Positions 1-64,000 of a stretch of DNA of 64,000 nucleotides are shown here, piece by piece; positions within the stretch are counted from its first letter, which is position 1, and every line of letters begins with the position of its first letter. The notes under the pieces were generated by a model that worked only from the letters and a program-made list of their open reading frames with translations, searched no databases and was not told the DNA's origin. Made by a program: the position numbers and the translations under genes. Source of the DNA: an uncultured Prevotellaceae bacterium (GTDB lineage Bacteria; Bacteroidota; Bacteroidia; Bacteroidales; Bacteroidaceae); contig ONLY01000010.1 in the NCBI GenBank assembly GCA_900318775.1, positions 5,620 to 69,619 of the forward strand. The letters run 5' to 3'.

Positions 1-1400
1 AATGAGTTATTACATTGCCAAAAATCACCATATTTAGTATTTTCTTCATTATGATATAATACAAATGTAGGTTGATTACTAAAATGCCGCATAAAAGAAT
101 TAAGTCTGGCAGTTTTTATATCGTCAATATACGGACTGACGCAAACAAAAAAATTATTACAAGTTATAATACTATCGATAATTGATAGAAGGTGTTGGCT
201 ACTGTAATCATCAATGTCAAGTATATTTGAGAATAAATGAATTGTAAGCACATCACGTTGAACTTTTATATCGGAAGATGCCACATCATCCAACTTTTTG
301 CATACTGTTTTCAGTTTGCCATTTGTGGCAAATTTCCTGCAATGTAGGGCCGCTCTCTTCAGAACAATTTCTGATGGTTCAACCAACGTTATATAGTGAA
401 CGTCTAAAGAGTCGTATTTTTCCAATAAGGTGATAGTCGCCAATCCTTGTCCACATCCCCAATCCACTATATTTACTGGAGTGTCAAAATATTGAGGAAA
501 AGTTGACTCAAACGAACTAATAAGTTTTGCATAATGCATTTTACCATAGCGTTTCATATACTCAAACATTTCCTCTTCTGAATGTAATTGATCCACACCT
601 CGTCCATTGAGAATGCCGTTTGCTCTATCAACACTAATTTGACGAATTGATATGAAATTATTTGGTACACGAGAAAGTGCATCGCAATAATCAGTTCCTT
701 CTTCAATTAACAAGTTGTCTTCTGGATTGACTACAACAGAGCTGATTCTTGTGGTTAAAGTATCTATTTTCTCTTCAATTTGTCGAAATACTGATTGAGA
801 ATTAGATACATCAAGAAGAGAAATATCTTCTATTTGTTTGAGCCAATTGTATTCACCATTATTATTAAGATCACAAAATTTTTGTTTTGCTTCTGTTGCA
901 TAAACAATGTTCGTATTATAAACAATGTGACCATAATAATTAAGAAATGTTACCAGTGCTTTAGAAGGGTTGTCCTCTTCTTCAACAATTGCATCATTCA
1001 ATAATTCACATATTTCATCAAAGCGACCAACTAATTCTTCATTTGAAGATGGACGTGGAAAAAGGAACTTTAGAGCTGCAGTCATCCTCTTATTGATAAG
1101 AATGTCATTCCTTTGGATAATAGTCATTATGCGGGGAATACAACTATGCAAAGCGAATCTTTCACACAAGTCGAGAAGGATTAGAATAAAAGAACGATTT
1201 TCTACGGTTTGAAAGTCATAATGAGAAATGATGCTATTCTTAAGAAGAATTAATCGTTCAATATCATCCTTCTGTTGATATTGCGTTTGATATGGTGCAT
1301 TGAAGAAATCTTGGATAGTCAAGAAATTTCTTTCAAGACTATCCGCAAATGAAGCCACATCACTGGTTTCCTCGAAAAGAGTTTTAAATACTTCTTCCAT
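1..1400 (-). CDS. Partial CDS (C-terminus beyond the window): ~270-aa helical N-terminal region followed by a class I SAM-dependent methyltransferase-like domain
   Basis: My own translation of the minus strand from ATG at 1400-1398 (MEEVFKTLFEETSDV...) stays open to position 1. It is missing from the ORF track because no stop lies in the window. Motif I-like VDWGCGQG maps to ~445-468, followed by LVEPS (acidic end of beta-2) and IHLFSNILD. The start is 2 nt downstream of the preceding gene. Confidence 0.6.
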   Translation of the reverse strand, partial: MEEVFKTLFEETSDVASFADSLERNFLTIQDFFNAPYQTQYQQKDDIERLILLKNSIISHYDFQTVENRSFILILLDLCERFALHSCIPRIMTIIQRNDILINKRMTAALKFLFPRPSSNEELVGRFDEICELLNDAIVEEEDNPSKALVTFLNYYGHIVYNTNIVYATEAKQKFCDLNNNGEYNWLKQIEDISLLDVSNSQSVFRQIEEKIDTLTTRISSVVVNPEDNLLIEEGTDYCDALSRVPNNFISIRQISVDRANGILNGRGVDQLHSEEEMFEYMKRYGKMHYAKLISSFESTFPQYFDTPVNIVDWGCGQGLATITLLEKYDSLDVHYITLVEPSEIVLKRAALHCRKFATNGKLKTVCKKLDDVASSDIKVQRDVLTIHLFSNILDIDDYSSQHLLSIIDSIITCNNFFVCVSPYIDDIKTARLNSFMRHFSNQPTFVLYHNEENTKYGDFWQCNNS

Positions 1401-1402
1401 AA

Positions 1403-3037
1403 TTAAAACAGCTTACTATCTTGGCGTTTTTCTGCACGAAGAATGTAAATAATCAAATCTTCCGTTTTGCTCTGCCTGCCGACTTTGCAACCATATTGCT
1501 TTGCTAATTCTTTCAGCTCTTTAGATTTCAGTTTACATAATTCAATGATTTTTTTTGCATACTCTTCTTCGTTAAAACACGTGTTCTCCTGATTATTTGT
1601 TTGTAAAGAGAAAGTTACTGCGTTTTCCGGAATTGCTATCTCTTTATCTTTTAAAGATAATTGTTCCTTACACTTGTTTAGCTCTTTTTTTAGACGTAGT
1701 ACTTCTGTATCGTTCGTGTCTTTAAATGTCTGAATAGTTTCCTCGTATTCATATGATATCTCCTCTTTCACTAAATATGCAAAAGGTTTAAGAATTGTTT
1801 CAATGATTATTGACGAGAAATCATAGCCAAGAAAATTGACCTTATCTTTTTGCAGAAAAAATGCCAAACAGTTTTTCCACCATTCTTCGGAAAAAAGGAT
1901 TGCTTTTTTTTTATCACATACAATAGTATCAAGTATCTGATATTCTCCTCTCTTTGCTTTTCTACCCGTCAAAGTCTTTACCCAGGAATTGAACAAATCA
2001 AATTCCGTAGATACAATGTTATAGAAAGTGTACCTATAGATACTCTCTATTGTATAGTAGTCAAGCAAAGAATTAAGTCGGTATTTTACATCTTCCGTTT
2101 TATTATCCTTTCTATATTGGTTATTAAATGATGCGTAACCTCTATTATACCCGTAATAAAGAGCACAGCTTTCTTGATATCCTTGCTTGAGACTCGTAAA
2201 ATTGTTTAATATTAGTTCATCGATTTTATGGCGATGAGCTTCTTCACCAACTCCATAATCATATAGAACATAACAAAGATATACGCTGTTTTCAAGGTTA
2301 CTCGGGTCAATAACTTTTGTTAATTTGCTCTTACTGATAAATTGTTTTTTCTCTAAAGCTTCATTTTCTAGGGTTGCATAATCAACGACATGGTCTAGAA
2401 ACGTGGGATGATTATCAAAAACCTTATGAAACTTAGTATCAACACCAGAAATCATCGTCTTCTGACTTGCTATATAAGTGTTGAATTTAGAAAGCAAGTC
2501 AATATAATGAGCAGAATAATTGCATCCATCTTCATGAGCAGTCTTCATCAAGGCCATTGCACCCAATATGCGATTAAACTTGTCATATGATTTTTCTATT
2601 ATCTCTAATAATGGCACAATATTTTCAGGAACTTCGACACCGTTGGTATTTACATCATCAAATGTATTGTTGTTCGAATCAACTAAAGCATTTGGAATAA
2701 AAGCGGTCGAAAGATTAATATTAGAAATGGTTCTTTGTGATTGAGCAACATTTTTAAAATATATCCTTTTAATTCTAGATACAGGTAATGCGCTTTCATA
2801 CAAATAGAAACCTTTTTTTATGTCTACTAATGTTTTTTCTTCATCTGAACTTAAAACAAGTTGTAGACAGCAATCTGAGTCCATACACCCAAAATGATCA
2901 GTAAGCAAAATGAAATTTTCAAATTTGCTTTGAATGTCTGACAGCCTATTCCTATACAATGATGCAGGGAGGATACATGCTCGACCAAAAATCGATGCCA
3001 AAGATGTTGACGATATCGGATAATAATATGTTTTCAT
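1403..3037 (-). CDS. Hypothetical 544-aa protein: unassigned N-terminal and central domains, a coiled-coil segment and a C-terminal SAP/Rho-N-like helix-extended-helix
   Basis: Long ORF in an AT-rich context, 11 nt after the helicase stop. The tail KSKELKELAKQYGCKVGRQSKTEDLIIYIL matches the SAP/Rho_N pattern. It is preceded by the charged heptad-like LRLKKELNKCKEQLSLKDKE. I found no Walker or nuclease motif. Confidence 0.7.
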   Translation of the reverse strand: MKTYYYPISSTSLASIFGRACILPASLYRNRLSDIQSKFENFILLTDHFGCMDSDCCLQLVLSSDEEKTLVDIKKGFYLYESALPVSRIKRIYFKNVAQSQRTISNINLSTAFIPNALVDSNNNTFDDVNTNGVEVPENIVPLLEIIEKSYDKFNRILGAMALMKTAHEDGCNYSAHYIDLLSKFNTYIASQKTMISGVDTKFHKVFDNHPTFLDHVVDYATLENEALEKKQFISKSKLTKVIDPSNLENSVYLCYVLYDYGVGEEAHRHKIDELILNNFTSLKQGYQESCALYYGYNRGYASFNNQYRKDNKTEDVKYRLNSLLDYYTIESIYRYTFYNIVSTEFDLFNSWVKTLTGRKAKRGEYQILDTIVCDKKKAILFSEEWWKNCLAFFLQKDKVNFLGYDFSSIIIETILKPFAYLVKEEISYEYEETIQTFKDTNDTEVLRLKKELNKCKEQLSLKDKEIAIPENAVTFSLQTNNQENTCFNEEEYAKKIIELCKLKSKELKELAKQYGCKVGRQSKTEDLIIYILRAEKRQDSKLF

Positions 3038-3048
3038 AAATACATGGT

Positions 3049-4071
3049 TTATTCAACGACGTTATTTAATTGTGGAATATTGTTATTACTAAATAAATAC
3101 AAATTAGTTCTTGCCCTTGTCACAGCAACATAGAAATCGTTCCAATCTAAGACTTCAAATCTATTGCATAAATAATCCATTGAGCCAAAATCTGGAACAA
3201 GAACGGTATCAAATTCCAAACCTTTGGCAGACTTGAAGGTCGTAATGTGAACATTATCAATTGGAGGACAACCATTAGGGAACTCTTTCTGATCTTCATA
3301 ATAGAAACTATGTGCTATTTCCATTTCATCAAGAATATCGTGATATTCTTTAACTGTATTCTTAAACGGAAGTAGGATAGCTATATTATGAGTATCTGTC
3401 CTAAAAGTTTCGATTATTTCTTTAATTGCATCGTCTCGTTTGCTCCTGGCATTTTCATTAAACAAAGGATTACCATCTGTTACTATCAATGTGGGTTTTT
3501 CTCCAGGGTTGTTAGCCAATGCATCAAGAGTATTCTGCGGTATATAAGCGTTAGGAAAGGCAACACGAGCAAATGTCATAATGGCCAAAGTGCTTCTGAA
3601 ATTTCTATCAAGTACATATTCTACATTATTTTCAAATCGCTCTTCCAATTCTTCTTTAGTTGAAGAATGTTCAGGATAAAGAATCTGAGCATCATCTGCT
3701 CCATACGAAATGCTAAATCCAGAAATCTGGTCAAAGTATTCGGCGTCAAGGTCCTGTGCCTCATCTATTATAATTTCACTAAAATTCTCTCTTCTCTTAG
3801 GACGACCTGCATATGCAGAACGAACGTTCCTGGATGCTTCGGGATTTCTCAAACGACAACATTCAGACAAATATCTGGCTAAAGTTGTTGTATAAGTTAT
3901 AAGCAGACTTCTACTACCATTTCCATGGTTCGCAAGATGACGATAAAGCGAAACTACACTTTTTCCTGTACCTGGACCACCAGAAAGTGCAATTTGTTCA
4001 GTTTCATTAAGCGCTGCCTGTTGAGACAGTGTTAAATCATCAATGTTTGGTAATCTGAAATAGTATGGCAT
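3049..4071 (-). CDS. Minimal UvrD/Rep-like superfamily 1 helicase (340 aa)
   Basis: The full SF1 motif series is readable. Q-like LTLSQQAAL; I GGPGTGKS (nt 3958-3981); Ia LLITYTTTLARYL; II IIIDEAQD; III YGADDAQILY; IV LDRNFRST; V TTFKSAKGLEFDTVLV; VI YVAVTRARTNLYL. Confidence 0.85.
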   Translation of the reverse strand: MPYYFRLPNIDDLTLSQQAALNETEQIALSGGPGTGKSVVSLYRHLANHGNGSRSLLITYTTTLARYLSECCRLRNPEASRNVRSAYAGRPKRRENFSEIIIDEAQDLDAEYFDQISGFSISYGADDAQILYPEHSSTKEELEERFENNVEYVLDRNFRSTLAIMTFARVAFPNAYIPQNTLDALANNPGEKPTLIVTDGNPLFNENARSKRDDAIKEIIETFRTDTHNIAILLPFKNTVKEYHDILDEMEIAHSFYYEDQKEFPNGCPPIDNVHITTFKSAKGLEFDTVLVPDFGSMDYLCNRFEVLDWNDFYVAVTRARTNLYLFSNNNIPQLNNVVE

Positions 4072-4082
4072 AACTATATAAA

Positions 4083-4601
4083 TTAAAATACATCACCTGA
4101 AAAAGATTTGTCATTAAGATTGCGAGGATAGAAAGACAAATATAATTCGTCATATAAACCTAATCGAATTAGTGCATCGATGGCTTGATTTACTCCACTT
4201 TTTGCAGCCTGTTTATAGAGTTTAATCGCTCTATTCAAATCGCTTTTAATACCTTTGCCCTGTTCAAGAGCAACAGCATAGTTGTATTTCCCAAAAGGAT
4301 GCCCAGCAGCTGCGGCTTTTTGATAGTAGTGAACCGCTTTTTCATAATTAACTTCAATCCCATTGCCATAAAAATAGCTCACACCTAAGTTGTTATATGT
4401 CTCAGGGGTGGTGGGCATTCCACTTTCAACAATATACTCCCAGCACTCAATAGCCTCTGCAAACATTTGACTTCTTGCAAAATCTGTTCCAATATTGCTT
4501 ATCTCTATTACATCGCCATTCAGAGCTGCCTGCATTCTGTTTTCATCATAGTAAAAACAATTATAATAGTAGGCAAGTATTTCTTCTAAATTCTTTTTCA
4601 T
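4083..4601 (-). CDS. Sel1-like repeat (SLR/TPR-family) protein, no signal peptide
   Basis: Consecutive SLR units: YNNLGVSYFYGNGIEVNYEKAVHYYQKAAAAGHPFGKYNYAVALEQGKGIKSDLNRAIKLYKQAAKSGVNQA. The N-terminus MKKNLEEILAYYY is not hydrophobic. Confidence 0.85.
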   Translation of the reverse strand: MKKNLEEILAYYYNCFYYDENRMQAALNGDVIEISNIGTDFARSQMFAEAIECWEYIVESGMPTTPETYNNLGVSYFYGNGIEVNYEKAVHYYQKAAAAGHPFGKYNYAVALEQGKGIKSDLNRAIKLYKQAAKSGVNQAIDALIRLGLYDELYLSFYPRNLNDKSFSGDVF

Positions 4602-4608
4602 TTATTTA

Positions 4609-5676
4609 TTATTTCCCAGTTATGGTATCAGCATAGGGGTTTTCCTTATGTTTTTTCCAATTATTGATAGCCAATTCTTTGGATGCATTAGCATAACAAT
4701 ACTCACAAAGATGCGGACAGGTGTTATATTCACCTATATCTTTGGATGCCATACATTCACAGAATTGCCTTTGTCCGGGATCTTTCTTGTGGATACTGAT
4801 AAAGTATTTGTTGTTTGGCAGCAATATTGCTCCTTGTGGAAGTTCTGGAACTTCAAACAAAGATGGAGCAGGAACGTTCTCAACCTTCACCTTCATGAAG
4901 TCCATCAGTTCCTTATCATTCCATGCAAGTTTAGCAATAAGGTCGCCATCAACACATCGATTATGTAGAATTCCATATTTACCGATGTCTATCTTTTCAC
5001 CACAGGTTGCAAGTTGATATTTCCATCCTCTTTCCTTATTCATAATAGAAAGTTTTTGTGCAAATTCTTCCATCTGTTCAACCTCCCATTCTCGATACGG
5101 AATACCGTTTGTTTCCAGATTGTGCTTTACTTTTTTATACATAGCAATGTCTGCATAACTGAATACAAGCTTTTCTGTATAGTCTTTCAGTTGATCGCCA
5201 ATACTTTTTACTTTTACTAACAATTTTTCAACAGAAATATCATCAGTCAATATCATTGGGTCAAACCTCCAAATAACAGTCCCCTTGCCTAATTGCTCAA
5301 CAAGCATTTTGAAAGTTTCTATACGATTAGCAAGAGAAGGTACCTTTTCAAGTTTCTCTTGTTCGTAGTCATTTAAGGTGTATTGAATGTAACACTTAAT
5401 GTTTCGTTCCTTCAGTATGTGTAGATACGGCAACAAGGGACGAGGATTTTTTGACCAAAACACAATGAATCGTGTTTTCTTGTACGATACATAGCCTTTT
5501 ACACCATTAAACGGATTAGTCCATGCGGAATAACCCACCTTCAACCGATTGAAGAACCAATCGGCATAGAAGGCCGGAATATCCGTACTTCTGCTTGCGG
5601 AGACAATCATCGGCACCTGCATCTGTACCACTTCTCCATTTTCTTTCGGTAGATTCTCTTTATTCCAAGTTGCCAT
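4609..5676 (-). CDS. DUF1848-family protein (radical-SAM-like; Cys cluster at the C-terminus)
   Basis: N-terminal VSASRSTDIPAFYADWFFNRL, then NPFN, FWSKNPRP and RFDP. C-terminal FCECMASKDIGEYNTCPHLCEYCYAN contains CX3CX2C (C320, C324, C327; nt ~4696-4719). This is the signature I associate with Pfam DUF1848. Confidence 0.8.
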   Translation of the reverse strand: MATWNKENLPKENGEVVQMQVPMIVSASRSTDIPAFYADWFFNRLKVGYSAWTNPFNGVKGYVSYKKTRFIVFWSKNPRPLLPYLHILKERNIKCYIQYTLNDYEQEKLEKVPSLANRIETFKMLVEQLGKGTVIWRFDPMILTDDISVEKLLVKVKSIGDQLKDYTEKLVFSYADIAMYKKVKHNLETNGIPYREWEVEQMEEFAQKLSIMNKERGWKYQLATCGEKIDIGKYGILHNRCVDGDLIAKLAWNDKELMDFMKVKVENVPAPSLFEVPELPQGAILLPNNKYFISIHKKDPGQRQFCECMASKDIGEYNTCPHLCEYCYANASKELAINNWKKHKENPYADTITGK

Positions 5677-5721
5677 ATTTTTATGGGACTGTTCTTATTG
5701 GGGTTTGCCAAATTCTGGCCA

Positions 5722-5729
5722 CAAAGATA
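5722..5729 (-). promoter_or_regulatory. Bacteroidetes-type -7 promoter box (TATCTTTG) for the island operon
   Basis: Reverse complement of caaagata, ~45 nt upstream of the DUF1848 start. The same TAnnTTTG motif recurs upstream of most genes in the window. Confidence 0.5.
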
Positions 5730-5750
5730 TAAAAATAATTGCAAAACGAA

Positions 5751-5762
5751 GCAATATATTGC
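5751..5762. promoter_or_regulatory. Perfect 12-bp palindrome GCAATATATTGC with an extra ATTGC half-site at 5737-5741; possible operator
   Basis: Read directly from the sequence. It lies about where the -33 element of the island promoter would be. Confidence 0.3.
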
Positions 5763-6065
5763 AATTATCCGTATTTATTTATATTTTTTTCAAAAAAAGA
5801 CAGATTTTGGCAAGCCAAAGAGGTGTTTTTATCATATCCGTTCGAATTGGGTACAACTAATTACGATAGAATTAGCCATAGAAAACTCACTATAGGTTTG
5901 CTTCAAAGTGACATCGAAAGTGCATAACGGAGGGTTGACACTGGGATGTGTGAAAAGGGGTGAGGATAGAGTAATTGATTAAAATTATATCTTTATTATT
6001 ATATATAATATATAGATAATAAAAATTCTTTCCTCAATGAAATCCAAAAACCTTTATGTCAAGTC

Positions 6066-6089
6066 TGCAAAAGTGCAAAAGTGCAAAAC
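6066..6089. repeat. Tandem 8-bp repeat TGCAAAAG TGCAAAAG TGCAAAAC
   Basis: Read directly from the sequence. Further GCAAAA(A) words are scattered between 5738 and 6223. Confidence 0.6.
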
Positions 6090-6263
6090 CTGCGGAAATA
6101 AAAGATATAAGAACATAAATAAAAAACATGGAAAAGAATGGTCATGGAAGTTGTTCGATTCGCAAAAAATGTGTACCGTTGTAACAAAGTTGCAAAAATG
6201 ATATGAGGCAACAAAATTTGCGGCATAGCCAACGAGAAAAATTTTGTTAACTATGCTACGAAC

Positions 6264-6325
6264 ACAAGGAGCACTAAAGGAAGTGTAAAGGAAGAGTAAA
6301 GGAACACTAAAGGAGCACTAAAGGA
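6264..6325. repeat. Six direct repeats with an exact 11-bp period: one ACAAGGA plus five TAAAGGA, separated by 4-nt spacers
   Basis: Heptamers start at 6264, 6275, 6286, 6297, 6308 and 6319. The period is not a multiple of 3 and no ORF covers the array. Confidence 0.8.
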
Positions 6326-6393
6326 GGACTCTTGCAAGTACTTTGCCTTTTTCAATATTCGTCAGCATGCGCGGGTGTGGACTGTTTTTTACT

Positions 6394-6430
6394 AAAAAGA
6401 GGAAACTTGACTTGTGTGTCAAGCTTCCTC
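6394..6430 (-). terminator. Intrinsic terminator downstream of tRNA-His
   Basis: 13-bp arms GAGGAAACTTGAC (6399-6411) and GTCAAGCTTCCTC (6418-6430) with one mismatch, followed on the minus strand by a U-run (A-run 6394-6398 on plus). Confidence 0.6.
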
Positions 6431-6436
6431 TTTAAA

Positions 6437-6512
6437 GGGTGGAGGGTGGGACTCGAACCCACGACATTCAGAACCACAATCTGACGCTCTAACCAACTGA
6501 ACTACATCCACC
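6437..6512 (-). tRNA. tRNA-His (anticodon GTG) with encoded G-1 pairing to C73
   Basis: Hand-folded cloverleaf: anticodon stem TCAGA/TCTGA, loop TTGTGGT, T-arm GTGGG-TTCGAGT-CCCAC, D-arm GTTC/GAGC. There is one U6-C67 mismatch in the acceptor stem. CCA is not fully encoded. Confidence 0.88.
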
Positions 6513-6540
6513 ATGTAGGGGTGTTTCCCTTTTGCGAGTG

Positions 6541-6548
6541 CAAAGGTA
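6541..6548 (-). promoter_or_regulatory. -7 box TACCTTTG upstream of tRNA-His
   Basis: Reverse complement of caaaggta, ~30 nt upstream of the tRNA 5-prime end. Confidence 0.45.
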
Positions 6549-6665
6549 GGGAGTTTTTTTTGTTTGGCAAAATAAAAAGCGAAGAATTTTAAGAGAATCT
6601 CTCATTTTTCCTCGCTTTATGTGTTGTGGCCTGTGGTTAAGCCTCAAAAGAGGGGGTGTCAGGGG

Positions 6666-7544
6666 CTATTTGTAGAATTCCCTGCGACCTGCGCTGAGGG
6701 TGTTCTTCATCAGAGAACAGATGGTCATGGGGCCTACGCCACCCGGCACAGGAGTGATGAAAGAGCACTTGGGCGCCACATTCTCAAAATCGACGTCGCC
6801 ATTCAGGCGGAAACCTGATTTACGAGTGGCGTCTGGAACGCGTGTTGTGCCTACGTCGACTATAACAGCACCTTCCTTCACCATGTCTGCTGTCACAAAG
6901 TTTGGGCTTCCAATTGCGGCTATGATGATGTCCGCTTGCAGACATTCCTCTTTCAAAGTTTTTGAATGGCTGTGACAAACGGTAACTGTTGCATCGCCAT
7001 ACTGTTTCTGCATCATCAGTTGGGCCATGGGCTTGCCTACGATGTTGGAGCGTCCGAGAATGACGCATTTCTTTCCGCTTGTCTCGATGTTGTAGCGCTT
7101 CAGCAGGGTGATGATGCCCAGTGGGGTGGCCGAGATGTAGCAAGGGAGCCCAATGGCCATGCGTCCCACGTTGATTGGGTGGAATCCGTCCACGTCCTTG
7201 CGGTAGTCTATGGCTTCAATGATTTTCTGCTCGGAGATGTGCTTGGGAAGTGGAAGCTGTACGATGAAACCATCCACATCGGCGTCATTATTAAGCTTTT
7301 CCACTTGCTCCAGGAGAAAATCTTCGGTGATGTCTTCTTCAAAGCGGAGGAGGGTAGATGTGAAGCCGCAAGCCTCGCATGCCAAGACCTTATTCTTTAC
7401 GTAGGTCTCGCTGCCACCGTCGTGTCCTACAAGAATGGCTGCCAAATGCGGGCGCTTGCCACCAGCATCTACGATTCTCTTTACTTCTTCTGCAATTTCA
7501 GCCTTGATGGCTGTTGCTGTTGCTTTTCCGTCTATCAGTTGCAT
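6666..7544 (-). CDS. folD: Bifunctional methylenetetrahydrofolate dehydrogenase/cyclohydrolase
   Basis: 292 aa. [10 protein letters not shown]..., [25 protein letters not shown] and [10 protein letters not shown] are all FolD hallmarks. Confidence 0.95.
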
Positions 7545-7586
7545 TGCCTTGTGTTGTTGTGTAAGGTGAAACTTTATTCGTTGTGT

Positions 7587-8942
7587 TTAAAAGCGTGGCA
7601 TTCCGCCTTTCATTCCTTTCAAGCGCTGCATCTGCGCCATTGCCTGCGCCATCTTGGGGCTGGTCATCTGACGCATCATCTTGCGCATCTGCTCAAACTG
7701 TTTCGTGATGCGGTTTACTTCATCAATTGACACGCCTGCGCCTTTGGCAATACGCATTTTGCGTGACATATTGATGCACTCGGGATGCTCACGCTCATAG
7801 GGGGTCATCGAACCGATCATGGCTTCTACGGACTTGAAGGCATTGTCATCAATCTCAACATCCTTCAAAGCCTTGCCCACGCCCGGAATCATAGAAGCGA
7901 GGTCCTTGATGTTGCCCATCTTTTTGATTTGATTGATCTGTCCGAGGAAGTCGTTGTAATCGAACTTGTTCTTCGCAATCTTTTTTTCCAGGCGCTTGGC
8001 TTCCTCTTCGTCGAATTGCTGTTGGGCGCGCTCCACAAACGATACGATGTCGCCCATGCCCAGAATGCGGTCTGCCATGCGGTCGGGGTGGAACACGTCA
8101 AAGGCTTCCATCTTCTCGCCTGTACCTACAAACTTGATGGGTTTTGTCACTACGGTGCGGATGGAAAGTGCTGCACCGCCCCGTGTGTCACCGTCTAGCT
8201 TTGTGAGGATTACGCCGTCTATATCTAGACGCTCATTGAAGGTCTTTGCTGTGTTGACAGCGTCCTGACCGGTCATCGCATCCACCACGAGCAAAGTTTC
8301 ATTCGGATTGACGGCATTTTTGATTTGCTCGATTTGCTGCATCAGCTCTTCGTCAATCGACTGGCGTCCAGCTGTGTCGACAATCACTACGTCATATCCC
8401 TTTGCTTTTGCCTCGCTGATGGCGTTCTTCGCAACAGCAATTGGGTCTGTGGCACCTTCTTCGAGATAGCAAGGTACTTCCACTTGCTCAGCAAGAACAC
8501 GCAATTGCTCCATAGCTGCAGGACGGAAGGTGTCGCACGCAGCCAAGAGTGGTTTCTTGTGATTTTGTGTCTTCAGGCGCAAAGCCAGTTTGCCGGACAT
8601 GGTAGTCTTACCTGCACCATTCAAACCTGCCATCAGAATGACCGTGGGGTGTCCTGTCAAGTTTAGATCTGTTGCCTGTCCACCCATCAGTTGAGCCAAT
8701 TCGTCATGTACGATCTTGACCATCATCTGACCAGGCTTCACGGCTGTCAGCACATTCTGTCCCAGCGCCTTCTGCTTCACTGTATCTGTGAAGGTTTTGG
8801 CCACCTTGTAGTTTACGTCTGCCTCGAGGAGGGCTTTGCGCACGTCCTTCAGCGTTTCTGCCACATTGATTTCGGTGATTTTGCCTTCACCCTTCAGTAT
8901 TTTGAAAGACCGCTCAAGTCTTTCGCTCAAGTTTTCGAACAT
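7587..8942 (-). CDS. ffh: Signal recognition particle protein Ffh
   Basis: 451 aa. SRP54 G domain with GLNGAGKTT, DTAGR and TKLDGD, plus a Met-rich C-terminal M domain. Confidence 0.95.
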   Translation of the reverse strand: MFENLSERLERSFKILKGEGKITEINVAETLKDVRKALLEADVNYKVAKTFTDTVKQKALGQNVLTAVKPGQMMVKIVHDELAQLMGGQATDLNLTGHPTVILMAGLNGAGKTTMSGKLALRLKTQNHKKPLLAACDTFRPAAMEQLRVLAEQVEVPCYLEEGATDPIAVAKNAISEAKAKGYDVVIVDTAGRQSIDEELMQQIEQIKNAVNPNETLLVVDAMTGQDAVNTAKTFNERLDIDGVILTKLDGDTRGGAALSIRTVVTKPIKFVGTGEKMEAFDVFHPDRMADRILGMGDIVSFVERAQQQFDEEEAKRLEKKIAKNKFDYNDFLGQINQIKKMGNIKDLASMIPGVGKALKDVEIDDNAFKSVEAMIGSMTPYEREHPECINMSRKMRIAKGAGVSIDEVNRITKQFEQMRKMMRQMTSPKMAQAMAQMQRLKGMKGGMPRF

Positions 8943-8968
8943 ATATCTTGTCTAAATAAAATTTACAG

Positions 8969-9604
8969 TTACCCTTTACGTACTCCTTTATATATAAGGT
9001 ATACGATGATGGCTACCACAATGATGATAGCTGCCGCTCCAATAATGTGTGAGTAGTGCGCAATGATGTTGATGAGCTCTTGCTTGGGCATTGTGCTGTG
9101 GAAGACAGCACCGATTGCTACCAGAATGGTGTTCCAGACACCAGCTCCCAGGCACGTGTAAAGGCAGAATGATGCCAAATTCATCTTCGCCAAACCAGCG
9201 GGAATGCTGATGAGTTGGCGAATGGCAGGAATCATGCGCCCAATCAAGGTTGAAATGGCACCGTGTTTGTCGAAATATGCTTCCGCTTTCTCTACCTTTT
9301 CTCCATCAATTAAGCATATGTGTCCAAAACGACTATTTGCAAAAGCATATACGATGGGACGTCCGAGAGAGTAGGCGAGTGCGTAATTTACTAATGCGCC
9401 AACCAGTGCGCCTAACGTTCCGCACAGAATAATCATGGAGTAGGACATCTCCCCTGTCTCTGCCGCCATGTATGCCGCTGGAATCATGACTACTTCTGAC
9501 GGGAATGGTATAAATGAGCTCTCAATGGCCATAAACAGAATGACCCAACCGTAATTTAGGTTGTCAAGCGCTCCGTTGGTAAGATGAAGGATAATTTCTT
9601 CCAT
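8969..9604 (-). CDS. DedA-family membrane protein; start moved to the internal MEEIILHL
   Basis: Polytopic protein with a DedA-like core (FIPFPSEVVMIPAGY..., LIGRMIPAIRQLISIPAG). A TACCTTTG -7 box lies inside the longer ORF, 8 nt before the ATG at 9604, implying a near-leaderless mRNA. Confidence 0.8.
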   Translation of the reverse strand: MEEIILHLTNGALDNLNYGWVILFMAIESSFIPFPSEVVMIPAAYMAAETGEMSYSMIILCGTLGALVGALVNYALAYSLGRPIVYAFANSRFGHICLIDGEKVEKAEAYFDKHGAISTLIGRMIPAIRQLISIPAGLAKMNLASFCLYTCLGAGVWNTILVAIGAVFHSTMPKQELINIIAHYSHIIGAAAIIIVVAIIVYLIYKGVRKG

Positions 9605-9606
9605 AA

Positions 9607-9620
9607 CGGGTGCAAAGGTA
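9607..9620 (-). promoter_or_regulatory. Promoter core TACCTTTGCACCCG for the DedA-family gene
   Basis: Contains a TAnnTTTG box. An identical 14-mer occurs in the opposite orientation at 9758-9771. Confidence 0.5.
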
Positions 9621-9757
9621 CGAATTTCAAGCGAAAACAAAATAGAGAAAAAGAAAAATATGAGTTTATTTGGGCCCGAAAGCATGGCACATCAAATTTT
9701 TTTTCTTTCTGCCTCTATTTTTTTTCTCAAAAGTTTTGTTTATTCATAAGAACTCCC

Positions 9758-9771
9758 TACCTTTGCACCCG
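9758..9771 (+). promoter_or_regulatory. Promoter core TACCTTTGCACCCG driving the tRNA-Thr transcript
   Basis: TAnnTTTG box with a TTTG ~20 nt upstream, ~113 nt ahead of the mature tRNA-Thr 5-prime end. Confidence 0.5.
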
Positions 9772-9883
9772 CTAAACGAAATGGGTAAGTCCTATACGGC
9801 CAGCTCCCTTGGAATTCCCCCAGGGCTTGACCGCAGCAAGGGTACTCGGTTGTAGCGGCGCGATGTAGATCGCTTACCCACCC

Positions 9884-9957
9884 GCCTCTTTAGCTCAGTT
9901 GGCCAGAGCACGTGATTTGTAATCTCGGGGTCGTTGGTTCGAATCCGACAAGAGGCT
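9884..9957 (+). tRNA. tRNA-Thr (anticodon TGT)
   Basis: Hand-folded: acceptor GCCTCTT/AAGAGGC, D-arm GCTC/GAGC, anticodon loop TTTGTAA, T-arm GTTGG-TTCGAAT-CCGAC. One U29-U41 mismatch in the anticodon stem. CCA is not encoded. Confidence 0.85.
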
Positions 9958-9986
9958 CAACAATTCATCGTCTGATGAAAAAGATA

Positions 9987-10027
9987 ATCAAGGGAGAAAG
10001 CAGAGCGCTTTTTCCCTTGATTTATTC
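9987..10027 (+). terminator. Intrinsic terminator after tRNA-Thr
   Basis: Arms ATCAAGGGAGAAAG / CTTTTTCCCTTGAT followed by TTTATT. Confidence 0.55.
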
Positions 10028-10104
10028 ATATAGTAGCCTTTCTTTAGATGAGTCTTTTGTCTCTATAAGAGTTTCTGTCAGAAACTACTTGTGGAAACAT
10101 TCGG

Positions 10105-10707
10105 ATGAAAGATTGTTCATGTTTAATTAAGAACGCATTTGTTATGGAGCAACAAAAAGACATTCAACCTTGGGAGACCGTCAGCACGGAGTATCTTATC
10201 CGCCGTCCTTGGCTCACAGCGCGCCGCGATGTATTGCGCATGCCAGACGGCACGATTGTTCCTGAATACTATGTCCTCGAGTATCCCACATGGATTAATA
10301 TTATTGCCATCACCACAGATGGACAGTTTGTGCTTGTGCGACAGTATCGTCATGGGCTTGGTATCGTAGAGTATGAACTCTGTGCTGGTGTGATGGATCC
10401 ATCCGACGCTTCACCTCTTGATGCTGCCAAACGTGAGCTTCTTGAGGAGACTGGCTATGCTGGAGGAACATGGACTGAGTACATGACACTTTCAGCCAAT
10501 CCCGGTTCACAGAACAACTTGTCCCATACCTTCATTGCCAAAGGTGTGGAATGTGTCTCCAGTCAGCATCTTGACGAAACCGAAGAGCTCACCATCCATC
10601 TTTTTACCCGAGAGCAGCTTCTTGAGATGCTTCGTGCAGATCAGCTGAAGCAGGCTCTTATGGTTGCTCCTCTATGGCGATATATTGCAGAGAACCATCT
10701 GTTGTGA
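10105..10707 (+). CDS. NUDIX hydrolase (ADP-ribose pyrophosphatase-like); alternative start at 10144 (MEQQKD)
   Basis: Nudix box GVMDPSDASPLDAAKRELLEETGY fits GX5EX7REUXEEXGU. Confidence 0.85.
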   Translation: MKDCSCLIKNAFVMEQQKDIQPWETVSTEYLIRRPWLTARRDVLRMPDGTIVPEYYVLEYPTWINIIAITTDGQFVLVRQYRHGLGIVEYELCAGVMDPSDASPLDAAKRELLEETGYAGGTWTEYMTLSANPGSQNNLSHTFIAKGVECVSSQHLDETEELTIHLFTREQLLEMLRADQLKQALMVAPLWRYIAENHLL

Positions 10708-10859
10708 GTTTTATATAAAAGTGCATGGGGTTAATTCTTTTTATCGGAATCCTTGAACTGATTGGATAAAAATCAAAGAAATACAATTATATATGATTTA
10801 TTGAATTGTTGCTCTAAAGCAGCATGGGGGCAAATTTTAAGATAGGAGAATGAATCATA

Positions 10860-10901
10860 ACAGACAGGCACTCTGTGTGCAGAGTGCCTGTCTGTTTTTT
10901 A
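10860..10901 (+). terminator. Strong hairpin plus T-run between the convergent NUDIX and secA genes
   Basis: 16-bp perfect arms ACAGACAGGCACTCTG / CAGAGTGCCTGTCTGT, loop TGTG, then TTTTTT. Confidence 0.6.
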
Positions 10902-10963
10902 TTAGGTGAGGCCTGCTTGTCTGTGATATGCACGCCTCTTCTTGTTATAACGGGAATGGGGCT

Positions 10964-13900
10964 TTATCCTATCCGCCCATGGCAATTCTTGTACTTTTTG
11001 CCGCTTCCACAAGGGCAGGGATCGTTGCGACCAACCTTGGGACCATTGTTTACGATAGGGGCGATTGGTTGGCGGGCACGAGTGTCTGTTTGTGCGGCTT
11101 GGGCCAATTGACGCTGTGTCTCCGATGGCTCGTCTAGATTCTGGTGGCTCTCTGTGAGACGTTGCTTGGGCTCATCCATCGTTGACGCTGGTGCCTGCTG
11201 AACATCGCGTTCTTCGGTGACTGGAATAGAGCAACGCATGAGTACAGAGATGGTGCCATCATTAATTTCGTTGACCATCGTGTCGAAGAGATTGACTGAT
11301 TCCAATTTAAAGATGAGGAGTGGGTCTTTCTGTTCGTATGAGGCATTCTGCACAGATTGCTTCAGTTCATCGAGGGCACGGAGGTTTTCTTTCCATGCAT
11401 CGTCGATTGTGTGGAGCAGGATGGCTTTCTCGAAGGCGACAAGGATGGAGTTGCCTTGGGTTTCGTAGGCTTCCTTGAGTGGAATGCTGATTTGGTAGAT
11501 ACGGCGGCCATCCGTGATGGGCACGAGTATGTTTTCATACATATCGCCTTTGGATTCGTACACGTCTTTGATGACGGGGTAGGCTACTGATGCAAGGCGG
11601 GCACTGCGCTTCTTGAAGGAGTCGATGACGATGTCGAATGCTTCGTCCTCCAGTTCATGGCGGCTCTTAGCTTCGAAGGTTTCCATGTTGAATGGAATTT
11701 CCATGGCGAAGATGCGCAGGAAATCCTCCTTGCAGCTTTCATAGTCGCCATTGTTAAGAATGTGAACCACGCGGTCCCATATCATGTTTGCGATGTCCAT
11801 GCCAATGCGCTCTCCCATGAGGGCATGACGGCGGCGCTCGTAGATGACTTTGCGCTGTTTGTTCATCACATCGTCATATTCAAGGAGGCGTTTACGGATA
11901 CCGAAATTATTCTCCTCTACTTTCTTTTGGGCACGTTCAATAGATTGGTTAATCATCTTGTGCTCAATCATTTCTCCTTCTTCAAAACCGAGACGGTCCA
12001 TGATTTTAGAGATACGGTCGCTGGCGAAGAGACGCATGAGTTTGTCTTCGAGCGAGACATAGAACACCGATGAACCAGGGTCTCCTTGACGTCCGGAGCG
12101 TCCGCGCAGCTGGCGGTCAACACGGCGGCTCTCATGGCGTTCTGTACCAATGATGGCCAAACCGCCTGCTGCTTTCACTTCGTCGGAGAGCTTAATGTCT
12201 GTACCACGGCCTGCCATGTTTGTGGCAATTGTTACGGCGCCCAGCATCTTTTCTTCTTTGGTTCCATCTGGATTGATGACTTCACCCATGGTGCTTTGAC
12301 CTGCCAATGCCACAATGTCAGCCTCCTTTTGGTGCAGTTTAGCGTTCAGCACTTGGTGTGGTATCTTGCGCATGGAGAGCATGCGTGAGAGCAGTTCTGA
12401 TATTTCCACAGAAGTCGTACCTACCAATGTTGGACGTCCGCTATTGCGCATTTTCACGATTTCTTCAATCACAGCGTTGTACTTTTCACGGTTGGTCTTG
12501 TACACGCGGTCATTCATGTCAATACGTGCAATGGGGCGGTTGGTCGGAATTTCCACCACGTCCAGTTTGTATATATCCCAGAACTCGCCTGCCTCGGTAA
12601 TGGCAGTACCCGTCATGCCCGCTAACTTGTGGTACATGCGGAAGTAGTTCTGCAAAGTGATGGTTGCGAAGGTTTGTGTGGCTGCTTCAACTTTCACTCG
12701 TTCCTTGGCTTCTACTGCTTGATGGAGGCCATCGCTCCAACGGCGTCCCTCCATAATGCGTCCTGTCTGCTCATCGACAATCTTCACTTCGCCATCCATG
12801 ATGACGTAGTCGTCGTCTTTCACAAACATGGTGTATGCCTTTAAGAGTTGCTGGATGGTATGCACACGCTCTGACTTCAAGGCATAATCCTGCATGAGGG
12901 CATCCTTTTTGGCTAGGCGTTCATCTTCATTTTCGAAATGCTCGTTTTCCAGCTCTGAAAGTTGAGATGTAATGTCGGGCAACACGAAGAAGGTGTCATC
13001 CTTCACGATATTTGCAATGAGTTGGTTGCCCTTATCTGTCATTTCCACAGATTTCATCTTCTCATCTACGACGAAGAAGAGTGGCTCAATGGCTTCTGGC
13101 ATACGGCGGTTGTTGTTCTCCATGTAGATTTCCTCTGTCTGGAGCAAACCTGTTTTGATGCCTGGCTGTGAGAGGTATTTGATGAGTGCATTATTCTTTG
13201 GCAAACCCTTGTAGGCACGGAAGAGTGAAAGGAAACCTGCAGTCACATCGTCTTTGTTGTCTGACTCAATGAGTTTCTTAGCTTCGGTAAGATAGTTTTG
13301 TGCCAAACGACGTTGGGCTTCTACGAGTTGCTCCACAATGGGGCAATACTCCTCAAACATCTGCACATCTCCTTTGGGAATGGGACCGGAGATGATGAGT
13401 GGTGTACGGGCATCGTCAATAAGCACAGAGTCAACCTCGTCGACGATGGCATAGTTATGAATGCGCTGCACAAGGTCCTTGGGGGCCATAGCCATGTTGT
13501 CGCGCAGATAGTCGAAACCGAACTCGTTGTTGGTTCCAAATGTGATGTCTGCTTGGTAGGCTTTGCGGCGTTCTTCTGAGTTGGGTTGGTGCTTGTCGAT
13601 GCAGTCAACACTCAAACCATGGAACATGTAGAGTGGACCCATCCACTCGGAGTCACGCTTTGCAAGGTAGTCGTTGACTGTCACCACGTGCACTCCATTT
13701 CGTGAAAGGGCGTTGAGGAACACTGGCAGGGTAGCTACAAGGGTTTTACCTTCACCTGTAGCCATCTCGGCAATCTTGCCTTGGTGCAGCACGATGCCAC
13801 CGAAGAGCTGCACATTGTAGTGAATCATGTTCCATGTCATCTCGTTGCCACCTGCAACCCAATGGTTGTGCCAAATGGCCTTGTCTCCTTCAATATCGAC

Positions 13901-14344
13901 AAAGTCGTGCTCAATGGAGAGGTCTCGGTCGAATTCTGTAGCTGTAACGATGACATCACCGTTCTCTGCTTCAGCAAAGCGGCGCGCCGTGTCCTTCACA
14001 ATGGCATATACCGTAGGAAGCGCTTCTGTCAGACCTTCTTCAAAGAGGTCAAGAACCTCTGTCTCCATTTTGTCAATGGCTTCGAAGATAGGTTGACGCT
14101 TGTCTATCTCAGTTTCCTGAATCTTGTTTTTCAGTTCTTCAATCTCAGCGCGCTTATCTTTCACTTTGTCTTGCAGCTGTGCCTTGATTGCATCCACTTT
14201 GGCGCGCAACTCATCGTTGCTCAACTTTTGGATTTCGGGCTCAATAGCCAGCACTTGCTCAACAATTGGGCGAATCTCCTTGATGTCGCGTGCGGCCTTG
14301 TTGCCAAAGATGCTGCTGAGAAGTTTGTTAATAGAAAATCCCAT
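10964..14344 (-). CDS. secA: Preprotein translocase ATPase SecA
   Basis: 1126 aa. [27 protein letters not shown] and a C-terminal zinc motif [14 protein letters not shown]. Confidence 0.97.
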
Positions 14345-14418
14345 ATGATGTAGTGTTATTTGTTTTTTATGTTAATGGTTGAGGCTATATGAATAATCTC
14401 TGTTATTTCCGTTTTATA

Positions 14419-15981
14419 TTAAAAGAGAGGTGAGCTTGAGCATGCATTGGGGGCGCGGATGCGGATGTGATGGGCCACTGTCGGAGCGATGCAATCGACA
14501 GTGACTGGAGTTGCCACTTTTTGGGGCTGAATGGTGTAGCCGAAGAATATGAGTGGAAACTCGAAGAAGGAGTCACGCTGCATTTTCTTGGTGCTACGGT
14601 CTTCGTTCACAAGATTCCAGCCTGGTGAAACCTGCACTATGATGTCGCCCGAACATTTGGGGTTAAATCCGTTGCGGATGGTACTGATGCCTGGTGTCCA
14701 TGCACCTTGGGTGATGCGGTGGGAAGTGAATACATCGCGTACACCGCTGAACTGGAATAGGAAGTCCTCGCAATGTTCCTGAACTTCGGCGAGTTTCAGC
14801 TGCTTTTTCTCCAGCAGTTTGTGGTTTAGGTAGAGTTGGTTGCCAAAATAGCTTTCCACGTAGCGCTCGTTGCCGTACATGGCACAAAGGTACATGTTGA
14901 GCAGCATAGCGCAACGGTTGATGTTGAAATCGCCCGTTGGAATGCGGTATTTGGCCAGCTCACCTGCATTTTCTACGTCATCGTATCCTGTAGAGGTGAC
15001 AAAAATGAGTGTCTTGTCAAGGCCTACCAACTGGTCTATCTTCTCCAGCAGTGAGGCAATTTCGTTGTCCAGGCGCTTGTACGTGTCTTGCAGCTCTGTG
15101 CTTGTGGCGCTTCCGTTATCTGTTGGAAAATCACCGGCATAATAGCATATGGAAAGAAAGTCTGTTACCTCGTCCAAGCCTGCATTGCCATTGACCAGGC
15201 AATAGCGTGCGGCTTTTGTGACTTCTTCATTGACAAGTCCTGATTTCTTAAACACACGGAAGCGGCTATCGCCTGTGAAATTGTGGCTGAATGACTTCTG
15301 TGTTGTAGTCAAGTAATAATTATAAGTTCCGGTGGAGGCGTTCAGTGGTTTCCACGGGGTAGATGTCAGTTTGTCGGTGATGAGCCCAGAATTGACATAG
15401 CGGAACCATGAAGGTGTGGGGCCGTAATAGGTGGTGCCTGCCCATTTGCCGCTCTGATTGTCAATCCACATGGCCCAATCGGCAGCATGGCCTGCTGCTA
15501 AGATGGCAGCTTCGCGGTAGGGCGCCACGCTATAGACGAGAGCTTTGCCTTTGGTGGCAGCTTTCAGCTCGTCGCCGATGGTGCTAACCAACAGATTTTT
15601 GGGCGATGAGCAGTCGCTGGTTTCCACGCCCTTATAGTCGCGGTCATCTACACAATAGTTCGTGTGCAGCTCTGTGCGGTTCATCCATTCTTCGGCGATG
15701 ATGCCATGATTGTATGGCACGGTGCCTGTCACGATGGAGGCGATGGCAGATGCACGGTCTATCGGGGTGTGCTGGTACTGGACATTGGAATAGACCTGTC
15801 CTTTTTCGAGGAGCAGTTTGAATCCGCCTTCTCCATACAGAGGCATGAATGCGTTGAGATAGTCAGAGCGCAACTGATCGATGCTGATGCCTACGACTAG
15901 TCGTGGCACGGATGTTGTCTGTGCCATTGTGCCAGCCATTGCAATGGAGGCAAAGAAGGTGGTCAGTATCTGCTTCTTCAT
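14419..15981 (-). CDS. Secreted alkaline-phosphatase-superfamily protein (ENPP / type I phosphodiesterase-like); start at MKKQIL
   Basis: Signal peptide MKKQILTTFFASIAMAGTMAQ. ISIDQLRSDYL and HTPIDRASAIASIVTGTVPYNHGI resemble the metal and nucleophile motifs of the family. The ATG overlaps the upstream stop (ATGA at 15978-15981). Confidence 0.75.
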   Translation of the reverse strand: MKKQILTTFFASIAMAGTMAQTTSVPRLVVGISIDQLRSDYLNAFMPLYGEGGFKLLLEKGQVYSNVQYQHTPIDRASAIASIVTGTVPYNHGIIAEEWMNRTELHTNYCVDDRDYKGVETSDCSSPKNLLVSTIGDELKAATKGKALVYSVAPYREAAILAAGHAADWAMWIDNQSGKWAGTTYYGPTPSWFRYVNSGLITDKLTSTPWKPLNASTGTYNYYLTTTQKSFSHNFTGDSRFRVFKKSGLVNEEVTKAARYCLVNGNAGLDEVTDFLSICYYAGDFPTDNGSATSTELQDTYKRLDNEIASLLEKIDQLVGLDKTLIFVTSTGYDDVENAGELAKYRIPTGDFNINRCAMLLNMYLCAMYGNERYVESYFGNQLYLNHKLLEKKQLKLAEVQEHCEDFLFQFSGVRDVFTSHRITQGAWTPGISTIRNGFNPKCSGDIIVQVSPGWNLVNEDRSTKKMQRDSFFEFPLIFFGYTIQPQKVATPVTVDCIAPTVAHHIRIRAPNACSSSPLF

Positions 15982-17156
15982 GGTTGGGCGTGATAGGTAA
16001 AGTGGGCTTGCGACAATGAGCGCACCAGCAAACTCAATACAACGAGCCACATGGCAACGTTGAAGGATTGTGGGCAGACAGCCATTGTGGCAATGAAAAT
16101 GATGAGAACTGCCATATTGATGTATGACAGTTTGTTATAGATTCCTTTCTTGTGACAATAGACGAGCCATCCAGCATAAAGGAGTGGAAGTGGGTTGAAG
16201 ACAACCACCAGCCAGTTGCTGTCCACTGCTGGATGCTCAGACAAGAAAAAGAGGAAGGCCACGATGATGCCGGCAATACCTTGTGCAATGTGCATAGGCA
16301 CATCAAGCCAAAGTGTATAAAATCCTTTTCGCCATTCAAAAATGAACAGCAGAATTGATGCAGTCAATAGAATTGCAAAAACGAAGAGTGGAGACAGCAG
16401 AAAGGGAGTGGGCTGGTTCTCGTTTGTTTCTGCCAGAATCTGATGTGTGGAAGACAAAAATGGTGCCTTGTTGCCATCCGTGCGCTCTATTTGTGCCTCG
16501 TTCACTTCGCTGCTGTAGAATGCGGGCAAGAACATCTGAATGCGCTTGTCAACCTCTTGGTCAATTTCTGAGCCTAAAATCATATCGATGCCAAATTTTG
16601 TCCATGCGTCTTGTGCAAGACATTGATTCAGCATTTGGCGAATGGTCTTTTTTTCTAGTGCACGCTGATATACAATCTTTCCGTTCACAGCATGCTCCAC
16701 CATATTGCGCGCGCGCTCTGTACAATTATCATAAAGCCACATGTAGCGGTATTGCTGATTCTCAGGGCGAATATTTTCAAGCAGGAGATAGGCCAATTGC
16801 AAAGATTCCTCTTGACTGAGGTTGAGCGTCTGCTCCGTCACGCCGTTGCCCATGCGCCCATAGCGAGCTACGAAATACTCATATGGTTCAGCTTCCAGCA
16901 AATAGTCAGTTTGTCCCAGCAGGAATTTCCACATGAAATCGTTTGTAGCACCGTCGAAGCAACCATAGTTGAACACCACATCATTCTGGTTGGTGTGATT
17001 CTGTACCCTCAAAGCCGTATGGCCAAACTTTGCATATAAATCAGCCCCAGGTGTGCATGTCAATACAGACACACTCAATGAATCCTGCGCTTGGGAACTC
17101 ATCATGTTCAATGCACAGAATATAGCTAAGATGATATGTCGCAGAAAGTTGGTCAT
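15978..17156 (-). CDS. DUF4105 (Lnb N-terminal domain)-type protein with a C-terminal polytopic membrane region
   Basis: Signal peptide, then LTCTPGADLYAKFGHTALRV...VFNYGCFD, which is typical of DUF4105. About five hydrophobic helices at the C-terminus. Confidence 0.7.
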   Translation of the reverse strand: MTNFLRHIILAIFCALNMMSSQAQDSLSVSVLTCTPGADLYAKFGHTALRVQNHTNQNDVVFNYGCFDGATNDFMWKFLLGQTDYLLEAEPYEYFVARYGRMGNGVTEQTLNLSQEESLQLAYLLLENIRPENQQYRYMWLYDNCTERARNMVEHAVNGKIVYQRALEKKTIRQMLNQCLAQDAWTKFGIDMILGSEIDQEVDKRIQMFLPAFYSSEVNEAQIERTDGNKAPFLSSTHQILAETNENQPTPFLLSPLFVFAILLTASILLFIFEWRKGFYTLWLDVPMHIAQGIAGIIVAFLFFLSEHPAVDSNWLVVVFNPLPLLYAGWLVYCHKKGIYNKLSYINMAVLIIFIATMAVCPQSFNVAMWLVVLSLLVRSLSQAHFTYHAQP

Positions 17157-17500
17157 GATGCCTAATTACTCAAAGTGCAAAGGTACACAAAAATCTCGTA
17201 AATCAATGTTTTTCCTTCTCTTATTCTTGCTTTTTGTTGCCAACTCCTGCTTTTGACCCATGAAATGCCTCTTTATTGCTCCGAACTTCTCACTAAACAG
17301 TAAATGGATCCTCATGCATCTACATGTTCTCCAAATGTTTTTCCCTTCTTTGTCTTTGCCTTACTTCCCGTCTGTGCATTTATCTTTTACTCGTTGAAAC
17401 ACTTGTTTTCTGCTCGTTGATGCAGTCTTCTTATGCCTATTATTGAAATCGTGTTTCGTGTGTCTTTGGAGTGGTTCTATGCTGGCCACGAAACTCGTCC

Positions 17501-17580
17501 ATAACTTATGGACAATAATTCGCAACTTATGAATAATTGTTCCAAACTTATGAATAATTGTTCGTAAGTTATGAATAAGC
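17501..17580. repeat. Three to four tandem copies of a ~21-22-bp unit (CAAACTTATGAATAATTGTTCG)
   Basis: Copies at 17503-17522 (degenerate), 17523-17542, 17543-17564 and 17565-17580 (partial). They lie in a 660-bp non-coding spacer. Confidence 0.8.
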
Positions 17581-17606
17581 GGGAAGGGATGTGAGAAGTG
17601 CTTACG

Positions 17607-17643
17607 AAAAAAAGGGAACTGCACCAATGGCGGTACAGTTCCC
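17607..17643 (-). terminator. Intrinsic terminator of the nqr operon
   Basis: Arms GGGAACTG (17614-17621) / CAGTTCCC (17636-17643), with a 7-nt U-run on the minus strand (A-run 17607-17613). Confidence 0.7.
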
Positions 17644-17817
17644 TTTTGAGCTTGTATAAATTGAAACGTCTTAATTAACAAAAATGTCTTATTGATTCTT
17701 TTTGATTGTCCACCGATGTCCGTTCGCTTTATGCTTTGGCTTCGTGTCCTTGCCTCACAGAAAGCTACTTCCATCCCCTAGCGAGAAGAAAAGTATTATC
17801 AATTCTTTTCTTCTGCG

Positions 17818-19104
17818 TTATCCTCCGAAGTTGTCGAAGCGGATCATGTCGTCTTCGACACCGAGAGAGTGGAGCAAGTCGAGCACTGTCTTGGCCATCA
17901 TTGGAGGACCGCAGAGGTAGTACTCAACATCTTCAGGATTCTCATGCTGCTTGAGGTAGGTGTCGCCCATCACTGGTGCTACGAAGCCTGGAGTGTAGGC
18001 AATTCCTGCTGCATCTGCCTTTGGATCTGGACGGTCGAGGGCAAGATGGAAGTGGAAGTTGGGGAACTCCTTATCAAGCGCAAGGAAGTCGTCGAGGAAT
18101 GGAATCTCCTCGAGGGCACGAGCACCATAGAAGTAGTGCATCTCACGCTGACGGTCTTCAGGAGCGATGCCATTGCCCTTGAGCATGTGCATGATCTGCG
18201 CACGAAGAGGAGCCATACCGGCACCACCACCGACCCAAATCATCTCACGGCCTGTGCCGTACTGTGGACGGAATTCTCCGTAAGGACCAGACATGATCAC
18301 CTTGTCACCTGGTTTCAGAGAGAAGATGTAAGACGATGCGATACCTGGGTTCACATCCATGAAGCCTGGACCTTGATCCTTTGGCTTGAATGGAGGTGTC
18401 GCGATACGGACGTTGAGCGTGATGATGTCTCCCTCGTCTGGGTAGTTCGCCATAGAGTAAGCACGGATAGTTGGAGTCTCGTTGACACACTTGAGTGGGA
18501 AGAGACCGAACTTTTCCCATGCAGGGAGATAAGTGTCGCCAATGAGACTCTTATCGAAGTCCTTATCGTAGTCGATTTGGAATGCAGGAATCTTAATCTG
18601 TGCATAAGAGCCTGGTTCGAAGTCCATGTGTTCGCCTGGAGGCAGAGCCACTTTGTACTCCTTGATGAAGGTTGCCACGTTCTTGTTGCCAATCACGGTG
18701 CACTCCCATTCCTTCACGCCCATTACTGAATCTGGCACCTTGATATCAAGGTCGCCCTTCACTTTGCACTGGCAACCGAGACGGTAGCCTTCCTTAATCT
18801 GCTTGCGGGTGAAGTGGCCTTTCTCTGAGTCGAGGATTTCACCACCTCCAGACACTACCTGGCACTTGCACTGTCCGCAAGAGCCCTTGCCGCCACAGGC
18901 AGAAGGGAGGTAAACGTCATGAGCAGCGAGTGTGGAGAGCAGGCTTGAACCTTGTTCCACTTCAAGCTTGTCCTTTCCGTTGATGGTAATCGTCACATTA
19001 CCGCTTGGAGAAAGGTACTTCTTAGCAACGAGGAGGATGATGACGAGCACAAGCACAATCACCAAAAACACTCCTATACTATATAATATAAATGTCATAT
19101 CCAT
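17818..19104 (-). CDS. nqrF: Na+-translocating NADH:quinone oxidoreductase subunit F
   Basis: N-terminal TM helix, 2Fe-2S motif CGGKGSCGQCKC, and an FAD/NADH domain (RAYSMAN). Confidence 0.95.
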   Translation of the reverse strand: MDMTFILYSIGVFLVIVLVLVIILLVAKKYLSPSGNVTITINGKDKLEVEQGSSLLSTLAAHDVYLPSACGGKGSCGQCKCQVVSGGGEILDSEKGHFTRKQIKEGYRLGCQCKVKGDLDIKVPDSVMGVKEWECTVIGNKNVATFIKEYKVALPPGEHMDFEPGSYAQIKIPAFQIDYDKDFDKSLIGDTYLPAWEKFGLFPLKCVNETPTIRAYSMANYPDEGDIITLNVRIATPPFKPKDQGPGFMDVNPGIASSYIFSLKPGDKVIMSGPYGEFRPQYGTGREMIWVGGGAGMAPLRAQIMHMLKGNGIAPEDRQREMHYFYGARALEEIPFLDDFLALDKEFPNFHFHLALDRPDPKADAAGIAYTPGFVAPVMGDTYLKQHENPEDVEYYLCGPPMMAKTVLDLLHSLGVEDDMIRFDNFGG

Positions 19105-19125
19105 AATTGCTGTGTCCTTTCTTTT

Positions 19126-19755
19126 TTAGAGTTTGAGACCAGAGAAACACATGAACGCCATGGCCATGAGACCTACCGTAATGAATGTGATGCCGAGACC
19201 CTGGAGAGGCTTTGGCACATCAGAGTAAGCCATCTTTTCACGGATAGCGGCGAGACCTACGATAGCGAGTGTCCAACCGATACCAGAACCGAGCGCATAT
19301 GCAATGCAATCGCCTACACCTGAGATAGCCTGAGTGCTTGTCTCTGGGTCAAGCAGGATGCGCTGCTGCATGAAGAGTGATGCACCCATGATGGCGCAGT
19401 TCACAGCAATCAGCGGAAGGAAGATACCGAGTGCGGCATAGAGAGAAGGGGAGAAACGTTCCACGATCATCTCGACGAGCTGCACCATACCTGCGATGAC
19501 AGCGATGAAGAGAATGAATGCGAGGAATGTCAAATCCACACCTGCTGCCAAAGCGCTAGGGGCGAGCACCTTCGTCTGGAGTAAATAGTCAACAGGTACT
19601 GTGATGAGCAACACGAATGTGACTGCTACACCCAGACCGAACGAAGTCTTTACTGTCTTGGATACTGCAAGATAAGAGCACATACCCAAGAAGAAAGCGA
19701 ATATCATGTTGTCCACAAAAATAGAGCGGACGAACAAACTAATGAAATGTTCCAT
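19126..19755 (-). CDS. nqrE: Na+-NQR subunit E
   Basis: 209-aa polytopic NqrE/RnfA-family protein in operon position. Confidence 0.9.
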
Positions 19756-19789
19756 AATTCTTTTCTTTTATTATTTAGGTATGTTACAC

Positions 19790-20425
19790 TTATGCTTCTA
19801 AATCCTTATTGTAGGCGCGATGTGCCCAGATGACGCAAGCCACGATGATAAGTGCCATTGCAGGCATTGTCATCATGCCGTTGTTGATGTAAAGGCCACC
19901 GTTTTCAACGTATGCACAATCTGGGATGATTTGGAAGCCAAACAAGGTTCCAAAACCCAGAAGTTCACGGATGAAACCGACGATGACGAGCACAATGGCA
20001 TAACCAAGACCGTTACCGATTCCGTCGAGGAAGCTTTCCCAAGGGCCGTTCTGCATGGCGAAAGCCTCAAGACGTCCCATGAGGATACAGTTGGTAATAA
20101 TCAGACCTACATACACAGAAAGCTGCACGCTCACATCATAAACGTATGCCTTCAGGATGTTGCTCACAATCGTTACGAGCGCTGCGACAACCACCAGCTG
20201 TACGATGATGCGGATGCGGTTAGGAATTGTCTTGCGAATCAAGGAAATGATCACATTTGAGAATGCTGTGATAACAGTTACAGAGAGTCCCATCACGATG
20301 GCTGGCTTCAGCTGTGAAGTGACAGCGAGCGCCGAGCAAATGCCGAGGACCTGAACCGCGATAGGGTTGTTCAAGTTGAGCGGACCCATGAAAACTGCGC
20401 CATTCTCTTTAGAAAATAAACTCAT
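19790..20425 (-). CDS. nqrD: Na+-NQR subunit D
   Basis: 211-aa polytopic NqrD/RnfE-family protein in operon position. Confidence 0.9.
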   Translation of the reverse strand: MSLFSKENGAVFMGPLNLNNPIAVQVLGICSALAVTSQLKPAIVMGLSVTVITAFSNVIISLIRKTIPNRIRIIVQLVVVAALVTIVSNILKAYVYDVSVQLSVYVGLIITNCILMGRLEAFAMQNGPWESFLDGIGNGLGYAIVLVIVGFIRELLGFGTLFGFQIIPDCAYVENGGLYINNGMMTMPAMALIIVACVIWAHRAYNKDLEA

Positions 20426-20440
20426 ATTCTTTGTCCTCCT

Positions 20441-21070
20441 TTATTTTTTGAATGCTTCAATTGCGCTCTGATTGTCGTTCAGGCACTTCTGAATCATGTC
20501 GTTAACACCATTTGACGTAAGTGTGGCACCTGTCACTGCATCTACATAATAATCTGCAGGAAGTGTTGCAGGAGCCTTGCCCTGTTTGTAAACACCAAGA
20601 GCTACTTGGCCGTCCTGATAGATTTTCTTTCCCTTGAATCCATCCTGGAACCACTGCTCTTTGATGCGGGCGCCAAGACCTGCAGTCTCGGATTCGTGGT
20701 TGAAGAACGTGCCATAGACGGTTTCACCATCTTTATTGATGGAAATCCATCCCCAGAGTGGTCCCCAAAGACCTGCGCCCTTCACGGCAATGATGAGTTT
20801 CTCCTCGCCATCTACATTGGCTGTGAGGGTAGGGCTATCAAGTTCTCCGCTAGTGATAACCTCATTGTACTTAGCTTCTGCAGCCGCATTGTCGAGGTCG
20901 CGGATGTTCAATGAAGAAAGAATTTGCTTCTTGGTATCAAGTGCTACATTGGCATCCTGTGTGGGCTTCAAAGCAGAAGCAACGAATGCGAGGAGGAATG
21001 CCACGATGATGACCATCACGGATGCATAAATAATAGTATATGCATTGCCATTTGTATTCAATTTTGCCAT
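20441..21070 (-). CDS. nqrC: Na+-NQR subunit C (start at MAKLNTNG)
   Basis: Single TM helix plus an FMN-binding domain with TGATLTS. The shorter start avoids overlap with nqrB. Confidence 0.9.
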   Translation of the reverse strand: MAKLNTNGNAYTIIYASVMVIIVAFLLAFVASALKPTQDANVALDTKKQILSSLNIRDLDNAAAEAKYNEVITSGELDSPTLTANVDGEEKLIIAVKGAGLWGPLWGWISINKDGETVYGTFFNHESETAGLGARIKEQWFQDGFKGKKIYQDGQVALGVYKQGKAPATLPADYYVDAVTGATLTSNGVNDMIQKCLNDNQSAIEAFKK

Positions 21071-21086
21071 AATCTTAAGTCCTCCT

Positions 21087-22262
21087 TTACTTTTTGGCAC
21101 GCTTAGTGCGCTTGTTGATATTAGCCTGTACGAAGAAGTAATCGAACAATGGTGCAAACACGTTCATCAACAGGATGGCAAGCATCATGCCTTCTGGATA
21201 GCCAGGGTTGAGCACGCGGATGATGATAGCCAGAGCACCAATGAGGAAACCGAAAATCCACTTGCCTCCTTCTGTGCGGGGGCTGGTAACAGGGTCGGTT
21301 GCCATGAACACAGCACCAAAGCAGAAGCCACCGACAGTGAGCTGCTCCCACCATTCGAAGTTCTGTGCACCATCGTAACGAAGGAAGTAAGCCATCAAGG
21401 CGCCACCCACAAATGTGGAGAGCATGATTTTCCAGCTAGCGATGTTTGCCCAAACAAGGATGACTGCACCAATCAAGATGGCAATTACTGATGTTTCACC
21501 GATGGAACCGGGAATTGTACCGATAATGGTCTGCATAGGAGTTGCGGTAACAGCCTCGCCTGCAGCCAACTGACCGAGAGGAGTTGCAGCAGATACTGCA
21601 TCTACAGCAGGAGTGCCATTGATGCAATCAATATAGTTGCCATTCACCCAAACCTTATCGCCTGACATCATAGATGGATAAGCGAAGAAGAGGAAGGCAC
21701 GAGTGACGAGAGCGGGATTGAAAATGTTCATGCCCGTACCGCCAAACACTTCCTTGGCAAAGATGACAGCGAATGCCGTTGCAATGGCAAGAATCCAAAG
21801 TGGGCAGTTCACAGGAACAATCATCGGTATGAGGATACCAGTCACGAAGAAACCTTCATGAACTTCTTCCTTTTTCCACTGAGCCACAGCGATTTCGATG
21901 CCGAGACCTACAGCATAGCTTACAATGATTTTAGGAAGCATTACTGCAAGGCCATACAGGAAATTACCCCAGATGTCAGCGCAAGGACAAGCCTCTGGAG
22001 CGCATGCACCTGTTGCCAAAGCGTGCTGATAGCCGATATTGTACATTCCGAAGAGTATAGCAGGAATCAGGGCTATCACCACAAAGAAGATAGAACGCTT
22101 TGAGTCAATGGCGTCGTGAATCTGTGCGCCACGCACCTTAGCCGTCTCATTGGGCACAAAGAAGAATGTCTCTGCTGCATCAAAGAGAGAGCCGAAAGCG
22201 CTGAGCTTACCTCCCTCAGAGAAGGTAGGCTTTAAGTTGTCAAGAATTTTCTTAAGTCCCAT
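21087..22262 (-). CDS. nqrB: Na+-NQR subunit B
   Basis: 391-aa NqrB/RnfD family protein with FMATDPVTSP (FMN-Thr site). Confidence 0.93.
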   Translation of the reverse strand: MGLKKILDNLKPTFSEGGKLSAFGSLFDAAETFFFVPNETAKVRGAQIHDAIDSKRSIFFVVIALIPAILFGMYNIGYQHALATGACAPEACPCADIWGNFLYGLAVMLPKIIVSYAVGLGIEIAVAQWKKEEVHEGFFVTGILIPMIVPVNCPLWILAIATAFAVIFAKEVFGGTGMNIFNPALVTRAFLFFAYPSMMSGDKVWVNGNYIDCINGTPAVDAVSAATPLGQLAAGEAVTATPMQTIIGTIPGSIGETSVIAILIGAVILVWANIASWKIMLSTFVGGALMAYFLRYDGAQNFEWWEQLTVGGFCFGAVFMATDPVTSPRTEGGKWIFGFLIGALAIIIRVLNPGYPEGMMLAILLMNVFAPLFDYFFVQANINKRTKRAKK

Positions 22263-22267
22263 ATTGC

Positions 22268-23611
22268 TTATTCGTTTTCTTTACGCAACATGTCGAGACC
22301 TTCTCGAACAATGCGCTGGAGTTCAACTTTTGAGCTATCCACAAACTCAGCTACAGCAAAATCCTCAGGTGCCACCTCATAGATTCCAAGAGCTTCCATG
22401 CGGTCAATGTCACCAGCGATAATTGCCTTGACAAGCTGTTCTGGATAGATATCCATTGGGAACACGGAATCGTACTCGCCGCTGAAAATCATGTGGCGGT
22501 GGCCGCCTTTCACACGGGCGTCAAGCACATACTCCTTGCTCTTGGGCATCAGCCAAGAGAAGTAAGAGCGACTGACAGAGAAATTCTTGAAGCGGGGAGC
22601 AATCCAGCCAAAAAGTTCGTTGGCATCGTCGCCTTCAGGAATCGCTGTAACCTCGGTGGAATGGGCAAGAAGGAATGCGTTTTCGCAAGTCTGCATGCCT
22701 GTCAGAGGATTGCCGTCAATCAGACGTACCTTCTTGTCTGTATTTACATTGTTTACGACAATGTCTGCAATTTTGGCGCCCACCAGAACCTGCTTGTACT
22801 GAGGCTCCTTGATTTCTGAGCCAGCCACAGCAATCGTGCGAGTGAGGTCCACCTTGCCGGTGTTGAAGAGTCTTCCAATAAATACAACTTCTTCCGCACC
22901 AATGGTCCAAGCCACTTCGCCCTTGTTGATGGGGTCAATGTGGTTAATCTGCACACCGACATTGCCTGCAGGGCACTTGCCGCTGAACGTGGTCACTTGT
23001 GCATCTTTCGTGTTAGACAACGCGCTGCCTGGCTTCACGCCAAGATATACTTTTGCCATCTTGGCAAGAGCGGAAATGCCTGTTAGGAAATCCGCTTCAT
23101 TGCCTTTCAGAACAACGTCGATGTCTGCGGCAAGTGGCATATCAGCAATGGCCGACACAAAAATGCCCTTAGGCGCATCGTCTGGATTTGCGACAACGGC
23201 ATAAGGACGTTGAATAAAGAAGCCGAAAAGTCCGCTTTCGAGGAGAGTCGCTTTGACTTGCTCGCCCGTCAGCGCTGCCACGTCCTTCTTTCCGAAGTCC
23301 ACATACGCCTGTTGCGCAGCAGCTTCAACCTGAACGCTCAAAACTTTACGACGATCACCTCTCTCTACGAGTGTCACTTTGCCCGCTACGGGAGAGACGA
23401 ACTTTACTTCTGGATGCAATTTGTCAACAAACAAAGCATCGCCAGCCTTCACTTCATCCCCTTCCTTGACCACTACTTTCGGTTTCATGCCCCAAAATGC
23501 ATCCGGTACAAGTCCATAGACTTTTGATGCAGGAGCGGCAGAAACCTGAGCAGCAGCCTTTCCTTTGAGGTTGATGTTCAAGCCTTTCGTAATTTTAATT
23601 ACATTCGCCAT
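22268..23611 (-). CDS. nqrA: Na+-NQR subunit A
   Basis: 447-aa soluble subunit, first gene of the operon. N-terminus MANVIKITKGLNINLKG is typical of NqrA. Confidence 0.92.
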   Translation of the reverse strand: MANVIKITKGLNINLKGKAAAQVSAAPASKVYGLVPDAFWGMKPKVVVKEGDEVKAGDALFVDKLHPEVKFVSPVAGKVTLVERGDRRKVLSVQVEAAAQQAYVDFGKKDVAALTGEQVKATLLESGLFGFFIQRPYAVVANPDDAPKGIFVSAIADMPLAADIDVVLKGNEADFLTGISALAKMAKVYLGVKPGSALSNTKDAQVTTFSGKCPAGNVGVQINHIDPINKGEVAWTIGAEEVVFIGRLFNTGKVDLTRTIAVAGSEIKEPQYKQVLVGAKIADIVVNNVNTDKKVRLIDGNPLTGMQTCENAFLLAHSTEVTAIPEGDDANELFGWIAPRFKNFSVSRSYFSWLMPKSKEYVLDARVKGGHRHMIFSGEYDSVFPMDIYPEQLVKAIIAGDIDRMEALGIYEVAPEDFAVAEFVDSSKVELQRIVREGLDMLRKENE

Positions 23612-23696
23612 AATCTGTGTTAATATTAACTATAAATTGTGAGATTCACTGTATGATAAAAAGCGGAGAAATTTCGCCGCCACACAAAAAACGGCA

Positions 23697-23704
23697 CAAA
23701 GGTA
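23697..23704 (-). promoter_or_regulatory. -7 box TACCTTTG upstream of nqrA
   Basis: Reverse complement of caaaggta, ~85 nt upstream of the nqrA start. Confidence 0.45.
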
Positions 23705-24023
23705 GCGCTTTTTCGATTATTGCCGAAATTTCCTTTTACATATTTAATGAAAAAGGTGAAAAAATGTTTCCCGCGTGGCTTGTGTGTTAAGCCGCCATTT
23801 CATTCATGAAGGAATTGTCTGTTTGTCGGTGGTGGCATAGCAAACGGATGTAAAAAAATCCTCTGTCTTATTTTTGTCCTGATTTTTTGCGTTTTTTTGT
23901 ATTTTTTTTAAGGTGGTAAGTTAAACGATGGAATGGAGTTATTCACATAGTTATCAACAGTTTTTGCCGAAAAGTGTTCATAATTTATTTGCTAAGGGGC
24001 TTGTTTCATTCATCATTAATTCC

Positions 24024-24031
24024 TACATTTG
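24024..24031 (+). promoter_or_regulatory. -7 box TACATTTG upstream of dnaB
   Basis: TAnnTTTG match ~55 nt upstream of the dnaB ATG. Confidence 0.45.
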
Positions 24032-24085
24032 CAACTGATAAAGTAAAGAAGAAACTTCAATCACGTATTTTCATCTCTTAAAATA

Positions 24086-25636
24086 ATGCCTGAACAAAAA
24101 ACTACAAGTCGTAGGAAATCAGCCCGTAATAGTGAGCAAGATTCACTATCTCAATTAGGGCGCTTGCTGCCTCAAGCTCTTGAACTTGAAAAGGCTGTGA
24201 TTGGCGCTTGCTTGATTGAGCAGGATGCGTTTGCTACGGTTTCCGATTTCTTGAAGCCCCACTCATTCTATGAGTCGAAGCATCAAGTTATTTTTGAGGC
24301 AATTCAGGCGCTTGCTGCATCTAATGCACCTGTTGATGTGCTCACGGTTGTGGAGCAGTTGCAGAAAAATGGGGATTTGGAAAATGCGGGTGGTCCAGCC
24401 TATATTGCGGAGTTGTCGCGCTCCATGCTTTCTGCTGCCCATTTGGAGTTTCATGCTCGTATCGTAGCTCAAAAAGCTTTAGCGCGCGACCTTATTTCAT
24501 ATACGAATACCATACAGAAGTTGGCATTCGATGACGGTCAAGACATCCAGGAGCTTATGCAAATGGCTGAAGGCAAGTTGTTTGAACTCTCCAAGTCGAA
24601 CCTGAAGAAAGATTTCACACAGATTGACCCTGTTATTAATGAGGCATACGATTTGCTGAAGAAAGCAGCAGCGCGAACTGATGGCCTTTCTGGTATTTCA
24701 TCGGGATTCACAAAGCTTGATGCGATGACGTCGGGTTGGCAAAATTCAGACCTTATTATTATTGCCGCGCGTCCTGCTATGGGTAAGACTGCATTTGTGC
24801 TATCAATGGCACGTAATATGGCTGTTGACCAGAAAATTCCCATTGCTATGTTCTCGCTCGAAATGTCAAACGTGCAGTTGGTGAACCGTTTGCTCGTGAA
24901 CGTGTGTGAGATTTCGGGTGAAAAAATCAAGAGCGGTCAATTAGCTCCCTATGAATGGCAGCAGCTTGACTATAAGATGCACGAACTTTTCGGAGCACCT
25001 TTCTATGTGGATGATACGCCATCGTTGTCCGTCTTCGAACTCCGCACAAAAGCTCGTCGATTAGTTCGTGACTACGGCGTGAGAATGATCATTATCGACT
25101 ATCTCCAGTTGATGAACGCTTCAGGAATGTCATACGGCTCCCGCCAGGAAGAGGTCTCTACCATATCTCGTTCGTTGAAAGGATTGGCCAAGGAGTTGAA
25201 TATTCCAATCATTGCATTGTCGCAGTTGAATCGTTCAGTAGAGCAGCGTACCAGTACCAATCCTGATAGCCCTGACAGCAAGCGTCCTCAGTTGAGTGAC
25301 CTCCGTGAATCAGGTGCCATCGAGCAAGATGCCGATATGGTGTGTTTCATACATCGTCCAGAATATTATAAAATATACAAAGATCAATACGGTAACGATA
25401 CGAAAGGTAAGGCCGAAATCATTATTGCAAAGCACCGTAATGGTGCCGTAGGCGATGTGACCCTTCGCTTCCGTAGTGAGTTTGCCCGTTTCTTGAATCT
25501 TGACGATGAAGTTCCGCCTATGCCCACCGATGATGGAACAATCAAACCAAGCCCTTCTAAGTTGAATGAGGCTGGTGGTGATGATCCTTTCAGCGGGTTG
25601 GATGTGTCTGCTGCTCCAAGCGATGCTCCGTTCTAA
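24086..25636 (+). CDS. dnaB: Replicative DNA helicase DnaB
   Basis: 516 aa. Walker A ARPAMGKT, IIIDYLQLM, SQLNR and DLRESGAIEQDAD, plus a low-complexity C-terminal tail. Confidence 0.95.
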   Translation: MPEQKTTSRRKSARNSEQDSLSQLGRLLPQALELEKAVIGACLIEQDAFATVSDFLKPHSFYESKHQVIFEAIQALAASNAPVDVLTVVEQLQKNGDLENAGGPAYIAELSRSMLSAAHLEFHARIVAQKALARDLISYTNTIQKLAFDDGQDIQELMQMAEGKLFELSKSNLKKDFTQIDPVINEAYDLLKKAAARTDGLSGISSGFTKLDAMTSGWQNSDLIIIAARPAMGKTAFVLSMARNMAVDQKIPIAMFSLEMSNVQLVNRLLVNVCEISGEKIKSGQLAPYEWQQLDYKMHELFGAPFYVDDTPSLSVFELRTKARRLVRDYGVRMIIIDYLQLMNASGMSYGSRQEEVSTISRSLKGLAKELNIPIIALSQLNRSVEQRTSTNPDSPDSKRPQLSDLRESGAIEQDADMVCFIHRPEYYKIYKDQYGNDTKGKAEIIIAKHRNGAVGDVTLRFRSEFARFLNLDDEVPPMPTDDGTIKPSPSKLNEAGGDDPFSGLDVSAAPSDAPF

Positions 25637-25983
25637 ATGGCAGGGGACATGTAATATAAAGAATGGTGATCGGCACGAGAATATTTGAAGTGTTTTTCTC
25701 CGTTTCATCGGAGTTTCCGCTACAAAACAATGGCGATGCCAATATGTATAAGATTGAATGAATTATATTTGTTTCAGATGATTATGCCTCAATTCGCGAG
25801 AACGCATGGCATACATTCAGCATCAATGGTTGCGTGAGCAACGTATGTTGTGATTGAATGACATTTTTTTTCTCACTTTATCAATTAGAAGGCGTGGATA
25901 CTCCATATGGGGTATCCACTTTTATTAAACTCAGGCATACGCGAAGATGGAGTATGGTGAGTTGTTTGTGTAAAGGTGAGAAA

Positions 25984-27438
25984 TTACTTCTTTTCGTATT
26001 GATAGCAGCCAGCATCAGGTGCTCCCTTGCGCTCTATGCCATTGATGTCTGCAGGGTAGGCATCCGCGTAAGCCTCTGCGCCTTTCCCTCTGGCCACGGA
26101 AAGAGAATCAAGACGGAAATCATACAGGAAGGAATGCGTGTCGAAGATTCTGAAATTCGAAGACTTATATGTTGCAGAATCTTCCGATTCACCGATGCAA
26201 TCGTGGAAATAGGTCTCGTCGCTCACGTCGGTAAGAAGCACACAATGGTCAAACATCAAGGGGAAGGGCTTCTCTCCATGATTGCCATACACTTCATCGT
26301 CAGCGTATCCTGTAATGAGACAATTATAGAAATTGGCACTCTCAACCAGATGCTCTTCATCATCGATGTAATTGCTTACATACAGAGCATGCCCCCGTTC
26401 TGCCTTCCAGGGGTAAAACTGAGCAAGGGTGCAGTGGTAGAAATCGGCCGTTCCTCCATATATGCTGACGCAATCATACCGTGAATTCGACACTTGCGTG
26501 TTGGCAACGAGTGCTTTCGTGTCTTTCAAGTATAGGCCATATCCCGCCACATTGTGGATGATGGTGTTCTGGATAAGCGCCTTGCCCTTCATGCCGTCGC
26601 ACACCACACCGAAATTGCCGCTGTGGATGTCTGCATAGTTAAGTGTCAAGCCTTGACATGAAGGAGAAAGCCTGATGCCTCCCCATTGGTTTTCCAACCG
26701 GTCATACGGGAGGTAAGGGAACATTTTGTCTGTGCGATCTCCACGGAAGACAACAGGGTTCTCCAGCGTTCCATCCACAATCAAAGTGCCGTGAACAATG
26801 AGGCTTGCGCCATTGTGGAAATAGAATTGGTTGCCCTCCTTGATGTGCCAGACGGTGTTTTCAGCCACCACCAAGCTGTCATAGATCAGGTAAGGCAAGT
26901 CATTCGCTTCCGTTACTTCCTCCGTGTTGTTCAGCACCTTAGCCTTCCATACGTTTGCGTTTTGGCCATAGGCGACCAGTTGTACCTTTTGTTCAACACC
27001 GCTTTCGAGCGTGAAGATGATTGCATCCTCCACTTTCGTCGGTTTCATCGATGGTTGTGTGGGCATATTCACTTTCACGAAAACAAAGGCGCTGTCTTTG
27101 CTATACACTTGTATGTCTTTGATGGTAGCTCCGTTTTGCCCATCCACGTTCATCATAAAGCCCGAAGCCCCTCCTGTCTCAAGTCGCGCGTGCGCAATTC
27201 GCAAACCTTTGCTGTTGCGGTTATAGACACAAAAGCGCTCTGTGGCAGAAGTCACTTCCACAAAGAGTGTATCAAATGATACCGTATCCGTGCTGAACGA
27301 AAGGGTGGAATTACGGTCAGAGGTGAACGCTTCTTCATCGCTGCACGAGCCTGCAAGAAGAGGGAACAGCAATGCTATTCCCCAAATAAGCATATAATGA
27401 GTCTTTCTCTTCATTCCTTCAGTGTCTGTATCTTTCAA
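25984..27438 (-). CDS. Lipoprotein with right-handed parallel beta-helix repeats (start possibly at the MKRKTHY Met, 27414)
   Basis: Lipobox LLAGSC. Repeated beta-helix-like segments (IHNVAGYGLYLKD, NSRYDCVSIYGG, ITGYADDE). Confidence 0.65.
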   Translation of the reverse strand: MKDTDTEGMKRKTHYMLIWGIALLFPLLAGSCSDEEAFTSDRNSTLSFSTDTVSFDTLFVEVTSATERFCVYNRNSKGLRIAHARLETGGASGFMMNVDGQNGATIKDIQVYSKDSAFVFVKVNMPTQPSMKPTKVEDAIIFTLESGVEQKVQLVAYGQNANVWKAKVLNNTEEVTEANDLPYLIYDSLVVAENTVWHIKEGNQFYFHNGASLIVHGTLIVDGTLENPVVFRGDRTDKMFPYLPYDRLENQWGGIRLSPSCQGLTLNYADIHSGNFGVVCDGMKGKALIQNTIIHNVAGYGLYLKDTKALVANTQVSNSRYDCVSIYGGTADFYHCTLAQFYPWKAERGHALYVSNYIDDEEHLVESANFYNCLITGYADDEVYGNHGEKPFPLMFDHCVLLTDVSDETYFHDCIGESEDSATYKSSNFRIFDTHSFLYDFRLDSLSVARGKGAEAYADAYPADINGIERKGAPDAGCYQYEKK

Positions 27439-27813
27439 TCTTCACATTTTACTTCGTTGTTAACTGCTGAAGATTGAGTGCATTATTATAAACGAAATAG
27501 CTCGTTTTTTATTGTACATTGAAGGCGTCTCATTTCACAATGAGGCGCCTTCATTCTCATTTCTTTAGGTATCAGTTTTTTAAGGTAAAAAGATTGTTTT
27601 CAGGATAACAGTGCAAAGATATATGTATTTTGTGAATAGATAATACAATATAAATGTGTTTTTTAACACAAATCGTGTTTTTTCCTTATTTTTTATGAGT
27701 CATCATGCATTGAACAAGGATTTTTCTTCGTAATTTTGCACTCAATATGTATGGCATTACAACATATTTGATGGTTTGAAATACACATTATTTACAATTA
27801 TTATTTATATTGG

Positions 27814-29601
27814 ATGATTATGAGTGCAGAAGTATCTGAAGACATCAAGTTGGAAGAAGGCAAGAAAGAATCGCTCAACTTCATAGAAGAACAGCTTGTA
27901 AAAGACTTAGCTGAAGGTAAAAATGGCAGAAGAATGCAGACGCGTTTTCCCCCAGAGCCCAATGGCTACTTGCATATTGGACACGCCAAGGCCATTGCGC
28001 TTGATTTTGGATTGGCGCAGAAATATGGTGGTGTCTGCAACCTTCGCATGGATGATACCAACCCCCAGAAAGAGGACACCGAATATGTCGAGGCCATCAA
28101 GCGCGACATTGAGTGGCTGGGCTTCAAGTGGGGCAACATCTACTATGCGAGTGACTATTTCCAGAAGTTGTGGGATTTTGCCGTTGCGCTCATCAAGCAG
28201 GGGCGTGCATATGTTGACGAGCAGACTTCTGAGCAGATTGCAGAACAGAAAGGAACGCCTACTCAGCCGGGTGTGAATTCGCCTTACAGAGACCGTCCTG
28301 TAGAAGAGAACCTGCGCCTGTTCAACGAGATGAACTCGGGCAAGATGGAGCCGGGCAAGATGGTGCTCCGTGCCAAGATAGATATGGCTAACCCCAACAT
28401 GCATTTCCGCGACCCCATCATGTATCGTGTGCTGAATATGCCGCATTGGCGTACCGGCACCCAGTGGAATGCGTACCCCATGTATGACTTTACGCATGGC
28501 CAGTGCGACTATTGGGAGGGTGTTACTCACTCATGGTGCACACTTGAATTTGTGAGCCACCGTCCTTTGTACGACTTGTTTGTCGATTGGGCCAAGGAAG
28601 TGGACGGAACAGATCATCCTATTGATGACAATCGTCCTCGTCAGACAGAATTCAATAAGTTGAATTTGACGCACATCCTGCTTTCAAAGCGCAATTTGCT
28701 TGTACTGGTGAAGGAAGGCGTTGTGAATGGCTGGGACGACCCCCGTATGCCTACTATCTGTGGCTTCCGCCGTCGCGGCTATAGCCCTGAAGGCATTCTC
28801 TCGTTCATCAACAAGATTGGCTACACCAAATTTGACGCATTGAACCAGATGTCACTTTTTGAGGCCGCTGTACGTGACGACTTGAATAAGCGAGCTCAGC
28901 GTGTCAGCGCCGTCATCAATCCCGTCAAGCTTGTCATCGCCAATTTCCCAGAAGGGGAGATAGAGGTATATCAGGCTGTCAACAATCCCGAGAACGAAGC
29001 AGATGGAACACACGAGATTGTGTTCAGCCGCGAATTGTGGATTGAGCGCGAGGACTTCATGGAAGAAGCTCCCAAGAAGTTCTTCCGTTTAGGTCCAGGC
29101 AAGCAAGTTCGTCTGAAAAACTCCTACATCATCCAGTGTTCGGAGAACATTGAGGAATGTGTGGTGAAAGATGCCGAAGGAAATATTGTGGAGATTCATG
29201 CCGAGTTGATTCCTGAAACCAAGACAGGTCAGGCCAACAGCGACATGAAAATCAAGGGCAAGACCATTCACTGGGTCAGCTGTCAGCATTGCCTCGAGGC
29301 AGAGGTGAGAAACTATGATCGTCTGTGGATGGTGGAAAATCCGCGTGATGAAGTGGCCGCCTATTCAAAGGAACATGGCGACGTGCGTGGCATCGAAGCG
29401 ATGCGTCCATTCCTGAATCCCAACAGCCTTGAGATTAAAAAGGCGTATGTGGAAGAATGGCTCAAGACGCGCAAGCCCATGGATTACTTGCAGTTCCTGC
29501 GCATTGGCTATTACAACGTAGATCCTGATTCAACCCCTGAGCATCTGGTGTTTAACCGCACGGTAGGATTGACAGATGCCTGGAAAAAGATGAACAAGTA
29601 A
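27814..29601 (+). CDS. glnS: Glutaminyl-tRNA synthetase
   Basis: RFPPEPNGYLHIGHAKA (HIGH), LLSKRNL (KMSKS-like) and class I GlnRS-type length. Confidence 0.93.
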   Translation: MIMSAEVSEDIKLEEGKKESLNFIEEQLVKDLAEGKNGRRMQTRFPPEPNGYLHIGHAKAIALDFGLAQKYGGVCNLRMDDTNPQKEDTEYVEAIKRDIEWLGFKWGNIYYASDYFQKLWDFAVALIKQGRAYVDEQTSEQIAEQKGTPTQPGVNSPYRDRPVEENLRLFNEMNSGKMEPGKMVLRAKIDMANPNMHFRDPIMYRVLNMPHWRTGTQWNAYPMYDFTHGQCDYWEGVTHSWCTLEFVSHRPLYDLFVDWAKEVDGTDHPIDDNRPRQTEFNKLNLTHILLSKRNLLVLVKEGVVNGWDDPRMPTICGFRRRGYSPEGILSFINKIGYTKFDALNQMSLFEAAVRDDLNKRAQRVSAVINPVKLVIANFPEGEIEVYQAVNNPENEADGTHEIVFSRELWIEREDFMEEAPKKFFRLGPGKQVRLKNSYIIQCSENIEECVVKDAEGNIVEIHAELIPETKTGQANSDMKIKGKTIHWVSCQHCLEAEVRNYDRLWMVENPRDEVAAYSKEHGDVRGIEAMRPFLNPNSLEIKKAYVEEWLKTRKPMDYLQFLRIGYYNVDPDSTPEHLVFNRTVGLTDAWKKMNK

Positions 29602-29614
29602 CATTCTCTCATGC

Positions 29615-31243
29615 ATGGCAAAATCATATTTTGATTCGCAGGATTTCAAGAAAATTCTGCAGGCATACGAAGAGCAAGCAGGGCAGCACAAAAGCATCTA
29701 CCTGGATGCTGACGACTTTGCCGACATAGCGGACTATTATCTGAGCGTGAATAGACCTAATCGGGCAATGGAGGCCATTGAGATGGGCTTAGGCATGCAT
29801 CCAGACGATGAGTCGCTGCTGATCGTGAAAGGGGCCACCCATATATATGAGCATGAGTTCGACTTGGCAGAAGAAGTTCTGCAGGCACTTGACCCCGGAA
29901 TTCCTGATGTAATGTATCAGAAGGCCCAGCTGCAGTACACCAAGTATCTGGACCTTCCCAAGGCAGAACAGATTTGGCGCGAATGGATGCGTTTGGATGA
30001 AAACGGGAAGCCGTCCCTGCAAAAGCAGCGTGAGGATTACATTCACATTATATCATCCTTGGCAGAGCTGCGTGACGAAGATGAAATTGAAGACGAGGCG
30101 CTGAAGGGCGAGTCACGCAAAGCTGTACAGAAGTGGATTCACGAATACATCGATACATTCAGCCCCTTGGGCAAATATGAGGAAGATGCACAGTTAGCAG
30201 ATATCTGCAAAGACAACAATCTTCCCGAACTGCTCTGTGATGTGCTCACTCAGGTGCTTGAAGAACAGCCATACCTTCCTCAGGGATGGACAAATTTGGC
30301 TGTAGGCCATCATGTGTTGAAGCACTACGAACAGGCTTTGGAAGCGTGCGACTTTGCTTTGGCAGTTGACCCCAATGACCTTCAAGCCCTGTTGACAAAG
30401 GCACATGCTACCAACGGACTGGATGACAAGCAGGGTGCCAAAGTCCTGTTCAAGGACTACTTGGATAGGGGTGGTGACATCATTCAAATCATTCCATACG
30501 CAGAGATGCTCTTCTTTACGGGTGAAAAAGAGGAAGCATTGAGGCAGCTTGAGCGATTGGAGAAAGTTCTGGACAAGCGCCGTGTGGAGTCAGAAGCCCG
30601 TTTTGAGGCTGTCAAGAAATACCACTCCAGTGAAAAAGAGCGGGTCGCCATCGAGACCATGTTCTTCAATGAAGGCAGGCAGCTCTACACAAAAGCCTAT
30701 ATTGACATCGGTGAGCTGTGCCACAATCATGGCTGCTATCAGGAGAGCATCGCGTGCAACAAGAAAGTGCTCGAAGTAAATCCTGAAAATGCAGACGCTT
30801 ATTTCATGATAGGCATCAATCAATTGTCGCTCAACCACTACGAAACGGCGTCGCGCAATTTCTCCTTGGCGCTTCAGTATTCAAAAGACCAGGTCATGAT
30901 GGGGGTTGACATCGCTTTGACTTTCGTCCTGAATGGCTTCGAGACCTTTGCCCTCGAAGTGCTGGATGCTATCTCAAAGATTGCTTCTCAGAGTGACAGC
31001 AGATTTGTCAAGAACATACCTGCCGCCAAGTCTTTGACATATTTGAAGTTGGGACACTCCGACCTGTTCTTGGAAAACTTCCGCGAAGCGTGCGCGAAGA
31101 CTCCCCGCTTGGTGCGCAACGTCTATGATGGATACTTCCCCAAAGAACTCCCTGTAGCAGAATGGAGCGCTTATGTGGAAAAGGATTTGGACGCCTTCGT
31201 GAAGAAATTCAAGAAAGAGAGTCCTAATATAAAAGGAAAATAG
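29615..31243 (+). CDS. TPR-repeat protein
   Basis: 542-aa helical-repeat sequence with several 34-aa TPR-like units (e.g. AYFMIGINQLSLNHYETASRNFSLALQY). Confidence 0.7.
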   Translation: MAKSYFDSQDFKKILQAYEEQAGQHKSIYLDADDFADIADYYLSVNRPNRAMEAIEMGLGMHPDDESLLIVKGATHIYEHEFDLAEEVLQALDPGIPDVMYQKAQLQYTKYLDLPKAEQIWREWMRLDENGKPSLQKQREDYIHIISSLAELRDEDEIEDEALKGESRKAVQKWIHEYIDTFSPLGKYEEDAQLADICKDNNLPELLCDVLTQVLEEQPYLPQGWTNLAVGHHVLKHYEQALEACDFALAVDPNDLQALLTKAHATNGLDDKQGAKVLFKDYLDRGGDIIQIIPYAEMLFFTGEKEEALRQLERLEKVLDKRRVESEARFEAVKKYHSSEKERVAIETMFFNEGRQLYTKAYIDIGELCHNHGCYQESIACNKKVLEVNPENADAYFMIGINQLSLNHYETASRNFSLALQYSKDQVMMGVDIALTFVLNGFETFALEVLDAISKIASQSDSRFVKNIPAAKSLTYLKLGHSDLFLENFREACAKTPRLVRNVYDGYFPKELPVAEWSAYVEKDLDAFVKKFKKESPNIKGK

Positions 31244-31285
31244 TATCTTTGCACTCAAAATAAGTCAAAACGTTTTCATCATTAT

Positions 31286-32188
31286 ATGGTACACAATAAT
31301 TTCAAAGGTTTGGGCATAGCACTCATCACGCCCTTCACAAAAGATGGCGAGGTGGATTTCACAGCTTTGCGCCGACTGCTCGATTATCAGCTCTCCAATG
31401 GAGTGGATTTCATCTGCCTGTTGGGCACAACAGCTGAGACACCAACGCTTTCAGAGAGTGAGCGCCAGCAAGTGAAAGACCTCGTGGTTGAGAAAGTGAA
31501 CGGACAGGTGCCTATCCTTATGGGGTGTGGAGGCAACAACACGGCTGCAGTCGTAGAGCAAATCAAGAATGGCGACTTCAAGGGAATCGAAGGAATATTG
31601 AGCGTATGTCCCTACTACAACAAGCCTTCTCAGGAAGGGCTCTACCAGCACTTCAAGGCGATTGCAGCCGCAGCGGCAGAACGCAACCTCTCTGTGGTGC
31701 TCTATAATGTTCCAGGACGTGTAGGCGTGAACATGACTGCCGAGACCACCCTGCGCCTGGCCAACGAGTGCGAAAACATTGTAGCCATCAAGGAAGCATC
31801 AGGCAACTTTACCCAGATTGACGACATCATCAAGAATAAGCCCAATAATTTCGATGTGATTTCAGGCGACGACGGCATCACCTTCCCGCTTATCACTTTA
31901 GGGGCCGTAGGTGTCATCTCTGTGATAGGCAATGCGCTTCCGAAAGAATTCAGCCGCATGGTGCGCTTAGCGCTCAATGGCGACTACAACAATGCGCTGA
32001 CCATTCACCACAAGTTCACCGAACTTTTCAAGCTCCTCTTCGTCGATGGCAATCCAGCTGGAGTGAAAGCTATGCTCAACGCGATGGGACTCATCGAGAA
32101 CGAGCTCCGTTTGCCGCTGGTTCCATCACGCATCTCCACGATGGAGAAAATCTCCAACATCGTGAAGGAGCTAAACATCAAGTGCTAA
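31286..32188 (+). CDS. dapA: 4-hydroxy-tetrahydrodipicolinate synthase
   Basis: LLGTTAETPTLS, LYNVPGRVGVN and VAIKEASGN (Schiff-base Lys). Confidence 0.93.
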   Translation: MVHNNFKGLGIALITPFTKDGEVDFTALRRLLDYQLSNGVDFICLLGTTAETPTLSESERQQVKDLVVEKVNGQVPILMGCGGNNTAAVVEQIKNGDFKGIEGILSVCPYYNKPSQEGLYQHFKAIAAAAAERNLSVVLYNVPGRVGVNMTAETTLRLANECENIVAIKEASGNFTQIDDIIKNKPNNFDVISGDDGITFPLITLGAVGVISVIGNALPKEFSRMVRLALNGDYNNALTIHHKFTELFKLLFVDGNPAGVKAMLNAMGLIENELRLPLVPSRISTMEKISNIVKELNIKC

Positions 32189-32662
32189 GAAAGAATCATC
32201 AAAGCTCAAAGGCAGCAAGTCTTTGACCGACGATACAAAATAGATGCTCTGCGTACTGCAGAGCATTATTTTTATAGGGTGCCCTGCACGCAGCTCCGCC
32301 TCCAGCAGCACCTGCCGGCAAGCCCCGCAGGGAGTGATGGGGCGCGTACAGAAGTCGCCGTCCACACCGCGTGCCACAATGCAGATGCTCCTGATAGCCA
32401 GTTCTGGATAGCGCGAGTTGGCATAAAATACGGCAGTCCTTTCGGCACAGAGGCCCGAAGGGTAGGCGGCATTTTCCTGATTGCTGCCCGTCACCACGGT
32501 GCCGTCCTCCAATTCCACAGCCGCACCCACCGAAAAATGAGAGTAGGGCGAATAACTGCGATACGTCGCGCGGCGAGCCTCGCTCACCAGCAGGCGCTCA
32601 GCGTCCGTAAGCTCCGGCTCCTGTTTCACGCCCACACGAATATGGATATCCATCTCTTTCAT
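32171..32662 (-). CDS. cdd: Cytidine deaminase (start at MKEMDI)
   Basis: Zinc motifs CAERTAVF and PCGACRQVL. A TATCTTTG box inside the longer ORF favours the downstream ATG. The 3-prime end overlaps dapA by 18 nt (convergent). Confidence 0.85.
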   Translation of the reverse strand: MKEMDIHIRVGVKQEPELTDAERLLVSEARRATYRSYSPYSHFSVGAAVELEDGTVVTGSNQENAAYPSGLCAERTAVFYANSRYPELAIRSICIVARGVDGDFCTRPITPCGACRQVLLEAELRAGHPIKIMLCSTQSIYFVSSVKDLLPLSFDDSFLALDV

Positions 32663-32807
32663 GCTTGCAAAGATATACAATTCCGCCATTCCATCCAATC
32701 TTTTTACTCATATTTTTGTCTTTCGGTCTTTTCCTTTGTATGTGTGAAATAAATGTCGTAATTTTGCGACATACTTTACAAAGCATCTAAATCATATCAA
32801 ATAATCT

Positions 32808-34286
32808 ATGGCACTTAAAGCATTAAACGCTCGCACGGCTCCGAAGAGCCATGCACCTGAGAGAATTGTCCAGTTTGGAGAGGGAAACTTCCTTCGTTGT
32901 TTTGTGGATTGGATTATCTACAACATGAATCAGAAGACTGACTTCAACTCCTCCGTAGTGGTTGTACAGCCTATCGAGCGAGGCATGGTGGATTGGCTCA
33001 ACGGCCAAGACTGCCTCTATCACGTCAATCTTCAGGGACGCCTGAACGGAGAGAAAGTCAACTCCCTCACACGCATCGACTGCATCAGCCGCGCCCTCAA
33101 TCCATACAGCCAGAATCAGGCCTTCATGGCATTGGCCGAGCAGCCCGAAATCCGTTTCGTCATCAGCAACACCACCGAGGCAGGCATCGCGTTCGATCCG
33201 GCCTGCAAGCTTGCCGATGCACCCGCATCCTCCTATCCTGGCAAACTCACCCAGCTGCTCTATCGCCGCTTCAAGGCCTTCAATGGCGCAGCAGACAAGG
33301 GTTTGATTATCATGCCTTGCGAATTGATATTCCTGAATGGACACCACTTGAAAGAATGCATCTACCAGTACATTGAGCTCTGGAAAGATGACTTCGGTGC
33401 CGACTACGCAGCCTTCAAAGAGTGGTTCACTAAATATAATTATGTCTGCGCAACGCTGGTTGACCGCATTGTTCCGGGCTTCCCACGCAAGGAAATCGCA
33501 GAGATTCAAGAGAAGATTTGCTACGCCGACAACCTTGTTGTGCAGGGCGAAGCCTTCCACCTCTGGGTTATTGAGAAGCCCGAAAACATGGATATCGAAG
33601 CCCTCAAGGCAGAGTTCCCAGCCGAGAAGGCAGGACTCAATGTCCTCATTGCTCCCAGCGAGAAGCCTTACCACGAGCGCAAGGTGACTCTTCTGAATGG
33701 CCCTCACACCGTGCTCTCGCCTGTGGCATACCTCAGCGGCATCAACATCGTGCGCGATGCCTGCAACCATGAGGTCGTGGGCAAGTACATCCACAAGGTG
33801 CAGTTTGAAGAGCTGATGCAGACGCTCAACCTTCCGATGGAAGAGCTGCAGCAGTTTGCCACCGACGTGCTCGAACGCTTCAACAACCCCTATGTCGACC
33901 ATCAGGTCACCAGCATCATGCTCAACTCTTTCCCCAAGTACGAGACACGCGACCTCCCCGGCGTGAAAGTCTATCTTGAGCGCAAGGGCGAACTTCCTCA
34001 GGGCCTTGTCTTCGGACTTGCCGCCATCATCACCTACTACAAGGGTGGCACACGTGCCGACGGAGCTCCCATCGAGCCTAACGACGCACCCGAAATCATG
34101 CAGATGCTCAAAGACCTGTGGGCAACCGGCGACACTCAGAAAGTGGCAGAAGGAGTGCTTGCGGCCGAGAACATCTGGCACGAGAACCTCAACAACACCG
34201 TGCCAGGACTCACCGCACTCGTCAAGAAAGACCTCGACCTCATTCAGGAGAAAGGCATGCTCGAAGCCGTCAAGACCATTCTTTAA
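32808..34286 (+). CDS. uxaB: Tagaturonate reductase (altronate oxidoreductase)
   Basis: Collinear with E. coli UxaB as I recall it: PERIVQFGEGNFLRCFVDW, FVISNTTEAGI, STLVDRIVPGFPR, YHERKVTLLNGPHT. Confidence 0.88.
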   Translation: MALKALNARTAPKSHAPERIVQFGEGNFLRCFVDWIIYNMNQKTDFNSSVVVVQPIERGMVDWLNGQDCLYHVNLQGRLNGEKVNSLTRIDCISRALNPYSQNQAFMALAEQPEIRFVISNTTEAGIAFDPACKLADAPASSYPGKLTQLLYRRFKAFNGAADKGLIIMPCELIFLNGHHLKECIYQYIELWKDDFGADYAAFKEWFTKYNYVCATLVDRIVPGFPRKEIAEIQEKICYADNLVVQGEAFHLWVIEKPENMDIEALKAEFPAEKAGLNVLIAPSEKPYHERKVTLLNGPHTVLSPVAYLSGINIVRDACNHEVVGKYIHKVQFEELMQTLNLPMEELQQFATDVLERFNNPYVDHQVTSIMLNSFPKYETRDLPGVKVYLERKGELPQGLVFGLAAIITYYKGGTRADGAPIEPNDAPEIMQMLKDLWATGDTQKVAEGVLAAENIWHENLNNTVPGLTALVKKDLDLIQEKGMLEAVKTIL

Positions 34287-34362
34287 GGCTTCACCACATA
34301 CAAAAAGAATAAGGGGCTGTATCATTGCGATACAGCCCCTTGTTTCTGGTTGTCTGTCTCCG

Positions 34363-36219
34363 TTAAATCAGCTCAATGCTTCTCTTCACGAAGTTGTTCA
34401 GCGCCTCGCCCCTCAGCAGGCCATTCTGCAAGAGAGCCAAGTCAATCAGCTGGCTCACCACCTCAGCCTTCGCGTCCTTGATGCTCTGCTTGATGAGCGG
34501 GTGATCCGTGTTCAGCACCAGGTTCAGCATCGTAGGCATCTCGCCATAGAACGCCATGCCTGGCTGCAGGCGCGACATATCCTTCATGCGTCGCATATAC
34601 TCGCTCTGCGTCATGATGACAGGAGCTGCGCCCTCGCCCAGAGCCTGAGGCTCCACGTTGAACTCAATCTTCTCCAGCTTCGGCAGCGCGTTCTTAAACG
34701 TCTCCGTCAGCGCCTTCTTGTCATCCTCAGGCAGCTCCTCCTTCTTCTCGTCGCTCTTCACAATCAGTTTGTCCACTACGTCAGAATCCACACGCGTGAA
34801 TCTGCTCTTCTCAAACTTCTCCTCAAAGAGGTTGCACATAGCAGGATCCAGCTGGCCATCCATCAGCAGCACATTGTAGCCCTTCGCGTTCGCAGCGGCA
34901 ATATAGCTGTACTGGTCATCCTTATTGTTCGCGTAGAGATAAATCAGATTGCCGTCCTTATCCGTCTGCTCGCCCTTAATCAGCGTCTGGTACTCCTCAA
35001 ACGTGTACTTCTTGCCCTCCGTGTCCTTCAGCAGCGCAAAGTTCTTCGCCTTGTCATAGAAGTCCGTCTCGCTGAGCATTCCGTAATTGATGAAAATCTT
35101 GATGTCATCCCACTTCTCCTCAAACTGCGCGCGGTCGCTCTTGAAGATAGATGACAGCCTGTCGCTCACCTTCTTCGAGATATACGTGGAAATCTTCTTC
35201 ACGTTCGAGTCGCTCTGCAGATAGCTGCGGCTCACGTTCAGCGGAATGTCTGGCGAGTCAATCACGCCATGCAGGAGCGTCATGAAGTCAGGCACGATGC
35301 CCTCCACATTATCCGTCACAAACACCTGGTTGCAGTACAAGTTAATCTTGTTCTTCTGAATGTCCAGATTCGTCTTCACCTTCGGGAAGTAGAGAATGCC
35401 CGTCAGGTTGAAAGGATAATCCACATTCAGGTGAATCCAGAACAGAGGCTCGTCGCTCATCGGATAGAGCTTCTTGTAGAACTCCTTATAATCCTCATCC
35501 TTCAGCTCGGCAGGCTTGCGTGTCCAGAGTGGGGTAGTGTCATTAATCACCTCGTCCTCATCCGTCTCCACGCTCTTCTTCTCCTTGTCGTCCCACTTCG
35601 TCTTCTTGCCGAAAGCCACAGGCACAGGGAGGAACTTGCAGTACTTGTTCAGCAGCTCGCTAATCTTATACTTCTCCAGGAAATCCTTGCAGTCATCATC
35701 AATATACATCACGATGTCCGTGCCGCGGTCAGCCTTCTCTGCCTCCTCAATCGTGAACGAAGGACTGCCGTCGCAGCTCCACTTCACAGCCTTCGAGCCT
35801 TCCTTCCAGCTCTTCGTGATGATTTCCACCTTCTTGCTCACCATAAACGAAGAGTAGAAGCCCAAGCCAAAGTGGCCGATGATGGCATTCGCATCCTCCT
35901 TGTACTTATCCAGGAAGTCATTCGCGCCCGAGAAAGCAATCTGATTGATGTACTTGTCAATCTCCTCCTCAGTCATGCCGATGCCGCGGTCGCTGACCGT
36001 CAGCGTGCCAGCCTCCTTGTTCACCGACACGTGCACCGTCAAGTCGCCAGCCTCCTCTTTCAGTTCGCCCTTGCTGGCCAGCGTCTTCAGCTTCTGGGTG
36101 GCATCCACCGCATTGCTCACAATCTCGCGGATAAAAATATCATGGTCGCTATAGAGAAACTTTTTGATGACGGGGAAAATATTCTCAGTCGTAACCCCGA
36201 TGTTACCTTGTTGAGCCAT
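34363..36219 (-). CDS. htpG: Molecular chaperone HtpG (Hsp90)
   Basis: 618 aa. GHKL N-domain EIVSNAVDA, DRGIGMT and GHFGLGFYS. Confidence 0.95.
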   Translation of the reverse strand: MAQQGNIGVTTENIFPVIKKFLYSDHDIFIREIVSNAVDATQKLKTLASKGELKEEAGDLTVHVSVNKEAGTLTVSDRGIGMTEEEIDKYINQIAFSGANDFLDKYKEDANAIIGHFGLGFYSSFMVSKKVEIITKSWKEGSKAVKWSCDGSPSFTIEEAEKADRGTDIVMYIDDDCKDFLEKYKISELLNKYCKFLPVPVAFGKKTKWDDKEKKSVETDEDEVINDTTPLWTRKPAELKDEDYKEFYKKLYPMSDEPLFWIHLNVDYPFNLTGILYFPKVKTNLDIQKNKINLYCNQVFVTDNVEGIVPDFMTLLHGVIDSPDIPLNVSRSYLQSDSNVKKISTYISKKVSDRLSSIFKSDRAQFEEKWDDIKIFINYGMLSETDFYDKAKNFALLKDTEGKKYTFEEYQTLIKGEQTDKDGNLIYLYANNKDDQYSYIAAANAKGYNVLLMDGQLDPAMCNLFEEKFEKSRFTRVDSDVVDKLIVKSDEKKEELPEDDKKALTETFKNALPKLEKIEFNVEPQALGEGAAPVIMTQSEYMRRMKDMSRLQPGMAFYGEMPTMLNLVLNTDHPLIKQSIKDAKAEVVSQLIDLALLQNGLLRGEALNNFVKRSIELI

Positions 36220-36245
36220 AATGCTATTTTTGATTGATCAATTTA

Positions 36246-36253
36246 CAAAATTA
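36246..36253 (-). promoter_or_regulatory. -7 box TAATTTTG upstream of htpG
   Basis: Reverse complement of caaaatta, ~30 nt upstream of the start. Confidence 0.45.
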
Positions 36254-36603
36254 AATACCATCCTTCATAAAGAGCAAAAGCAATGCCAGCCATCATGCCA
36301 ACTGACATTTTGTCGGAGCGTCCACACATTTGTCAGTGTTACGTTCCCCCATCCCAAGCGGTGTCGTCTGCTGTCGGTTCATGATTTATGGTTCATGGTT
36401 CATTTCAAAACACATCGCGCAAGCCCCGAGCCACTCAAGGCTCTACTATTTCTGGGCTTTGCCCCAAGATTTTTATTTTTTTTTGATTGATTTCTTGCGC
36501 AGCAAAAAAGCCACTCGATAGCCGCTCAAGGCCTTTCTTCGTGCTATTGACTCCGTCGAGCTAAAGGTTCGTGCTATTCGTTTTCGTCCGAAGTCCGAAA
36601 ACA

Positions 36604-36639
36604 AGAAACGGGCAGCCATTGTGTTGGCTACCCGTTTCT
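36604..36639 (-). terminator. Intrinsic terminator after the decarboxylase operon
   Basis: Arms AGAAACGGGCAGCCA / TGGCTACCCGTTTCT, then the U-rich tract UUGUUUUCGG on the minus strand. Confidence 0.6.
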
Positions 36640-36661
36640 TTATAGAGTGATGTATGTTGTC

Positions 36662-37924
36662 TTAGAGGGAGATGTTCTGCAGGAATGAGATGAGCACACC
36701 TGCTGCAACAGCTGAACCAATCACACCTGACACGTTGGAAGACATGCAGTAGTTGAGCACGTGGTTCTTGGGGTCGTACTTGGTGGAAATCTCGTTGCAG
36801 ACACGTGATGCCATTGGCACGGCTGAAAGGCCGGTAGCACCAATGAGCGGGTTGATCTTCTTCTTGGAGAAGAGGTTGGTTAACTTCACCATGCAGATGC
36901 CTGACGCGATGGAGAGACCGAAAGCGAAGAATCCGCCTACCACGATGCCGATAGTAGTCCAGTTGAGGAATGCCTGTACGGTCATGGTTGCACCTACACA
37001 AAGACCAAGGAACACGGTTGCGGTGTTCATGATGGAATTGGAGATGGTGTCGAAAAGACGGCTGGTGTCTGAACCAATTTCCTTCAAGAGGTTACCGAAC
37101 ATGAGCATGCCGATGAGCGATACTGCTGATGGCACGAGCAAGGCCACGATGGTTGTCACTGCGATTGGGAATATAATCTTGATGACTTTCTCGTTCTTGA
37201 TCTTGTTGGCTGAGGGGAAGAGCTTGTCCTGCTCTTTCATGTTAATCTTCAGTTCCTTCTCAGAACAGAGCATCTTCACCACGAGTGGGATGATGACTGG
37301 TACGAGAGCCATGTAGCTGTAGGCTGCAATGGCGATAGGAGCCAAGAGGTGTGGAGCTAGCTTGATGGTGGTGAAGATGGCTGTTGGGCCGTCGGCGCCA
37401 CCGATGATGCCGAGTGATGCAGCTTCCTTGATGTTGAACTGTCCTGATGCCACTGCGATGATGAGCACTGCGAAGATACCCATCTGTGCGGCTGCACCGA
37501 AGATGGACAGGCGGAGATTGCGCAGCATAGGACCGAAGTCGGTGAGGGCACCCACGCCCATGAAGATGACTGGAGGCAGGAAGCCTGTCTTGATGAGCAT
37601 GTAGTAGAGGAAGTTCATCAGACCGAGGTCGTGCGCAATCTGGGGAAGCGACATTTCCCAGATGTTTTCTGCCAGCACTTTGCCTTCTGCGTTGATGATG
37701 CGTCCAGCTTCGTCTGCCTGATACACGCCCATGTCACCGCCTGGGAAGTTGGCGATGAGCACGCCGAAGGCAATGGGGATGAGCAGCAGGGGCTCGAAGT
37801 GCTTGACGATGCCGAGGTACAGGAGCACAAAGGCGAGCAAGTACATGACAAGGTATGTACCATTGGCGGCGATGATGTCGCTGAATGCCGTCATCTGGTA
37901 TATGTTATTCAGTATTTCTTCCAT
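36662..37924 (-). CDS. oadB: Na+-translocating decarboxylase beta subunit (OadB/MmdB/GcdB family)
   Basis: 420-aa polytopic protein with the family-typical N-terminus and conserved DGPT segment (IIGGADGPTAIF). Confidence 0.88.
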   Translation of the reverse strand: MEEILNNIYQMTAFSDIIAANGTYLVMYLLAFVLLYLGIVKHFEPLLLIPIAFGVLIANFPGGDMGVYQADEAGRIINAEGKVLAENIWEMSLPQIAHDLGLMNFLYYMLIKTGFLPPVIFMGVGALTDFGPMLRNLRLSIFGAAAQMGIFAVLIIAVASGQFNIKEAASLGIIGGADGPTAIFTTIKLAPHLLAPIAIAAYSYMALVPVIIPLVVKMLCSEKELKINMKEQDKLFPSANKIKNEKVIKIIFPIAVTTIVALLVPSAVSLIGMLMFGNLLKEIGSDTSRLFDTISNSIMNTATVFLGLCVGATMTVQAFLNWTTIGIVVGGFFAFGLSIASGICMVKLTNLFSKKKINPLIGATGLSAVPMASRVCNEISTKYDPKNHVLNYCMSSNVSGVIGSAVAAGVLISFLQNISL

Positions 37925-38036
37925 TTGTTGTTCTGTGTAAAGCGAGAAGTGAATTGCGGATAATCTATGTTGCAGACATTCCCCGTCACTTGCTCACTTA
38001 TTAATAATAGGGTTGTTTTCGCTTCATGAAGCCTGC

Positions 38037-39878
38037 TTATACAAACTTCATGATTGGGTCGTCCTCTTCTACTGAGTCGCCTGAGTTGACGAGGATGGCT
38101 GTGATGGTGCCTGCCTTGTCGGCGCGGATGGCGTTGAAGGTCTTCATGGCCTCGATGTAGCCGAGTGTCTCGCCTGCCTGCACGGTGTCGCCTGCCTTCT
38201 TTGGTGTCTCAGAGTTGTCCTTCACGAGGTAGAACTTGCCTTCGAGTGGAGCGAGGATGTCTTCGCCTTCGCCTGCTGGAGCGGTTGCGGGAGCTGCACC
38301 TGCTGCTGGAGCTGCTGGAGCTGCGTCGCCGTATGCGATTTCTACCTTGTAGTTCACGCCATTCACCTGAACGGTCACGCTCTTAGGCCCTTCGGCACCT
38401 GCTGCTGGAGCGTTCTTGGCTGCTTTGCGCTTTGCGAGGTCTTCCTCGAAGTCTGCCTTCGCCTTGCCGCTCTTGTAAGCACGGTACTGCTCTGGGTGCA
38501 TAGCGAGCTCAAAGAGCTCTTCGTCGTCCTGACCCAGCTCCCATCCGTTCTGCTTCATTTCCTCACGGAACTCGTCGAGCTTGTCGGGGAAGTATGATTG
38601 TGGGTCTTGTGTCTCGAACTCACGGCCCTGTTCTTTGGCCATCTCAATGAGCTCTGGCGCAACTGGGCCAGGCAGCTGACCTGCCTTGCCGAGAATCATG
38701 TCCCAGATGGTGTCGGCAATCATGCTCCAGCGGGCTTTGCCTTTCTCCATCTGCATCACGTTCATCAGGGCGAGGTTCTTCACGTACTGTGAGAATGGGG
38801 TCACAAGGCATGGATAACCTACCTTTGGCCATACGTATGCTACCTCGTCGAAGAGCTTGATGAGGAGGTCGTCGGTGGTGAGTTCTGGCTGTCCGTTCTT
38901 CACCTTCCACTTGTTGAGTGACTTGAGGTTGTCCTCAAGGTCGGTCATCAGCGAACCCATCATGCCGCCTGGAAGACCTGGCTTCACGAGGAGTGAGTTG
39001 TTGATGTGGTTGAGGTCTGGGATGTAGTAGCCGAGGAAGTCGTCGCACATCTCCTGAATCTGGGTGCGCACTTCCATATAGGCTGCCATATTGATTTCCT
39101 TCACCTTGAAGCCTGCGTCCTTCAGCATCTCCTGCACGGCGATGATGTCAGCGTGTCCTGTGCCCCAAGAGAGTGGTGACATGCCTGTGTCCACGTAGTC
39201 ACAGCCAGCGTTGCAGACTTCGAGGATGGATGCCATGTTGAAGCCTGGGCCTGCGTGTGAGTGGTACTGGATGACGATGTCTTTCTTGATGTTCTTGATG
39301 CCTTCCACAATCTTGCCGAGTGATACGGGACGGCCGATGCCTGCCATATCCTTCAGACAGATTTCGTCGGCGCCAGCCTCGATGAACTGCTTGGCGAGGT
39401 TGACGTAGTATTCTACGGTGTGGATAGGGGAGTATGTGATGCAGAGAGAGGCCTGGGCAATCATGCCAGCTTCTTTTGCATACTGGATAGATGGAATGAC
39501 GTTGCGTGGGTCATTCAAGCCACAGAAAATGCGGGTGATGTCGGTGCCCTGGGCTTTCTTCACCTTGTAGAAAAGCTTGCGTACGTCTTTTGGGCATGGG
39601 CTCATGCGGAGGCCGTTGAGTGCACGGTCGAGCATGTGTGTCTGGATGCCTGCCTCATGGAAAGGCTTTGTCCATTCACGTACAGACTTGTTTGGGTTCT
39701 CTCCGTAGAGGAGGTTCACTTGCTCGAAACCACCACCGTTCGTTTCAACGCGGTCGAAACATCCCATCTTGATGATAGCTGGAGCTACTTTTACGAGCTG
39801 GTCAACACGAGGCTGATACTTGCCAGCGCTCTGCCACATGTCGCGGAAGACCAGTGAGAACTTTACTTCTTTTGCCAT
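38037..39878 (-). CDS. oadA: Oxaloacetate decarboxylase alpha / pyruvate carboxylase subunit B-type carboxyltransferase with a C-terminal biotinyl domain
   Basis: HMGL-like TIM-barrel N-domain (FRDMWQS, CLKDMAGIGRP), an Ala/Pro linker, and the biotin attachment site EAMKT. Confidence 0.88.
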   Translation of the reverse strand: MAKEVKFSLVFRDMWQSAGKYQPRVDQLVKVAPAIIKMGCFDRVETNGGGFEQVNLLYGENPNKSVREWTKPFHEAGIQTHMLDRALNGLRMSPCPKDVRKLFYKVKKAQGTDITRIFCGLNDPRNVIPSIQYAKEAGMIAQASLCITYSPIHTVEYYVNLAKQFIEAGADEICLKDMAGIGRPVSLGKIVEGIKNIKKDIVIQYHSHAGPGFNMASILEVCNAGCDYVDTGMSPLSWGTGHADIIAVQEMLKDAGFKVKEINMAAYMEVRTQIQEMCDDFLGYYIPDLNHINNSLLVKPGLPGGMMGSLMTDLEDNLKSLNKWKVKNGQPELTTDDLLIKLFDEVAYVWPKVGYPCLVTPFSQYVKNLALMNVMQMEKGKARWSMIADTIWDMILGKAGQLPGPVAPELIEMAKEQGREFETQDPQSYFPDKLDEFREEMKQNGWELGQDDEELFELAMHPEQYRAYKSGKAKADFEEDLAKRKAAKNAPAAGAEGPKSVTVQVNGVNYKVEIAYGDAAPAAPAAGAAPATAPAGEGEDILAPLEGKFYLVKDNSETPKKAGDTVQAGETLGYIEAMKTFNAIRADKAGTITAILVNSGDSVEEDDPIMKFV

Positions 39879-39905
39879 ATCTTTGTAATGCTTAATAGTT
39901 TTTTC

Positions 39906-40175
39906 TTATAACTTTGTGATTTTATCTGCGCGTCCCTTGCCGCCAGTAATCTGGCTGATGGTGGCGTCAATGATTGCTTTTGTGGTAGCGTCAATACTTG
40001 CAATAGCTTTGGCGGCTGGCGCAGCCTTCTTGGCTACTGTTTCTTCGGGGGCCCACTTGTTGACAGCCCAGATGAGCAACTTGCCGAGATTGATCACGAT
40101 GAGCAGTACAATGAACACTGTGACCATACCGACAACAAGGAGCTGCAAAGCTCCATAAATGTCATTTGTAATCAT
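39906..40175 (-). CDS. oadG: OadG-family gamma subunit
   Basis: 89 aa with a single N-terminal TM helix (LLVVGMVTVFIVLLIV), first gene of the operon. A TAACTTTG box lies upstream. Confidence 0.75.
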   Translation of the reverse strand: MITNDIYGALQLLVVGMVTVFIVLLIVINLGKLLIWAVNKWAPEETVAKKAAPAAKAIASIDATTKAIIDATISQITGGKGRADKITKL

Positions 40176-40351
40176 ATTGAGTTAGTTTAATTTAATCTTT
40201 CTACGTTAAAAAAACCGTACAAAGTTACGAATAAATCTCTATATTTTAGTGATTATGCAAAACCTTTTTTGCAAAAAGGAGGAAAAAGAGCTGACGGTTT
40301 GAGAAAATAGTTGTAACTTTGTCGAAATTTCAATCAATAACTAACTAATTT

Positions 40352-41713
40352 ATGGAACAAGTATTTGCTTATGTAATCAGTCTTGGCGCTGCCGTGATGA
40401 TGCCTATCCTCTTTACCATTATAGGATTGTGCATTGGCATGAAGTTTGGCAAGGCTCTGAAGAGTGGTCTTTTCGTGGGTGTGGGTTTTATAGGACTTAA
40501 TGTGGTGACCAAGCTGCTGACTGACAATTTTTCTTCTCCGCTGGAGAGCATTTCAGACTTGTACCACTGGTCGCTGCAGGTGTTTGATATGGGATGGCCT
40601 GCCGCTGCTGCCGTGGCGTACAATACGGCTGTGGGCGCGCTCATCATTCCTATCTTGCTGGGTGTGAATTTCCTGCTGCTTATTACTAGATGTACGCGTA
40701 CCGTTAATATTGACTTGTGGAACTACTGGCACTTCGCGTTTATTGGCGCCGTTGCGTATTTTGTAATGGGCGAGTCGCTTGCATGGGGCTATTTCGCTGC
40801 CATTGTCTGCTATATTGTGACTCTGGTGATGGCCGACCTGACCGCAGAGAAGTTCCAGAAGCACTATGACTTGCCGGGCATTTCCATTCCTCAGCCTTTC
40901 TGCCAGAGTTTCACACCGTTTGCCATTTTGGTTGACAAGGCTCTGAACCTGATTCCTGGGTTCTCTAAGCTGGATGTGGATGCGGAAGGCTTGAAACGCA
41001 AGTTCGGTGTGCTGGGAGAGCCTCTTGTGCTGGGTGTGATTGTAGGTGTGCTGATTGGTGCGGCTGCTCAGCTGGATATCAAGGTTATTTTGATTCTGGG
41101 TGTCACGATGGGCGCTGTGATGGAACTGATTCCTCGTATCACAAGCCTCTTCATTGATGGCTTGAAGCCTATCGCAGAGAAGACACAGGAGGTGGTGAAA
41201 AAGAAATTTAAGGGCAAGAAGGTTTATATCGGCATGTCGCCCGCTTTAGTGATTGGACATCCTACCACGCTGGTGTGCTCTGTCATTCTGATTCCGGTGA
41301 TTCTGGCTGTAGCGGTCGTTGTGCCTGGCAACCAGTTCCTTCCTTTGGCTTCGCTGGCTGGCATGTTTTATCTGTTCCCGCTCATCCTTCCGTTCACGAA
41401 GGGCAATGTGGTGAAGAGTCTGGTGGTGGGCTTTGTTGCTTTGGTGGCAGGCCTCTACTTTGTGACTGATATGGCTCCTGCTTTCACACAGGCTGCTCAT
41501 GAGGTGTATGCTGCTACGAAGAATGATGCCGCCCGAATCCCTGAAGGGTTTGAGGCTGGCGCGCTTGACTTTGCGTCCAGCTTGCTTGGCTGGGTGATTT
41601 ACAAGTGTGTGGCTTCGCTGGAGTGGATTGGCGCCGGTGTGCTCACGCTGATTACGGTGGGTATGTTGGTGTGGAACCGCATGCGCATTGTGAAGGAAGA
41701 AAAGGCTGAATGA
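40352..41713 (+). CDS. PTS galactitol-family EIIC-like permease (orphan; no EIIA/EIIB in the window)
   Basis: 453-aa polytopic protein. Its N-terminus aligns by eye with E. coli GatC ([12 protein letters not shown]...[18 protein letters not shown]). Confidence 0.8.
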
Positions 41714-41805
41714 CTATTACATTGACTAACATAACAACACAACCTATGAAGAAAGTATTTACAAGTTTTGCCCTGATGCTGGGCGCTTTGGGCATGAACG
41801 CCCAG

Positions 41806-42720
41806 ATGAATGTGAACTTTCAGAAGGCTTGCCATCCTGATGATGTGAAGCATTATGACACACAGACTCTCCGTGACCGCTTCGTGATGGAGAAGGTGAT
41901 GGCTCCGGATGAAATCAACTTGACGTATTCGATGTATGACCGCTTTATCTTTGGCGGCGCTATGCCTGTCACGAAGGACTTGAAGCTGGAGACATTCCCC
42001 GAGCTGCGTGCTCCTTATTTCTTGCATAACCGCGAGATTGGCATTGTCAACACAGCGGGAGATGGTGTGGTGATTGTGGATGGCGTGGAATATCCTTTGG
42101 GAGAGAAGGAAGCGCTTTACATTGGCCGAGGCAATTTGGGCAAGGATAAGAACGGCAAGGAAATAGAGTCGAACCAGGAGGTGATATTCCGCTCGAAGGA
42201 CCCTAAGAAGCCTGCTAAGTTCTATATCAACTCTGCTACTGCCCACAAGCACTACAAGACACAGTGGGTGACGCTTGACGGACGCAAAAACGGCAAGGTG
42301 CAATCGCTGAAGGCTACGGTGATGCGCAATCTCGGTTCGCTGGAGGAGTCGAACAGACGTACGATTTACCAGCTCATCGTGAACACGTCGCTGGAGGAAG
42401 GTCCTTGCCAATTGCAGCTGGGACTCACACAACTGGAGCCAGGCTCTGTGTGGAACACGATGCCTCCTCACACGCATGGACGCCGCATCGAGGCCTACTA
42501 CTACTTCAACCTGCCCGAAACTCAGACCATCAGTCATGTGATGGGTGAGCCTCAGGAAAGCCGTGTGGTGTGGCTGCACAATGAGCAGGCTATCATGTCG
42601 CCTGAATGGTCCATTCACGCTGCTTCTGCCACCTACTATTACACGTTTATCTGGGGTATGGCTGGCGAAAATCTTGATTATAACGATAAGGATGTCATAA
42701 AGGTAAGTGATATCAAATAA
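41806..42720 (+). CDS. kduI: 5-dehydro-4-deoxy-D-glucuronate isomerase; in-frame upstream ATGs at 41710 and 41746
   Basis: Collinear with E. coli KduI starting at MNVNFQ: [48 protein letters not shown] and FIWGMAGEN. Confidence 0.9.
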
Positions 42721-42750
42721 AGAATTGGTCGAAATACTATTGCAGAAGTT

Positions 42751-42788
42751 AACAGCTCTGTCTCTGTATGAGATGGAGCTGTTTTTTT
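42751..42788 (+). terminator. Intrinsic terminator after kduI
   Basis: Arms AACAGCTC / GAGCTGTT with further inner pairing, then a T7 run. Confidence 0.7.
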
Positions 42789-42910
42789 ATGTGTTTGTTT
42801 GTGTGTATGGCTATAATGTCGTAATTTTGTAGGCTAAAAGAAGGTCATCGTGTTGGGGAAGGTTCAGTCCTTCGAAAATTTCCTAAACTCGGTGATGAAT
42901 CGTACAGATT

Positions 42911-44506
42911 ATGCAGAAGCTTATTGAAATAAAGGGTGGGGAGGTGCGCCACCCGCTTTATCGAATGAATGCACCTGTCGATTTTGAACTGCAAGCTGGC
43001 GAGCAGCTGGCAATTGTGGGCGATAATGGTAGTGGAAAAACGCGGCTGGTGGATATCCTCATCGGCAAGTGTGCATTGATGCCTATGAATGGGGTACGTT
43101 ATGACTTCTCTCCCAGCAAGGCTAAGATGGTGAGCGATAATGTGAAGTACTTGTCTTTCCGTGACTCGTATGGCACGAATGAGGGTGTATATTACTACCA
43201 GCAGCGCTGGAATCAGAACGACATAGAAGAGACGCCTCTTGTGCGTGACTTGTTGGCAGAATCGTTTCGTATTGCCGAGGAGGGCCTGACAAGAAAATCT
43301 GTGTTTGACAAGTTTGTGGTACGTGACGAAACACCTGAGCAGGAAGCGGCGCGTTTGGAACAGGAGGCTGCTGCTAAGGAAGAGATGCATCGTGAACTGG
43401 AGAAAGTGAAAAAGCATCTGTTTGAGATTTTCCACCTTGAACAGTTGCTGGACAAGCATATCATCTTGCTGAGCAGCGGAGAATTGCGAAAGTTCCAATT
43501 GACGAAGACGTTGCTGACGAATCCAAGAGTCCTTATTATGGACAACCCTTTCATTGGCCTGGATGTGACGGCTCGCGCGCAGTTAGCAGAGTTCTTGACA
43601 TTGTTGACTCGTGAGACGAATGTGGCTGTTGTGTTGGTGCTGTCTAAGACTGATGATATCCCTGACTTCATCACGCATGTGGTGGAAGTGAAGGACATGA
43701 AGGTGGGGCAGAAAGTAACGCTGGCTGCTTACCGCGAAAGCTGCCATCCTGTGCCCACAAAGATGCTTTCTGCAGAGAAGGAGCAGGGCATCTTGGATTT
43801 GCCGTACGTGGAGGACGCTGAGCATGCAGCGCCTGGCACGCGGCAAGTAATTGATTTCCGCAAGGTGAATATCCGCTATGGAGAAAGGCATATCTTGAAG
43901 GACTTGAGTTTCACGGTGATGAATGGTGAACACTGGGCGCTGAGCGGAGAAAATGGTGCGGGCAAATCGACATTGCTGAGCATCGTATGTGCTGATAATC
44001 CACAGAGTTATGCGAATGATATAGTACTCTTTGGTCATCAGCGTGGTAAGGGGGAAAGCATTTGGGATATCAAAAAGCATATCGGCTACATCTCTCCTGA
44101 AATGCACCGTGCCTATATGAGGGATATTCCTGCTGTGGATATTGTTGCAAGTGGATTGAGTGACGTATCAGGACTCTATCGTAAGCCGAAACCCGAACAG
44201 CGGGCAGTGTGTGTGTTCTGGATGGATGTGTTTGGTATCGGAGATAAAGCAGATACGACATTCCTGAAGTTGAGCAGTGGCGAACAGCGGTTGGTGCTGT
44301 TGGCAAGGGCTTTTGTAAAGGATCCTTCATTGCTGATTCTGGATGAACCCCTGCATGGACTTGACTTGAAGAATCGCCGATTGGTGAAAGATGTCATTGA
44401 GGTGTTCTGCCAGCGAAAGAACAAAACGCTGCTGATGGTGACACACTATCGGGAAGAATTCCCTAATAATATTGATCATGAAATTTTCTTAAAGAAACAG
44501 AGATGA
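42911..44506 (+). CDS. modF: ModF-like tandem ABC ATPase (no membrane domain)
   Basis: Two cassettes: GDNGSGKT / LSSGELRK and GENGAGKST / LSSGEQRL. GESIWDIKKHIGYISPEMH closely matches E. coli ModF GETIWDIKKHIGYVSSSLH. Confidence 0.8.
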   Translation: MQKLIEIKGGEVRHPLYRMNAPVDFELQAGEQLAIVGDNGSGKTRLVDILIGKCALMPMNGVRYDFSPSKAKMVSDNVKYLSFRDSYGTNEGVYYYQQRWNQNDIEETPLVRDLLAESFRIAEEGLTRKSVFDKFVVRDETPEQEAARLEQEAAAKEEMHRELEKVKKHLFEIFHLEQLLDKHIILLSSGELRKFQLTKTLLTNPRVLIMDNPFIGLDVTARAQLAEFLTLLTRETNVAVVLVLSKTDDIPDFITHVVEVKDMKVGQKVTLAAYRESCHPVPTKMLSAEKEQGILDLPYVEDAEHAAPGTRQVIDFRKVNIRYGERHILKDLSFTVMNGEHWALSGENGAGKSTLLSIVCADNPQSYANDIVLFGHQRGKGESIWDIKKHIGYISPEMHRAYMRDIPAVDIVASGLSDVSGLYRKPKPEQRAVCVFWMDVFGIGDKADTTFLKLSSGEQRLVLLARAFVKDPSLLILDEPLHGLDLKNRRLVKDVIEVFCQRKNKTLLMVTHYREEFPNNIDHEIFLKKQR

Positions 44507-45087
44507 AAATTGTGTATTTTCACGGGTTTGGTTCCTCGCATGCGAGTGGAACTGTGGAGATTCTGAGAAGAGAATTGCCCAATGACGAAGTGGTGGCTCC
44601 GGATATTCCAGTTGATCCTGTGGAGGCTCTGCCTTATCTGAAGGAACTGTGTGAGCAGGAACAGCCAGACTTGATCATTGGTACAAGTATGGGCGGTATG
44701 TATGCTCAGCAAATGCGTTCTTTCAGACGAATTCTGGTTAATCCTGCTTTCACGATGTCAACGATGTCGAAGACATTTCGTACGGGTGAATATCATTTCT
44801 TTAGCGGACGATATGACGGCGCAAAGACGTTTAAGATTACAAAGGATATCATTCAGCACCATAATCAGATGGAGCGTCAGCAGTTTAAGAACATTTCTTC
44901 GGAGGAGAAAGAAACTTGTTGGTGCCTGGTGGGACTGCGTGACACTTCTGTAACGAATGCTGAGTCGCTGTTCAAGAAGAACTATTTGGCAGACCATGTG
45001 ATTCGTTTTGATGGTGAGCACCAATTGAATGACAAGGTTATTAAAAAGGTGCTGATTCCTCTTGTGGAACAGCTCCGAAATGCATGA
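44503..45087 (+). CDS. YqiA/YcfP-family alpha/beta hydrolase (esterase)
   Basis: MKIVYFHGFGSS and the nucleophile elbow GTSMGG. ATGA overlap with the modF-like stop. Confidence 0.75.
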   Translation: MKIVYFHGFGSSHASGTVEILRRELPNDEVVAPDIPVDPVEALPYLKELCEQEQPDLIIGTSMGGMYAQQMRSFRRILVNPAFTMSTMSKTFRTGEYHFFSGRYDGAKTFKITKDIIQHHNQMERQQFKNISSEEKETCWCLVGLRDTSVTNAESLFKKNYLADHVIRFDGEHQLNDKVIKKVLIPLVEQLRNA

Positions 45088-45177
45088 TGAAGTTTGTGCG
45101 GCAACTTTTGTCTAACCGAACTTGTTGAAGTTGAACATGAAGTTGCCTTTTGAATAATTTAGGGTTAATGTAATAGA

Positions 45178-45220
45178 AACAGGAGGAACCGCTTGTGAGC
45201 TGTTCCTCCTGTTATTTTAT
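45178..45220. terminator. Hairpin terminator between the convergent yqiA-like and DUF4270 genes
   Basis: 12-bp perfect arms AACAGGAGGAAC / GTTCCTCCTGTT followed by ATTTTAT. Confidence 0.6.
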
Positions 45221-45249
45221 GAAATTCGTTTCAAAGTTGAATCTCTATC

Positions 45250-46605
45250 TTAGCGGAAATTAGAGTAGATTACTTCCAGTTGAAGTGCATTTGCGTCACC
45301 GCCAACTAAGCGTGCACTACTCATGCTGAAGTCGTGATTCAGTTTTACAATCTTACCGCTTGAGTCGCTTGTCGTCTCCACTGGGATGATGAGAACCTTA
45401 TTCCAGTTCTCTGTGGCTTTTCCTTCTGCTTTTTCATGCGCCATGATGGTGACAAGATGTGCAATGTTGGGGAAGGTGTATGAGTTTGTGGCACTATTGA
45501 ATGTTGCCAAATAGGATTCCTTGTTGTCGTTCACTTGGTAGTTCTCGAAAAATCCATTTAGGTAGTCATCGAGTCGTACCATAAGCACCGTCTTTGGAAT
45601 GTTTAATTTGAAAGAGCTTTCCACTAAGTCGTTGTAGCGTGTTAGTGTGAACTTGGCAGAATTGATGGTGTCATTGACATTAATTTGCTCTGCAGGAATA
45701 GTTGCCATTGTGAAGATACCAGCAGGGCTCTTCAGATAAGTGGCACTGTGGTCTTCCAATAACTTTTCAAGGTTGGAGTTTTCAAAGCGAGTGGCTTCCA
45801 CCACAGCGTCTGTGGCTGCGAATGAGCACATTCCTATGGTATCTTTCTTGTATTCGTTGTCGTAATAGCGGAATGACAAATTAAGCTGTACAACATCAAT
45901 ATATGCCATTGCACCATCGCCACTTTCTAATTTGAAATACAAACCCTTACTGCATGGGTCTCCACTATTGAGCCAAGTGACTGTGTTCTTGAAGTGGTCT
46001 GGGTTCTCGTTGTAATCACGAATAATTTGGGTGCCTAAATCAACGGGAAGACTGACACGAATGTTGTTATTATAGCCACTTGCCCATCGTGCTGAGTCTG
46101 TCACCGTGCGGTCACTTAATGTGAACCACTTTGTGGCAATGGGTTTAGTGCTCTTGTCGTAATATTCTTCAGGAACAATGTTTGTGTAATAGTCAGCATT
46201 AGGGTCCAGTTGCTTGTTCAATTCGTATACACTGAGCTTGAAGGTTGCCAATGAGTCACCTACAAATTCTTTTACGAATAGACGGAGATCCATCTGTATG
46301 CATTCATTGTTGATGACAGTTGGCAGGCTGAATGATTCATCGCAGTGGAATTGAGCCATGAAATCGCTCTTGATGGTGGTGCCTGTCTCTGGGTCTGTGA
46401 AACGTCCCAAATAGGAAAGGCTTGTGCGTGCCAATACTGCATCACCTACAGCATAGGATTCTGTGGTGACGTCGTATGTCTGGTACTTTTTGGTGATAAT
46501 GTCAGTGGATGGCATCATGTCAACCCCTAATGTCGAGGTTTCATCATCACATGACATCAATGCAACCAATGCTATGGCCAATACAAACAGATGTGGAAGT
46601 CTCAT
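45250..46605 (-). CDS. DUF4270-family lipoprotein
   Basis: Lipobox ALMSCDD. LGVDMMPSTD...ARTSLSYLGRFTDPETGT is typical of the Bacteroidetes DUF4270 family, which I recall as usually following the short GT5 gene. Confidence 0.7.
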   Translation of the reverse strand: MRLPHLFVLAIALVALMSCDDETSTLGVDMMPSTDIITKKYQTYDVTTESYAVGDAVLARTSLSYLGRFTDPETGTTIKSDFMAQFHCDESFSLPTVINNECIQMDLRLFVKEFVGDSLATFKLSVYELNKQLDPNADYYTNIVPEEYYDKSTKPIATKWFTLSDRTVTDSARWASGYNNNIRVSLPVDLGTQIIRDYNENPDHFKNTVTWLNSGDPCSKGLYFKLESGDGAMAYIDVVQLNLSFRYYDNEYKKDTIGMCSFAATDAVVEATRFENSNLEKLLEDHSATYLKSPAGIFTMATIPAEQINVNDTINSAKFTLTRYNDLVESSFKLNIPKTVLMVRLDDYLNGFFENYQVNDNKESYLATFNSATNSYTFPNIAHLVTIMAHEKAEGKATENWNKVLIIPVETTSDSSGKIVKLNHDFSMSSARLVGGDANALQLEVIYSNFR

Positions 46606-46613
46606 GTCGTTTC

Positions 46614-47423
46614 TTAAAATAGCGTTTCGTAGAAATCGCTGTACGCCTGCTTAAATGCGTCACCCTCAACAGGGGCTAATACTGGAAGGTTCAGTGACTT
46701 TGCGTAATCGATGATTGCTGGGTCAACTTCATTGTTCTCCACAATGACACCATCTGCAAATTTCACTCCCATTTTCAGCAAATCTGAATGACTGAAGGAT
46801 GTTTCGCAAAGTTCTTTAATGTCATCGTAGGATGCTTCTTTGTAATCAACGAGTTTAGCATTCTCCGCTCCAAGATCGTTCTGGAATTCCTTTGGGGAAA
46901 CTTCAATTACAACCTTTACATCGCGGAAGGATGGCTCATCGTAATATGCTTTTTTGACATAGAGAGGAGCAAGAGCTGCTGCCCAGCCATAACAATGAAT
47001 TACGTCTGGAACCCATCCTTGTTTTTTCACAGTTTCCAATACGCCGCGCACATAGAAAATAGCGCGTTCTGCATTGTCTGTATATTCTTGACCTTCTTTG
47101 TCTGTCAAGATGCCACGCTTCATGAAGTAGTCATCGTTATCGATGAAGAAAATCTGCATTTTGGCAGATGGCAACGAAGCTACTTTGATGATGAGTGGGT
47201 GATCTGTGTCGTCTATGATGAGGTTCATCCCCGAGAGGCGAATCACTTCATGCAGCTGGTTACGACGTTCGTTGATGTTGCCCCATTTGGGCGAGAATGT
47301 CCTTATTTCGTGTCCGAGTTCTTGAATGGCCTGAGGAATCATGCGCCCCATGAGCGAATGCTGGTTCTCTGCCACGAATGGCTCAATTTCTGTGTTGATA
47401 AAAAGAATTTTCTTTGCTTCCAT
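46614..47423 (-). CDS. Short glycogen-synthase-like protein (GT5 N-terminal Rossmann half only)
   Basis: 269 aa. KILFINTEIEPF... aligns with the GlgA N-terminus, but the KTGGL motif is replaced (AENQHSL) and the C-terminal half is absent. Confidence 0.7.
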   Translation of the reverse strand: MEAKKILFINTEIEPFVAENQHSLMGRMIPQAIQELGHEIRTFSPKWGNINERRNQLHEVIRLSGMNLIIDDTDHPLIIKVASLPSAKMQIFFIDNDDYFMKRGILTDKEGQEYTDNAERAIFYVRGVLETVKKQGWVPDVIHCYGWAAALAPLYVKKAYYDEPSFRDVKVVIEVSPKEFQNDLGAENAKLVDYKEASYDDIKELCETSFSHSDLLKMGVKFADGVIVENNEVDPAIIDYAKSLNLPVLAPVEGDAFKQAYSDFYETLF

Positions 47424-47530
47424 CTTGTCAAAAAGTTATGCAAAGATACATTTTATTTTCGAGAAATTCGACTTATTTTTATTAAATTAAGATTTTCAAA
47501 TGCCAAAATAGTTCGCGAAACGGTAATTTG

Positions 47531-48334
47531 TCACGAATGAAGCACGAACGGTCCTGTTGGAATCTTGCGGCGCAACACTTCGAGAGTGAAGTCTGTTCCT
47601 GCAATAATGCCATAACTGCGCAGCACTGTCTCTACCGTCTTGCGTGCCAATTCAGGATGGTTGTTCTCTTCGCTGAGGTGGCACAACCACACATTCTTCA
47701 GCTGCTCGTGAAAGTTCTCCGCTAACGCTGTTGCCGCTTTCTTGTTAGACAAGTGGCCGTGTCCACTGGCAATGCGCTCCTTGAGAGGCTGTGGGTATCT
47801 TCCGTTCTTCAGCATCTCCTCGTCATAGTTGGCTTCAAAGATGAGGTGGGTGCTTTTCCCGATGTACTCTTTTACGTTGTCTGTCACATCGCCTACGTCT
47901 GTCATCACTGTGAAACGGGAATCGCCCACTTCAATGTAATAGCCCACGTTTTCTGATGCATCGTGGGGGATGGGGAAGGCTGTGATGCGGAATTCTCCGA
48001 GCTGGAAGGGAACGCCCAATTCAACTGTGCGGCGATGCTCTTCTGGCACTTTTACTGAATTCTGCCAGTTTCGGTCCATACCTTTATGCACTAGAGGTGT
48101 GGCATAAACAGGAATAGCGCACTCTTTACTGATTTTGCCTGCAGCCTTGATGTGATCCGCATGGTCATGCGTGATGAGGATACCTCGCGTTTTGCCCACT
48201 TTCATGCCATATTCCAGCATGTTTTTTTTGAATCGACGCAAACTGACGCCACAATCTATGATAATGGCGTCAGTCTCTGTCGATAGATAGTAGCAGTTTC
48301 CGCAACTGCCACTTCCAAGACTGAAAAATGTCAT
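47531..48334 (-). CDS. MBL-fold metallo-hydrolase (start at MTFFSLGSG)
   Basis: The HDHADH motif and a beta-lactamase fold pattern. The shorter start lies 7 nt after the aspS stop. Confidence 0.8.
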   Translation of the reverse strand: MTFFSLGSGSCGNCYYLSTETDAIIIDCGVSLRRFKKNMLEYGMKVGKTRGILITHDHADHIKAAGKISKECAIPVYATPLVHKGMDRNWQNSVKVPEEHRRTVELGVPFQLGEFRITAFPIPHDASENVGYYIEVGDSRFTVMTDVGDVTDNVKEYIGKSTHLIFEANYDEEMLKNGRYPQPLKERIASGHGHLSNKKAATALAENFHEQLKNVWLCHLSEENNHPELARKTVETVLRSYGIIAGTDFTLEVLRRKIPTGPFVLHS

Positions 48335-48341
48335 GTGCTTA

Positions 48342-50102
48342 TTATTCTTGGGGCAAATTGAGTGCGATGAAATCTTCGTCCAATTGTTTCTGATCCACAA
48401 AAGATGGTGCATCAAGCATCACATCTCGTCCACTGTTGTTCTTCGGGAATGCGATGCAGTCGCGGATGGAGTCAAGGCCGGCAAAGATGCTGACCCATCG
48501 GTCTAAGCCATATGCCAAGCCGCCATGTGGTGGCGCACCATATTTGAAGGCATTCATCAAGAAACCAAATTGCTCTTCTGCCTTTTCGGGGGTGAAGCCC
48601 AATATCTCAAACATCTTAGCTTGCAGTTTGGGGTCGTGGATACGGATGGAGCCGCCGCCCACTTCGATGCCGTTGCACACCATGTCGTATGCATCGGCAC
48701 GTACAGCTGCAGGGTCGGTGTCGAGCAGGTGGATATCCTCGTCCATAGGGTGTGTGAACGGGTGGTGCATAGCCATGAGTCGCTGCTCCTCATCGCTCCA
48801 CTCGAACATGGGAAACTCTGTCACCCATAGCAGGGCGAACTTGTTCTTGTCGCGCAAGCCTAGTCGTTCACCCATCTCCAGACGGAGTTCACAAAGCTGC
48901 TTGCGTGTCTTCATAGCATCTGCGCCAGAAAGGATGAGAATAAGGTCGCCTGGCTTGGCATCCATCTTCTCCTTCAGTACCTGTAAATCCTCTTGTGTGT
49001 AGAACTTGTCCACAGAAGACTTCACGTTTCCGTCTTCCTGTACACGGGCATATACCAGACCTTTGGCGCCAATTTGTGGGCGTTTCACCCATTCTGTCAG
49101 CTTGTCAATGTCCTTTCTTGTATAAGTGGCGCAGCCGGGAGCGCAAATACCGCCAATATAGGCCGCTTCGTCGAATACAGCAAAGGTCCCCTTTTTCAGT
49201 ACGTCATCCAGTTCCACAAACTCCATGCCGAAACGCATGTCGGGTTTGTCAGAGCCAAAACGCTTCATGCACTCAATCCAAGGCAGACGTAGGAAGTCTC
49301 CTTCAATTTCTATGCCTCTCAGCTCCTTGAACAAATGCTTGGCCATACCCTCAAATGTTTGGATGATGTCTTCCTGAGTTACAAACGACATTTCGCAGTC
49401 AATCTGAGTAAATTCTGGTTGGCGGTCAGCACGCAAGTCTTCGTCGCGGAAGCATTTCACAATCTGGAAATAGCGGTCAAAGCCTGCCACCATCAGCAAC
49501 TGCTTCAAGGTCTGGGGCGACTGAGGCAGAGCATAGAACTGGCCGGGGTTCATGCGTGAAGGCACGATAAAGTCTCGAGCACCTTCAGGTGTGGAACCAA
49601 TCAGCATAGGAGTTTCTACCTCCAAAAAACCGAGGTTGGAGAGATAGTTTCTTACAGCGATGCAGAACTTATGGCGCAGTTCCAGATTCTTGCGCACCGC
49701 ATTACGGCGCAAATCCAGATAGCGGTATTTCATGCGCAAATCATCGCCGCCATCCGACTGGTCTTCAATGGTGAAGGGTGGGGTGATAGACTCGTTCAGA
49801 ACATTCAGTTCGCTCACTTCAATTTCAATGTCACCCGTTGGAATGTTCTTGTTTTTGCTGTAGCGTTCAGCCACAGTGCCTGTCACTTGAATGACAAACT
49901 CACGTCCCAGCTTGTTGGCACGATCACAGAGTTCACGCTCTGTGTCTTCGTTAAAAACCAACTGCGTAATGCCGTAGCGGTCACGCAAATCAACAAAGGT
50001 CAGCGCACCCATTTTTCTTGTGCGCTGCACCCATCCGGCAAGAGTCACCTTCTTGCCTGCGTCGGAGAGTCTCAGCTCTCCGTTCGTATGTGTTCTATAC
50101 AT
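48342..50102 (-). CDS. aspS: Aspartyl-tRNA synthetase
   Basis: 586 aa. OB N-domain, [18 protein letters not shown] (motif 2), GGGSIRIH and motif 3 GLDRWV. Confidence 0.95.
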
Positions 50103-50375
50103 ATTTAATATATGTTTTATGTTATTTCTTTTGCAAAGATAGCATATTCTTTTGGAATAACAGCCGGATAGATTAGAGAAACTTCTTGTACCACTTGTTT
50201 TTCAATGTCTAATGGAGCGAAAGGAACGAGTGAGAATCACTTTTCATCTTGCAAGAATGCTTATGAATCTGTAACCATTAAAACAATTTACGCAGCATAT
50301 AAGGAGCTATATGAAATAGCATCAAGGCTTTGCTGTGGTGAACAAGGCCGTGTCGTCTAATTGTAGTGCGTATAA

Positions 50376-52724
50376 TTAGAATGGCAATCCTACGGCAAAG
50401 TGGAATGCAAAGTCGCGATCAAAACTGTGGTGTGTGATGGGGTAGTGGGCGCGACCAGTGTAGGCAGGGTCAATGGCTTTCATGCCGGCATCGAAGCGTA
50501 CAATGAAAAAGTTTGCGTCCATGCGGAGACCGATGCCATAGCTGAGGGCTATCTGTTTCCAGAACTTGTCAACGCGGAATTCACCATCGGGTTGGTCTTT
50601 GTATTTCTTGATAGTCCAGATATTGCCTGCATCAATAAAGGCGGCTCCACTGAACTTCCAGAAAAGGGCTGCACGGTATTCAAGATTGAGGTCAAGCTTG
50701 ATGTCACCCGATTGGTTAAGGAAATTGATGCCTTTGTCCTTGCCGTTGTAGGCGCCTGGTCCGAGAGAGCGTACTGACCATCCACGCACGCTGTTAGCTC
50801 CACCTGCGAAGTAACGTTTTTCGAAAGGTAATTGGTCTGAGTTTCCATAAGGATAGGCAATGCCCAAAGCGGTGTGGAACGCTACAGAGTTATTCTTGTC
50901 GATACGGAAACTTTTTGAGTAGTCGAAATCGCCTCTGACATACTGTGCGAAAGCAATGCCACAGAATGTGTATTGTCCTTCTTCATTTTTCTTTCCATGA
51001 ACCATTCCCGTGGCCATCCTGAGTACATTTCCAGAAGTTTCAATGTTGAACCGGATTGTGTAGGCATTCTTTCCGTAAGTCTGTTCACGTGAACCCAATG
51101 AATTGTACGAATAAGTGTATCCCATCTTTGTGATGAGCAGATTCTCGTAGGTGTATTTTAGAATTGCATTGGTTTTGCCCAGCGAGTCAAGGTATTGTTC
51201 CTTGAATGTTTTTGATATCCAAGGCATATATACATAGCTGATTTCAGCTAGATCAAAACGGTGCTGTGTGTGCTGTTCTTTGCTGTTCCAGCGATAGCGC
51301 CATGCAGCGGTGAGCACTCTGCGTTGAAACTCAGGGCGGTTTTGCCGGTTGTACTGCAGCGATATTTCCGATGATGCGTTATGCTGTGTGCCCCATTCGC
51401 GTTTCACATAGGGTAATAAGAAAGCAGGGAAGCCTAATGTTGCTTCTGTGCCCAGTTCTACGTAGTTGTTTCCTTCGTAACCTTCCAATCCTGTGATGGC
51501 TTCGTAGGCACCACGGATTTTGAACATAAAGCTTTCTGAGCCACGGAACAAGTTTTTGTTCTGGTAGGAAGTGGAAAGCGCTGCACCCATGTCGCCTGCG
51601 GAGTTTGTTGCTTCAACATCGAATCCGAAAGAGTGTGGCTTGGCGTGGTTGACTATAATGTTGCAGTCGAGCGTGTCGGTGCCAGGTCTTTCTTCCATAC
51701 TGATATTGGAGAACGAGATGGCAGACAGGCGCGTGTAGTTGGTATAGGTGCGTCGGAAATGGTTTTCGTTGTAGAGTTCCCCAGGGTGTATCAACGAATG
51801 GCTGATAAGCACTTGCTTGCGGAAATGCAGTTTCTCCTGAGTGAGGAAGTTATAGCCTTTGTAGTGAAGGCTGTCAATGGGTTCATTGGAATGGGTTGCA
51901 TCGGCAAAGAAGTTCACATTGCCAATTGTGTACTGCTTGTGAGGTATTGGTTCTGTGCGTCCATTGTCTTGCTGCAGTTTCACGCGTACCAGCACATCTA
52001 CTTCTGTTGACTGTTGGGCAGTATCAGCGCTGAAACGGATATCCTCTTTCGTGAATTTGTAATAGCCATTGTTGCGCAGATAGGATGTAATGCGGTTGCG
52101 TTCTTCGTTGAGTGCTGTCACTTCAAATGGTACACCAGGTTTGAGAAGTGAAGCCGCAGTATCTTCTACAGTAATAAAGTGCCGAAGGCCCTTGTCTTCC
52201 ACAATGCGATAGACATTGCGAATGGTGTAGCGTTCATTGGGATGGATATCGTACAAGACATTAACCTTCTTTCCCTTCTCCATTCTGTGCTCTTCAACTT
52301 CTGCTTTCATGTAGCCTGCATTGTTCAGCACCTTTCGGATGTCTTCCATTGCTCGCTCTGATTTCTCCTGGTTGTAGAGCACTGGTACCTCACCGAGTTT
52401 GCGAAAAAAGCGGCAAGAACGTTTTGTGGTGTCTGTCCCAGACAGCATGTAGATTTTGAGCGGTACACGTGCACCAAACCACTTGGTATTGGTGGTCATG
52501 GTCACATAGTCGCCTAAAGCATAAGTTTTCTGAATTTCCTCATCGTCACACGTGACAGCAACACCCGTCAGCATGTGCTCACCCTCTGGAATATACTTAT
52601 CCACAGAGCAAGAACCCATGATTATGCTCAACACACAAACAAGGCTCAAATAGAATGATGTATGGTGGAACTTCACGCGCACACGATGTAAAAACCATGC
52701 AAAGATAGTCATTTTTTGGTTCAT
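50376..52724 (-). CDS. BamA/TamA-family outer-membrane protein (surface antigen D15-like); start uncertain
   Basis: POTRA-like N-region and a C-terminal beta-barrel ending in an aromatic residue (GLPF). A TATCTTTG box at 52703-52710 lies inside the 5-prime end of the ORF, so a downstream start is possible (e.g. GTG at 52676 giving MKFHHTSFYLSL...). Confidence 0.8.
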   Translation of the reverse strand: MNQKMTIFAWFLHRVRVKFHHTSFYLSLVCVLSIIMGSCSVDKYIPEGEHMLTGVAVTCDDEEIQKTYALGDYVTMTTNTKWFGARVPLKIYMLSGTDTTKRSCRFFRKLGEVPVLYNQEKSERAMEDIRKVLNNAGYMKAEVEEHRMEKGKKVNVLYDIHPNERYTIRNVYRIVEDKGLRHFITVEDTAASLLKPGVPFEVTALNEERNRITSYLRNNGYYKFTKEDIRFSADTAQQSTEVDVLVRVKLQQDNGRTEPIPHKQYTIGNVNFFADATHSNEPIDSLHYKGYNFLTQEKLHFRKQVLISHSLIHPGELYNENHFRRTYTNYTRLSAISFSNISMEERPGTDTLDCNIIVNHAKPHSFGFDVEATNSAGDMGAALSTSYQNKNLFRGSESFMFKIRGAYEAITGLEGYEGNNYVELGTEATLGFPAFLLPYVKREWGTQHNASSEISLQYNRQNRPEFQRRVLTAAWRYRWNSKEQHTQHRFDLAEISYVYMPWISKTFKEQYLDSLGKTNAILKYTYENLLITKMGYTYSYNSLGSREQTYGKNAYTIRFNIETSGNVLRMATGMVHGKKNEEGQYTFCGIAFAQYVRGDFDYSKSFRIDKNNSVAFHTALGIAYPYGNSDQLPFEKRYFAGGANSVRGWSVRSLGPGAYNGKDKGINFLNQSGDIKLDLNLEYRAALFWKFSGAAFIDAGNIWTIKKYKDQPDGEFRVDKFWKQIALSYGIGLRMDANFFIVRFDAGMKAIDPAYTGRAHYPITHHSFDRDFAFHFAVGLPF

Positions 52725-52755
52725 AATTCATACCTTTGTCTAAAAATATGGAGAG

Positions 52756-53526
52756 ATGATAAGCAAGAACAAGGTAAAATACATTCGTTCGCTGGAAATG
52801 AAGAAGTTCCGAAAAGCGGATCAGGTGTTTGTTGCTGAAGGACACAAACTGGTTGGCGACCTGCTGGGTGCATTTGAGTGCACCTATCTCGCTGCTACGG
52901 CCCAATGGTTAGACCAGCACACAAGTGTATTGCACAGTGCTCAACTTCGACACACCGAAATTGATGAAGTGTCAGAAGATGAATTGAAAAGGTTGAGTTT
53001 TCAAGAAACCCCTCAGCAGGTGTTGGCAGTGTTCCGTCAGCCCCAATGGAGTGTAAATCTGAATGAAGTGGCCAGCCAGGGGCTTTGTCTTGCTTTGGAT
53101 GATGTGCAGAATCCTGGCAACTTGGGTACAATTGTGCGTGTGGCAGACTGGTTCGGCATTGAGCATATTTTTTGTTCGCAAGGGTGCGCTGATATCTATA
53201 ACCCCAAAACGGTTCAAGCCACGATGGGTGCTATAGCAAGGGTTCAGGTTCATTACGTCAATTTGGAAGAAGCGCTGAAGTCATTAGATGGGAGTGTTCC
53301 TGTCTATGGCACATTTTTGGATGGGGAAAACATGTATGAAAAAGAATTATCTCATCAAGGTGTCATCGTGATGGGCAATGAAGGGAAGGGAGTTTCGAAG
53401 GAAGTGGAAGCCTGTGTGGATGAGCGCCTGTATATCCCAAACTATCCTGAAGGGAGAGAGACATCAGAGTCGCTGAATGTAGCGATTGCCACAGCCATTA
53501 TCTGTGCAGAGTTCCGCAGACGATAA
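52756..53526 (+). CDS. TrmH/SpoU-family RNA 2-prime-O-methyltransferase
   Basis: NPGNLGTIVRVADWFG, GNEGKGVS and SLNVAIATAI are SpoU motifs. Confidence 0.85.
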   Translation: MISKNKVKYIRSLEMKKFRKADQVFVAEGHKLVGDLLGAFECTYLAATAQWLDQHTSVLHSAQLRHTEIDEVSEDELKRLSFQETPQQVLAVFRQPQWSVNLNEVASQGLCLALDDVQNPGNLGTIVRVADWFGIEHIFCSQGCADIYNPKTVQATMGAIARVQVHYVNLEEALKSLDGSVPVYGTFLDGENMYEKELSHQGVIVMGNEGKGVSKEVEACVDERLYIPNYPEGRETSESLNVAIATAIICAEFRRR

Positions 53527-53712
53527 AAGTTTGGGTGTATGGTATGCTTCCCCATTTCTAAGAATGATGGTTCCTCCTAACCATTCTGTCATGGGGATTT
53601 CTTCCGTGAGAGGATAATGTTTTGTGACGATATGATTAAAGAGTTCCACGACATGATTGTTATGGAACTCTTTTTCGTTGATGAACACTCTGGAGGCTGC
53701 TACACGGCGCAT
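53464..53712 (-). CDS. Possible small protein (82 aa); doubtful
   Basis: The ORF starts 5 nt after the DUF4296 stop. Its last 63 nt overlap the 3-prime end of the TrmH-family gene on the opposite strand. No family recognised. Confidence 0.3.
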   Translation of the reverse strand: MRRVAASRVFINEKEFHNNHVVELFNHIVTKHYPLTEEIPMTEWLGGTIILRNGEAYHTPKLLSSAELCTDNGCGNRYIQRL

Positions 53713-53716
53713 AGGC

Positions 53717-54706
53717 TTAATGGTTGGCAGGCGTTTTGCGTCTGCGCGTACCGATGGAGTTGGGTGTACGTACTGAAGGTGCTGACTGAATGTTTATCTT
53801 TTCGTTTGATTTGTTCAGCTGACGGAGCTCTTCAGGTGTATAGCGATGTGTAGGCACCTTCTTAATCGTGTCAGGCAAATTCTTTGATGCCTTTGTTTCG
53901 GTGCTGTCCGCCTTCTCTTTCGTGACAGGCTCCAAAGATTTCTCGTGCATACGCACCAAAGAGATGTTGTCCACTAAACAGAAGCTGCGTGAAGACTTCA
54001 TGCCTTTGTAGAAGAAGGAACCCGTAATGCGTTGAATGTCTTCGTCATCATCTGTCTTCAAGGTAAGCTGCTGTGGACCATTGTAGCTAAGTGTGCGCAC
54101 CGTGCCAATATATTTGCCGCTTTTGTACATGACGCTGAGGCTAACATGCAGATAAGGGCTCTCACCATTGTCTGTGCTTTCTTTGATGAATGTCGGCGAG
54201 AACGTGAGAATGAAATGGTCTTTGCGATGGAATGTAGTGTCAGCATGGATGGTAAAACTCTCTCTGTTGACAAACTCTCTGCTTCGCAACAGCAACAGGC
54301 GTTTTGAGTTCCACAGGTTTGTTGTGTCGCCTCCTGTAGCATAGATGGCCATCATGTCGTTGTTTCCGTTCACCAGCTGCATCTCTTCGTTAGCGGCTGT
54401 GTATCGCTGCTCCAGACTCTTGTATATTTTATAAAGGTCCTTGGGATGCCTATTGTAGTAGGTGACAGATGTATCGAACTGGGCTTCTGTAATGCCATGT
54501 TTCAAATACACGGCATTGATATAGTCCTGAGCTTTTCCCAATCGTTCTTCTGCAGGAAGTTGCTCAATGAGTCCTTGCATAATGTGGTAGTCATACAGCA
54601 CATCTTCCATCTCGCTGCGGGAAAGCACCTCTTTGGGGCGATTTTCGCATGACACAATGGAACATGTAATCAATATGATGAGCGGTATGATAATTCTAGA
54701 CTTCAT
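53717..54706 (-). CDS. DUF4296-like lipoprotein
   Basis: Lipobox ITCSIVSC, then LSRSEMEDVLYDYHIMQG...YLKHGITEAQFD, typical of DUF4296. It follows lspA, which I recall as the common arrangement in Bacteroidetes. Confidence 0.6.
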   Translation of the reverse strand: MKSRIIIPLIILITCSIVSCENRPKEVLSRSEMEDVLYDYHIMQGLIEQLPAEERLGKAQDYINAVYLKHGITEAQFDTSVTYYNRHPKDLYKIYKSLEQRYTAANEEMQLVNGNNDMMAIYATGGDTTNLWNSKRLLLLRSREFVNRESFTIHADTTFHRKDHFILTFSPTFIKESTDNGESPYLHVSLSVMYKSGKYIGTVRTLSYNGPQQLTLKTDDDEDIQRITGSFFYKGMKSSRSFCLVDNISLVRMHEKSLEPVTKEKADSTETKASKNLPDTIKKVPTHRYTPEELRQLNKSNEKINIQSAPSVRTPNSIGTRRRKTPANH

Positions 54707-54769
54707 TTTAGAACTCTCAACTATATAAAATTCTTAGCAACCTCTTTGTTTATTTCGACCCTTTATGTC

Positions 54770-55408
54770 TCAACTCTTTCGAATTTGGTATTGGCTTATT
54801 AACTCATGATAGCACAACAATAGTGCTACAATGCCACATGAGATGGCCGTATCAGCAAAGTTGAAGATTGGGGAGAAAAATACACAATGCTGCCCCGAAT
54901 AGATGGGCATCCATGTGGGCATATCCCATTCGATGAGCGGGAAATAGAACATATCCACAACCTTTCCATACAAGAAATCTCCGTATCCATATCCCCAAGG
55001 TTGGAACTCCGCCACTTGAGGAAAAGGAGGATTATTGAAGATAAGTCCATAGAAGAGACTGTCTATGATATTACCTGCTGCTCCTGCAGCGATGAGCGTG
55101 AGGCAGACGATGTATCCTGTGGGCCTTCTCCTTTTGATTTCGCTATAGATAAACCAGCCGATAATACATACTGCCACCACACGGAAGAGCGTGAGGAACA
55201 ATTTGACCTCTACACCGAAGAGCTTATCGCCCAACATGCCGAAGGCCATTCCATTATTTTCCACGAACAAGAGACTAAACCACGAAGTGATTTCGATGCG
55301 TTCTCCCAAATGCATGCCCGTCTTGACATTGACCTTGATGATTTGGTCAATGACAAGAACGGTCATGAATAGGATAATGGAAAGAATATGCTTGTTCTTT
55401 CTAGTCAT
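54770..55408 (-). CDS. lspA: Lipoprotein signal peptidase II
   Basis: Four TM helices, NNGMAFG and FNFADTAISCG. Confidence 0.9.
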   Translation of the reverse strand: MTRKNKHILSIILFMTVLVIDQIIKVNVKTGMHLGERIEITSWFSLLFVENNGMAFGMLGDKLFGVEVKLFLTLFRVVAVCIIGWFIYSEIKRRRPTGYIVCLTLIAAGAAGNIIDSLFYGLIFNNPPFPQVAEFQPWGYGYGDFLYGKVVDMFYFPLIEWDMPTWMPIYSGQHCVFFSPIFNFADTAISCGIVALLLCYHELISQYQIRKS

Positions 55409-55411
55409 GAA

Positions 55412-58400
55412 TCAGTCTTTCTGAACAGATATGACAGCTTTGAACTCATCAAAGTTGATGGCTTCACCTTCGGGGTTGCCGAGGGTGATAGAATTTGCCA
55501 ATACCTGTGCTGCAATGTTCTCCTTGAAGTCATCGAGTACTGCTTTTGTTTCAGGAGTTTCTGTGATGATGACTCGGATACGGTCTGTAATCTCAAATCC
55601 TTGCGATTTGCGGAGGCCTTGAATCTGCTTAATAACCTTGCGGGCATTGCCTTCGTTTTTCAGGGCTGGTGTGATAGTGATATCGAGTGCCACAGTTGTG
55701 GTGCCTTCGTTGGCCACACTCCATCCTGGGATGTCTTGTGACATGATGTCAACATCAGCCAGCTCAATCACTGCATCCTGTCCCTCTGCTTGCAGCGTTA
55801 CTTGTCCGTTCGCTTCAAGTTCTGCGATTTGTGCTTGAGACATTTCAGTCACAGCATTGCTTACCGCCTTCATCATCTTGCCAAACTTCTTGCCCATCAC
55901 ACGGAAGTTGCACTTCACGTTTTTCACCAGCATCTTGCCATCCATCAGTTGCAATTCCTTGACGTTCACTTCCTTCATGATGATGTCCTTCATACGCTCT
56001 ATGCGCCCGCTGAATACGGCATCAGTATCAGGAATAGCAATGGATTGAAGCGCCTGGATTACAGGAATTTTTACCTTCTTTCGGATGGAAAGTCCCATCG
56101 ATGTGACCTTCATGGCTGCTTCCATAGCTGATTCCAACTCTGAATCGATGTAAGCTTCATTGAAGGTTGGGAATTTGGCCAAATGCACGCTCTTTGCTGT
56201 GTCTTTTCTCGTTGCGCTGTTGAGGTCGCGGAAGAGTTGGTCTGCATAGAAAGGAGCGATTGGAGCGATGAGTCGGCTCAGCGTATCGAGACAGGTATAG
56301 AGTGTCTGATATGCCGAGAGTTTGTCGTTTGTCATTTCTCCGCCCCAAAAACGAGGCTTGTTCAAGCGGATATACCAGTTGGAGAGGTTATCGATAACAA
56401 AAGACTGAATCAGACGGCCTGCCGGTGTTGGGTCATAGTCGTCAAGGTATGTCTGCACGTTCTTCACCAGCGTGTTCAGCTCAGAGAGCAACCATCGGTC
56501 AAAATCTGGACGCTCTGTATATGGAATATCAGCCTCCTTGTATTCAAAGCCGTCTACGTTGGCATACATCGTAAAGAATGAATATGCCTGCTGCAACTTG
56601 ATGAAGAACTGGCTTGTCACTTCCTTTACACCCTCTGGGTCAAATGAAAGGTTGTCCCAAGGAGATGAGTTTGTAATCATGTACCAGCGCACAGCGTCTG
56701 CACCATATGTGCCGATGCACTCGAATGGATTGATGACGTTGCCCAGACGCTTCGACATTTTAATGCCGTTCTTGTCAAGAACAAGGCCATTGGAAATGAC
56801 AGCTTTGTATGCCACTGAATCGAACACCATCGTGGCGATAGCATGGAGCGTGAAGAACCATCCACGAGTCTGGTCCACGCCTTCTGCAATAAAGTTGGCA
56901 GGATAAGCCGTTCCCTTATCAATTAAGTCTTTATTTTCAAATGGGTAGTGAATCTGTGCGTATGGCATAGCGCCAGAGTCAAACCATACGTCGATGAGGT
57001 CGAGCTCGCGGGTGAGCACATTCCCCTTGCCTGATACCAATTTGATATCATCCACATAAGGGCGATGCAAATCTATCTTGTCATAGTTATCCTGGCTCAT
57101 ATCTCCTGGCACAAAACCTTTGTCTTTCAAAGGATTTGATGCCATCACACCAGCTGAAACCGCTTTGTCAATTTCGTTGTAGAGCTCCTCTACGCTGCCG
57201 ATACATACTTCTTCGCGTGTGTCGCGGTTGCGCCAGATAGGAAGAGGAGTTCCCCAATAACGAGAGCGTGAGAGGTTCCAGTCGTTGAGGTTTTCAAGCC
57301 ATTTGCCGAAACGGCCTGTTCCTGTTGATTCAGGTTTCCACTGAATGGTCTTGTTCAACTCGAACATGCGATCTTTCTTCGCCGTTGACTTGATGAACCA
57401 TGAATCGAGAGGGTAGTAGAGCACAGGCTTGTCTGTGCGCCAACAGTGAGGATAGTTGTGCACATGCTTCTCTATCTTGAAAGCAGAACCTTCTTCCTTC
57501 ATCTCCAGGCAAATCACAACATTGAGGTCCATATCCTTTGTGGCGGCCTTTTCGTCATACTTTCCTCCTTGATTATATTTAGGGTCGTAAGCATTCTTGA
57601 CGAAGTCACCACTGTGCTTCCAATAACTATCGTTCACACAGAGTTTTACAAACTCTTCGTTCATGTCTTCCTTCACAAAGTACTTGCCGGTAAAATCTAC
57701 CATTGGGCGAGTGTCACCAGCCTTGTCGATGACGAAAAGTGAAGGGATACCAGCATCTTTGGCAACTTTGGCATCATCAGCACCAAATGTGGGTGCGATG
57801 TGCACGATGCCTGTACCATCTTCTGTGGTCACATAGTCACCAGGAATCACACGGAATGCCTCATCTTCTTTCACCACCACCTGATTATTCTCCAATGCGC
57901 AAGGTTTCACCCAAGGCATCAGCTGGTTGTAGTACAATCCAACAAGGTCTGTTCCTTTGCCTCGCCAAAGGATTTCAACTGGCTTCTCATTTCCTTCTTC
58001 GTCTTTCTCTGCTGCGAAGTAAGAAGAGAGGCGTGCTTCAGCAAGAATGTAGATGGCTTCCTCGCCAGAGTATGGATTCTTGCCTTTCGCTGCCACATAG
58101 TCAATTTTAGGACCAACACAGAGAGCGGTGTTGGATGGAAGTGTCCAAGGCGTAGTTGTCCATGCGAGAATGTAAGTCTTGAGGTTGCAAGGCATTTCAC
58201 CTGTCAATTCGCCCTTGTCTTTCAAGCCCTCGCAAGCATCTTTGACGAGGAACTGAGCCGTCACGGTTGTGTCTTTCACGTCGCGGTAGCAACCGGGCTG
58301 GTTCAACTCGTGCGACGAAAGGCCTGTACCAGCTGCTGGTGAATAGGGTTGAATCGTGTAGCCTTTGTAGAGCAATCCTTTATTATAAAGTTGCTTCAGC

Positions 58401-58885
58401 AGATACCAAAGCGACTCGATGTACTTGTTGTCGTAGGTGATGTAGGGGTGTTCCAAATCCACCCAATATCCCATCTTGTCGGTGAGCTCGGTCCACTCGT
58501 TCGTGTACATCATTACGTTCTTGCGGCAAGCGTCATTGTAATCGTCCACGCTGATTTTCTTGCCGATATCCTCTTTGGTTATGCCTAAGGACTTTTCTAC
58601 GCTCAGCTCCACGGGCAGTCCATGAGTGTCCCATCCTGCCTTGCGCTTCACCTGGAAACCCTGCATGGTTTTGTATCGCAGGAATGTATCTTTAATGGTT
58701 CTGCCCATTACGTGGTGTATGCCGGGATGTCCGTTGGCAGATGGTGGTCCTTCAAAGAAAATGAATTGAGGGCAGCCTTCGCGTTCCTCAATGCTCTTAT
58801 GGAACATGTCTTCCTTGTTCCATTGTTCCAAAACCTCCTTATTCACATCTGAGAGGTTCAGTTTGGCTCTTTCTGTAAATTTCAT
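55412..58885 (-). CDS. ileS: Isoleucyl-tRNA synthetase (long type)
   Basis: 1157 aa. PSANGHPGIHHV (HIGH) and KMSKRLGN (KMSKS). Confidence 0.97.
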   Translation of the reverse strand: MKFTERAKLNLSDVNKEVLEQWNKEDMFHKSIEEREGCPQFIFFEGPPSANGHPGIHHVMGRTIKDTFLRYKTMQGFQVKRKAGWDTHGLPVELSVEKSLGITKEDIGKKISVDDYNDACRKNVMMYTNEWTELTDKMGYWVDLEHPYITYDNKYIESLWYLLKQLYNKGLLYKGYTIQPYSPAAGTGLSSHELNQPGCYRDVKDTTVTAQFLVKDACEGLKDKGELTGEMPCNLKTYILAWTTTPWTLPSNTALCVGPKIDYVAAKGKNPYSGEEAIYILAEARLSSYFAAEKDEEGNEKPVEILWRGKGTDLVGLYYNQLMPWVKPCALENNQVVVKEDEAFRVIPGDYVTTEDGTGIVHIAPTFGADDAKVAKDAGIPSLFVIDKAGDTRPMVDFTGKYFVKEDMNEEFVKLCVNDSYWKHSGDFVKNAYDPKYNQGGKYDEKAATKDMDLNVVICLEMKEEGSAFKIEKHVHNYPHCWRTDKPVLYYPLDSWFIKSTAKKDRMFELNKTIQWKPESTGTGRFGKWLENLNDWNLSRSRYWGTPLPIWRNRDTREEVCIGSVEELYNEIDKAVSAGVMASNPLKDKGFVPGDMSQDNYDKIDLHRPYVDDIKLVSGKGNVLTRELDLIDVWFDSGAMPYAQIHYPFENKDLIDKGTAYPANFIAEGVDQTRGWFFTLHAIATMVFDSVAYKAVISNGLVLDKNGIKMSKRLGNVINPFECIGTYGADAVRWYMITNSSPWDNLSFDPEGVKEVTSQFFIKLQQAYSFFTMYANVDGFEYKEADIPYTERPDFDRWLLSELNTLVKNVQTYLDDYDPTPAGRLIQSFVIDNLSNWYIRLNKPRFWGGEMTNDKLSAYQTLYTCLDTLSRLIAPIAPFYADQLFRDLNSATRKDTAKSVHLAKFPTFNEAYIDSELESAMEAAMKVTSMGLSIRKKVKIPVIQALQSIAIPDTDAVFSGRIERMKDIIMKEVNVKELQLMDGKMLVKNVKCNFRVMGKKFGKMMKAVSNAVTEMSQAQIAELEANGQVTLQAEGQDAVIELADVDIMSQDIPGWSVANEGTTTVALDITITPALKNEGNARKVIKQIQGLRKSQGFEITDRIRVIITETPETKAVLDDFKENIAAQVLANSITLGNPEGEAINFDEFKAVISVQKD

Positions 58886-58980
58886 AATCCAAAATTTAAA
58901 TTCATCATTCGTTCTTGAGCCTATTGTGCTTGCATGTTTGCGTTAACTCATTAGAATGGTGAATTTATGCTATGATGCAC

Positions 58981-59430
58981 TTATTTGAGTTTTATATCTT
59001 TCAATTTCTGTTCCTTTCCGCAGTAGCGGCACTTCAGCGTGTCCTTGTCCATGCGGTAGAATACCGTTTTCATGGGCTCATTGTTGGTGATGCACACAGG
59101 ATTGGCGCACTTAACGATGTTGGTCAATTCCTTAGGTAGTGTCACCTCGCGCTTTTCTGCCACCTCATAATTGCGTATGACAGTCAGCCGGATGTTGGGG
59201 CAGAGTACAGCCAGCTTGCTAATTTCTGCCTCTGTGAAGAACTTGCCTGCTATCTTGATAATTCCCTTCTTGCCCATGATTTGGCTTTCCAAATTGTTGC
59301 CAATGAGTACAGGCTCGGTGCATTTCTCCAGTTGGAGCAGTTGAGCTACGGTGAAGAGTTTGTCTGTTGGTATGTGGTCAATCACAGAGCCATTCTCTAG
59401 CGCTGCGACCAGTTTTTGTTGCTTATCCAT
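58981..59430 (-). CDS. pyrI: Aspartate carbamoyltransferase regulatory subunit
   Basis: 149 aa with a C-terminal Zn Cys pattern: CANPVCITN ... CRYCG. Confidence 0.9.
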   Translation of the reverse strand: MDKQQKLVAALENGSVIDHIPTDKLFTVAQLLQLEKCTEPVLIGNNLESQIMGKKGIIKIAGKFFTEAEISKLAVLCPNIRLTVIRNYEVAEKREVTLPKELTNIVKCANPVCITNNEPMKTVFYRMDKDTLKCRYCGKEQKLKDIKLK

Positions 59431-59433
59431 TGC

Positions 59434-60381
59434 TTAGTCGATGATTGTGTTGTCGTTCTTGATTTGGTTGAGTGTGATTCCCAGTACGTCACATATCAGT
59501 GCCTCGCGAGCATAGAGCCCATTCTGCGCCTGGTCAAAGTAGTAAGCATGCTTGCTTTCGTCCACATCATACTCAATCTCGTTTACGCGTGGCAGCGGAT
59601 GCAGAATCTTCATGTTCTCCTTGGCCTTGCCCAGCATGTCTGCCTTCAGAATGTAGGCGTCCTTCACACGTTCATATTCCATCAGGTCCGTAAAGCGTTC
59701 ACGCTGTACGCGGGTCATATAAAGGATATCTGCATCGGCAATAGTGTCTTCTGTGAAGTCCTGCTGCTCAATGTACTTGATGTTGTTCTGTTTGCAGTAA
59801 AGTTTGTACTCGTCAGGCATCTCCAATTCCTTTGGAGCGATGAAGTGGAAAGTTGGATTGTACTTTCGCATGGACATCAGCAGCGAGTGCACTGTGCGTC
59901 CATACTTCAAGTCTCCCACCATGTAGATGTTCAAGTTGTTCAGTGTGCCTTGTGTCTTGTATATGGAATAAAGGTCAAGCATCGTTTGTGAAGGATGCAG
60001 ATTGGAACCGTCGCCTGCATTAATGATGGGTACGTCTGTCACTTCGCTTGCATACAGAGCAGCACCTTCCAGCTTGTGGCGCATCACAATCACATCTGCA
60101 TAGTTACTTACCATTTTAATGGTGTCTTTCAGTGTTTCACCCTTTGATGAACTTGTCACTTTCGGGTCGGTGAAACCAATCACACGTGCTCCCAGACGGT
60201 TAGCTGCTGTCTCAAATGACAATCTCGTTCTTGTACTGGGCTCGAAAAACAGTGTGGCTACTACCTTGCCTTTCAGGAGCTGACGGTTCGGGTGCGCCTC
60301 AAATTCTGTCGCCATGTCGAGCAGATACTGAATCTTCTCTTTTCCGTAGTCGGCAATTGAAACAATGCTTCTATTTTCCAT
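59434..60381 (-). CDS. pyrB: Aspartate carbamoyltransferase catalytic subunit (start at MENRSIV)
   Basis: STRTRLSFE and HPLPR. A TACCTTTG box inside the longer ORF supports the internal start. Confidence 0.92.
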
Positions 60382-60537
60382 ATAATTTGTATGTCTAATG
60401 ATTTCCTTTTCTTGCTTCTCCCAAAAATCGTACAAAGGTATGAACAAATAGAGGAATTTCCAAATTTATTTAAGTTTTTCCAAACGAGAAAACTTTAGAG
60501 GAGACTCAAATGCTGATATTGTTATTTTCAGGTCACG

Positions 60538-60565
60538 AAAAAGGCCTCAAAGAACCTTTGAGACC
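60538..60565 (-). terminator. Intrinsic terminator after the PNPOx-like gene
   Basis: 10-bp stem GGCCTCAAAG / CTTTGAGACC (one mismatch), with a U5 run on the minus strand. Confidence 0.55.
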
Positions 60566-60610
60566 CGTTGGTTTTAAATTGTATATCCAAGTTGAGATGT
60601 GCAGGGAATG

Positions 60611-61003
60611 TTAAAAATGAACAACATCGTACACTCCTCTCAGATTGCTGAATGTGGCTGTGGCGTCTTTCACATAATACATAATCATGTTCTCTGTGCC
60701 TAGGCTTTCCCCTAAAGCTGGAATCTTCTTGATCAAGGCCCCTCTGACTTCTATCCGGTTGTCCATGACCAGCTTGCCGTTCATGCGCAATACATTGTTC
60801 TTGAATATGCAGATTTCAAACTTGGGGTTCTTTTCCAGTTGATCTGGTGCATTAGTGCCTTTGATAGCCATGAAATACAACTTTCCCTCAAATAGCAGGC
60901 TGGCGCCGTATACTCTTACGCGGGGCTGGTCTCCTTCGATTGTTGCCAAGTAAAATTCGTTTGCTTTGTTTAGGAAATCATATACTTTCTGAATGTCTTC
61001 CAT
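60611..61003 (-). CDS. Pyridoxamine 5-prime-phosphate oxidase-like FMN-binding split-barrel protein
   Basis: 130 aa. FYLATIEGDQPRVRVYG...GKLYFMAIKG fits the PNPOx-like pattern. Confidence 0.6.
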   Translation of the reverse strand: MEDIQKVYDFLNKANEFYLATIEGDQPRVRVYGASLLFEGKLYFMAIKGTNAPDQLEKNPKFEICIFKNNVLRMNGKLVMDNRIEVRGALIKKIPALGESLGTENMIMYYVKDATATFSNLRGVYDVVHF

Positions 61004-61554
61004 TGGGTAAAGATATTAAAAGGGTTTAACGTAAAGATGCTTTCATGTCGCAAATGTATCATATTCTATTTTAATCTCCAAATTTGAACGAGAAAAAACA
61101 CATTTTATTGAAAATATCCTTGCTTGGATTCGTGCGTGGCAGATTTGAAAGCATGTTCCGAATAGATAAGGAATAGCTCCAATAAGCAGAGGCGCACGTC
61201 ACGAGACTTGTACAGGTTTCGTCTTCTTGTTGCCTTTTTATAGTGCGACAATCTAGATGATACCTCATTGAATGAAATGACAAGTTGCTTAAGGCGTGAG
61301 TTTATTGTCGAACACGGCATGAGTCAATTGTAGAGCAAGGCGTAATGTTTTTAAGGAGAGAATGTGGGGCATGTGCACGATGTCGAGAATGTATACGAGG
61401 AGCATGTCTTGAAGCAGGGTTATATACCTTGAATAGGGTATGGATTGCTATGATTGGGGTACAGGTTCTGGCGAAAAGGACTGTTTTAAGGTGATTTATA
61501 GGGGAAGATTTTGATGATTCGGGAAAAGTGGTGTATCTTTGCATTCTTAAAAGA

Positions 61555-62097
61555 ATGAATATGGTACATTTAGACAAGCAACAGGCTCTTGGGAAGTATG
61601 AGGAACTGGACGGCATCAGCTTCATCCGGTGGATAACGGATGGTTATCTTTCAGCAGTTGGTGGGGCTTTGACATCTCAGAACATGGAGATGCTGAGTGC
61701 AGAGCAGCATGCGGTGCTGTGCTACCGATATGTGCTGGATGAGGTGATGGAAGGTGGTTTCATTCAGTTGATTCTGAATGGCTATGCGCCTTATGTGCTT
61801 GAGGGACCGTTCCCGATGGTAGTCAAGAAGGAGTGGGGCGCAGTCTTGGGAAATGACAAGCAGGAACTCTCACCTGTCATGAAGAACTTTTCCAAGTTGC
61901 TGTATGATGTCAAAAAAGAGTATCACAAGCATCAGGATGAGTTGTCTCGAGAGTTGAGCGACGAGGACTTTATGGCGCTCTATGAGCAGCTTGAAGATTT
62001 GAATGAGATGGGTGACGATTTTCTTGATGACCACCAAGAGGAAGTGACCCCATTGGTGGCAAAAATGATTGTGGAAAATTTGGACCAATACATGTAA
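61555..62097 (+). CDS. DUF4375 / DMP19-like protein (start at MNMVHLD)
   Basis: VLDEVMEGGFIQLILNGY resembles the EV.NGGF.Q...N core of DUF4375. The TATCTTTG box at ~61533 precedes the shorter start. Confidence 0.5.
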   Translation: MNMVHLDKQQALGKYEELDGISFIRWITDGYLSAVGGALTSQNMEMLSAEQHAVLCYRYVLDEVMEGGFIQLILNGYAPYVLEGPFPMVVKKEWGAVLGNDKQELSPVMKNFSKLLYDVKKEYHKHQDELSRELSDEDFMALYEQLEDLNEMGDDFLDDHQEEVTPLVAKMIVENLDQYM

Positions 62098-62212
62098 AGA
62101 GAATCTCCGAAATCCGATGAGTTGAAGGCTGTAGCCCTAAACAAAAAAACGGAGTGAATGTGCAAGATGAAAGCAGTCTCCGGATGTGGAATATCGGTTT
62201 GAAAAGAATATT

Positions 62213-62689
62213 ATGGCAAAAAAGAAGATAGCAAAGAATCAGCAAGTGAACATCAAGAACAAGAGGGCGTCGTTTGATTACGAATTTATTGACACTTTCA
62301 CAGCTGGCATTGTCCTGACGGGAACGGAAATTAAGAGCATCCGTGCAGGAAAAGCGAGCTTGGTGGACACTTATTGTTATATTAATAACGGGGAAATTTG
62401 GGTAAAGAATATGTATGTGGCGCATTATCTGGAGGGTTCGTACAACAACCATTTGGAACGTAGAGAACGCAAATTGCTGTTGAACAGGAAGGAAATCCGT
62501 AACCTACAAGATGACACGAAGGCCCCCGGATTCACTATTGTGCCCGTTCGCCTTTACATTAACGAGAAGGGACTTGCAAAACTTGACATCGCACTGGCTC
62601 GAGGCAAGAAGGAATACGATAAGCGTCAGACATTGAAGGAGAAAGAAGACCGAAGGGAAATAGACAGAGCAAAGAAACACTATGTGTAA
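62213..62689 (+). CDS. smpB: SsrA-binding protein SmpB (start at MAKKKIAK)
   Basis: [29 protein letters not shown]...LLLNRKEI and a basic C-terminal tail. Confidence 0.92.
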
Positions 62690-62747
62690 ATAAAAAAGAG
62701 AAATTTCTATCTTCCACTTTTTTATTTCACCTCTCACATTTTGTATT

Positions 62748-64000
62748 ATGTTGGATACAAACATCATTAGAGAACGCATACTGATTTTGGATGGTGCGAT
62801 GGGCACCATGATTCAGCAGTACGGCCTGCAAGAAGAGGATTTCAGGGGCGAGCAGTTCAAGGATGTGCCCGGACTGATGAAGGGCAACAATGACATTCTT
62901 TGCTTGACCCGTCCAGACGTAATTGCAGACATTCACCGCAAGTACCTTGAGGCAGGAGCTGATTTGATTACCACCTGCACATTCTCCTCGCAGCGCATTT
63001 CAATGGCTGATTACAACGTGGAGAATTTCTGCCGCGAGATGAACTTGGCTGGTGCAAAAATTGCTCGCCAGCTGGCAGATGAGTACACACAAAAAACTCC
63101 TGGCAAACCGCGATTTGTGTTGGGTGATGTAGGTCCAACAAACAAGACGCTGAGTATTTCTCCCGATGTAAATAATCCTGCATTGCGAAGCCTTACTTAC
63201 GATGAGCTGGTAGATGCATATGTGGAGCAGATGGAGGCGCTCCTTGAAGGCGGAGTGGATGCCTTGCTTATTGAAACTATTTTTGACTCGCTCAATGCAA
63301 AGGCTGCTATATATGCTGCAGAAAAGGCAATGGAATCGACAAAGAAGCGCGTTCCGCTAATGCTTTCCGTCACCGTGAGCGATACTGCTGGACGAACTCT
63401 TTCAGGACAGACCTTGGAGGCTTTTCTTGCAAGTGTGCAGCATGCCGACATCTTCTCCATTGGCTTGAACTGTTCGTTTGGAGCGCGCCAGCTGAAGCCT
63501 TTCCTGAAAGTTTTGGCAGCGAAAGCTCCGTATTATATATCTGCGCACCCCAATGCAGGACTCCCCAATTCTTTGGGACTTTATGACCAGACTCCTGAGA
63601 TGATGGCTGAGCAAGTGAAGGAATATGTAGATGAAGGATTAGTCAACATTATAGGAGGCTGCTGCGGAACTACAGAGAAATTCATTGAGCAGTATCCTGC
63701 CATTATCGATGGGCAGAAGCCGCATGTGCCTGCCGAGAAACCGAAGAACCTGTGGTTGAGCGGTCTTGAACTGCTGGAACTTACACCCGAACGGCACTTT
63801 GTGAATGTGGGTGAACGTTGTAACGTGGCAGGCTCGCGCAAGTTCCTCCGTCTCATCAATGAGAAAAACTATGAAGAGGCCCTTTCCATCGCGCGGAAGC
63901 AAGTAGAGGACGGAGCATTGGTGCTTGATATCAATATGGATGATGGATTGCTCGATGCCAAGCATGAGATGGTAACGTTCCTGAATCTCTTGATGAGCGA
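62748..64000 (+). CDS. metH: Methionine synthase, N-terminal part (truncated by the window edge)
   Basis: My own translation from ATG 62748 gives MLDTNIIRERILILDGAMGTMIQ. It shows the Hcy-binding domain with GGCCGTT, then the pterin-binding start NVGERCNVAGS. The frame is open to position 64000. Confidence 0.9.
   Translation, partial: MLDTNIIRERILILDGAMGTMIQQYGLQEEDFRGEQFKDVPGLMKGNNDILCLTRPDVIADIHRKYLEAGADLITTCTFSSQRISMADYNVENFCREMNLAGAKIARQLADEYTQKTPGKPRFVLGDVGPTNKTLSISPDVNNPALRSLTYDELVDAYVEQMEALLEGGVDALLIETIFDSLNAKAAIYAAEKAMESTKKRVPLMLSVTVSDTAGRTLSGQTLEAFLASVQHADIFSIGLNCSFGARQLKPFLKVLAAKAPYYISAHPNAGLPNSLGLYDQTPEMMAEQVKEYVDEGLVNIIGGCCGTTEKFIEQYPAIIDGQKPHVPAEKPKNLWLSGLELLELTPERHFVNVGERCNVAGSRKFLRLINEKNYEEALSIARKQVEDGALVLDINMDDGLLDAKHEMVTFLNLLMS

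What the first reader, a model, noticed from the sequence alone, without database searches (positions are those of the whole stretch)
1..5729. AT-rich five-gene operon (DUF1848 radical-SAM-like, Sel1, minimal SF1 helicase, SAP-tailed orphan, methyltransferase-domain protein): candidate undescribed defence or nucleic-acid/nucleotide-modification system
Seen in the sequence: five consecutive minus-strand ORFs are separated by only 7, 11, 11 and 2 nt. One TAnnTTTG promoter box (5722-5729) precedes the first ORF, and I found no internal hairpin terminators. The whole block is far more AT-rich than the adjoining core genome and sits at the 3-prime side of tRNA-His. Motifs read from the translations are: (i) a DUF1848-type protein with a C-terminal CX3CX2C; (ii) a cytoplasmic Sel1-repeat protein; (iii) a 340-aa UvrD-like helicase core with motifs Q to VI; (iv) a 544-aa orphan with a coiled coil and a SAP/Rho-N-like DNA/RNA-binding tail; (v) a protein with a class I methyltransferase-like domain that continues past the window edge. 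Established knowledge: helicase plus methyltransferase plus accessory enzymes, packed into horizontally acquired tRNA-linked islands, is the usual look of anti-phage and restriction-modification-like systems (BREX, DISARM and Hma are examples). I know of no named system built around DUF1848 plus Sel1. Inference: this is a co-transcribed functional module, possibly a new immunity or modification system. No nuclease or other obvious effector is visible, and one may lie beyond the left edge.
Basis: partly seen in the sequence, partly recalled or inferred. Interest (0 to 1): 0.85.

Follow-up and report, generated by a model that had tools for sequence, protein, structure and literature searches.

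The report
Helicase–ADP-ribosyltransferase–methyltransferase defence-island cassette
The five tightly packed genes are a real mobile cassette, kept in the same order in dozens of distantly related bacteria and often lodged among anti-phage genes; it most likely protects the cell by chemically tagging and untagging nucleic acid, but nobody has tested it.

Summary
Five minus-strand ORFs (gaps 7/11/11/2 nt) lie in a low-GC island next to tRNA-His. The interpretation needs correcting. The 544-aa "orphan" matches Pfam 2CompART + 2CompARG (predicted ADP-ribosyltransferase and glycohydrolase). Its model resembles Tpt1/DarT at the N-terminus and the Rho N-domain at the tail.

In 46 genome loci the invariant colinear core is SF1 helicase → ART/ARG protein → 501-aa class-I methyltransferase-fold protein. 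DUF1848 precedes it in 32 of 38 loci where this can be judged. In five of the six others an AlkB-type dioxygenase fills that slot, and five loci have both. Sel1 is an occasional accessory.

The cassette moves as a unit: 90.6% nucleotide identity to a Parabacteroides MAG, ending exactly at the cassette ends. It sits inside BREX and type I R-M loci and beside AbiP2, an nSTAND3 gene (PADLOC PDC-S73) and MNT-HEPN. PADLOC v2 does not name it, and no paper in the searchable library describes it.

Best reading (0.5): a defence system in which the helicase exposes single-stranded nucleic acid, the ART and methyltransferase modify it, and AlkB/DUF1848 (and perhaps "ARG") reverse the marks. No enzyme activity or phenotype has been shown.

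The parts
5722..5729 (-). Bacteroidetes-type -7 box candidate (TATCTTTG), 46 nt upstream of the DUF1848 start codon
   Evidence: Read. Its position fits a promoter, but the motif is not enriched in the window (53 observed against 38.9±6.5 expected) and five further copies lie inside the genes.
4609..5676 (-). Gene 1: DUF1848 protein (355 aa), a predicted Fe-S, radical-SAM-like enzyme. It is a frequent first gene of the cassette.
   Evidence: Pfam PF08902 E=9e-88; PADLOC RTasDUF1848 1.7e-38. Seven invariant Cys, including C320-x3-C324-x-Y-C327-Y-A, across homologues of 31-59% identity. Present in 32 of 38 loci that can be judged.
4083..4601 (-). Gene 2: cytoplasmic Sel1/TPR-repeat protein (172 aa), an accessory adaptor found in a minority of cassettes
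   Evidence: Pfam Sel1 2.6e-19. Present only in the window, L010, L020 and L069. dN/dS 0.43.
3049..4071 (-). Gene 3: minimal UvrD-like SF1 helicase (340 aa), an invariant core component
   Evidence: Pfam UvrD_C 1.2e-11, AAA_19 and Viral_helicase1. Weak partial PADLOC GajB and NERD+UvrD hits. Walker A K37, DEAQ and motifs IV-VI read. Lies upstream of ART/ARG in every locus with room.
1403..3037 (-). Gene 4: ART/ARG protein (544 aa), an invariant core component. ART domain: aa 3-119 (nt 2681-3031). "ARG" domain: aa 148-309 (nt 2111-2596). Coiled coil: aa 408-463 (nt 1649-1816). SAP/Rho_N-like tail: aa 490-540 (nt 1418-1570).
   Evidence: Pfam 2CompART 1.2e-32 and 2CompARG 1.7e-15. AF2 model pLDDT 82. 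Foldseek: Tpt1 7yw4 probability 1.0, DarT 7omx 0.63, Rho N-domain 0.95. 532 clusters at 50% identity in 1.84 billion representative proteins.
1..1400 (-). Gene 5: first 466 of 501 codons of a helical N-domain + class-I SAM-methyltransferase-fold + C-terminal Cys-cluster protein. It is an invariant core component and the last gene of the transferable cassette.
   Evidence: Full length comes from L002 and P0121. Motifs DWGCGQG, LIEPS and FSNILD. AF2 pLDDT 88. Foldseek probability 1.0 to class-I MTases, including TrmI m1A58, an RsmB-like protein, BioC, CmoA and KsgA. Lies downstream of ART/ARG in every locus with room.
6266..6325 (.). 11-nt tandem repeat (5.5 copies) at the tRNA-proximal edge of the island. 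This is where homology to the other island copies breaks.
   Evidence: L002 has 84 nt more of the array. L003 homology starts at L002 6635 and L001 homology at L002 6743.
6437..6511 (-). tRNA-His(GTG). It flanks this copy of the island but not all copies.

Best explanation
The block is one copy of a horizontally mobile, multi-enzyme conflict (anti-phage or anti-MGE) cassette. Its invariant core is an SF1 helicase, a protein that combines a Tpt1/DarT-like ADP-ribosyltransferase domain, a conserved middle domain ("ARG") and a SAP/Rho_N nucleic-acid-binding tail, and a class-I SAM-methyltransferase-fold protein.

Proposed mechanism (inferred, not shown):
1. The helicase loads on or unwinds invader nucleic acid, or replication or transcription intermediates, and exposes single strands.
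2. The tail tethers the ART domain, which uses NAD+ to ADP-ribosylate that strand.
3. The methyltransferase adds an N-methyl (alkyl-type) lesion. Together these marks block replication or translation of the invader.
4. The first gene of the cassette limits or reverses the damage on host molecules. It is DUF1848 in anaerobic Bacteroidales, an AlkB dioxygenase in aerobic relatives, and both in some. The ARG domain is proposed to do the same for ADP-ribose.
5. Sel1 is an optional protein-protein adaptor.

Shown here: the gene content, its conservation and colinearity, its mobility, its defence-island context, and the fold and domain assignments. Inferred: the substrates, the writer/eraser logic and the defence phenotype.
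For: (1) Conserved synteny. Hel-ART/ARG-MTase is colinear in all 46 genome loci wherever the contig allows. These loci span many Bacteroidota families and four other lineages. ART/ARG identity falls to 27-30% in the most distant ones.

(2) Discrete mobility. Nucleotide identity of 90.6% to a Parabacteroides MAG starts 67 nt before gene 1 and ends at the stop of gene 5. The island occurs in at least 3 flanks at 99.9% identity. GC is 0.33 against 0.50 in the core genes. dN/dS is 0.09-0.43.

(3) Defence context.
- The cassette lies between PglX and PglZ/BrxL in L041, with the same downstream pair in L043.
- It lies between type I HsdR and HsdM in L019.
- It sits next to AbiP2 RT (L022), mad3/8-like (L029) and Upx-like (L044) genes.
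- It sits next to Abi_2 (L056), WYL (L001, L049), the nSTAND3 gene matching PADLOC PDC-S73, and MNT-HEPN in the window's own island.

(4) Enzymology.
- Pfam 2CompART and 2CompARG score above their curated cut-offs.
- The best structural neighbours of the N-domain are the nucleic-acid-directed ART-fold enzymes Tpt1 and DarT, and the tail resembles the Rho N-domain.
- The MTase fold has intact SAM motifs.

(5) An AlkB with HxD and RxNLTFR motifs (PF13532, E 1e-32 to 1e-35) is in the cassette in 10 loci. It replaces DUF1848 in 5 of them. A base-dealkylating enzyme paired with a methyltransferase points to a nucleobase N-alkyl mark.

(6) Independent links.
- The same MTase family is fused to an SF1 helicase next to DUF1848 in L065 (hhalign 99.65%).
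- An MTase-Hel-X-DUF1848 variant occurs in L066.
- Macro-Sir2-DUF1848 are co-directional in a Roseburia plasmid.
- An ADP_ribosyl_GH gene follows the cassette in L059-61.

(7) Decayed copies with split ORFs (L029, L040) fit the turnover expected of defence genes.
Against: - No phenotype, no biochemistry and no modification data exist.
- The "ARG" assignment rests only on the Pfam label. I found no similarity to classical ADP-ribosylhydrolases: hhalign against a PF03747 protein gave probability 0.1%, a PDB profile search found nothing and Foldseek found nothing.
- The ART assignment has only modest structural support (Foldseek E=1e-2 to Tpt1; DarT probability 0.5-0.6). I could not map catalytic residues.
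- The methyltransferase's nearest structures include small-molecule and protein MTases (BioC, CmoA, NTMT1), and it lacks a (D/N/S)PP(Y/F) motif, so a nucleic-acid substrate is not established.
- The fold of DUF1848 was not determined here, and Pfam Radical_SAM did not hit it.
- Defence-island context is circumstantial.
- A fused writer and eraser in one polypeptide needs a regulatory switch for which I have no evidence.
Confidence: 0.5

Rival explanations
1. A nucleic-acid damage-reversal (repair or counter-attack) module rather than an attacker. AlkB/DUF1848, the ARG domain and the helicase strip alkyl and ADP-ribosyl adducts that phage or toxin enzymes put on host DNA or RNA. This would be analogous to ALKBH3 working with the ASCC3 helicase (from my own knowledge). 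The ART and MTase domains would mark or seal repaired sites, as Hen1 does in Pnkp/Hen1 RNA repair (also from my own knowledge).
For: AlkB is a repair enzyme and is in the cassette in 10 loci. A helicase paired with a dealkylase is a known repair logic. Tpt1 and Hen1, both RNA-repair enzymes, are among the structural neighbours of the ART and MTase domains. An extra ADP_ribosyl_GH follows the cassette in L059-61.
Against: The invariant genes are the two predicted writers plus the helicase. The predicted erasers, AlkB and DUF1848, are the dispensable ones: L022 has neither. The patchy, horizontally moving distribution and the insertion inside BREX and R-M loci are typical of immune cassettes, not of housekeeping repair.
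Confidence: 0.2
2. A protein-directed switch. The ART and ARG domains reversibly ADP-ribosylate a protein (a host or phage protein, or the helicase or MTase itself) in the manner of DraT/DraG. The helicase would then be the actual effector or sensor.
For: Most characterised ARTs modify proteins (established knowledge). A writer-plus-eraser pair is the DraT/DraG logic. Sel1 repeats are protein-interaction modules. Protein N-terminal MTases (NTMT1) are among the Foldseek neighbours of the MTase.
Against: The SAP/Rho_N tail, the helicase partner, the AlkB partner and the Tpt1 and DarT top structural hits all point to nucleic acid. Sel1 is absent from most cassettes.
Confidence: 0.12
3. An R-M-like self/non-self system. 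The methyltransferase marks host DNA epigenetically, and the helicase plus ART attack unmarked DNA.
For: The MTase has a 300-aa helical N-domain that could serve as a target-recognition module.
Against: There is no DNA amino-MTase or C5-MTase catalytic motif and no hit to PADLOC MTase models. A cassette-encoded AlkB would erase rather than maintain a mark. In L041 and L019 the cassette is inserted inside complete BREX and type I systems that already have their own methylases.
Confidence: 0.1
4. Fortuitous adjacency of unrelated genes in an AT-rich island, with no joint function.
For: The promoter motif and the absence of terminators are not statistically informative on their own.
Against: The same order and orientation recur in 46 loci, down to 27% identity. 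The MTase and helicase are fused in L065. The cassette transfers with precise boundaries.
Confidence: 0.02

Closest known systems
DarTG (DarT DNA ADP-ribosyltransferase toxin + DarG macrodomain antitoxin; anti-phage TA system)
   Same: It pairs a predicted nucleic-acid-directed ART-fold writer with a predicted eraser. DarT is among the best structural neighbours of the N-domain. It occurs in defence islands.
   Different: There is no DUF4433/DarT Pfam hit and no macrodomain. Writer and putative eraser are fused in one polypeptide. The cassette is obligatorily linked to an SF1 helicase and a methyltransferase-fold protein, with a DUF1848 or AlkB gene in addition.
Tpt1/KptA (RNA 2'-phosphotransferase, ART fold)
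   Same: It is the top Foldseek match of the N-terminal domain (7yw4, probability 1.0, TM-target 0.58). Both are small ART-type domains acting (or predicted to act) on nucleic acid with NAD+.
   Different: There is no sequence-level match. The R-H-R-R tetrad was not identified. The domain architecture and operon are entirely different.
Pfam PF22546/PF22545, the "2-Component system" ART and ARG domain families
   Same: The window protein is a bona fide member by HMM score (113 and 58 bits against a cut-off of 27).
   Different: These entries name domains only. I found no text in the searchable library that describes them or the helicase-MTase-DUF1848/AlkB operon. The functions are predictions.
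UG25/UG35 class 1 UG/Abi reverse-transcriptase systems (MTase-RT fusion with DUF1848, or with a UvrD-like helicase; PMC9226505)
   Same: The partner set is the same: a methyltransferase domain, DUF1848 and/or a UvrD-like helicase. The window's DUF1848 hits PADLOC RTasDUF1848 (1.7e-38), and the helicase hits RTasHel and RTasNERD-Hel weakly.
   Different: There is no reverse transcriptase in the cassette. The ART/ARG protein occupies the role of a variable effector. The MT501 protein hits no PADLOC DRT model.
Gabija (GajA OLD nuclease + GajB UvrD-like helicase)
   Same: The helicase gives weak partial GajB hits (best 2.4e-15 over about 60 residues).
   Different: There is no GajA/OLD nuclease. 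The helicase is a 340-aa minimal core and matches only fragments of the roughly 600-aa GajB models.
AlkB oxidative dealkylation repair (with helicase coupling, as in ALKBH3-ASCC3)
   Same: Relatives of the cassette encode an authentic AlkB next to the helicase.
   Different: AlkB is absent from the window itself. The cassette also encodes predicted writers (ART, MTase) and behaves as a mobile defence-island element.

Membership tests
Pfam 2CompART/2CompARG protein family | HMM match above the curated gathering score for both domains | tested here: met
   PF22546 113 bits and PF22545 57.9 bits, cut-off 27 for both.
ADP-ribosyltransferase (ART) fold superfamily | ART-fold structure similar to solved ARTs | tested here: inconclusive
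   AF2 model N-domain against PDB: Tpt1 7yw4 E=1e-2, probability 1.0, TM-target 0.58; DarT probability 0.54-0.63. This is consistent but weak.
ADP-ribosyltransferase (ART) fold superfamily | Catalytic H-Y-E or R-S-E (or Tpt1 R-H-R-R) residues in place | not testable with these tools
   No model coordinates or structural alignment were available. Invariant polar residues (D34, Q36, D55, C56, C57, E66, R88) could not be mapped to a triad.
Classical ADP-ribosylhydrolase (DraG/ARH3, PF03747) | Sequence or fold similarity of the middle domain to ARH enzymes | tested here: not met
   No PF03747 hit. hhalign against the PF03747 protein of L003 gave probability 0.1%. PDB profile search found nothing. 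No ARH appears among the Foldseek hits.
DarTG | DarT (DUF4433) toxin domain and macrodomain/NADAR antitoxin | tested here: not met
   Neither domain was found in any of the five or six proteins.
Radical SAM enzymes (for DUF1848) | CX3CX2C cluster motif with an aromatic residue before the last Cys | tested here: met
   C320-PHL-C324-EY-C327 is invariant in diverse homologues, together with four further invariant Cys.
Radical SAM enzymes (for DUF1848) | Match to a Radical_SAM profile or (partial) TIM-barrel fold; SAM cleavage | tested here: inconclusive
   No PF04055 hit at E≤0.1. No PDB sequence relative. hhalign to one radical SAM protein gave probability 5%.
UvrD-like SF1 helicases | Walker A/B and helicase motifs III-VI | tested here: met
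   GPGTGKS, DEAQD, NFRS, KGLEFD and VAVTRAR are in the translation. Pfam UvrD_C, UvrD_C_2 and AAA_19 score above their cut-offs.
Class I SAM-dependent methyltransferases | Rossmann-like fold with motif I GxGxG and an acidic residue at the end of β2 | tested here: met
   DWGCGQG and LIEPS are invariant. Foldseek gives probability 1.0 to many class-I MTases. Pfam hits are below cut-off.
DNA N6A/N4C or C5 methyltransferases (R-M type) | (D/N/S)PP(Y/F) or PC/ENV catalytic motifs; hits to R-M MTase models | tested here: not met
   The post-β4 motif is FSNILD. There are no PADLOC or Pfam DNA-MTase hits.
Gabija | GajA (OLD-family ATPase-Toprim nuclease) adjacent to GajB | tested here: not met
   No GajA hit was found. 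GajB matches are partial.
BREX / DISARM / Hma | PglZ+BrxC+PglX; DrmA/B/C; or the Hma helicase-methylase-ATPase set | tested here: not met
   No PADLOC hits to these components in the window's genes. In L041 and L043 the cassette is merely inserted inside a BREX locus.
UG25-type DRT (MTase-RT + DUF1848) | Reverse transcriptase fused to a methyltransferase | tested here: not met
   No RVT domain occurs in the cassette. Only the DUF1848 accessory model matches.

The most novel reading that the evidence does not exclude
DUF1848 is an Fe-S/radical-SAM-type enzyme that reverses N-alkyl (methyl, perhaps ADP-ribosyl) adducts on nucleic-acid bases without O2. It would be the functional counterpart of the O2-dependent dioxygenase AlkB, and the cassette would be a defence system that combines two reversible nucleic-acid marks (ADP-ribose and methyl).

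Basis:
- DUF1848 and AlkB occupy the same first slot of the cassette. There are 27 DUF1848-only, 5 AlkB-only, 5 both and 1 neither.
- AlkB-only cassettes are in lineages I know as aerobic (Salegentibacter, Pontibacter, Fluviicola, Cytophagales). DUF1848-only cassettes are mostly in anaerobic Bacteroidales.
- DUF1848 is always found beside a methyltransferase, in five different architectures.
- A flavodoxin gene lies next to it in P. distasonis.

Caveat: DUF1848 also occurs in an oxygenic cyanobacterium.
Probability: 0.25. Interest if true: 0.9.

Novelty: new variant of a known kind. Interest (0 to 1): 0.72.

Why it matters
If the cassette is an immune system, it would add an architecture to the small class of defences that work by covalently modifying nucleic acid rather than cutting it (DarTG is the paradigm). 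Here two different predicted marks, a motor protein and dedicated reversal enzymes sit in one operon. It is common in human-gut Bacteroidales, where few defence systems have been tested.

It also gives the first testable functional context for three families that lack experimental data: DUF1848, 2CompART/ARG, and the DWGCGQG/FSNILD methyltransferase family. The AlkB-DUF1848 slot exchange yields a concrete hypothesis for how organisms living without oxygen could reverse base alkylation, which the O2-dependent AlkB cannot do.

Tried and rejected
1. Literature. Four look-ups of likely source papers by id failed. Nothing describes this system. DUF1848 is mentioned only as the partner of UG25 RTs.

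2. PDB sequence and profile searches for DUF1848, ART/ARG, the ARG domain and MT501 found no meaningful relatives. The only hit was a weak MTase match for MT501.

3. The ARG domain against a classical ARH by hhalign found no relationship.

4. I asked whether the 769-aa unknown protein in the ART/ARG slot of the L066 variant is a divergent ART. Its N-terminal 32 residues look similar, but hhalign gives probability 1% and hmmsearch E=0.3, so this is not significant.

5. DUF1848 against one radical SAM protein by hhalign gave probability 5%.

6. ART/ARG against plasmid and phage collections gave no match. There was one hit among 2.9 million IMG/VR contigs, so the cassette is essentially chromosomal.

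7. Foldseek of ART/ARG against viral structures gave only weak, uninformative hits.

8. Rfam on 1-10000 found no RNA element in the operon or its leader.

9. The sigma-70 promoter scan and the TAnnTTTG count are at or near chance and do not by themselves support or refute a single transcript.

10. I rejected SLFN_AlbA_2 (554 aa) as a core member. It is absent from L010 and from nearly all other loci, although an AlbA_2 protein also ends the L066 variant.

Full report
**1. The observation**

The window's first 5.7 kb carries five consecutive minus-strand ORFs:
- 4609-5676 (355 aa)
- 4083-4601 (172 aa)
- 3049-4071 (340 aa)
- 1403-3037 (544 aa)
- 1-1400 (466 codons, open at the window edge)

They are separated by 7, 11, 11 and 2 nt. 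GC is 0.31-0.39 here against 0.47-0.53 in the adjoining folD/ffh region. tRNA-His(GTG) lies at 6437-6511 on the minus strand, so the block is on its 3' side.

The TATCTTTG box at 5722-5729 (-) is real and lies 46 nt upstream of the first ATG. TAnnTTTG is not enriched in the window, however (53 found against 38.9±6.5 expected), and five more copies lie inside the genes. Terminator-like hairpins are at chance level. The motif evidence is therefore compatible with one transcript but does not prove it. Rfam finds no RNA element in the leader. The "Bacteroidales small SRP" RNA at 9776-9883 confirms a Bacteroidales host.

**2. What the five proteins are**

Gene 1 is a full-length DUF1848 protein (PF08902, E=9e-88) with the C-terminal C320-x3-C324-x2-C327. 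Across homologues of 31-59% identity from Bacteroidales, a cyanobacterium, a Firmicute and a 735-kb phage, seven cysteines are invariant: C225, C241, C306, C308, C320, C324 and C327, with the signature C-x3-C-x-Y-C-Y-A. I infer that this fits a radical-SAM-type [4Fe-4S] cluster plus an auxiliary cluster. No Radical_SAM profile hit and no PDB relative was found.

Gene 2 is a 172-aa Sel1/TPR protein.

Gene 3 is a minimal UvrD-like SF1 helicase with all core motifs (Walker A K37). Its PADLOC hits to GajB and NERD+UvrD models are weak and partial.

Gene 4 is not an orphan. It matches Pfam 2CompART (aa 3-119, E=1.2e-32) and 2CompARG (aa 148-309, E=1.7e-15), the "2-Component system" ADP-ribosyltransferase and ADP-ribose glycohydrolase domains.
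- An AlphaFold2 model built on 21 homologues (pLDDT 82, pTM 0.70) was searched against the PDB.
- The N-domain best matches the ART-fold RNA 2'-phosphotransferase Tpt1 (7yw4, probability 1.0, E=1e-2), followed by the DNA ADP-ribosyltransferase DarT (probability 0.5-0.6).
- The C-terminal tail matches the Rho N-terminal domain (probability 0.95).
- A long helix (aa 408-463) separates the two regions.
- Homologues carry Pfam SAP, Rho_N or HeH hits in the tail.
- The middle "ARG" domain is strongly conserved (GYNRGY, LDYYTIES), but I found no similarity to classical ADP-ribosylhydrolases. Its eraser role therefore rests only on the Pfam label.

Gene 5 is 501 aa in full, so only 35 codons lie beyond the window.
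- It has a helical N-domain of about 300 aa, a class-I SAM-MTase fold with invariant DWGCGQG, LIEPS and FSNILD, and a C-terminal Cys/His cluster.
- Foldseek gives probability 1.0 to many class-I MTases. These include tRNA m1A58 TrmI, an RsmB-like protein, KsgA, HEN1 and METTL5, but also BioC, CmoA/B and NTMT1.
- It lacks DNA-MTase catalytic motifs and hits no PADLOC MTase model.

**3. Extension beyond the window**

Metagenome contigs that encode the identical ART/ARG protein show what lies past gene 5. After a 30-nt gap comes a 554-aa SLFN_AlbA_2/HATPase_c_4 protein. An XRE-type HTH follows, then a 749-aa REase-nSTAND3 protein that matches PADLOC candidate PDC-S73 end to end (E=7.6e-141), an ISL3 transposase and an MNT-HEPN pair. 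The surroundings are thus a defence island.

The same island at 99.9% identity is joined to three different upstream flanks. One is folD/ffh/tRNA-His, as in the window. The second carries dynamin-like and WYL genes (L001). The third carries ADP_ribosyl_GH and NrtR genes (L003). The last two lack tRNA-His. The breakpoints fall at an 11-nt tandem repeat (window 6266-6325) whose copy number differs between the window and L002.

**4. Is it a module?**

A scan of one genome per species returned 46 loci that encode an ART/ARG relative. Searching their six-frame ORFs with the window's proteins gave the following:
- The helicase lies immediately upstream, and the MT501 protein immediately downstream, of ART/ARG in every locus where the contig allows it. 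All are on the same strand, abutting or overlapping.
- DUF1848 is the gene before the helicase in 32 of the 38 loci where this can be judged.
- Sel1 occurs only in the window, L010, L020 and the single IMG/VR hit, L069.
- The SLFN protein is not conserved.

The hosts are mostly Bacteroidota of many families, plus a Methylococcaceae, a Gracilibacteria, a Chlorobiaceae and a MAG labelled Clostridia. ART/ARG identity falls to 27-30% in the most distant loci.

Homology to the Parabacteroides MAG L010 (90.6% nt) begins 67 nt before gene 1 and ends at the stop codon of gene 5. This delimits a transferable five-gene unit. Between these two copies all five genes have dN/dS of 0.09-0.43. Two loci, L029 and L040, carry decayed copies with split ORFs. 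Fortuitous adjacency is excluded.

**5. The unexpected sixth component**

Clustering the flanking ORFs revealed a protein of about 210 aa that abuts the cassette's 5' end in ten distant loci. It is an AlkB-type 2OG-Fe(II) dioxygenase (PF13532, E 1e-32 to 1e-35) with HxD and RxNLTFR motifs.

In L027, L037, L041, L042 and L045 it precedes DUF1848. In L038, L043, L046, L048 and L053 it takes DUF1848's place. Only L022 has neither.

The AlkB-only hosts (Salegentibacter, Pontibacter, Fluviicola and a Cytophagales MAG) belong to lineages I know as aerobic. The DUF1848-only hosts are mainly anaerobic Bacteroidales. That lifestyle assignment is background knowledge and was not tested here.

**6. Other contexts of DUF1848 and of the MTase family**

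- A fecal contig, L065, has DUF1848 followed by an 880-aa protein. In that protein an MT501-type MTase domain (hhalign 99.65%, E=5e-25) is fused to a NERD/UvrD-type SF1 helicase.
- L066 has MTase, a helicase related to the window's (E=9e-16), a 769-aa unknown protein, DUF1848 and an AlbA_2 protein, in that order.
- A Roseburia plasmid has macrodomain "protein-ADP-ribose hydrolase", Sir2 and DUF1848 in one direction.
- A P. distasonis replicon has a flavodoxin gene on the opposite strand just upstream of DUF1848, which is followed by a DNA/RNA non-specific endonuclease gene.
- A Planktothrix plasmid has AlkB two genes away.
- In a 735-kb phage DUF1848 sits between two methyltransferases.
- The literature notes DUF1848 as the partner of UG25 methyltransferase-RT fusions, and a UvrD-like helicase as the partner of UG35 (PMC9226505).

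DUF1848, a methyltransferase and an SF1 helicase therefore form a recurring trio, with a variable fourth enzyme: ART/ARG, an RT or an unknown protein.

**7. Defence context of the cassette elsewhere**

- In L041 the cassette lies between PglX (PADLOC E=0) and PglZ + BrxL. L043 has the same downstream pair.
- In L019 it lies between type I HsdR and HsdM.
- It sits next to an AbiP2 RT (L022), a mad3/mad8-like ATPase (L029) and an Upx-like protein (L044).
- It sits next to Abi_2 and transposase fragments (L056-58) and WYL-WCX regulators (L001, L049).
- In L059-61 a classical ADP_ribosyl_GH fragment follows the cassette.

ART/ARG is absent from the plasmid and phage collections and occurs once in IMG/VR. 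The family comprises 532 clusters at 50% identity among 1.84 billion representative proteins, which makes it rare but widespread.

**8. Mechanism**

The best-supported reading is a mobile conflict system that acts on single-stranded nucleic acid.
- The helicase exposes or tracks the strand.
- The SAP/Rho_N-tailed ART uses NAD+ to ADP-ribosylate it.
- The MTase adds an N-alkyl-type mark.
- AlkB and/or DUF1848, and possibly the "ARG" domain, remove such marks from host molecules or reset the system.

Shown: composition, conservation, mobility, context and folds. Inferred: substrates, writer/eraser logic and phenotype. Confidence is 0.5.

Rivals:
- A repair or counter-attack module (0.2).
- A protein-directed DraT/DraG-like switch (0.12).
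- An R-M-like self-marking system (0.1).
- Chance adjacency (0.02).

**9. Comparison with known systems**

In logic the cassette works most like DarTG: a nucleic-acid ART with a reversal activity, in defence islands. It is not a member, because it has no DUF4433 domain and no macrodomain.

It shares partners with UG25/UG35 DRTs but has no reverse transcriptase. Its helicase only fragmentarily resembles GajB, and there is no GajA. It is not BREX, DISARM or Hma.

PADLOC-DB v2.0.0 has no model for ART/ARG or MT501. The Pfam domain names show that the ART/ARG protein has been noticed computationally. I could find no description of the operon in the searchable library. Papers outside that library cannot be excluded, and newer DefenseFinder or PADLOC releases could not be checked.

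**10. Verdict**

Novelty is a new variant of a known kind, namely covalent-modification defence. Interest is 0.72.

The most novel reading that the evidence does not exclude is that DUF1848 is an O2-independent functional counterpart of AlkB. I give this a probability of about 0.25, and it would be of high interest if true.

Noticed in passing
window 6266-6325 (and L002 6699-6782): An 11-nt tandem repeat (consensus AAGGAACACTA, 5.5 copies) lies between tRNA-His and the operon. The otherwise 100% identical contig L002 carries 84 nt more of it. Homology to the two alternative island flanks (L001, L003) breaks at or next to this array, so it may be a recombination or assembly hotspot.
   Followed up: partly
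L001, L002, L003 (island copies; outside the window): The same ~15-kb island at 99.9% identity is joined to three different upstream flanks: folD/ffh/tRNA-His; dynamin-like GTPases + WYL; ADP_ribosyl_GH + Nudix NrtR. Either the island moved recently or the metagenome assemblies are chimeric at the repeat.
   Followed up: partly
L002 13174-21449 (left of the window edge): Downstream of the cassette lie SLFN_AlbA_2/HATPase_c_4 (554 aa), an XRE HTH, REase-nSTAND3 (matching PADLOC candidate PDC-S73, E=7.6e-141), an ISL3 transposase and an MNT-HEPN pair. The MNT-HEPN pair is flanked by 112-nt direct repeats of 91% identity (L002 20558-20669 and 21457-21568).
   Followed up: partly
L065 7558-11218: DUF1848 is followed by an 880-aa fusion of the MT501-type methyltransferase domain with a NERD/UvrD SF1 helicase, and preceded by a trypsin-like protease and a 1062-aa unknown protein. 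This looks like a related but different system. The record is labelled "Bacteriophage sp., UNVERIFIED".
   Followed up: partly
L066 3233-10585: A variant operon: MTase (mad2-like), SF1 helicase, a 769-aa protein with no Pfam or PADLOC hit, DUF1848, and SLFN_AlbA_2/HATPase_c_4/Fic-like_C. The unknown protein sits where ART/ARG sits in the window's cassette. Its N-terminus faintly resembles the ART N-terminus, but not significantly.
   Followed up: partly
L064 4322-6942 (Roseburia sp. 831b plasmid): Macrodomain protein-ADP-ribose hydrolase, Sir2 and DUF1848 are consecutive and co-directional. This is a second, independent association of DUF1848 with an ADP-ribosylation writer/eraser pair.
   Followed up: no
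L067 5410-9393 (735-kb uncultured phage LR756501): A short (255-aa) DUF1848 that keeps all seven Cys lies in a huge phage genome between a C-methyltransferase and an FkbM-family methyltransferase.
   Followed up: no
L029 8962-13069 and L040 8908-13138: Decayed cassettes: the helicase and MT501 genes are split into two or three ORFs, while DUF1848 and ART/ARG remain intact.
   Followed up: no
L056-L058, L023, L028, L035 (just downstream of MT501): A small (~111 aa) protein with a faint TerB-like match recurs directly after the cassette in several loci. It may be another accessory gene.
   Followed up: no
window 9776-9883: A Bacteroidales small SRP RNA (Rfam RF04183, 115 bits) lies immediately upstream of tRNA-Thr. 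It confirms the taxonomic placement of the window.
   Followed up: no

What the first reader, a model, noticed from the sequence alone, without database searches (positions are those of the whole stretch)
4609..5676. Operon-leading DUF1848 protein with a radical-SAM-type CX3CX2C at the C-terminus instead of the N-terminus
Seen: the C-terminal sequence FCECMASKDIGEYNTCPHLCEYCYAN has three Cys spaced CX3CX2C (aa 320/324/327), with two further Cys 13-15 residues upstream. The N-terminal motifs (SASRSTDIPAFYADWF, NPFN, FWSKNPRP, RFDP) are those I associate with DUF1848. Established: CX3CX2C is the canonical 4Fe-4S/SAM-binding triad of radical SAM enzymes. As far as I recall, Pfam describes DUF1848 as uncharacterised with a radical-SAM-like Cys cluster at its C-terminus. 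Inference: an uncharacterised Fe-S and possibly radical enzyme is the first and presumably key gene of an accessory operon with a helicase and a methyltransferase. It could act on DNA (spore-photoproduct-lyase-like chemistry) or make a modified nucleotide in the way viperins do.
Basis: partly seen in the sequence, partly recalled or inferred. Interest (0 to 1): 0.7.

Follow-up and report, generated by a model that had tools for sequence, protein, structure and literature searches.

The report
Permuted radical-SAM-like DUF1848 defence gene
The gene is a typical member of the large uncharacterised DUF1848 family. [quoted passage not shown]

Summary
A 355-aa ORF on the minus strand (4609..5676) matches Pfam DUF1848 over the full profile (E 9e-88). 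It carries C320-x3-C324-x-Y-C327 near its C-terminus. These three Cys, plus C225, C241, C306 and C308, are invariant in 83 diverse relatives.

No Radical_SAM profile hit and no solved-structure match is significant. Profile-profile comparison with genuine spore photoproduct lyases (SPL) gives two local matches well above shuffled controls, in swapped order:
- The DUF1848 barrel (aa 94-192) aligns to SPL 190-287.
- The DUF1848 C-terminal Cys loop aligns to SPL's N-terminal cluster loop.

This points to a circularly permuted SPL-like radical SAM enzyme that probably acts on DNA. No biochemistry was done.

The gene leads a tight operon: DUF1848, Sel1, a minimal SF1 helicase, an ADP-ribosyltransferase/glycohydrolase fusion, and a class-I methyltransferase-like protein cut by the window edge. 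The operon lies in a 33-36% GC mobile island next to tRNA-His.

Across 80 genomes the recurrent partner is that methyltransferase-like domain (47 loci), usually fused to nuclease-helicase giants of defence type.

Verdict: an ordinary member of a known but uncharacterised family, in an undescribed candidate defence system. Interest is moderate to high.

The parts
4609..5676 (-). DUF1848 gene (355 aa), first gene of the operon
   Evidence: ORF. Pfam PF08902 E 9.1e-88, full-length profile. PADLOC RTasDUF1848 E 1.7e-38. AlphaFold2 model has pLDDT 97 and pTM 0.93, with six beta-alpha units.
4642..4779 (-). C-terminal module, aa 300-345: C306-x-C308, the SKDIG loop, the cluster loop C320-x3-C324-x-Y326-C327-Y328 (codons at 4696-4719), then a helix at 333-345
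   Evidence: These residues are invariant in 83 diverse homologues. The module aligns to the SPL cluster loop C91/C95/Y97/C98/Y99 and the S77-K78 loop. Score 19.3 against a shuffle maximum of 14.9.
5232..5397 (-). Barrel block, aa 94-148 (IQYTLNDYE...EK...RIETF...VIWRFDPM)
   Evidence: Best-supported homology to SPL residues 190-240. hhalign P 1.9e-4. The sub-region scores 32.9 with P 8e-7, against a shuffle mean of 9.7 and maximum of 15.8.
5722..5729 (-). Candidate Bacteroidetes -7 promoter box TATCTTTG (TAnnTTTG), 46 nt upstream of the ATG
   Evidence: It is the only TAnnTTTG in the 760-bp upstream non-coding stretch. This is a consensus match only.
4083..4601 (-). Sel1-repeat protein (172 aa), second gene
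   Evidence: Pfam Sel1 E 2.6e-19. Gap of 7 bp to the DUF1848 stop. Absent from the eight otherwise matching operons in other genomes.
3049..4071 (-). Minimal SF1/UvrD-like helicase or ATPase (340 aa), third gene
   Evidence: Pfam UvrD_C, UvrD_C_2 and AAA_19. PADLOC GajB-type UvrD models. Walker A GPGTGKS, motif II DEAQD and motif VI VTRAR are visible in the translation.
1403..3037 (-). ADP-ribosyltransferase + ADP-ribose glycohydrolase fusion (544 aa), fourth gene
   Evidence: Pfam 2CompART E 1.2e-32 (aa 3-119) and 2CompARG E 1.7e-15 (aa 148-309). No DarT or DarG model matches.
1..1400 (-). Fifth gene: class-I SAM-methyltransferase-like protein (501 aa in full; the last 35 codons lie beyond the window's left edge). 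Motif I DWGCGQG is at 444-464.
   Evidence: Open frame of 466 codons from 1400 to the window edge. The full gene is seen in L002 14277-15782. There are weak hits, only to methyltransferase families. A profile of the domain finds CmoA/YecO in the PDB at E 0.002.
6437..6511 (-). tRNA-His(GTG), flanking the low-GC island on the core-genome side
   Evidence: ARAGORN and Rfam. GC is 33-36% below about 6000 and 44-53% for the rest of the window.
6280..6330 (-). Five 11-bp tandem CCTTTA-containing repeats at the point where identical islands in different contigs lose similarity
   Evidence: Sequence, repeat positions, and an alignment of L001/L002/L003 upstream regions.

Best explanation
The ORF encodes a typical DUF1848 (PF08902) protein. 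DUF1848 is best read as a circularly permuted relative of spore-photoproduct-lyase-type (COG1533) radical SAM enzymes. The (beta/alpha)6 barrel comes first. The strand, substrate loop, CX3CX-Tyr-C cluster loop and following helix, which precede the barrel in SPL, come last. By inference, C320, C324 and C327 hold a [4Fe-4S] cluster whose fourth iron binds SAM, giving a 5'-deoxyadenosyl radical that acts on DNA. The four extra invariant cysteines (C225 and C241 from the barrel, C306 and C308 from the C-terminal module) probably form a second metal or Fe-S site that fastens the displaced module to the barrel. The gene is the first of five in a tight operon: DUF1848, Sel1, a minimal SF1 helicase, an ART/ARG fusion, and a methyltransferase-like protein. 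The operon sits in a low-GC, mobile defence island next to tRNA-His. Across genomes the constant set is DUF1848, this methyltransferase-like SAM-binding domain and a helicase. The DNA-attacking part varies: a PD-(D/E)XK, NERD or Vsr-like nuclease in most loci, and an ART with its ARG here. I therefore propose that DUF1848 and the methyltransferase-like domain carry out a SAM-dependent DNA-modifying or DNA-processing step of an anti-phage or conflict system. Shown: family membership, motif invariance, the two-segment permuted similarity to SPL, operon structure, and context statistics. Inferred: Fe-S and SAM binding, radical chemistry, DNA as substrate, and a defence role.
For: Family membership: Pfam E 9e-88. 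The family is large, with 3580 50%-identity cluster representatives at E<=1e-3. Motif: seven invariant Cys, plus Y326 and Y328, among 83 relatives at 34-56% identity. The motif has the CX3CX-aromatic-C form described for SPL and radical SAM enzymes (PMC3467042). Fold: the AlphaFold2 model (pLDDT 97) has six beta-alpha units, then the Cys-rich loops, then one helix. Similarity to SPL: hhalign against genuine SPLs gives DUF 94-192 aligned to SPL 190-287 at P 1.9e-4. In separate runs the two hits scored 35.1 and 31.3, against 16.6 for the reversed control and a maximum of 22.8 in 30 column shuffles. Sub-region tests gave 32.9 (shuffle maximum 15.8) for the barrel block and 19.3 (shuffle maximum 14.9) for the Cys module. 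Residue correspondences inside the significant blocks: T100 aligns to SPL S196 (S195 in the solved G. thermodenitrificans SPL, whose numbering is one lower; a SAM carboxylate/ribose ligand). D139-P140 aligns to A235-P236 (the adenine/ribose contact). Also N102:N198, Y104:Y201, E110:E207, R118:R216, C320/C324/C327:C91/C95/C98, Y326:Y97, Y328:Y99 and S311-K312:S77-K78, the thymine-holding loop. Other sources: JGI names relatives 'DNA repair photolyase', and weak viral Foldseek hits are enriched in radical SAM proteins. DNA and defence context: tight operon; low GC; the identical 8-gene block sits in three different flanks. The methyltransferase-like domain is a same-strand neighbour in 47 of 80 loci, usually 2-10 bp downstream inside 850-1750-aa nuclease-helicase proteins. 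Those helicases match DpdF, NERD+UvrD or MkoA defence models. Natural fusions join DUF1848 to an N6/N4 DNA methylase, a clamp-loader-like AAA+ domain and canonical Radical_SAM domains. DUF1848 is the partner of the methylase-fused UG25 reverse transcriptases (PMC9226505; PADLOC). The neighbouring Mrr-nSTAND3 gene matches the PADLOC candidate PDC-S73.
Against: The Pfam Radical_SAM profile matches only at E 0.18-0.34. No PDB chain matches by sequence or by profile. Foldseek finds nothing at E<1e-3 in the PDB; the best TM-score is about 0.25, with generic TIM-barrel and Rossmann folds. The hhalign probability is only 30-47%, because the SPL alignment is shallow. The region that would hold SPL's GGE-substitute (T31-D32 to S143-D144) and the SAM-carboxylate lysine (K76 to K175) is not above chance on its own: score 8.8 against a shuffle mean of 9.7. 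Those two correspondences rest on position only. SPL's catalytic H-donor Cys141 is Arg29 here, so the chemistry cannot be SPL's. I could not inspect model coordinates, so the Cys geometry is unverified. Some DUF1848 genes stand alone, without the partners. No experiment on any family member was found in the searchable literature.
Confidence: 0.6

Rival explanations
1. DUF1848 is a non-radical Fe-S (or Zn) DNA enzyme. The cysteines hold a structural or DNA-sensing cluster, as in EndoIII/MutY, AddB, Dna2 or Cas4. The barrel, with its conserved acidic and basic residues, is a hydrolytic nuclease or glycosylase.
For: There is no significant Radical_SAM profile hit. Structural neighbours are only generic TIM barrels. 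D32, E110, D139, K76 and R137 are invariant and lie at strand ends, as in metal-dependent barrel nucleases. Seven invariant Cys could fill two four-ligand sites if another residue takes part. Neighbours are nucleases and helicases.
Against: The motif is the three-Cys CX3CX-aromatic-C type with both flanking tyrosines, and it aligns to the SPL cluster loop above shuffled controls. The barrel block that aligns to SPL includes the SAM-contacting serine and alanine positions. DUF1848 is repeatedly fused to, or paired with, SAM-using domains.
Confidence: 0.15
2. DUF1848 is a viperin-like or QueE-like radical SAM enzyme that acts on a free nucleotide. It would make a chain terminator, a modified base precursor or a signal, and would not act on DNA.
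For: The gene sits in a defence island. Radical SAM nucleotide chemistry is established for prokaryotic viperins (my own knowledge). The DpdF-like helicase partners recall the 7-deazaguanine Dpd system, whose precursor pathway uses the radical SAM enzyme QueE (my own knowledge).
Against: No similarity to viperin or QueE appeared in any search. The only detectable radical SAM relative is the DNA-acting SPL, including its thymine-holding S-K loop. Fusions are to a DNA methylase and a clamp-loader-like ATPase.
Confidence: 0.1
3. DUF1848 is a stand-alone housekeeping DNA repair lyase, a true 'DNA repair photolyase'. Its position ahead of the helicase/ART/methyltransferase genes would be incidental.
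For: JGI names relatives 'DNA repair photolyase'. Several loci have DUF1848 without the usual partners (L017, L021, L023, L037, L063, L064). A Planktothrix plasmid copy lies near AlkB.
Against: Gene gaps of 2-11 bp and a single upstream promoter-like box indicate co-transcription. The same gene order recurs in eight distant genomes at 52-57% identity. The methyltransferase-like domain partners DUF1848 in 47 of 80 loci. The island is low-GC and mobile. SPL's catalytic Cys is absent. Spore photoproduct forms in endospore DNA, and Bacteroidales are not known to form endospores (my own knowledge).
Confidence: 0.1

Closest known systems
Pfam PF08902 (DUF1848), annotated in RefSeq as 'DUF1848 domain-containing protein'
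   Same: Full-length, high-scoring member (E 9e-88). It shares every invariant residue of the family, including the seven cysteines.
   Different: Nothing distinguishes it from the family. It has the roughly 40-residue insert (aa 262-300, a beta-hairpin in the model) typical of the Bacteroidales clade; other clades lack it or have a different insert.
Spore photoproduct lyase SplB / COG1533 radical SAM 'DNA repair photolyase' (structure described in PMC3467042)
   Same: It has the CX3CX-Tyr-C-Tyr cluster loop and the preceding S-K loop. A conserved barrel block holds the SAM-contacting Ser/Thr and the Ala/Asp-Pro positions. It has a (beta/alpha)6 architecture and DNA-linked contexts.
   Different: The order of the modules is swapped, so the cluster loop is at the C-terminus. 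SPL's N-terminal alpha/beta domain is missing. The H-donor Cys141 is Arg. There are four extra invariant Cys. The similarity is remote (hhalign probability 30-47%), and the SPL and Radical_SAM Pfam models do not match.
DUF1848 accessory protein of UG25 defence-associated reverse transcriptases (PADLOC model RTasDUF1848; Mestre et al. 2022, PMC9226505)
   Same: Same protein family (E 1.7e-38). In both settings DUF1848 is paired with a methyltransferase domain.
   Different: No reverse transcriptase is present in this operon. The partners here are a helicase, an ART/ARG fusion and a free-standing methyltransferase-like protein.
DarHTG (Liu-DS3): DarT + ARG-fold DarG3 + UvrD-like helicase DarH, shown to protect E. 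coli from phages (PMC13069673)
   Same: The sub-module of a short UvrD-like helicase, an ADP-ribosyltransferase and an ADP-ribosylglycohydrolase-fold partner is the same idea.
   Different: The ART here is Pfam 2CompART, with no DarT model hit. ART and ARG are fused in one protein. DUF1848, Sel1 and the methyltransferase-like gene are extra.
Nuclease-helicase defence proteins with a methyltransferase domain: DpdF-like helicases of the Dpd system, the NERD+UvrD candidate C3a187, and MkoA of Mokosh
   Same: In most other genomes the gene right after DUF1848 encodes such a protein. The methyltransferase-like domain of this operon's fifth gene is fused to its N-terminus.
   Different: In this window the giant protein is replaced by separate helicase, ART/ARG and methyltransferase-like genes. 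None of the named systems includes DUF1848.

Membership tests
DUF1848 (PF08902) | Significant full-length match to the family profile | tested here: met
   E 9.1e-88, 294.9 bits against a cut-off of 30.5, profile positions 1-262 of 262.
   C306, C308, C320, C324 and C327 are present and invariant in 83 relatives.
Radical SAM superfamily | CX3CX2C with an aromatic residue before the third Cys | tested here: met
   C320-PHL-C324-E-Y326-C327. It is invariant across the family and aligns to SPL C91/C95/Y97/C98.
Radical SAM superfamily | Match to the Radical_SAM profile PF04055 at or above the curated threshold | tested here: not met
   E 0.34 (11.5 bits against a cut-off of 29.5) for the native sequence, and E 0.18 for an artificially un-permuted one. 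Both cover only profile positions 5-20.
Radical SAM superfamily | Partial or full (beta/alpha) TIM-like barrel with the cluster loop at its top | tested here: inconclusive
   The model has six beta-alpha units. Foldseek gives only weak TIM-barrel, Rossmann and radical SAM hits. The coordinates could not be inspected, and the aligner is not permutation-aware.
Radical SAM superfamily | SAM-binding residues (the GGE motif or its substitute, a carboxylate ligand, ribose/adenine contacts) | tested here: inconclusive
   T100 (SPL S196) and D139-P140 (SPL A235-P236) fall in the significant block. T31-D32 (SPL S143-D144) and K76 (SPL K175) are invariant and in the right order, but that region scores at chance level.
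Radical SAM superfamily | [4Fe-4S] cluster and reductive SAM cleavage to 5'-deoxyadenosine | not testable with these tools
   This needs anaerobic purification, spectroscopy and an activity assay.
Spore photoproduct lyase (SPL, PF20903 / COG1533) | Family-level sequence match with SPL topology (N-terminal alpha/beta domain, then cluster loop, then barrel) | tested here: not met
   There are only remote local similarities (P 2e-4 and 6e-4), in permuted order. No SPL Pfam hit.
Spore photoproduct lyase (SPL, PF20903 / COG1533) | Catalytic H-atom-donor cysteine (B. subtilis C141) and the tyrosines Y97 and Y99 | tested here: not met
   The tyrosines are conserved (Y326, Y328). The aligned position of C141 is R29, although this comes from the low-confidence part of the alignment.
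DarHTG / DarTG toxin-antitoxin defence (for the helicase-ART-ARG sub-module) | DarT-family ADP-ribosyltransferase | tested here: not met
   No DarT model hit in PADLOC or in Pfam, even at E<=10. The ART is 2CompART.
DarHTG / DarTG toxin-antitoxin defence (for the helicase-ART-ARG sub-module) | ARG-fold antitoxin plus a short UvrD-like helicase | tested here: met
   2CompARG E 1.7e-15. A 340-aa SF1 helicase with UvrD_C hits and intact ATPase motifs. Compared with the description in PMC13069673.
Class I SAM-dependent methyltransferases (for the conserved partner domain) | Motif I GxGxG and an acidic residue after strand 2; match to methyltransferase profiles | tested here: inconclusive
   DWGCGQG and L-I/V-E-P-S are conserved in 31 homologues. 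Hits are sub-threshold, only to methyltransferase families (7 Pfam families; best E 8e-6). CmoA/YecO in the PDB matches at E 0.002.

The most novel reading that the evidence does not exclude
DUF1848 and its methyltransferase-fold partner form the core of a previously undescribed class of defence systems that use radical SAM chemistry directly on DNA. In one version they write a self-mark that the attached nuclease-helicase or ART effector reads. In the other they act as a radical lyase that strips or breaks phage DNA, for example at 5-substituted pyrimidines, given that the SPL thymine-holding loop is retained. The circular permutation plus a second Cys4 site would also be a new architecture for the radical SAM superfamily.
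Probability: 0.3. Interest if true: 0.85.

Novelty: new variant of a known kind. Interest (0 to 1): 0.6.

Why it matters
DUF1848 is a very large family. There are 3580 clusters at 50% identity, and thousands of near-identical copies in gut and rumen Bacteroidales. I found no characterised member. If it is a circularly permuted, two-site radical SAM enzyme acting on DNA, it would add a new architecture to that superfamily. It would also be a second DNA-acting branch beside SPL. Its near-constant pairing with a divergent methyltransferase-fold domain and with defence-type nuclease-helicases points to an unrecognised, widespread anti-phage module in the human and animal gut microbiota. Here the nuclease is replaced by a DarHTG-like helicase/ART/ARG set. 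The candidate residues and the operon given here make this directly testable.

Tried and rejected
1. Sequence and profile searches of the PDB with the protein and with the 83-sequence profile found only chance hits.
2. Foldseek of the high-confidence model against the PDB found nothing at E<1e-3. Against BFVD it found one weak unnamed hit and a scatter of radical SAM proteins. I do not use this as proof of fold.
3. Pfam scans of the C-terminal 60 residues and of an artificially un-permuted sequence gave Radical_SAM only at E 0.18-0.34.
4. The extension of the SPL alignment into the first two strands (T31-D32, K76) is not above shuffled controls. I therefore downgraded those correspondences to positional hints.
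5. A viperin or QueE relationship: no hit of any kind, so I rejected it as a family assignment.
6. DarT membership of the ART: no hit.
7. Literature: 'DUF1848' occurs in only three held papers, none functional. Searches for the origin of the Pfam '2-component ART/ARG' names found nothing usable. The 2015 ART review could not be opened.
A 12-sequence alignment worked.
9. I could not obtain model coordinates, so Cys-Cys distances and a permutation-aware superposition were not possible.
10. Phage and plasmid collections hold few copies: 8 and 6 records. A phage or plasmid origin is therefore not indicated.
Full report
**1. Observation**

The feature is real and lies at the stated coordinates, but on the minus strand. 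A 355-aa ORF starts with ATG at 5676 and stops at 4609-4611.
- The quoted C-terminal peptide is present at aa 305-330.
- The only CX3CX2C is C320-PHL-C324-EY-C327. C306 and C308 lie 14 and 12 residues upstream of C320, and further cysteines are at 95, 225 and 241.
- The quoted N-terminal motifs are all present.
- Pfam PF08902 (DUF1848) matches over its whole length: E 9.1e-88, profile positions 1-262 of 262.
- The PADLOC model for the DUF1848 partner of defence-associated reverse transcriptases also matches at E 1.7e-38.

**2. The motif is a family hallmark, not chance**

- An exhaustive HMMER search found 3580 50%-identity cluster representatives at E<=1e-3.
- The word-indexed search was saturated by more than 8000 relatives. 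The best 120 were 76-99% identical and came from gut and rumen metagenomes.
- I aligned 83 full-length representatives that are only 34-56% identical to the query. The invariant columns are D32, K76, Y104, E110, R137, D139, P140, G315, Y326 and Y328, plus seven cysteines: C225, C241, C306, C308, C320, C324 and C327.
- The C-terminal consensus is C-x-C-x2-SKDIG-x-Y-x-TC-x-H-x-C-x-YCYA.
- So there is a three-Cys CX3CX-aromatic-C triad plus four further conserved Cys. Two of these come from the barrel and two from the C-terminal segment.

**3. Is it a radical SAM enzyme? Standard tests**

The standard tests do not show it.
- The Radical_SAM Pfam model reaches only E 0.34 on the native sequence, or E 0.18 on an artificially un-permuted sequence. 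Both hits cover only the profile positions of the Cys motif.
- No PDB chain matches the sequence or the 83-sequence profile.
- AlphaFold2 with that alignment gives a very confident model: pLDDT 97, pTM 0.93. Its six strand-helix units have strands at 24-27, 70-75, 94-100, 134-141, 169-174 and 221-224. They are followed by helices, a hairpin at 283-293, Cys-rich loops and a final helix at 333-345.
- Foldseek finds no PDB match at E<1e-3. The best TM-score is about 0.25, to generic TIM barrels and Rossmann folds, with one radical SAM enzyme at rank 40.
- The viral library gives weak hits enriched in radical SAM proteins.
- A sequential aligner is a poor tool if the fold is permuted, and I could not access the model coordinates.

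**4. Comparison with spore photoproduct lyase (SPL)**

JGI labels relatives 'DNA repair photolyase', and the motif resembles that of SPL. I therefore fetched genuine SPLs, using a remembered SplB sequence only as bait. All hits carry the SPL Pfam domain and SPL names. I then compared profiles.
- hhalign finds two separate local matches.
  - DUF1848 97-127 aligns to SPL 193-225 (score 35.1). With realignment this extends to 94-192 against 190-287.
  - DUF1848 320-328 aligns to SPL 91-99 (score 31.3).
  - The reversed control scores 16.6, and 30 column shuffles reach at most 22.8.
- The session's own profile tool gives P 1.9e-4 and probability 47% for the first match.
- Each region was also tested alone.
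  - The barrel block scores 32.9 (P 8e-7; shuffles: mean 9.7, maximum 15.8).
  - The Cys module scores 19.3 (shuffles: maximum 14.9).
  - The first two strands (aa 20-92) and the fifth strand score at chance level.
- The N-terminal two-thirds of DUF1848 thus matches the C-terminal two-thirds of SPL, and the C-terminus of DUF1848 matches the N-terminal cluster loop of SPL. That is the pattern of a circular permutation.

**5. Residue correspondences**

SPL residue roles are taken from the SPL structure paper (PMC3467042). SPL numbers below are those of the aligned Bacillus-type SPL; residue numbers in that structure are one lower.

Inside the significant blocks:
- T100 aligns to S196 (S195 in the structure), which orients the SAM carboxylate and contacts the ribose and adenine.
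- D139-P140 aligns to A235-P236 (A234 in the structure), a backbone contact to the adenine and ribose.
- N102, Y104, E110 and R118 align to identical SPL residues.
- C320/C324/C327 align to C91/C95/C98.
- Y326 aligns to Y97, the aromatic residue packing on the cluster.
- Y328 aligns to Y99 (Y98 in the structure), which lies beside the substrate.
- S311-K312 align to S77-K78, part of the loop that holds the 3' thymine.

Outside the significant blocks, so positional hints only:
- T31-D32 fall opposite S143-D144, which replace the GGE motif in SPL.
- K76 falls opposite K175, the SAM carboxylate ligand.
- R29 falls opposite the H-donor C141.

C225, C241, C306 and C308 have no SPL counterpart. I infer that they form a second metal or Fe-S site tying the relocated module to the barrel.

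**6. The operon**

Downstream on the same strand, with gaps of 7, 11, 11 and 2 bp:
- a Sel1-repeat protein (4083..4601; Pfam E 2.6e-19);
- a 340-aa minimal SF1/UvrD-like helicase with intact Walker A, DEAQ and motif VI (3049..4071);
- a 544-aa fusion of the Pfam '2-component system' ADP-ribosyltransferase and ADP-ribose glycohydrolase domains (1403..3037; E 1.2e-32 and 1.7e-15);
- a fifth gene that runs off the window's left edge (1..1400).

The full fifth protein (501 aa, seen in identical contigs) has motif I DWGCGQG and an L-V-E-P-S motif II. It has only sub-threshold hits, all to class-I methyltransferases. A profile of the domain finds CmoA/YecO at E 0.002 in the PDB.

Upstream there are 760 non-coding bases with a single TAnnTTTG box, 46 nt from the ATG.

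**7. Island and mobility**

- GC content is 33-36% from 1 to about 6000, against 44-53% for the rest of the window.
- The host is a Bacteroidales, shown by a Bacteroidales small SRP RNA.
- tRNA-His (6437..6511, minus strand) flanks the island.
- The exact protein occurs on many metagenomic contigs. There the same eight-gene block continues with a Schlafen/AlbA_2 protein, an HTH protein and an Mrr-nSTAND3 protein. The block lies in three unrelated upstream contexts.
- The sequences are near-identical up to about 590-640 bp upstream of the ATG and then diverge, next to five 11-bp tandem repeats.
- The nSTAND3 protein is a full-length match to the PADLOC candidate system PDC-S73 (E 7.6e-141).
- This is a mobile defence island.

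**8. Context in other genomes**

In 80 loci from GTDB species representatives (45-81% identity; mostly Bacteroidales, with a few Desulfovibrionaceae, Verrucomicrobia, Kiritimatiellae and Denitrovibrio):
- The methyltransferase-like domain is a same-strand neighbour in 47 loci. Many of the remaining loci are truncated contigs.
- Usually it is the N-terminal domain of an 850-1750-aa protein starting 2-10 bp after DUF1848.
- That protein continues with a Vsr/DUF559-like, NERD or PD-(D/E)XK nuclease and an SF2 (DEAD) or SF1 helicase.
- The helicases match the defence models DpdF (E 1.7e-59), NERD+UvrD (C3a187) and MkoA.
- Eight loci share the window's order (DUF1848, SF1 helicase, ART/ARG, methyltransferase-like protein) but lack Sel1. 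Their DUF1848 proteins are 52-57% identical to the query.
- Natural fusions join DUF1848 to an N6/N4 DNA methylase, a DNA polymerase III delta'-like AAA+ domain and canonical Radical_SAM domains.
- The literature records DUF1848 as the partner of UG25 reverse transcriptases that carry an N-terminal methylase domain (PMC9226505).
- Annotated records show a DNA/RNA non-specific endonuclease or AlkB nearby. RefSeq still names the protein 'DUF1848 domain-containing protein'.
- The family is rare in phage records (8 of 50,697) and plasmid records (6 of 72,556).

**9. Interpretation**

- The constant set is DUF1848, a methyltransferase-fold SAM-binding domain and a helicase.
- The DNA-attacking part varies. 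It is a nuclease in most loci and an ART with its ARG here.
- The helicase/ART/ARG sub-module parallels DarHTG, a recently validated anti-phage system with a UvrD-like helicase lacking the 2B domain, DarT and an ARG-fold antitoxin (PMC13069673).
- The ART here is not a DarT by any model, and it is fused to its ARG.
- I therefore propose that DUF1848 is a permuted SPL-like radical SAM enzyme that works on DNA. Together with the methyltransferase-like domain, it would supply a SAM-dependent modification or processing step in a modular defence system.
- Whether that step marks self DNA, damages or de-modifies foreign DNA, or repairs collateral damage cannot be decided from sequence.

**10. Rivals**

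- A non-radical Fe-S nuclease or glycosylase (0.15).
- A nucleotide-modifying viperin-like enzyme (0.10).
- An unrelated housekeeping repair lyase (0.10).

Details are in the rival entries.

**11. Novelty and score**

- The protein is an ordinary member of a known, uncharacterised Pfam family.
- I did not find the following described anywhere:
  - the two-segment, permuted similarity to SPL;
  - the four extra invariant Cys;
  - the systematic link to a divergent methyltransferase-fold domain and defence-type nuclease-helicases;
  - this five-gene variant with a DarHTG-like module.
- I rate it a new variant of a known kind, with interest 0.6.
- The homology to SPL is remote and the chemistry is untested.

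Noticed in passing
window 6280-6330 and 6437-6511: Five 11-bp tandem repeats containing CCTTTA lie between tRNA-His and the DUF1848 promoter region. This is exactly where contigs carrying the identical island in different genomic contexts stop being alike. It is a candidate attachment or arm site of the mobile island.
   Followed up: partly
window 9776-9958 (+): A Bacteroidales small SRP RNA (Rfam RF04183, 115.5 bits) ends one base before tRNA-Thr(TGT) starts. This suggests a shared transcript.
   Followed up: no
L002 15813-20236 (continuation of the island beyond the window's left edge): The island continues with a Schlafen/AlbA_2 + HATPase_c_4 protein (554 aa), an XRE-type HTH protein (95 aa) and an Mrr_cat + nSTAND3 protein (749 aa). 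The last is a full-length match to the PADLOC candidate defence system PDC-S73 (E 7.6e-141).
   Followed up: partly
proteins P0158, P0167, P0186, P0216 (from the representative search): There are natural fusions of DUF1848 with a canonical Radical_SAM domain (three proteins), with a DNA polymerase III delta'-like AAA+ domain, and with an N6/N4 DNA methylase.
   Followed up: partly
L024 7995-9248 and 13572-14630; L034 5766-6407: One genome locus carries two DUF1848 paralogues 4 kb apart. Another has a small canonical radical SAM protein (213 aa, CX3CX2C at aa 33) overlapping the end of the giant methyltransferase-like/helicase partner.
   Followed up: no
L001 6454-8406: In one contig the identical island lies next to an ADP-ribosylglycohydrolase gene and a NUDIX-winged-helix regulator. 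This is the pairing described as an ARG-centred counter-ADP-ribosylation system in PMC9503650.
   Followed up: no
window 6966-7730 (+): A 254-aa ORF lies antisense to folD (6666..7544) and overlaps the end of ffh. It is Cys/His-rich and low in complexity, and is most likely not a gene.
   Followed up: no
window 4083-4601 (-): The Sel1-repeat gene between DUF1848 and the helicase is absent from all eight otherwise matching operons in other genomes. It appears to be a lineage-specific insertion. The N-terminus does not look like a signal peptide.
   Followed up: partly
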